Below, one piece after another: positions 1 through 32,730 of a stretch of DNA of 32,730 bases (position 1 is the first letter of the stretch; each line of letters starts with the position of its first letter). This DNA comes from Bigelowiella natans CCMP2755 (taxonomy: Eukaryota > Protista > Cercozoa). The stretch spans positions 1-32,730 of the forward strand of contig ADNK01003170.1 in assembly GCA_000320545.1 (NCBI GenBank). Direction: 5' to 3'. The notes beneath the pieces are model-generated. The model saw only the letters and a program-made list of their open reading frames with translations, searched no databases and had not been told where the DNA came from. The translations under genes and the position numbers were made by a program.

Positions 1-130
1 GAGAGAGAGAGAGAGAGAGAGCGAAAGAGAGAGAGTGATAGCTATTAGTGTTATTGAGAATATGATAAGTGATAATGATGATAATGATGATGATGATGAT
101 GAGGAGGAGGAGGGTGATGTTCTTCTTTAC

Positions 131-322
131 CGTTGAAATAATAAGTACACTGCGACGACTCATCGACAAATCGTACCCACGGTGTAGTAGTAGTACTCTC
201 AGCTGCTGCACTACCACCTTTTGCTACAACAGCAATATCATCATTAGCAGTATCATAGAGAGATAGATACAGAGACACGAAATTCACTTACTGAACACCG
301 ACTTTCAGGATATGATCATAAC

Positions 323-354
<32 letters not shown>

Positions 355-586
355 GAATGATCATGATTATGATGATAATTGGGAAGAAGAAGAAGAAGAA
401 GAAGAAGAAGAAGAAGAAGAAGAAACATCGTGATATTATCGATAATACTACTTTTCATTATTGATAGTGCTACTAACATAATACAACTACCCTTTTGTCC
501 TTCTACTGTCTGCTCTTGCTGTTTCTGCTGCTGGCTGCTGAAAAACGACCCGCCCTCACCAGAAATCTTACAATGTACACACACAA

Positions 587-634
<48 letters not shown>

Positions 635-1071
635 ATTTATTGTGTAATGGTGCTGATTGATGATAATAAATAGTAATAATATCACGTAAATACAACTACT
701 ACTACTTATCATTATCAAAACAACAGGAGACCACAGAGAACCAACGACTATCACTACTGTTACTACTACTACTACTACTGCTACTACTTCCAGTACCTTC
801 ACCGGAACAGTTCCTACATCCAAATCACTCGATGACCTTTGCCTTCTTTCGCTGTTGTTATCATCTGCCCCACCACCACCACCGCCACCACCAGCATTTC
901 CGCTGGAAAGAGTCATCGATTCATCGTATATATCAGACACTGAAAGTGATCCTTTAGGTGAAACGCCTGCATTGATTGTGAAGAATGTCGGTGACGCCTC
1001 GTTTGCCTGAATATGATGATGATAATGATAATGGTGATGATGATGATCACAAAGCATGATAAACCAAATAC

Positions 1072-1104
<33 letters not shown>

Positions 1105-3038
1105 TATCTGTACACTCGAAATGGCGCTGTAAGTCTTTCCATTCCTCACCCCCCCCCACCCCCCCCCGTGTAATTCTCTTTCTCATAGTGTTCTCACTGC
1201 GGATTCATGCGTGGTATATCCTTCCTCTGGCTCATCCCATGATGACTGATGATGATGATGATGAAGGCCAAGAACAACAGAAGTATTAATAAGCAGCAGT
1301 AACAACTCTTTGGAGTAGTACAATGCATGTTGGTAAGAGGAAGAAGAGAGGAATGATTAGCACTTACCTCATTCGTCATTGTGTTATAAAAGTACATGCA
1401 CCCAGATGCCTGTTAAGTTATTATTTAACAATTATCCCCAATGCTACTACTACTACTACCACTACCACTACCACTACTACTCAGTAAACTGGCCTTATCG
1501 ACAATCAACATGCTGTTTAGCCCTCGACAACAACAACAACAACAACAACAACAATAATAATAATACTTCATCAGTGTAGCCGATCCAAGGACTGTTAGGA
1601 GCAGCTATTACTCCTCCTCCCGACGTTGATGAGGAGGAATGGCCACGACCTGCTGCTGCTGCTGCTGTTGTTGTTGTTGCAGTGGAAGAAGCCGGAGAGA
1701 TAAACAGCACCCCGATTAGAGGAAGAAGAAGAACAACAACAAGGGAATGCAGTGCAGGCAGATAATGATTGACCAGAATACCCATCATCAATAGTCTCAA
1801 TGTTGCTTGTTTTGTTATCTTTTCAGTGTTGTGGTGTTGATGCTGCTGCTGCTATAGATAGAGCTTTGGTTGCTCTCTTTCTTCTTTTAGTGAATAAGAC
1901 GAAGAAGGCAGGTTTGCATAAGTAGGTGCAATATAGGAGGAGGAGGGGGAGGAGGAGGGAGGGGGGGGGTGACCTTTTGACGTGGTTTGGTACTGATTCT
2001 TAGGCTGTCGCCTCCTCCTCCTCCTCCTCCCCCCTTTCTCATCATCATCATCATCATCAAATAGAGACGCTAGAACACCTTCGGCCTTACGACTGAAAGA
2101 GAAGTAGTAGTTGGTAGTAGTAGTGTGGAGCAATGAATGCCATTACAACACCACCGCACAGACGTAATAATAATACTAATAATAATGATGATGATGGTGA
2201 TAACGACAACGAGGAGCAGGAGAGAGAGTATGCAAAACACATCATCATCATCATCATCACCATTAGACAACCAAACAACATTATCACGCTCATCAATACA
2301 CAACCACCTATTTTTAGTGCTCACGGCTTTTCCTCTGGTGGCGCTTCTATTTTGGCCTGGATCGTTACACATTGAAAGATGTAGTAATCAGAGAAAATAA
2401 TAACGACAAGTATGTAATGATGCTGCAAGGTTACTCGACAACACCCCAGTACTACTCCCTACAAGCATTACTACCAACAACACGGCTGCTGCCACCCACC
2501 CATCCGATATTATTATTCAAAGGGAACATTGTAAGCTGATTTTGATGTTTGACCAAATCCAATGATTTGAGTATGGTAGTATTTAGCACTGAGCGACTAT
2601 TATCACAACCTGCTACTTTCCTAGACATAAGGGCTTTTCTTCCTCCTTTTGGAACTAGATATCAATAATATTAATAATGAGAATAATGACACTAATAATA
2701 CTTCTAATAATTATATGTAGTTGTTGCGAAATCGCTCACACGACACACACATACACACGCAAGCTGCTACTGCTCTCTACTAATCACTGAATGGCGTGTC
2801 GCCACTACGTGATTGATGGAGAATAAGCCTTACTACTACTACTACTATACTGAAGTGTTAGTAGTCTTATACATGGCGGGGGCTTGGGTTTGCAGTATAC
2901 ACGTGTTGGAAACCCGTCCACGATCTGAAGAGGAGGAGGAGGAGGAGGAGGAGGAGGAGGAGGAGGAGGAGGAGAATTCCAGCATGAGCATGAGCATGAC
3001 TATCATGACGATCATGATCATGCTTAAGTTGAGTGTAT

Positions 3039-3071
<33 letters not shown>

Positions 3072-3185
3072 AGCATGATTTGTATTACTATGCGCCTACT
3101 ACTACTGCTACTACTAACAACTTTACGAAACGACTGAGGAGTAGTAGTATCATGACGACAAAGAACACTCTACTACAACATACTG

Positions 3186-3220
<35 letters not shown>

Positions 3221-3492
3221 CTGCTAGAGTCAAAAAAAGAAAGAAACGTCATCACGCACCTTCCATGTGTATCGTACTGAATGGTACATTTGCAGCTCAA
3301 ATTTCACTTTGGGTGAGGACATCTCTAAATGGAGAAGATACTCATTAACCATTCACTTATTTATTGTATGCTTTTGTGCATGTTTGTTCTTCTGCTTATG
3401 CTGCTGCTATTACGTTTGAGAATCTTGAGTAATCTGCCCACGTCCTTTGAAGAGGCCCATACCTAGACAAAGAAACAGAAGAAGATATCATG

Positions 3493-3527
<35 letters not shown>

Positions 3528-3702
3528 TATTATTAATATTCCTATGTGAAATAATATGATGATCCCGGGCAAACACCATTATTATTGGCAAATCGTCGTC
3601 ATCGACATCAAATCATCATCGTAGAATAGATCAATAATACGTGCAGGTGAGACAACCAAAGTCAGTACATAGTGGCCCATCTTAAAAAGATAGTATTATC
3701 AT

Positions 3703-3737
<35 letters not shown>

Positions 3738-3990
3738 AACTGTACGCATTCATCATGATATCGCCATGATCAATCATGATAAACAAATATGAAGATAATG
3801 TCGTCTCCCAATCATCTAATGACAATAAGTAGTAGTAGTAGTAGTAGTATAAGTGGTAGTAATCACAAACAACATACCGAATGTTGTCCAACCCATCTGA
3901 CTACAACACGTGGCGTCATGGCGATTATTCGAATTGCCAAGTCTAATCTTCGTGCATTGAGGCACTGCCTCACCCATGCCCTGTGATGAA

Positions 3991-4024
<34 letters not shown>

Positions 4025-4373
4025 GTCATTAATGTAGTAGTTCTAGTATTACTTTGATAGACAAGCAGAAGAAGAAGAAGAAGAAGAAGAAGAAGAAGAA
4101 GAAGAATAAGAAGTAGTAGTAATAAAACACATTAATCTCATCTGCATGCTTACCATCGTCTTAATCACCATCATCATCATCATCATCATCATTATTATTA
4201 TTACGAGATAGTAGTAACAAAACTAGTACTACCTCCCCCTCTCCACATTGTCTTTATCATTGTCAAAATATAAACTGTGTGCAAATTTGAAGTCCTCTTG
4301 AAACGGCTTTGACTCCAAGTTTGCCTTAGAAGTAATGTGTGTGTGTTATATGTGAAGGGGTGGCGATACTGCC

Positions 4374-4406
<33 letters not shown>

Positions 4407-4512
4407 ACAGAGAATACGAAGGTGCTGGAATAATGGAAAGGAGGCCTCCACTCAAAGATTAAAAATCATATTGAAAAATCGAAGAAATTCACTTGTCTAC
4501 CAATTATATATA

Positions 4513-4550
<38 letters not shown>

Positions 4551-5782
4551 AAAGAGGAGGAGGAGAAGAAGGGGGAGAGGGCCATCATTCGGGTCGGCAG
4601 GATGATAACGGTGATCGATCTATCTTTAAGACACCATCATCTATTGATTTATCACTTAAAAGAAGAACTACTTACTACTACCTTGGCCACATCTTGGATG
4701 AAACCCCAGAATGAAGTCGTCTTTGCATACCAACCTTCAAACAACAACATCAACGGAATAAGCACGGCTTTTGCATGGATTAGTCGAATTATATTATAAA
4801 TATCAACAATTCATCAAACACAAAGGATGATGAGTGATATCGGTTGAGATTGTTACGATTCGTTCTTATGAAGAGAGTTTCTACGCACACGCACGCACCC
4901 CCTTTGAGGCCGTATAGCAGGATGCATTCAATGCAACTCACAAGATTTTCCTAAATAATCGTAATAATAAGATGAGGATGCAGCACAAAGGTGATAGCAG
5001 CAGCAAGTATATTCCACAGGAAGAAGAAGCACCAACCATGACGCATGCATGCCTACCTACTGACTTGCTTACTCCTTTCCTTTTTTTCAAGCGGGGTAGA
5101 AGCATTCGTCTCCACACACACACACACACACACACATGCTCTGGCCCATTTTTATTGTATCTCGTACGAACGCTATAGTCATATTAAAGAAGGTTTCGAA
5201 GCTTATCTTTCTTCTTCTTCTTCTTCCGTATTATTGTTCTCGGTTTATTTACGCAGCTATAACTCCTACATACTCCCGCTTATTTTCTTTCCATTCTTCT
5301 CTGTTTCGAAACACTACCGCTTGACGATCTCCAATCACTAGGGTGTTGTCGCTACTATTATTGCTTATTTGGCCGTGCTGTTTTCCTCCCTCCTACGGAA
5401 GTAATGGTGCAAATGAGATAATTCGTGTTCGGTGGCGTGTAGGCGAGCGCTCATAATCAAGATGATGTACGGATTGTTCTCAAACCTTATTGTCCCCATT
5501 ATTTTTGTGGTGTCTGGGTGGTTGTTGTTGCTGTTTCAATTGAAGCAGCAGCTGTCCAAAGATTCCTGCGATATCGTCTATTGCATACTTTCGGAACTCC
5601 CTATTAGAACGAACGCGAAGGAGAATAAGAAGAAGAAAAAGAAGGAGGAGAAGAGGAAGCAGCAACATAAGAAGTTGCAGAATAGTTTTTGTTTTTCCAG
5701 AAACACCCGTGATACGGAAGAAGTGTGTGTGTGTGTGTTTTGGAAATCTAGCTAGTGACCTTTGGCGGTGCTCGACCTCCAT
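131..5782 (-). CDS. Multi-exon RUN-domain protein with at least two WW domains (3' end continues beyond the left edge)
   Basis: Spliced by eye at GT-AG sites. Start MEVEHRQR (ATG 5782, donor after 5760). RUN-like blocks: ENLVSCIECILLYGLKG (~4900-4950), GWYAKTTSFWGFIQDVAK (~4680-4735), RAWVRQCLNARRLDLAIRII (~3895-3980), LLKILKQMSSPKVKFEL (~3260-3460). WW1 PWIGYTDE/ASGCMYFYNTMTNE/SSWDEP is split over exons at ~1570, ~1390 and ~1240; WW2 PWVRFVDESSQCTYYFN lies at ~131-180. Some internal exons are unresolved. Confidence 0.8.
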
Positions 5783-5951
5783 GGGTGAAGCTTGTTCCAC
5801 TTGCTGTGTTTTCCAACTTCTCTCCGCACGAAATTTTGTTGATTGGTCGTAGTAGGACCGATCACACGCAACCTTGGGTTTTAGGTTGTTTCCGTTTCGT
5901 TCCTACCGGCTGGGGGGGGAGCGTCGGAAGCAACAATGACACTTGTACATA

Positions 5952-6006
5952 CCGCAACAATTCCGCAACAACTCCGCAACAACTCCGCAATAATTCCACA
6001 ACAATA
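5952..6006. repeat. Five tandem copies of an 11-bp unit CCGCAACAA(C/T)T in a divergent intergenic spacer
   Basis: ccgcaacaatt ccgcaacaact ccgcaacaact ccgcaataatt ccacaacaata. Confidence 0.9.
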
Positions 6007-6054
6007 ATTGAACAAGTAGATTGTCCTGCGTATAATTACCTAAAAAAAACTCGA

Positions 6055-7489
6055 ATGTCGATACCAGGCAGGATGGTTTTTCAACTACGTTACTGGAGTT
6101 TGGACGTAAAATCTATCGATAAATCGTGATAAATACTCATCGTGTTTTGAAATAACAACTACAATAGTTCTATATACACCCAGACTACGAATATAGGATA
6201 TTTTGTGGTGAATATTCCTAAAATATCATCTCTTCGAACCGGAGAAGAGAAGAAGCCGTCGTACGATTATCCGGAAAGGCACCGCAGCATCTCTGTTGAT
6301 TCATTTCAACAGCAACCAGATCTTCTGCCAGTTGTGAAGGGGGGTAGATCAGCCAGATCTCATTCGTAAGTAGTAAATAAACTGATACGAACACGAATAA
6401 ACGTGAATGCGTTTAAAGTTATCAGTAGCTGTAGTGGTAGTAGCGCTAGTACGTCGTCGTCAGGGTGATGCCCCTACATGCTCTTTATACTCTCCTGTGC
6501 TATCTTACCTTTTGTCGTTCGTTTACTATGAAGATACTCCTTCTCATCGATACTACTTGTCTGTGCGATGAATAGGATTTCGTCCTTCGCAGTGACGGGG
6601 GAGGCGGAGAAAGGAACTATTACGCAATGTGGAACAATGATAACTTTTGCCGATCAGTGACCACGATACTAAGGCGTAGAGCAGCAATTACAGTTATAGT
6701 TACAACGTTATTATCCTTCTCCTTCTTCGTCGTCCTCGTCAATGTGGCGAGCAGCACAATTATGGCCTATGCTACTACTACCACTACCTCTTTCATTGCT
6801 TCTACCATCACTTCCAGCTGCTCATCAATTGCTCTTCCCGCATTTCAACGCCCTCTATTCTCAAACGGTATAATTTCTAGCGACTACTATTCCCCGAGTA
6901 ATCTGGTGGCGGTTAGAGGCACGAAAATCAAGAGACGAGGGGGGGGAGAAGCACGCAGTATTCGGTGTGACAGTAGAAGCAGTTGTGGTGCCAGAAGTGT
7001 CCCCACTTCTCCCAGTGGAGATCATTATTCACGAAGGCAATCATTGAGGGCAGGACCAAAAATCTTAGGTGGTGCTGTTCTTCTTTCCCTCACTCAAAAG
7101 TGTGAAGCCTCCAAAGCAGCATCAGGTGTAGCAAAAGGATCATCATGATGTCGGTCTTCGTCCATAATCAACGGAGCCCACAGCGATGATGATAGTCGTA
7201 GTTGTTAATATCATCACGGGTCATGAATAAAGATACGCTTAGTGAATCTGTGGTTATTCCAAGGCATGTTTTTTTCCAACAATCATGAATATGGGTAGGG
7301 AACACTGGAAAAAGCATCGGTTTGCCGATCCAAGATATTAGAGACATTGTGCAGCAAGATTTCATTTACCGCAAGTGTTTAGTATCTGGAGATATATCTC
7401 AGGTAATGTAAGTATTCTTGACTTACTATGGTTTTGATAACGGGCCACGAAATTCACCTTCGACGAGTAATGTCATATAATATGTGTGT

Positions 7490-7546
<57 letters not shown>

Positions 7547-8372
7547 TATGTATAATATTCATACGTTTAAGCACTATTCTGTGCACGTATATTTCTCTTA
7601 CCCCGTTTGTTTGTTATTAGGAGATATACGCAGACGACTGCATTTTCACCGATCCGCAGATGTCAGTTAAGGTAAACATTCTTGGCCATAATAACGGGAT
7701 AATGGTTGAAATTAGATATAGAAGGGTTTGAATCATTCTTATGAGAGCGACCTATGGTATCTGTATTTTGCGCAATATAATTAAGGGTCTACAGAAATTC
7801 GTGCGTGGAACAAAGGCTTTATTTGTAGCTGAGAGAAGGTACACCACAAATCAGCAAGGATCGTTTCGAGTAGAGCATGACATGACTATCGAACAATGAA
7901 TTCGTTGGTATGGTTGTGAATGATACTTAGCGAGCTAGAACTACTGGGCGATGTTTACGTAGTCGGCGATGATAAAATTGTGGTAATAGATGTGTACATT
8001 TCCCAGCACACACCGAAAATTATCGGATGAAATATTTGTTCAAATATTTTTAGGCAAAGTGGCGAGAAGTTGCTTGTTTCAATATTCCTTTGCGCCCAAA
8101 GTAAAAACAACTTAATGATTTGGAAATCGACCTGTTCACGTTGGAATTACATGTTCGTGTTGTGTTTTATAGAACATATTTCACAGGAAATATCACTTTG
8201 ACGCTTGGAAAAGATAATCTGATCGTGAAGTGCGTGTTGTAAACTTGTGTGGTTTTCGAGTTGCGGCAATGACTTCCTCTGAATATTAGTATTTTGTATT
8301 TTATTCAGTTACTTGGAGCAATGGGATCTAACCATTCCGGAAATATTGGCGACTGCAAGACCTTCTTTTTAA
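6055..8372 (+). CDS. Plastid (probably thylakoid) DUF2358 / SnoaL-NTF2-like protein with hydrophobic signal, transit peptide and twin-Arg-like segment
   Basis: The exon to 7125 encodes a hydrophobic stretch, a Ser/Thr/Arg-rich transit peptide and SRRQSL...GGAVLLSL...CEA. Downstream exons splice in frame to DIVQQDFIYRKCLVSGDISQ/EIYADDCIFTDPQMSVK/GLQKFVRGTKALF.../AKWREVACFNIPLRPK/TYFTGNITLTLGKDNLIVN/YLEQWDLTIPEILATARPSF*, stop 8370-8372. The start is uncertain: ATG 6055 with two upstream exons (6055-6088, 6197-6365) or ATG 6627. Confidence 0.75.
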
Positions 8373-8514
8373 TAGCATTTCATATTGTGGAAATGCTTCA
8401 CTTTGTAAACGAAGGTGTTCGTTCATTTAGGCAGATACATGTGGCGCGACGGATTGCACACGGCGGTTTATTGTTATGCACTTTAGGACACCCCATGCCA
8501 GTTATTCAAGTGTA

Positions 8515-8760
8515 GCGTTAGCTATATAGCATCTGCTGCAGCTTCGCCAGAACATTGATCATTTGTGTGCGTTGCATGATGAAAACAATAAGGCAATTAG
8601 GACACAATACCGCTGTGAGTTTCATGCTATGGTGCACAATTTATGCTGACGCTTTTGTACGTAAATGTACGTCGTGCATGGTGCTACAGTGCGTACATGC
8701 TGCATTCAATGCGCTGTGCGCGCTATATGCTATAGCATGGGGAGCTCTATCGATGTAAGA
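8515..8760. other. Purine-pyrimidine-alternating, short-palindrome-rich spacer between convergent genes
   Basis: gctatatagc, gtgcac, gtacgta, tgcgtacatgc, gcgcgctatatgctatagcatg; lies between the stops at 8372 (+) and 8953 (-). Confidence 0.55.
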
Positions 8761-8952
8761 ATAATAAGATGCTCCGTCCTGCACTCTGAATCGCATTCGC
8801 TCCACAGATAGTTTATTTCAAAGCAATAATTGATAACACAAGGCGACTAGTAATGACTTAATGATAGTTTTTCATTGTTAAGGTGTGCAATTAACCAGGC
8901 ATCATGCTGATCACAAGATGTACAGAAATGATCACGCTCACTACTAGGTTCA

Positions 8953-10513
8953 TTATAACGACGATTGGATTGACTCTTTGGTTTCATTGTCATCATCCAT
9001 TACAAAAATCTTGTGGGGATTCATGATGAACTTAGGATCCAACGCCTTCTTAATGCTGCGCTGCAGATTAATGTGAGTTTCTCCGTGCTCGAGGCATATG
9101 TGATCCCGCTTGCCGATGCCAACTCCGTGTTCCCCAGACACTGCACCACCAAACCTCACTGTTCTTTGAATTAACCGTTTTTCCGCATCCTTGAACAGAC
9201 CTTTTTCATCATCTTGATATGGAACATTACAATGGAAGTTTCCATCGGCAATATGCGCACAAATAAGGCATGGAAGGTTAATTTTTTTGAAATCTTCCTC
9301 AGTTTCTGCAACACATTGAGCAAGATGACTCACTGGGACGCACACGTCAGTAGAATAATTTTTATCTATCTTCTTCTTATTCATCGTCAGCTTTCTATAT
9401 TTGACCACGGACCAGTAGCATCCCCTCCTCGCTCCCCATATTTTATCAATCTCTTTTTCCTTCTCCGAATACTGGGTTCCTCTGACTCCAAATTTCATCA
9501 ACTCTTGTTTGATCCTTTCCCATTCTCTACGTATAACTTCTATATTATTAGATTGGAATTCGAGGAAGAGCGTTGGATCGCAATCTAGCGTAGTTCCATA
9601 GCACGCGTTGGTTGCTTCAATCATCTCGGCGTTAAGAAGCTCACACCTGGCAAGAGAGCCTCGAGGTAGCTTTAGAATGGAGACAACAGCCTCACAGGCA
9701 GAACGAAGGGATGGTAGCACAGAAACAACACCCGCTCTTTTCCTTTGCAATGGAAACACTCTCGCGCAAATCTCTGTGACTACACCGAGAGTTCCCTCCG
9801 CTCCTATGTAGAGCTGCGTGAGCTCGTATCCTGTTGAGGCCTTACGAACCTTTTGCCTTGTTCGCACAATCTTTCCTTGTGGAGTAACAACAACCAAGGA
9901 AATCACATTTTCCCTTGTTGTTCCATAGCGTATTGTAGATAGCCCAGAGCCTGATGTGGAGACCATCCCACCGAGAGAGGGGTTCGATGCAGGATCCGGA
10001 CCGAAGATTAGCCCATACTTCTTCTTAAGATACTTGTTCAACTCATTTTTATAAACGCCAGCTCCCACGTCAACGTACATGTTCACAGGATCAACCTCGA
10101 TTTTTCGGAGATTTTCCGTGGAGAGAACCACGCCTTTCTCAAGAGGGATGGCCCCTCCCTCAAGTCCGGAGCCGGCGCCCCTTGTCGTAATGGGGATGGT
10201 GTGTTCTGGAAACAATTGAAAGAAGCAACTATTTTAGGATTTTGGATAAAAAATCCAATAGTACTAGTACTTAAAGGTTACCTGAACAGAGCTTAACAAC
10301 TTCCGCTACCTCAACTGTCGAGCTGGGCTTCACAACTACTGCAGGCGTGCACCCTGAGAAAATGCTCCGATCTTTACCATACTTCGTCAGTCCAGCTGTT
10401 AGAACACACTCCTTGGGCTTAGATATGATCTTTTCGAGAAGCCCTATAAATTTGCTAGTTGGCTGGTTGTAAGTCCGCTTGGGAGGACAGGGGGGAGGAG
10501 GATGCTTCTTCAT
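8953..10513 (-). CDS. FAD-linked oxidase, D-lactate dehydrogenase / glycolate oxidase GlcD family
   Basis: Two exons (10513-10282, 10205-8953; intron 10206-10281 GT...AG) join PAVVVKPSSTVEVAEVVKLCS/EHTIPITTRGAGSGLEGG. Motifs FGPDPAS..SLGGMVST, GYELTQLYIGAEGTLGVVT, AHIADGNFH, SGEHGVGIGK, ALDPKFIMNPHK. The start could be 10513 or 10588. Confidence 0.93.
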
Positions 10514-10971
10514 GGGTTCCGATGTCGATTCCGATCCGGCATCCCCGAGATTTAATTTGGTGAGAAAAATAAAATGCGCCTTCTGCATTTTGTTTCGGTT
10601 GCCGAATTATTGTTTACTGCGCGGTCCTTTCCAACCCGCTCTAGTAAGTCTATTTTTGCATCCATAATAAGCATAGACTGTACATACGCAGGGTAAATTT
10701 TTAGTTTGTTATACTGAGTATATACATATTTCCGCTTTTGAAAGGGTTTCAATGTTCAAGATATTCACCTTTCGGTCTTACTGTGCACACCAACTTCGAT
10801 GTATCAATGCAACCAGAAATGCCGATGTAAACTTGTATCCGACATGTAATTCATGTTGACGCAGAGCCAAAATGTACTGGTTTTTGGGTTTACGGCGTTG
10901 TAATTTAGCAGGAGTCCCTCGCTCCGACAACCCGCATCTTCCACTCAGACCACAAAACACACCCCCCTACC
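10514..10971. promoter_or_regulatory. Putative bidirectional promoter between the dehydrogenase and rpl12
   Basis: About 460 bp separate divergent start codons. This is positional inference only. Confidence 0.45.
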
Positions 10972-11801
10972 ATGGCTACTTCACGCACTTGCATCTTCGG
11001 CCTTTCCGCCCTTGTTAATGTCTCCCTTGTAGCACTCCTTTGCTCCCTAGCATTTTCTTCAAGACAAGGTACTGGATAGTACGATTTTAAATTGTCGTAG
11101 GCGACTGGAAGAGTATAACACTGGGGAGGGTGGTGGGTTTGGTGTAGTTAAACCTGAAACATCTCTCATTCATTACGAAACTTTTAGAGCTTGGTGCTCC
11201 TGCTGTGCGATCCCGGGGAACTATGAGCGCTTTCAGACCTATGCACACCAGCCGTGTTGCAAGAAACTTGCGCAATATGCGCGTATATGGTATGTGCACA
11301 CCATTGAATCTAATTACTGACCATTACATCTTTCCTTTCGAAACAATCGTATGATGATTACTCTAATTGGACTTTTTTTTTTCAGATGGTGAAGGTGCAT
11401 CTGAAGTCTCCCCTGTTGTCTCTGAGATTGTTGAGAAGTTGAAGACTATGTCCCTCATCGAGGCTTCCCAGCTCGTTAAGGAGATTGAGGAAACTTTTGG
11501 AGTTGATGCATCCGCTGCAGCTGGTGGAGCCGTAATGATGGCTGCTCCTGGTGCTGCTGGAGGTGCTGCTGCTGAGGAAGAGGCTAAGGATTCCTTCGAT
11601 GTCATCCTCGAGGGTGTCGATGATTCCAAGCGTGTTGCTGCCCTTAAGGCTATCCGTGGGGTCACCGGTGTTGGTTTGAAGGAAGCTAAGGAGTTCATCT
11701 CTGGTTTCCCTAAAGCTATCAAGGAGGGACTTTCGAAGGATGATGCAGAGGAAGCACAGAAGTCACTTGCTGAGGCAGGCCTGAAGGTTATTGTCAAGTA
11801 A
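10972..11801 (+). CDS. rpl12: Nuclear-encoded plastid 50S ribosomal protein L7/L12 with bipartite targeting leader, 204 aa
   Basis: join(10972..11068,11188..11289,11386..11801), all GT-AG and in frame. Signal MATSRTCIFGLSALVNVSLVALLCSLAFSS, Arg-rich transit ELGAPAVRSRGTMSAFRPMHTSRVARNLRNMRVY, mature L12 motifs LIEASQLVKEIEETFGVDA, FDVILE, LKAIRGVTGVGLKEAKE. Confidence 0.97.
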
Positions 11802-12119
11802 ATAACAAAATTTGCAATGACAGTCGGAGTCTTAGTTTTGTTTATTGATATTGGTATTGACGTGTGAAACGAGATAGCTTGTTTAGCCCTGAAGGCACTT
11901 CTTAAAAAGTAGTGCCCTTGTAAATCACATTGTTTTCGGTGGATACAGTGCAATTCCATGCGTATGCATATGCGTCTGAACAATTAAGAGCGTACACTCA
12001 ATACAGGCAAATAAATGATGGTTCTTCAAATTTGAACGTTTTAAAGTTTTTGCCTTCCTTGTGGATAATGGATAACATAATCAATGCACACTTGGCTATT
12101 TGCAAGATATGCTTAGAAA

Positions 12120-12960
12120 TCTAGAGTATCGCATTCACATATCGAAGCGTAGTTACAACGTCCTAGCGTCGTATACAGCACAGCCGCAAGCCAACATGCT
12201 AATCTGTCTCTAGCACTCTGTGTTGTGGTGACTTCTTGCGCATGTATGTATTTATCACCAAGCTAAACAGTATATGGATCGCACAGCTGGCTAGCTGGCC
12301 AAGATTTGGAATACGTATATGCGACACGCTATAATATGGCACGTACGATACGTACATATCTAGATGTATGTGCACAATCTAGCAATGTGTACTACACATC
12401 TGCGGAGTATCGCGCAGCTGTGTAGCTGCTAGCTAGCTAGCTAGCAGCCTGGTACGTGTTTCTAGATCTACAGAGGCATGCATGCGTAGGCACAACCACA
12501 TGAGAAAGATTGCTAGATTGTCATGTGCGTGTCAAGGCCATATCATTGAACATTGCACAGAAAAATTTAAACATTTCATCATGCATATATCCGTCTCACA
12601 TTGACAGATACGCACGTGCACAGCGTCTGATGCCGCCAACTGTCTCTAGATCTAGCCATAGCTTGCTAGCTAGCTAGCTAGCTCGCTCTAGAGTTGCCTG
12701 CTAGCGCTAGACCAATATGACATGGCTAGCTAGATGGATGCCACACCTCTTATTAGCAAACGTAGGATGGGCCACGATAGACACTGATATGCATGTCTGC
12801 TGTACATGAGAAGATGATGGTGTTGACACGCTAGCACGATGCGTATGCGGTGCAGCACAATATCAAATTAGCCATGCGCATGCGCTCTATCAGCATTGGC
12901 AATGGTTGGCTAGACTTGTTGAGTTTGCACGCATGCATGTCGATCCATCTAGAGATGTTA
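12120..12960. repeat. Palindrome-rich spacer (CTAG/GCTAGC/CATG/TGCA) between convergent rpl12 and patatin genes
   Basis: Perfect 24-bp palindrome gctgctagctagctagctagcagc at 12425-12448; 13-bp inverted repeat acaatctagcaat (12374-12386) / attgctagattgt (12509-12521); second (GCTA)n run at ~12665-12683; many tctaga, gcatgc and gtgcac sites. Confidence 0.85.
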
Positions 12961-13046
12961 TAAGATATAAAGATGTAACATGATTCGTTGCCTTGCCTTT
13001 CAATTATTATAAGCTATATCAATTTTCATAACTGTTCATGTCATTT

Positions 13047-14495
13047 TCATTTTTCTTTTCTATCTTTAGAGACACTGGTTTTCAAACGAGCATATAATTC
13101 CGCCGATAAACGACTGTGAAGCTCAGAACAAGCATGGTCAGAAAGGGCGGGAATGTTCTGAAGGATAATTTTTATGCTCTTATTGTCCATTTCTATCTTA
13201 GGGGGGTTGTTTTTAGTGCGCCAGCAGCAGGTGTCAGCAAAATGATATCGTATCGAAAAATAACTGATAATTATTGTAACTAGAGTGATAGCGCATGCTT
13301 TTTTCCGTTCAAGAATAAATTTTATTGCGTCACCTTTCAATAACCACAACCACCAAGTCGTGCTCGAGGAACCTTGGTTTGCACTACTTCTTTCGAAGAT
13401 ACTTCGCTCTTGTGTATCCCCATCTTCTATCCTTCCCATTTCATCCTCAACTCCACTAGGAACACTGAAGTCCCTCCCCTCCTCGTTGCATGGAGGCAGT
13501 TGTTCGTATCGAGATGGTCGCTGTAACATGGCTTCAGTAGCATGACCACATTTGACAAGTAAATCCGCAAGATCATTGTAGCCTACACTAACCATGAAAT
13601 CTTTGTGACTTTCACACAGATCGAATGAAACCGGATGGACTGCCGATACATTAAAGCTGGCCATGTCGGTGTTCTCATCGGTATGGTCGTAGTCGTCGAC
13701 CGAGCGTGTGGCTGAACTTGCAAATATCATGAGGAGCTGCATTGCATACTCTGGGAGGCTATCGAACGATTCTCGCCTTACAATCCTAGAATATCTCCCA
13801 TGTCGCATTAGCGACAGGCCGAGTATTGTTCCGTTATCTCCTGCAAATGCATCTAATGGTAATGATCTTGCAACTCCACCATCGACAAAGAGATCCCCAT
13901 TATAAGATACAGGCCTAAAGAAGAAAGGTATCGCTGAGGAGGCTAAGACAGCTTTTGCCACAGGCATGTCAGTAGCAGAGCGACGATCAAAGAAGGTCAA
14001 GACTCCTGTATTCATATTAACCGCGGTTATTCGGAGCTCTTTCTTCGACAATTCGTACAATTTTCCAAAAGTTACATTAGCAACCCCTGTCTTTCGGAAG
14101 AGCATTCCTTCTACCAGATCTAACAAGGGAGTTCCAGAATACCATCCGAAATTTGCCATTAGCCTGGACACGTCTACGAACACGTTCCCACTTGAATCAA
14201 GGAAGGACTTAAAATCGACCAACCGAAGTTCATCCGCAACCTCTTCAGCTTCATATCCTGCTGCTAATAATGCAGCTCCGATAGAACCCGCACTCGTTCC
14301 CGAAAAACCTTCCATTCCCTGCAGTATCCCTGCATCCTGCAAAGCGCGGACTGCCCCAGAATAGGTTACTCCTCTAACTCCACCTCCCTCTAATGCTAGG
14401 TACTTGTATGGGCCCTTCGCACAGATCTCCGGATCCAACGTAGACCCAGACACCACGTATAAAAATATAAGCAAGGTCACATGCTGTGGCCCCAT
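13047..14495 (-). CDS. Patatin-like phospholipase, intronless, with signal peptide and C-terminal transmembrane segment, 482 aa
   Basis: Oxyanion motif LEGGGVRG, nucleophile GTSAG, ASSAIPFFF, catalytic VDGG; hydrophobic N-terminus VTLLIFLYVVS; TM-like AITLVTIIISYFSI. Confidence 0.93.
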   Translation of the reverse strand: MGPQHVTLLIFLYVVSGSTLDPEICAKGPYKYLALEGGGVRGVTYSGAVRALQDAGILQGMEGFSGTSAGSIGAALLAAGYEAEEVADELRLVDFKSFLDSSGNVFVDVSRLMANFGWYSGTPLLDLVEGMLFRKTGVANVTFGKLYELSKKELRITAVNMNTGVLTFFDRRSATDMPVAKAVLASSAIPFFFRPVSYNGDLFVDGGVARSLPLDAFAGDNGTILGLSLMRHGRYSRIVRRESFDSLPEYAMQLLMIFASSATRSVDDYDHTDENTDMASFNVSAVHPVSFDLCESHKDFMVSVGYNDLADLLVKCGHATEAMLQRPSRYEQLPPCNEEGRDFSVPSGVEDEMGRIEDGDTQERSIFERSSANQGSSSTTWWLWLLKGDAIKFILERKKACAITLVTIIISYFSIRYHFADTCCWRTKNNPPKIEMDNKSIKIILQNIPALSDHACSELHSRLSAELYARLKTSVSKDRKEK

Positions 14496-15031
14496 TGCAG
14501 ATGTCGCATACTAAGATCGTTGTCGATCTAATGTTGTCGCCTCAATAAATACCCCTGTAATTTCTAAAATGATTATTTATCGCGATTCACCTGGTTGCGA
14601 CATTCTCTGAACTGGCCGTCATGACTGCTCGTGCAACTGATGAATTAGGACGAAACTTTTGATGCTCTCGACTTTTATTTTTGTCAATGTGTTTTCCAAA
14701 GGAGAAATAATACGAGCATCTCTCTGTAACAATTTCCCCATGCCATTTTGGATATGCGACATAGTAAACAGAGGCAAAATGAGGGATATATGCGCTGCTA
14801 TTGAGCTGCTCTGAAGAATGGCGACCTTTTTCAACAATTCGATGATGAAGCTTGCTGTACAAGCTTGACTTGATACAAGAACCAACTAGGAAATGTGCAT
14901 CAGGTTTCAATTATGGCTTTGTAAATCCAAAGAGCCTCGCAAAAAATATCACACCTACCCCGGACCGGACAAAAAAAGGAAGGAGGACTTTTTTCCTTCT
15001 CCACTAGGGATAACTTCTTGACAAACAAAAA

Positions 15032-18000
15032 ATGACTCTAAGCAACAAAGAAGGGCAAGGGAAAAAATGTGCTGGAGCTGCGTCCCCAAGCGAAAGGATC
15101 CTGCTTCGCTCTAGAAGTATAGTCGATGAGGGCACCATCATTAAGGAAAAAATACAGGTAGCATCGGAGCATCGGTAGCATGCAATGTTTTCATTCAACT
15201 TTATCAAATCTCAATGCATTAAAAAGATGCATGTTTGATATCTTAAACATCACTCCATGCTCCATATTAAGATATTAAGATCCGATTCCAATGACGTGTT
15301 ATTATTCCAATAATGTAGGACAAAACCGATGTTCAAGACGAATTGAAACGGGGGACACAGAAAAGAAATGTTCCTAAAACAAAACCAACTTCAGGCAATG
15401 AGAGGGTTTTGAGGAACCCATTGAACCCGATTTCCCCAATATCTTTATCTACCTCCAATTCTTCAGAAAATTACATTGAAGGGTTTGAATCTGATGGATT
15501 GGTTTCTTACTTTCAACTTGAACAAGAATCCAGAGAAGCGTCGCTGTCCACATTTAACTCGTCTCGGCTACGTAAATGGGTCCAGAACCTGAAAGCTTCA
15601 TGGAAGCGGAAGGGCTTGATTCATTCAAATCAGCAAATATCGCTCATGAGGAGAGCTAGCCGTAAATCTGATGTTTGTATAAAGGAAGACAATCGTGTCG
15701 TAGTGAAAAAAGAAAAAAGGAGGGGGGCTAGGCGACCTGATTCGATAACGCGCATAAAGGCTCATTCGCATTCATTTCAAAATAGAAGAGTTCAACATAG
15801 GATCAGAATTAGAACACAACACCCAACTAGGCAGTCGAGCGACGACACGCACCAACCCAAACGAATTCGCACCGGCCATTCTCCACCTCTACCATTACCA
15901 GCAATTCCTGCTATGACTGATAACTACGGGGTTACATCTAAATCAGAAAGTAATACGCTAAGATCTAGAAAACGCTTCATATCACCTGCACGTAGGCAGA
16001 TAAAACGTCCTGCAATTGTCGCCAGCTCGTCACACTTGCCGCTGACAACTTCGACAAGTCGTTCGCGAAATATGAATAATATCCTGCAAAATACTAATAC
16101 ATTTGAATCTACACTACCCATTACCACTGATTATCCTCAACTTGATTCCCATATTCAATCTTTCTCAACTACGAACTTAGACAGCCTTAGAGGAAATAGG
16201 ACCTCATCTAGTAACACGGAATTCTATGTCACCCAACCACCCTCATCTTCAGGATTCGAATTCAATTCACAGCTCAGCACTAAATCTAGTCAATTATTGA
16301 AGGGGGAGAACAATATCATGGGGAGGAATAGAAAGGCAATCCGAGAAGGAAAAATAGAGCGCATAAAGCTATCTAAACAAACAATTATGTCTTCTGATAT
16401 TCTCTCATCAAGAGATCATACCCAATACATCAAAGATTTCGCAGAAAAATCGTACATTGAAAAGAATGAAACTTCCAAAAGCTTCAATACGAATTCAAAT
16501 CTTAACATCAACGATAGCCGAGGCAAAAACACTGGCATGCTGCAGTCAATATTGGATTACCCAAAATGGAATGAAAGGAAACAAAATATAATTTACCAGC
16601 AGTTGTGCGTTGAAGGAGGTATTGGTCATAGTATCAGCAATACTCTGAAGAAACCCAAGGCTAGCATGATGCTCGGAACAACAGAACCTTTCCTTTCTAT
16701 TGAGATGGTAACTGTTGAGGAAAACTTTGAGAACGGAAAAATGTCAGTCATAATAGCACGTATTACACAATTTATGATGGGGTTTCTCATAAGAGTATTC
16801 ATGTTATTAGGCAATACAATCGTGGAAATTTTGAGGCAGCTCGAGATTTGTTCACGGTTGCGCTGACATACTTGCTGGGTCAGCAACATGATAACAAACC
16901 GCTTTCTCGTATGATAAAGATCAATCCGAACTATTTGAAAACCTCGCAATCGGTAACGATTCGTATCTTAATGCTCCACTAAACTCCCCCTTCTTGGTGT
17001 TTCCGTTGAAAAGAACATATATTTAAGGGACTTTTGGAGAAAGACGACCCATTCAAGTTAGTAGCGGGAGCATGGACACTGACATACTGTCGATCGCTAG
17101 CAGAATACCACGTTAGTTCAGAAAATTACACATGAAATGTTATCACACGCTAAATCAATTCTTATGTTTGTTCTAATAGTTGCAGCAGTTTGAACGAGCA
17201 TGTATAGACTCTTCAGAAGCTGTGAGACTCTTTGACTTATTGTACCGCAGCTCGACCTTTACTTTTTCTCCATCGACAGAAGAGGTCTGTGACGCTATCT
17301 TACCGTCTTACCACGTTTGAAATTAAAACCAACTCAATTCTTGAGTAGATTGATCATTTGGCTACGATTCATTTTGTACGCGGGCTTGCATTGATGCAAC
17401 TTGGAAGCTATAGTAATGCCCTTGTAGCTGTTAAAAGGTAGAATCATACAGGCAAACATGAATATAGAACTAAAAATTGTCATCTTGCTTCTGTAGTTAT
17501 AAGTGCTACACACATGATATCAGGTCCATCGAGATCTATGAGGAGGGGGTTATATTAAGATCTTCATCAACAAGTCTGGTAGGTGGAAGTAAACTTTCAA
17601 ATATGGAACATATATTGCCCCCAAAACTTTCACATGGTCAGCTAGCAAGCAAGGCCCCCAGCAGTTGTAGACGTCTTTCGAGTGGTGATCAAGACAAAGT
17701 AGAGAACAATAAAAAAATGTTGGGGAAAGATCGTCCTAGCTCTGGTGCGAAGCAAACTTTCAGTCACCTGGATAAAAACTGTGGAAATGAAAGTGGCATT
17801 ATCAGCGCGGAGCAGCATGCAGCTGCGTTAAAGAAAGCACTCCATCGAGCATTATTGCAGCAAGAACAGGTTCATACAAATGAATTCCCTCTCAAGAAAA
17901 GTGCAGAGGTAAACATTCTGAGCAAATGCGGAGATGGCGACGGCATTGAAGGAAGGGATGTAAGAATTCACAAGGACAGTAAGCGGTCGAGGCAAAGGAA

Positions 18001-20823
18001 GTTCAAACCTAGTAATAACAAAGCAAGTGAGGCACATGATATACACACCAAATCAACACCCGATATCAAGTCAGTCGAAGGTAAAGGAGTCACAATATCA
18101 GCAATGGCCACACACGCGTCAGGTCGTAGTCCTGTGCTTTTAGCTTCAACTCTATCTAAAGCGGATTATTATGTAAGTCCCAGTGAAATCAGTAGAAGAC
18201 GACGACGCGCAAAAATAGAGCAAACGGATACCTGCGATGAACCGACGACAGATGGGAAAATTACAATAGAAGGCAGAAGGAAAACTTTTACACTTGTTAA
18301 GTCCAATGCATCAACCTCCTCCGATCTCGAAAGTAAAACAAAATCTACACAGGAAGGGGCTGAGGAAAAGGAGAGCAGCAACGTTTCCCAGCTACCTGCC
18401 GATAGTAAGATGAAGAGCAACCGAGGATCGCTGAATAATGCGATGATTATGAAAAGAGCACCTGGAAACCAACAAGTTGAAAGTAGACCTTCTCATAAGA
18501 GCTCTAGCGATTTGCAATTAGCACAATCATCTACAACACCACGAGTGAGTACAAATACCCTCCTTTCGGATTCAAAGACGCTGGAAAGAAACACCCTAAA
18601 AATTGAGGAAAATATCCATTCTTCAGAATCTAATTCAGGAAGAACCAGAGCAGCAAGAAAATCCACACAATCTTTGGATGTCGATGAGATACAGGCTATA
18701 GGAAAACATGATGAAGATGAAAGATTATCAGATGCAATGATGATGATGAGATACTTGAGGGCGCGACGTCGTAAGCAGGTAACAGTAACATTAAGCATCA
18801 TCCCTTTTTTCTGATTCCTACATCCTTAGGCCAAGGAGAGCGAACAAGATTTGCAGCGCGACTCGGTACTAACAGCTTAATGCAAACAACATCATTGTTG
18901 CATACATAACTATAAAAGAATATTTAAATGGAAAAGCAACAACATTTATTCTATTTCGAATATATCAGAAACACTTAATGATTCAAAGCAATAGAAGGCT
19001 CAAATCAATGATGATGAGGACGTGTGGTAGCGTAATGCTTGGAGATAAATAGTAATCTGAATGGATGTATCAAATTACGTTTGCGTATTGATATTAATAT
19101 CAACCAGATAGTAATGCATTCGTTGTTAGGTTCAAAACTGAAATAAGAGTTTTACGTGAACTTAATAGGTCAGAAAATTACGACACCATTAAAGCAAGAT
19201 GAAGGCTTCACAGCGTTGACAAATCAAAGTGAAAATAGAGAATTGCCTCCCCGAGAAGAAGGTAACAGATATTAATTATTGGACGAAATAAATCGAGAAA
19301 ACTTCTTGGTATTAGATGAACCCGCCCGGGAACGACAAAAATATCGAAATGAAACATTTGATACCATTGGTAATGAGAATAGTCAGCCAGCTGCTGGAGA
19401 TATCCAATTAATATCAAAGCGGTCTCTCTACCATTCACCTATCATACAGCAGCAGTCATGGGTACGCTCTTGAATCATACAAGAGGAAGCAAGATTCTTC
19501 CATCTCGAAAATCATACTAATGTCAGTTAATGTACAGGTGTCAAATCCCATGTCAAATGAAAAATATGGAAATCTAAAAGCCATTGATGAAGGGGAAAGA
19601 ATTCAATCTAAGACAAGAAATCGACAGTTATGTTCTCCCTTTACATCGACCTTGGAAGACATGAAACATCGAGAGCACCTAAAAGGAGTCATAGAGATGA
19701 TGGAAAGGAAACGTGGTGAAGTTCAAAGGCAACGAGATGAAATAGAGAAAGAGATGCTGATAATGATGAAGGAGGGCGCTCATGAGAGTGAACGCAGGCC
19801 GAAGTCCTTATTATTGAAGGAAGAGAGACATGGATCGCTTAAACGAGCTAGATTTCGCAACTCAAGAGGTATTGCAAGGACCGATCATTCTTTACATAAG
19901 AAGTTAGGAAGATGTAAAATTCGAACGATAATTATAATACTTGGATTACAGCAGATTATCGTCATATGTTTTAGGAAATGAAAGTGCCATGTTAAGTGAG
20001 GCTCAGCGAATTGAAGATGATGAGGACGTTGCTTCGTCGTATCTAATCAACACGTATACTATCAATATAAGTTTTATGGAGAAAAAAATTGTAAGAATTC
20101 TTCTTTCAGCATAAATCGGAAAAAATCAGAGGACCAATGCCAGCGAATGTCTCCAGAACATCGAAATGATGTTACCCAGGCCAGTCGTCATGGAAACTCT
20201 TCTCCTCCTCCTGGACGCCTTAGCATACTGAGAGAAGCTATGGAGGAACTTTATCATCACCAAGCTATGGTAAACGAACACTCTTATTCAATAGAGAAGC
20301 CGTGAAACTCTGAACCAGTATTTTTTTTCGGCAGGAAGCGAAATATTTTTACTCTAACGATGCATCCAGGGCGATGGGCATGGATATGGAAACATGCGGT
20401 GCTCAGAATAGTGGCATAAACTCACAAATGTGTGACTACGATGATGATAGAATAGCAATGATTGTCAAAACTTCAAATAGTCTGGAAAGCAATCGAAGTC
20501 TTCATGATTCCTCAGCGGTAGATGTGGATGCTATTGGCAGAGATAGTTTCCATGTCCTGGATCGAGAGAGATTCTCAGAACAGGAAGCAGTCGAACTCCT
20601 ACATGTCCGATCAGAAATGGGTGTAGGAGGAGGAATGCATAATGAGCCATACAGTTATGGAGACAGCGCTCATCATGATTTCAACGATCACCGCTTACTT
20701 GCAAGTGCTATTGACCCAGATATTGTGGCAGCTGCAGCATCGGGAGTAATTTCTGGAGTTTCTACAGACCCTTCCACATCAAACCTGCTACTGAGTGATG
20801 ATCATCTCCTAATTAGAACGTAA
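15032..20823 (+). CDS. Large multi-exon protein with a central TPR-like repeat region flanked by long disordered Ser/Lys/Arg-rich regions
   Basis: Exon 1 15032-15157 splices in frame to 15319-16742. Short exons then give NFENGKM/QYNRGNFEAARDLFTVALTY, YCRSLAEYH/LQQFERACIDSSEAVRL and LATIHFVRGLALMQLGSYSNALVAVKR/SIEIY (TPR-like helices). A long exon runs ~17524-18778 and the last exon ~20335-20823. Connectivity of 18830-20330 is not fully resolved, so this could be two genes. Confidence 0.7.
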
Positions 20824-21309
20824 ACTATTTAAATTAAAGAAATGTCGTACTGGTGGTATATGCTCATAGCTAGTTCATCGTTTGTGTGTCAGAAAGCATG
20901 ATTGCGTGTCACTGACTACAACATTAACTAAATATAGACCTCAATGTACGTGCCCGCGTGGACATGATATTCATCGGGATGAAGCGCTCACTGAAAGTTT
21001 CACGTGTGTGGTGTGTCAAGCGCGTGTTCAGGTAACTGTTGAATCGTTTAGTCATTCCAAACAACAAAACGATCCATTACAATGCAATTCTCGCTCATAT
21101 TTAGGTTGCATTTACATGTCATGAATGCGATTGGTTGGCTTGCATAAGTTGTGTTTTTCATTCATCTGAGTGCGATGGAAGTTAATCAGTAAACACATGA
21201 AGCTGAAAAAGGATAGCTTCGCCAACACACCGCTCTAGTAGCAATATTAAACCTTATTTGCAGATGCATATAATGTTGCTACATTCGGTTAACAATAAAT
21301 CAACGCTGA

Positions 21310-21590
21310 AATTTCTCATGATATCATCAACATGTGCGCATCCATGTGTCAATGTCTAGACGTGTCAATGTAACATGCTTGATGACATGTTTCTGGACTT
21401 CATGTGTCCATGCTAGCATGCATGTGTGACAATGCAAGCATGCTAGCATGCTTGCATGATCCGCTGTGAATGATGTCACGTTGCACCTCAGATCTTGAAA
21501 CGACGCTCATGCTAGCATGTTTTCATTCGATCCATGCACTAAAGTGGTGTGTGCATTTCACTGCTTCACTGTGAACATTGCTGCTCAACT
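21310..21590. repeat. Palindrome-rich spacer (CATG/GCTAGC) between convergent genes
   Basis: Perfect 26-bp palindrome atgcaagcatgctagcatgcttgcat at 21432-21457; the 12-mer catgctagcatg occurs at 21409, 21439 and 21508. Confidence 0.85.
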
Positions 21591-21598
21591 GCTCATCG

Positions 21599-23665
21599 TC
21601 ATTTTATGTCGTCACCAAGACATTGATGAGAAATGCTAGCATTGTGCCCCGGATTCAACAAGTAAGGACAACTCTCTAGTGCATCTCGGCAACTCGTCAA
21701 CTCCACCTGGTTGCAATTTCCTAGGTATGATATTCCGGGATCTATGAAGTATTGCACATCTAGATCATCTGGAATGAACAAGCCGCGGAGACCGCAATGC
21801 TGAGGATAACTAGTGATAATCTCATCAGCTTTGCCCATTCCTTGGCTCCCTTTGAGAGTGTTCCCATGGTTGAAAGCCACAACAATGAGCGTGTCGCCGC
21901 GTTTCGTAGCCCATCGGCGACATTGGATATGTGAACGACGATCATACAATTCATGGCTTCCTCCTTCACTTCCTCCAGGAGCTGTCAAACCATTCATCGT
22001 AGTTGATTTCATTTCTAGGCAAGGAGCTTCTATGACACACACTGGAGATAACTGTTCCTTCACACTCCTGCCGCTATGCGTGGAAGATGAAAACGACGAC
22101 GATTTTGTGGCCAGAGCAATGTGGTCTAATATGTGCTTCTTTACATCTTCAACTGTAGATCCGAAGTGCTCCGGAATGTACGGAAGTTTGGTTACGTATG
22201 GGGAATCTGGATATGCTTGTTGTTCAAGTTTGGTGAGTCCTAAGATATCTCGGGAGATATTTGGGCCAGAGAATACCCACAACGACTCGGCACGAATCTG
22301 ATGAGCGTGAAATACTTGCTGCCCAGGAACAAACGAGCCATCATATCTATGTGTGTGCGAGTACCAAAATACAGATGACTTTTGAGGGGGTATTCCATAC
22401 ACGAACGGGCCATGCCTCTGAGCTGGAGCACCAAACGATATCTTGGCACCCACTCCCTTGTGTGGCCTCTGTCGTGTCCAAGCGATCGCAATTTCCATGT
22501 AGTATTCTATTGCTGGGGATCCTTTCGGTCTTACATGATTGAGAACAAAATCTACATATAGCGGGCTCGTAATACGATGTGCTACGCCATCTGGAAGCAT
22601 GCGCACAAGACAGTTTATCCCACCATGGGCACTGTGGCATTCAGAATCTCCATGCACTTCAATAATCGGGGCAACCCATGATTTTCGGGTGTGTATGTGG
22701 AAGTGGTGGATATGAATTGGAGGATAGCCTAAAGGTTCTCCGTTTTTATCCGTAGGAAAGGTTGCAGAGCCTACCACGAAAAGCTCTCCTCCATTGGCTT
22801 TGATTTCTTTGCTGAGTAAACCAATGTCCTTAATGTAACTCGCTACAGACCAATCATAGCCAGCTATTCCGGGGATTAGACCCACACGTTCAATTGTCCA
22901 ATGTATGGTGTTGTTGCCCCCGTTGTATCTATTATCTCGTGACGAGGAGGAGGAAGAGGAGGAAGAGGAGGAGGAGGAGGACTCACCTGTTCCTCCAAGA
23001 TCGCATCGTTGCCTTGACATCCTTGAGTGCTGAATATCATCGACAGGTATCGCTGGACAGTGATTAGGAGGCTGACACAAACCCCAATAATGGTAGTTGT
23101 GACTATTGTAGGCTTTATCGTTTGAATAATGAACAAGTTTCGAGTGATGGCCCTTTTGGGTAGTCCATCTACAATTTGACCGAAGATCAAAATACGCCCT
23201 TGCACTGGAAAAATTTGTGTCACCGCCATTTACCCAAGGTAACCACTCTTGCTCGGTTGCGGGATCTTTGATTCCGGCCGCGTTGGTAAGACGTACTATC
23301 TCAGCTGTTGGGCGGTCGCTAAATATCTTACAATCGATTTTCATTCCAGCAGCTTTCTCATTTTGCAAAGGCGAATTCACCATCGAACCCAGTAATATTC
23401 CGAGAATTATGAGAAATGGGAAGAAAGGGATGACTTTCGATGCCATAGACATGCAATTTACCTCACAGCGCCATCTCCTTAAGATTCTATTCGAAGAAGG
23501 TGATGCTTCTTTTTTGTGCAGCGCTTTCTTCTCGCTGAGTGATTTACCGAGACTCTTTTTTGGAGAAAGGTTTTCCCCCGGTGATATGGATGATGAATTC
23601 ACAACAGTGCTCAAAAGAACGTTATTTTCCGAGTCATCGCTTTCTATGTCTACTAAATCGCTCAT
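21599..23665 (-). CDS. Intronless 688-aa type II membrane protein; candidate PHM/DBH-fold (copper type II monooxygenase-like) protein
   Basis: Long ORF with a single TM (IPFFPFLIILGILLGSMV) and ordered motifs HIHHFHIH, LPDGVAHRI..FVLNH, YGIPPQKSSV, VFHAHQ, KRGDTLIV, QHCGL that parallel the PHM catalytic core. The coding status is clear; the family assignment is by eye. Confidence 0.6.
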   Translation of the reverse strand: MSDLVDIESDDSENNVLLSTVVNSSSISPGENLSPKKSLGKSLSEKKALHKKEASPSSNRILRRWRCEVNCMSMASKVIPFFPFLIILGILLGSMVNSPLQNEKAAGMKIDCKIFSDRPTAEIVRLTNAAGIKDPATEQEWLPWVNGGDTNFSSARAYFDLRSNCRWTTQKGHHSKLVHYSNDKAYNSHNYHYWGLCQPPNHCPAIPVDDIQHSRMSRQRCDLGGTGESSSSSSSSSSSSSSRDNRYNGGNNTIHWTIERVGLIPGIAGYDWSVASYIKDIGLLSKEIKANGGELFVVGSATFPTDKNGEPLGYPPIHIHHFHIHTRKSWVAPIIEVHGDSECHSAHGGINCLVRMLPDGVAHRITSPLYVDFVLNHVRPKGSPAIEYYMEIAIAWTRQRPHKGVGAKISFGAPAQRHGPFVYGIPPQKSSVFWYSHTHRYDGSFVPGQQVFHAHQIRAESLWVFSGPNISRDILGLTKLEQQAYPDSPYVTKLPYIPEHFGSTVEDVKKHILDHIALATKSSSFSSSTHSGRSVKEQLSPVCVIEAPCLEMKSTTMNGLTAPGGSEGGSHELYDRRSHIQCRRWATKRGDTLIVVAFNHGNTLKGSQGMGKADEIITSYPQHCGLRGLFIPDDLDVQYFIDPGISYLGNCNQVELTSCRDALESCPYLLNPGHNASISHQCLGDDIK

Positions 23666-24664
23666 TGAGTTGACACTCCTTATCTCATGGGTGGTGATCT
23701 ATATTCATATTGTATACAAGAGGGCACTGCAAATTATAACCAGAATTTCTTCCAACCAAGAGGCGCGATTTAAGCAATGGTAATCAAGTGTAGTTTAGCA
23801 CTTCGGAGGCTCGAGATATACATATCCCATCCACCCACCATTTCGAATGGGGCACAATGGCGTTACAATATTTCCGAGGGATCACTCGAGATCAGTATCC
23901 AAGAAACTCGAATGCCAGTCACTACCGGCAATCCACTAAAACAAATTTGGAGGCAACCTCGAGAGTCTCTCCGTAATTACCAGAGGTGACTACGAAGTCA
24001 AACAAAGAGAGCATGCAAAAGGACCGTAATTGTACCGTTTCCCGATATTGGTACCAACGTCGATTAATTTTCATGAGTCTAAAAATTAATGGGAATTTTC
24101 TCCTGCGACAAAGGAAATGTCCGGAGATGCTTGCCTAGTCTTCCTCGCAAGGGCTCGACTCTCTCCCAGAATATCCAGCGCTTCAAAGCGTTCTGCATTA
24201 GGTTGTTTCTGTCATAAAGTAACTACAAGTTGTTGTCTCAGTGAATAAAGGGATTGATTTTTGCCCTAATCGAAAGCAGGATCGACTGTAGATAGGAAAA
24301 ACGTACTTTGATGAGACCTTAAAGCCATCAGGGCTGTGGCTGATTTTGTACCATTTGGACACGAAAGTAGCGTCTGTCCCGTGCTTCAATCTCTCTTAAT
24401 TCTCTTTTTGCGCAATGACCTAAAACGGCGGTGGATTTTTTCACCACAGAATTGCGGAAGCGGTGGCGACAAAGGTGATCTCAGTGTATTCTTCCAACGC
24501 GAACGCAGCTTCCATGTGAAAATGTCCTGCAGTTCCATGTTTTTCTGAAGATTTCCTCTGCCCAAGGCACTAGGAGTTGGGGCTTGATAACACACAGCAG
24601 CCTTTTTACCACACATCTGTACCATCGAAGCAGCAGCCATAGATTTCATTCGCCACAAGTAACT

Positions 24665-27600
24665 ATGCCCTCAAGTGAAATGCAAACTATTCCCTCAAGC
24701 GGCCCTTCGAGCACCCTGAAATCTAAGTCAACATTAGCACAGCAAGTAGCTCAGCAATATGATCTACGATCGCTTAACGCTAAAAGTCTCGAGAGCGAGG
24801 CGAAAGTAGGCCTCGGTGCTGCAGCATCGGTTCTCAAGAAAAACTTTTCCAACGACGCAAGGAAATTGTCCATTGCTCTTGTGGAGTGTGTCGAGCTTCG
24901 GGATATGCTGTTTCATCTTTCTCGCCTACCTGTATTCTCCGGCGAGTTTGCAAAAGCATTCGCACACGATCTCGATGCGCTCGTTTGCCTCAAGAAATTG
25001 AAATACTTTTACAATCTTCCCATGGGAACGGTGAGTGCTTGTTTAGCGAAACTCGCTCAAAGATATACGAGCAAGGAGGACTGTAAGACATGGGAAAAGT
25101 ACATGTTTGCCGTGTACGATAATCAAGAATTATGTGTCAAAGGAATATTCCGCTTCATTGCGCTTGCTAGTAAGAGTGCCTCGCAGTACAAATCTCACGC
25201 AGATAGCCTCGAAAAGCTTGACCCTCATGGGGTGTATCCAACATCAATCTACAGGCAGTGCTACGCAACCACACTGTCCAATGAAGATGCTTCGAAAATC
25301 GAGTCTGTGATGAGTACCACGATTACCACCTCCATCAAGATAAAGACTGGGCTTTTGAAGAAGGAAAGTCCAGAGCTTCGCGACATATACAAGCCACTCG
25401 GCAGGTGTGTAGCAGTCATCGATAGGCAAGTTGACGGGATATACGGCAAGCAGATAGAAGACTACTTCAAGGCACACAATATTTCCCTTGTGAAGTTGGT
25501 CTATGGGGCTATGGAGAAGGATAAAGACATCAGCTCTGTCGAGAAGATACTCATTGACTTCAAGCGGGCAGGTGTAGCACGATGCGAGCCTGTTTTGATT
25601 GTCGGAGGCGGTGTGATCACTGACCTCGGAGGTTTCGCCTCTGCTCTGTATCATCGTAACACACCATACGTGATGCTATGCACGTCAATTGTGTCTGGTA
25701 TTGACGCTGGGCCATCGCCTCGAACATGCGCGGATGGTTATGGGTACAAAAACATCTACGGTGCCTACCACCCTCCTGTCGTAACCTTGACCGACCGTGC
25801 TTTCTTCAAGACGCTCCATGAAGGATGGGTGCGACACGGTGAGTGCCAGAGTAGTTGTGTGTATGTGTGAGAGTGTGTGTTTGATGCCTTCCCAAAGTTG
25901 ATGAGCTCCGAATTCATGTGAAAGTGGTGATGTAGTTGATAGATAGCCAGCCAATAGAAGATGAATCATCAGCAAACGTGAGAGTAGTAGTTGCATAAAT
26001 CTCCTCCTCATGTAGCTTTGCCCTGCTGCAGGTATTGCTGAGATCATTAAAATGGCTGTCGTGAAAGACATGTCGTTATTCGAGCTATTGGAGAAGGCAG
26101 GTCCCAAGCTCATCCGTACCAAGTTTGGCACGGAGAATCCTGAAGACAGCGAGTATGGCTCAATGTGTGACGTCATCATCGGAAAGGCTATGGAGGGATA
26201 CGTTCGTGCTGAGTACGGCAACCTGTGGGAAACTCATCAATGCAGGCCTCATGCATATGGGCACACGTGGAGTCCTGGCTACGAGATTCCATCTGGGATG
26301 CTGCACGGGCATGCTGTCGGCACTTGCATGGGATACGGAGCATACTTGGCCTATGATCAGGGCTTCATCACAGAGGAGAAGTTTCATCGTATTATGAAGC
26401 TAATCAGTGATATGGAGCTTACTCTGTACCATCCTATCATGGACAATCACGATCAGATCTGGGCAGCACAGAAAAAGGTATTTTATTTCACTCTTTGTGG
26501 GCGAAGAAGAGGTGGTGGGGATATCCTAATGTAGGTGTTTTGACGAATGGCACTAAAACGTTACGTTAACAGCAGACGCAAGCTTGAATCAATCAAAACA
26601 GCTGATCGTTCAAACTATTTTTTGATGCTTAGGTCACTGAGAAGAGGGGAGGCAACCTCTGCGCTCCAGTGCCCCGCGGCGAGATCGGCCTGTGCGGATA
26701 CATAAACGACGTTGATGAGAAGCGACTGAGAAGGACCCTGGACGAGTACAAGCAGATCTGCAAGAAGTACCCTCGCGCTGGGCTTGGCGTTGATATGCAC
26801 TGTGTGGATGTTGGCTTAGAGCCAGCAGGTACCGTAGGAATGAGGGAAACCGAATCCTTGGAGCAGCAGCAGCAGGGGGGGGAGGACTCTAAGGCGACAG
26901 TCGGCCAGAAGGGGGGCGAGCAGACCAAAGATCTTTCCTATAATGAATGGATTAAGACTTGCCAAGAGTCCCGCACACACGCACACAACGAGCGACTGGG
27001 AGGCAAGGCCATCGAGCTCGGGGCTGAGAAGCCTCCTGCCTTCAACAAGGACACGCTCTTTCACCCTACCGTTGAGGCGTATGCCACCGCTCATACAACC
27101 AAAGCCTCGAAGGACGTTGCCCGCATCTCAGAAGTGACCAAGGAAAAGAAGATGTTTGCGCCTTGCATGGTAGGGCAGCTCGAGGGGCAGTTCCTGAAGA
27201 TGATGGTTCAGATGCAAAGAGCCAACACAGTGTTGGACATCGGCACCTTCACTGGGTACTCGGCGCTCTCATTTGCGGAGGGGCTGGGTAAAGACGGGAA
27301 GGTAGTCACAATTGAAAACGACGCTAAGATCGCCGAGACCGCGGACGGGTTGTTCAAAGCAAGCTCTGTGGCTGATAAGATTGAGCTCCTGGTAGGCGAT
27401 GCTGTCCAGCACATGCAAAAACTCCTTCAACAGGGAAAGAAGTTTGATTTGATCTTCCTTGACGCCGACAAAGCAAACTACGTCAAGTATTACGAGATTG
27501 CGATGCAAGGACTCCTCAACAAAGACGGCTTCATAATGGCGGATAACTCCCTGTGCGCCCTTGTTTACCGTGAGGGAGATGCTCGTAGAGACCGCCTGCA

Positions 27601-27724
27601 CGAATTTAATGAACTTGTCAGCAAAGACCCACGTGTGGAGCAAGTTTGCCTTACCCTCCGGGAAGGAGTCACCATTATCCGCCCTACGCCTGAATTCTGG
27701 GCCTCAACCGCAAACAAGCAATGA
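24665..27724 (+). CDS. mysAB: Fused demethyl-4-deoxygadusol synthase (sedoheptulose-7-phosphate cyclase, MysA) + O-methyltransferase (MysB), 903 aa; mycosporine-like amino acid precursor synthesis
   Basis: join(24665..25838,26032..26477,26633..27724), canonical and in frame (2712 nt). Cyclase motifs EPVLIVGGGVITDLGG, GIDAG, KNIYGAYHPP, RHG/IAEIIKMAVV, AYGHTWSP, LHGHAV, YPRAGLGVD. After a Gln-rich linker come OMT motifs MVGQLEGQFLKM, VLDIGTFTGYSAL, FDLIFLDADKANY, DPRVEQVCLTLREGVTII. Confidence 0.93.
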
Positions 27725-28239
27725 GAAACAAATTTTATAGGTTTGCAACGTCAATTTATCATTAATGAATGTGGTCAAAGAAGGCAGAAAAATTGGCCCT
27801 GGTAGCGGTGCATTAGTGAACATTCGTGGCATAACCGACTTCGTAACACTAAAAAATTTTAAAATGTCGTATAATTTTGAGCACGGCGGTGTTCCGCATT
27901 GCAGGAGCGGAGAGTTCTAGGAAATTGATGTATCAGACACAAATTGGAAATGATAAACGATTATACGATATGTAAACGAACGCTCGGAATAAGCATGTAC
28001 TTCAATTGCAAAACCACCGGAATAATCATCATGTACTTCAAATGCGGAACCAAAGCAGTGAAAATAGCGCCTACAATGTGATAGTTTATCTATATGTTCA
28101 ATACTATTTTTATCAAAGCACACATTTAAGCCTATACCTACATTTATCCAACAAGCACACATAGACCATGGCAAGGGGTTTCTGTTTCGTACAATAAGTC
28201 CAAGTATACTGCATGAGTAATTCGAATAATGGGGAGAAC

Positions 28240-28690
28240 GCTGCATCACACGGCAGCGCAGGCTTATCAGCTTATGCCCGACAATATGTGCTTCGTGTGC
28301 GAGATAGCGATGTATAAACTGACGCCGCGACGATACATCATCCTACTCTAGTTTTGTTAGCCACAAAATGATACAAATAATATCTGCGGCGCATTGATAG
28401 ACTAGGGCTGCGCTATATGCACGTGACAATATTACATGTGCATATCTTATACATCATGGTACAAGAATCGTGTTAGTTAGGAGTGAATATTATGAATTAC
28501 ATTCTAGTAGCTCCTCACATCATCTACATTATCATTATCATTGTTATTCTTCTTAAATATCAACACACGCACATATATTATCGGAGCCTGCCACCCAATA
28601 AATTATCAATGATCGCTGTCTTCATTCGTCGATCTATCGATGCGCATGCAGCGCTCGCAAGTATGCACTCAACTTTTATCATTATGTGAG
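28240..28690. other. Purine-pyrimidine-alternating, short-palindrome-rich spacer between convergent mysAB and helicase genes
   Basis: gcgctatatgcacgtg, acatgtgcatat, atcgatgcgcatgcagcgct; lies between the stops at 27724 (+) and 28809 (-). Confidence 0.5.
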
Positions 28691-28808
28691 TCCTCGTCGC
28701 CGACATCAGTAACATCGGTGGATAACCTGTGACGTAACGGGCCCATCTTGTCCGTGTGCATGCTTGGACTAAAGGATCGATTAAGATCAAAGCTAGGACG
28801 ATGTACGT

Positions 28809-28963
28809 TCAAACAACCTCCAGTTCATCATATCCCCTACCCATCAGGGTCTCCTTCACGACGAATAGTTGCGAGTTAGTGATCAGCACTTCTTTTATCT
28901 CCACGTGCAGGGTGCGCGAGATCTTCTCTAACACGCACGCCCTCTCCGTTTGCACCCACACCA

Positions 28964-29007
<44 letters not shown>

Positions 29008-29226
29008 TATATCGTCTTAATGCAGCATCATCGTTCGTCTGCATTGCATGCACGCAGTCACGCACTACTCACAGGCTGTAACATACGCCGCCCCGAATCA
29101 AATCTTCTTCGTTTTTCAAAAAAATAGCGACACTGACGCCGAGAGCAAGCGAATAGAAATGAAAAAGAAAATCATAATTCATATGAAGAGAGGGAGAGAG
29201 AGAGCAAGAGAGAGAGAGAGAGAGAG

Positions 29227-29272
<46 letters not shown>

Positions 29273-30086
29273 AGCATACGCTCTTATGCGGGGGCAGTTG
29301 TAGACAGACAAGTTGTTTCCATTTTCGGGTGGGTTTCTGTGCATCTTGTTCGGTGATTTCTTCTTATACTACTACTACTAATACTACCTGATCCTGCCCG
29401 ACAAGGGTGAATACTGACGACGACGCCGCTAGCTTTCCTTTCAAACGGCCGGCTCTCCCAGCTATGAGGATGATGATGATGATGGGGTGTGTATGAGTGG
29501 TGGTAGAAGAAGAAGAAGGGCATCCATCAATAGTATTACCACCATAATACAGCACGCAAAAACGCACACGCACACACACAATACACAACACACGCATGGA
29601 AAGCCAATTTTTGATAGGGAGTGAATATTGCCCTCCTCCTTATCAAGGTCTACCCCCCTCCTCAGCCGCTCACCTCGATGGAGATAGGTCGTCGAGGAAC
29701 GTGGGATTTCCAGGTTGATCACCTGACATCATAGCAGTAGTTGTTTGTTACGGTCTATGCAGAATTTTGGGACTGCAAGTTGTTGTTGTGCAGTGTATAC
29801 TCTCTATCACTGTCAGACGACCAAGGTGTACACATGCACACATATCAACACACACACACAACCACACACACACACACACATACACACACACCACATATCA
29901 GAGGTGAAGGCTCATGCATAGGTTTCTTCTTCTTCATCATCATCATCATCATCAATTGTAGTGATTTCTATTGACACAGCTGGTACTACATACATCCGTG
30001 ACGCCTTCCACATCCATCCCCCTCGCCATTATCTCCGTCCCAACAAGAATCTGCAACCGCCCGGCCGACATCATCTCCTGGCACTG

Positions 30087-30126
<40 letters not shown>

Positions 30127-30265
30127 CATATATGGCAGCAGGTGTTGTTGATGATGATGATGACGATGATCATCATTGGATCATGGTGCTGACGGTAACA
30201 AGATACTATTTGCAATGCTACATATGCATGTTTGGAACAAATCACAGGCACCAAGACGTGAATAT

Positions 30266-30303
<38 letters not shown>

Positions 30304-31958
30304 ATACGATGAGACAGACGGAAGAAGAAACAACTGAAAAGCACTTTTTGGCGTTTCTTCTGAGCGGTGGAACACTACCTGCTTGAGCTGCCGTTTATTC
30401 GTCCTGGGGTCTATCCCTGTTGTCGTGCAAGTACAGTCAGGAGGGGAATGGGGAAGGACCGCCATAGCAGTAGCAGTAGCAGTAGGAGGAGGAGGAGGAG
30501 GAGGATGAAGAAAGAAGAAAGAGAAGAAAAACCGAATTGGTTACTACTCTCAACAGCTGCTGCTGCTGCTACTACTACTACTACTACTGGTTACTACTCT
30601 CAACAGCTGCTGCTACTACTACTACTACTACTACTACTGCTACTACTACTACTACCTCTCACATCCAGTCGGTATTGGCCTCTTAGGTGATCGATTAGCG
30701 GTGGTATGTTTGCTGGGTTACGTACGAAGACGAGTATTCCAGGACGGTTACCCCGACGCCTTTTCGAGCTGAATTTCGCTGTGGTATTCGTTGTTTTCAC
30801 CGTCAGATGGAAGGTGGTAGCGAAAAAGTAGGGGGGGGGGGGAGGGGGCGGGGGCGGGGGGGTGTATTTCTGAATCGTAACTATTTCTAGAAGTAGTAGT
30901 AGTAGTAGTAGTAGTTCTATAACTACTAGCGATACCTTCAGAGAGCGCCCTGTATAGCTTGGCAACCATATCACCCTTAGCTCGCAGCGAAGAACGCTGT
31001 TGGTTGGGTGGTTTGATTGCGTTATTTGTACGCAAACAGCAGAAATCATGGAGGAGGAAGAGGAGGGGGAGGAAGGAAACGAAGAAGAAGAAGAAGAAGA
31101 AGAAGAAGAAGAAGAAAGAGAGAAAGGATGCAAAAGTTGCGCTGCTTGCATGCAAGATGGGTTTGATAGTAGGCACGATTACTATTACGAATAGTAGTAG
31201 TAGTAGTAGTAGTAGTACCTCAGGTAGCGTCAGATAGAAGTTACTGATTCTATCCGGAAGTCTGCTACTCGGTGATGATGCGTTGAGCTTCCTTCCATTC
31301 TTCCTGCTGTCCATGCTGCTGCTGCTGCTGTTATTAGCCAGCAACCATAACCGTTGCAGATAAAGAGAAAGAAAGGGGGGGATTTTATTTCACTCTCTCT
31401 CTCTCTCTCTCTCTCTCTATGCTCATATTCATTCTCACCCGCTTTGCAATATGATATATTTATGAAATTTAGACTTTACCTGAGAAACTTGGTATTCTGT
31501 TCTGTAATGCCCAAGGTGCTTATCTTCTTTATCCTCTGCATGTATTTGTCAGCTAGCACCATGCTGTCCTGTATTGTCATAACAACAACAACAACAACAA
31601 AAACAACAACAACAAGTAGTAGTAGTAGTAGTAGTAGTGTATGTAAAGAAGCCTACTGTATTACTATCGACTGCAGCGCTCATCATCAGCAGCATCCTTC
31701 TTATTCTCTTCTTCATTCGCTGATTTCCTATCCAACTTGAGCAGCAGCTACTACTACTACTACTACTACTACTACCACTACCACCACTATATATCGATGT
31801 GGTACACATACCTGTGTCATCGAAGCACTAACGAAGACGATTTGGGCCTTGCTAGCTTGCTTCATGTCGCGTACAAGCCTGTAGAAACGTCATTCACGAA
31901 ACATCACAAAAAATGCATTTCGCTGCTATTCTTCTCTTAGTCTCCCTCGCCCTCCTGC

Positions 31959-31991
<33 letters not shown>

Positions 31992-32176
31992 ATTTTTATC
32001 ATCCATCTGCATCATCTTCTTAACTTTCCTTTCTTCGTGTTGATGATGTGCTCTGGTTGGCTCATAATAATGCCACTGTTCCTTTGTTATTCACGTCATC
32101 ATCACTAGCTAAATCGCTACCGATCAATGGCCATACGCTCCCGCTCGATGCTGATTGTCTAAACATAATATAAACA

Positions 32177-32222
<46 letters not shown>

Positions 32223-32590
32223 GATCATCATCATCGGTATGACCGGGATGGGACTTTACCTTATCTACTTCGTCTAAGACGACGGTTTTGATATCAGAGA
32301 TAGAAACTCCATAAGACTCTCGCAAGAGTGTACTGAATAATGTATATTATACATATCGTTGTTAGCAGTAGGAAGGGAGGGGGTTAGGGAAGGGAGGAGG
32401 AGGAGGAGGAGGAGGAGGAGGATATGAGTGGATAGTATATTTTATAGCTCTTTGATCGTCGTCGTTGGCCATTGTTATTGATGAAGCATATCATGAGTAA
32501 GGATGTAAATCCATCTCGCCCATACAACAGCCGTATCTATTGCTGCTGCTGCAACTGCTGCTGCTGCTACTACTTCTACTACTACCTTAG

Positions 32591-32624
<34 letters not shown>

Positions 32625-32730
32625 GTATTCATCAAACTCATCATCATTGCATAATCGTAACTCGACTGCGCTTGGTATTCCAACCACAACGTGCGGTGGG
32701 TTCTCTTCAAACTCCATCAGGTAGCTCTGA
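28809..32730 (-). CDS. Multi-exon DEAD-box RNA helicase (5' part beyond the right edge)
   Basis: Exons give motif Ib PHVVVGIP (~32680), II VVLDEVDK (~32260-32285), III IVFVSASMT (~31815-31840), IV GILVFVR (~30730), V LVGTEIMARGMDVEGVTD (~30000-30050), VINLEIPRSSTTYLHR (~29680-29722) and VI AGRAGR (~29445-29462). The probable last exon ends at 28809. Confidence 0.9.
28965..32660. repeat. Microsatellite-dense domain (introns of the helicase gene)
   Basis: (TA)n ~28970-29000, ~30090-30119 and ~32181-32221; (GA)n ~29190-29268; many (AGT)n, (CAT)n and (AAG)n tracts. Confidence 0.95.
30538..30614. repeat. 50-bp-period tandem duplication in an intron
   Basis: tggttactactctcaacagctgctgct occurs at 30538 and 30588, each followed by (CTA)n. 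Confidence 0.85.

Follow-up and report, generated by a model that had tools for sequence, protein, structure and literature searches.

The gene on the minus strand at 21599..23665 of the analysed window (32,730 nucleotides of contig ADNK01003170.1 from Bigelowiella natans CCMP2755) probably encodes a type II membrane-anchored protein with the fold known from peptidylglycine alpha-hydroxylating monooxygenase (PHM), which would represent a large unannotated eukaryotic family of copper-dependent oxidoreductases with a His3 metal site. In the same reading, SURNod19 is probably the nearest family and the new family its distant sister. This provides a structural and mechanistic hypothesis for upwards of 700 'hypothetical' protein clusters of ecologically important marine protists, and would link those clusters to the uncharacterised plant SURNod19/MtN19 family (PF07712, function unknown). 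PHM and dopamine beta-hydroxylase (DBH) are the copper enzymes behind peptide amidation and noradrenaline formation. What the CuM methionine does in PHM, DBH and tyramine beta-monooxygenase has been asked for a long time. A natural family in which His invariably fills this place, in hundreds of lineages and alongside a remade partner site, may serve as a probe of the role of the thioether, and lets one ask which compensating changes make an all-His site workable.

The open reading frame is intact, intronless and transcribed, and transcript contigs of several studies carry it unspliced. As proposed from the letters, it is found in the ORF listing as a complete single-exon CDS on the minus strand, starting with ATG and encoding 688 aa with the stop codon (21599-21601) counted. 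Transcriptome-like contigs from three independent runs (X1-X3) span 21460-23875 with zero joints and zero differences to the window DNA, and none of them covers the flanks. Raw RNA-seq reads (X23) cover the 3' end of the gene at a depth of 3-10 at 21324-21716, with none below 21193. The approximate extents of the minus-strand untranslated regions are 21300..21598 for the 3' UTR, from the X23 reads, and 23666..23875 for the 5' UTR, from the X1-X3 contig ends at 23815-23875; no transcript coverage was found at 23944-24467. A paralogue on contig C2750 of the same genome assembly (G000) is 78% identical to the window protein and shows 99% identity to a complete MMETSP transcript.

The sole hydrophobic segment above threshold in the hydropathy scan is MASKVIPFFPFLIILGILLGSMV (residues 74-96, 23378..23446, minus strand as for all features below), with a Kyte-Doolittle peak of 2.48. 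Because it comes after a polar N-terminal tail of 73 aa (residues 1-73, 23447..23665), which is presumed cytosolic and conserved in paralogue P0001 only, the sequence fits a type II signal anchor, in agreement with the topology suggested by the sequence-only reading. A hydrophobic segment ahead of the domain, either N-terminal or internal, is present in 47 of 126 full-length relatives. The anchor is followed by a Cys-containing stalk (residues 97-255, 22901..23377) that is kept only in the close relatives P0001 and P0002 and includes a poly-Ser run (22940-22981). Two predicted beta-sandwich domains make up the core. The N-terminal, CuH-type domain (residues 256-400, 22466..22900) is modelled by AF2 with pLDDT mostly >90 and matches the PHM N-subdomain from residue 63, while the C-terminal, CuM-type domain (residues 401-655, 21701..22465), delimited by AF2 secondary structure, aligns to the C-subdomain of PHM as far as residue 341 and carries a helical insertion of ~70 residues (22040-22258). 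The Cys-rich C-terminal tail (residues 656-688, 21602..21700), with four Cys, is modelled at low confidence (pLDDT <50 at domain residues 395-433). The motifs HIHHFH, HGDSEC, NHVR, HAH and QH translate back to the places and the order first assigned to them, and RMLPDGVAHRI, IAWTRQRP, YGIPPQKSSV and KRGDTLIV all occur in the translation in the claimed succession.

Structural comparison supports the PHM fold, which had been proposed from this motif order. The AlphaFold2 models (pLDDT 83.7 and 87.6, pTM 0.86) matched PHM/DBH in Foldseek with an E of 7.5e-8. In VIA structure comparison, both models fitted closed conformers best, namely PHM 6ala (chain A; Z 17.6, rmsd 3.1 Å over 245 residues) and DBH 4zel_A (Z 17.1), and open conformers scored lower (open PHM about 15.2, open DBH chain B 9.9), the closed and open assignments following the literature (PMC6123673). 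Across PHM entries, Z ranged from 15 to 17.6 and rmsd from 3.1 to 4 Å over about 245 residues. Scanned exhaustively, 48,161 chains gave Z >8 only for PHM and DBH; PNGase F was the next fold, at Z 7.8-8.1 and an identity of 3-4%, and not the closest structural match. Foldseek, the Z scores and the chain scan all point to a two-domain PHM beta-sandwich, with PHM and DBH alone above background.

The family comprises 771 sequence clusters, with members from chlorarachniophyte, haptophyte, stramenopile, green-algal and ichthyosporean sources. No functional name was attached to any member looked up, and literature searches found no description of the family. Neither the window protein nor 52 relatives matched any Pfam model at E<=10, including PF01082, PF03712 and PF07712, and when the protein and a 52-sequence profile were searched against Pfam, NCBIfam and PDB sequences, only low-complexity or chance matches came back. 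These results agree with the earlier suggestion of an uncharacterised subfamily. Similarly, a genome-wide PF01082/PF03712 scan of G000 did not touch the window gene; a weak PF03712 match in the same assembly (L009) was discarded as a protein kinase. The family HMM found nothing in five Bacteroidota genomes carrying PF03712, which says little on bacteria generally. Profile comparison by global hhalign gave meaningless end-overlap alignments, and in local mode, hhalign with 3 SURNod19 sequences and with 18 bacterial PHM-like proteins gave consistent alignments at probabilities of 0.3-29%, which serve as corroboration only. No sequence method gave a confident link of the family to either PHM or SURNod19.

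Conservation of the candidate ligands was counted over 159 representatives of the family aligned by HMM, with denominators that vary by column. Seven histidines are conserved at 93-99%, and among them HH, HxH and His623 at about 99%, so the collection of homologues upheld the expectation of His conservation. At the CuH position, the HxHHxH strand (H318, H320, H321 and H323; 22697..22714) contains the HH pair taken as PHM H107/H108. H320 and H321 are each present in 153/154 representatives, H318 in 144/154 and H323 in 143/154, and the pair aligned to the HH of bacterial PHM-like proteins (hhalign E 0.08) and of SURNod19 (0.02) in weak matches. The HGDSEC motif (22637..22654), which is conserved too (H338 150/157, D340 150/157, C343 153/157), aligns in hhalign to the invariant HNSGFC of SURNod19. 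H318, H323, H338 and D340 thus reach 93-96%, and the conservation as a whole shows that the motifs noticed in the sequence did not arise by chance. The third histidine fared differently. The H377 of 'FVLNH', a motif that the sequence-only reading had set beside FVLQVHY of PHM, lies in an N-[D/H]-V-R motif (residues 376-379, 22529..22540; N 140/155, D 152/155, R 152/155) and is found in the window protein alone, the family having Asp in 152/155 representatives. The family alignment holds no conserved His in that strand as a counterpart of PHM H172, so of the canonical CuH set (H107, H108, H172) the HH pair is kept and the third His is absent. Close by, position 374 is Val in the window protein and Glu or Asp in most of the family.

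At the CuM position, the HxH (H453 and H455; 22301..22309), taken as PHM H242/H244, is conserved in 133/139 and 138/139 representatives, respectively, and three separate hhalign runs put it, in weak alignments, on the HxH of SURNod19 and PHM-like proteins. The CuM methionines are Met314 in PHM and Met487 in DBH (PMC12164859, PMC4846438). When the model was cut three residues past His623, its last residue fell on PHM 317 in all 25 PHM entries and on DBH 490, which would place His623 (Q622-H623, 21797..21802) on Met314/Met487 if the last three aligned residues carry no gap. His623 is present in 120/121 representatives, and the residue before it is Q in 71 of these, M in 22. The proposal that QHC replaces the EMC of PHM therefore stands for the histidine but not for the cysteine, as C624 is not conserved in the family alignment and its position is T/S/L/I. 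Of the canonical CuM set, His-x-His is present and the Met position holds His, and the modelled family site would be an all-His putative metal site of His3 type (H453, H455, H623).

Compared with PHM (PF01082 + PF03712), the protein shares the two-domain beta-sandwich core, the succession of HH in domain 1 and HxH in domain 2 with comparable spacing, and a predicted secretory-pathway location. It differs in having no Pfam match, an invariant His at the Met314 position, no conserved His at H172, the additional H318, H323, H338 and D340, the 70-residue helical insertion in domain 2, and type II instead of type I membrane anchoring. The PHM peptide-carboxylate residues R240, N316 and Y318 are not conserved: the columns 451 (K/Y/W/I), 625 (I/H/V/G) and 627 (R/Y/F), whose equivalence is inferred from offsets to HxH and H623, are variable. 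DBH, tyramine beta-monooxygenase and MOXD1 have the same catalytic core, and the model resembles the closed DBH chain A; however, the DOMON and C-terminal dimerisation domains of that group are missing, His occupies the Met487 position, and sequence identity is 10-11%. A His3 ligand set at the M site is shared with a laboratory mutant, PHM M314H, which binds two coppers and retains an activity of at most about 5% (PMC12164859). Because this variant is nearly inactive, a His3 site is not simply interchangeable in PHM chemistry. In the natural family, by contrast, the His is invariant in >100 lineages and the H site is remodelled too.

SURNod19 is the nearest ESM Atlas cluster in features (0.92) as well as in shape (TM 0.70 by the SURNod19 model), the nearest clusters being SURNod19 and Cu2_monoox_C proteins, and it also gave the best hhalign result (E 6e-4, C-terminal part). 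Both families have an H-x4-C after the HH strand (HGDSEC/HNSGFC) and a VD....D.R motif. Unlike the new family, which has His for Met, misses the third His and carries HxHHxH, SURNod19 in the alignment keeps the full PHM ligand set: H83/H84, H146, H278/H280 and M359 (GVMGY). The genome encodes separate true SURNod19 genes, with PF07712 scores of 78-128 bits. A SURNod19 profile found nothing in the PDB, nor did a SURNod19 search of bacterial genomes for related loci.

In the mechanism that we favour, the window protein would be anchored in the membrane as a type II protein, in the secretory pathway or at the cell surface. The HH pair may act as the electron-transfer site (CuH) and the HxH as part of the oxygen-activating site (CuM), where His623 in place of the methionine would complete the His3 site. 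What the analysis shows is an intact and transcribed gene, its modelled fold, the conserved ligand candidates and the modelled place of His623. We infer the metal, the redox role and the substrate: a putative copper-dependent oxidoreductase, with a monooxygenase or an oxidase as the likeliest type, would be reduced by ascorbate or another lumenal electron donor, use the His3 site to activate O2 and act on a substrate other than a glycine-extended peptide. A doubtful further step is that the PHM/DBH scaffold has been turned into an all-N/O-ligated dicopper enzyme, possibly a permanently closed one with a coupled binuclear centre, that has a His3 M site and a remodelled multi-His H site. If true, this would be a copper oxygenase or oxidase of a new class, and also a natural experiment on the need of canonical PHM/DBH for a methionine ligand.

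Tyrosinase and haemocyanin contain a coupled copper pair, and PHM an uncoupled pair 11 Å apart. With the same fold and ligands, the domains could be closed and the coppers a few angstroms apart in a coupled binuclear (type-3-like) centre, an arrangement that we consider quite unlikely. Its ligands, equally unlikely in that combination, would be H453, H455 and H623 from the C-domain and H320 and H321 plus H318, H323 or H338 from the N-domain. With six or seven histidines conserved, there would be enough for two His3 sites, the AF2 models match closed PHM/DBH conformers best, and PHM M314H with bound substrate has a Cu(I)-CO frequency within the haemocyanin range (PMC12164859). However, the conformation of a metal-free AF2 model is weak evidence. 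Moreover, we know of no type-3 centre on the PHM fold. The metal at the His3 site could also be Zn, Fe(II), Ni or Mn, in a hydrolase, a dioxygenase or a structural site. His3 sites in other folds hold Zn, Fe, Ni or Mn, as do (for Zn, Fe and Ni) those of cupins among beta-sandwich enzymes, and the loss of the thioether with the gain of His and Asp/Glu candidates (D340, E/D374, D377) would favour harder or borderline metals; the PHM substrate residues, too, are not conserved. We nevertheless regard a non-copper metal as unlikely, because the solved chains that stand out from background, at Z over 8, are copper monooxygenases only (PHM and DBH), HH and HxH as copper ligands are kept at 99%, and the nearest family, SURNod19, retains the full ligand set. 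In bean, the copper-responsive miR398 also regulates SURNod19 together with Cu/Zn-SOD (PMC3882225).

A non-catalytic jelly-roll, that is, a lectin or PNGase-F-like binding module with structural histidines, is the most improbable of the readings. The PHM/PNGase F superfold does include non-metal enzymes and capsid proteins, but Z is 17 to PHM/DBH against about 8 or less to everything else, and seven near-invariant histidines at or beside PHM ligand positions would be unexpected for such a module. Genomic context raises a different idea, which is also very improbable: the protein would be a tailoring enzyme acting in the mycosporine-like amino acid pathway and would be regulated jointly with the adjacent DDG-synthase/O-methyltransferase gene. 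This gene lies head-to-head with the window gene, 0.9 kb upstream, the arrangement being divergent with the 5' end of the window gene at about 23875, the start of the DHQ-synthase-like ORF at 24584 and the O-methyltransferase after it at 26669-27724. The reading was rejected because neither the paralogue nor other taxa keep the adjacency: G000 has one DDGS copy, the C2750 paralogue lies without such a neighbour, and the neighbours in Aureococcus and those on a metagenomic contig of 25 kb are unrelated. In addition, the window protein is predicted to face the lumen or the cell exterior as a type II membrane protein, and the family is present in a labyrinthulomycete and an ichthyosporean, both of which are heterotrophs.

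The open reading frame at 21599-23665 (minus strand) of contig C567, part of a 91-Mb assembly of 3736 contigs (G000), encodes 688 amino acids according to the ORF listing, and the motifs quoted in the sequence-only reading are all present in it, with coordinates that match exactly on back-translation. Hydropathy marks residues 74-96 as the sole strongly hydrophobic segment, preceded by a polar tail of 73 residues, an arrangement that fits a putative type II signal anchor. The gene is real and expressed. Contigs from three runs, each of a different study, span 21460-23875 with no joints or differences and leave the flanks uncovered, which is the coverage pattern of transcript assemblies and not of genomic DNA; reads of a bona fide RNA-seq run also lie on the 3' end and UTR. 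The apparent contig break at 22937-22987 arises because the repeat that encodes 14 consecutive Ser residues of the stalk (22940-22981) was skipped in read and contig placement. Exactly two copies of the gene exist in the assembly; the paralogue (G000:C2750:17189-19300; L002, L035) is a 710-aa open frame with 78% identity to the target and 99% identity to a complete MMETSP transcript (P0001).

Residues 256-688 were folded with a 52-sequence alignment (domain numbering is full numbering minus 255). The resulting model of the catalytic region (pLDDT 83.7, pTM 0.86) consists of two beta-sandwiches and a helical insertion, and its first 29 PDB matches in Foldseek are all the copper monooxygenases PHM or DBH (best E 7.5e-8). 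With VIA-align, it matches PHM 6ala at Z 17.6 (rmsd 3.1 Å, 245 residues), DBH 4zel_A at Z 17.1 and open PHM structures at Z ~15; Z does not exceed 8 for PNGase F or for viral double-jelly-roll capsid proteins. When 48,161 representative chains were compared exhaustively with the model, PHM and DBH were the sole matches above Z 8, so the two-domain PHM-type fold proposed from the sequence holds, and a fold other than a PHM/PNGase F-like jelly roll is contradicted. SURNod19 (PF07712) clusters and clusters of bacterial proteins with partial Cu2_monoox_C annotation lie nearest in the ESM Atlas.

Sequence searches of Pfam, NCBIfam and PDB gave no matches to the target. A word-index search returned three relatives, and these served as the query for an exhaustive HMM search, which yielded 771 family clusters at E<=1e-3; at E<=1e-10 there were 409. 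Members that carry source names are all 'hypothetical' or 'uncharacterized', 0 of 52 members matched a Pfam model, and our literature searches found no paper describing the family. Named members come from Aureococcus, Prymnesium, Pinguiococcus, Chloropicon, Mucochytrium quahogii, Coscinodiscus, Pirum gemmata and Cymbomonas, and the family therefore covers stramenopiles, haptophytes, rhizarians, green algae and a holozoan. Many members have an N-terminal signal sequence or signal anchor, and the stalk region is conserved among close relatives only.

Within the PHM superfamily, the family is best placed beside SURNod19 as its sister and not inside SURNod19, because PF07712 fails to match and the same assembly has its own SURNod19 genes. 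The two groups have H-x4-C and VD....D.R in common. The chlorarachniophyte SURNod19 proteins retain HH, H146, HxH and a conserved Met. The two SURNod19 genes of the assembly (L003-L007) contain introns, lie at G000:C1471:12150-13379 and G000:C3409:7407-8925, and show the full PHM-type HH, H, HxH, Met pattern; one is 97% identical to the Bigelowiella natans model Bigna1/89912, from which the source organism is taken to be a chlorarachniophyte near B. natans. No function is known for SURNod19. The copper-responsive miR398 targets both SURNod19 and Cu/Zn-SOD in bean (PMC3882225).

The CuM methionine is Met314 in PHM and Met487 in DBH (PMC12164859; PMC4846438). A second target model was made to end three residues past His623 (domain residues 1-371, pLDDT 87.6), and the mapping was read indirectly, from the first and last aligned residues as given by VIA-align. 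Residues 1..371 align with PHM 63..317 in 25/25 PHM entries and with DBH 213..490, end points that each lie exactly three residues past the methionine. Both enzymes therefore put His623 on the methionine if the last three residues are gapless, which agrees with the earlier proposal that EMC became QHC. Among 159 representatives aligned to the family HMM (full-protein numbering), H623 is found in 120/121, with Q (71) or M (22) at position 622; the cysteine quoted in 'QHC' (residue 624) is never conserved. The other equivalences to PHM ligands and segments are weaker and come from mutually consistent, independent local hhalign runs, in which the target HH (H320 and H321, 153/154 each) falls on the HH of 18 Bacteroidota PHM-like proteins and of SURNod19, the family HxH (H453, 133/139; H455, 138/139) falls on HxH, and LPDG-VAHRI of the target falls on the 'P.G.g.r' segment of the PHM-like proteins. 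HH, H, HxH and DEM are present in these 18 Bacteroidota proteins, whose matches to DBH and PHM have E 2e-15. Such proteins, of 460-550 aa, occur in 19/301 sampled Bacteroidota genomes (L011-L030; G020-G282), with HH, H, HxH and D-E-M invariant.

At the first (CuH) site, the sequence-only reading set 'FVLNH' against the PHM segment 'FVLQVHY'. Its histidine (H377) is no family-wide counterpart of PHM H172, since it is found in the target alone and replaces a near-invariant aspartate (D377, 152/155). The change from NDVR to NHVR (22529-22540) is unique to the target among 156 sequences (155 representatives plus the target); this codon of the window reads the same in three independent contig sets, and the C2750 paralogue keeps Asp. 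By hhalign, SURNod19 'VDLHAIDLR' aligns with the family 'VD.[ED]LNDVR' and places the H172 equivalent at position 374 (E in 66, D in 46, V in the target), while alignment to PHM-like proteins places it at 378 instead. By either alignment the family representatives have no conserved His in the equivalent strand, and the first site is therefore remodelled. Its likely contributors are among the extra H318 (144/154), H323 (143/154) and H338 with D340 (150/157 each), possibly with a carboxylate at 374. Also conserved are P315 and P316 (154/154 each), C343 and C352 (153/157 each) and C582 (120/122); the target's His at 437 is not conserved across the family.

Family alignment columns corresponding to R240, N316 and Y318 of PHM vary, which makes a glycine-extended peptide appear an unlikely substrate. 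Candidate substrate-binding residues are the family-specific conserved Y-D-R-R (574-577; R576, 111/125) and N-D-V-R (376-379; N376, 140/155; R379, 152/155). Both target models fit best to closed conformers, namely H108A-PHM with citrate (6ala) and chain A of DBH, where ligands of the two sites come near each other (PMC6123673). The fit is poorer for open PHM and far poorer for open DBH chain B (Z 9.9). A coupled dicopper centre would be compatible with this fit, as a reading of low probability. As far as computation reaches, the proposal of a PHM fold with an all-His second site and a modified first site is supported, and we infer that the metal is copper and the chemistry unlike that of PHM. 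Engineered PHM M314H retains <=~5% activity (PMC12164859), and a natural invariant histidine at the CuM position with a rebuilt partner site is therefore of real interest to copper enzymology.

The target lies head-to-head with a DHQ-synthase-like ORF (PF01761, 1.4e-19), followed by an O-methyltransferase (PF01596, 1e-47), both on the plus strand within 24584-27724. The pair looks like the DDG-synthase (DDGS) and O-methyltransferase of mycosporine-like amino acid synthesis. DDGS is single-copy in the assembly and is not a neighbour of the C2750 paralogue, and family members in Aureococcus and on a metagenomic contig have unrelated neighbours; a conserved pairing of the target with mycosporine genes was thus rejected. 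In one contig set (X2), word depth is ~1000-2300 over 24584-27724 and ~27 on the target gene. On the minus strand, a patatin-like phospholipase ORF (PF01734; 13047-14495) and an FAD-linked oxidase ORF (PF01565 and PF02913; 8953-10215) look like ordinary neighbours.
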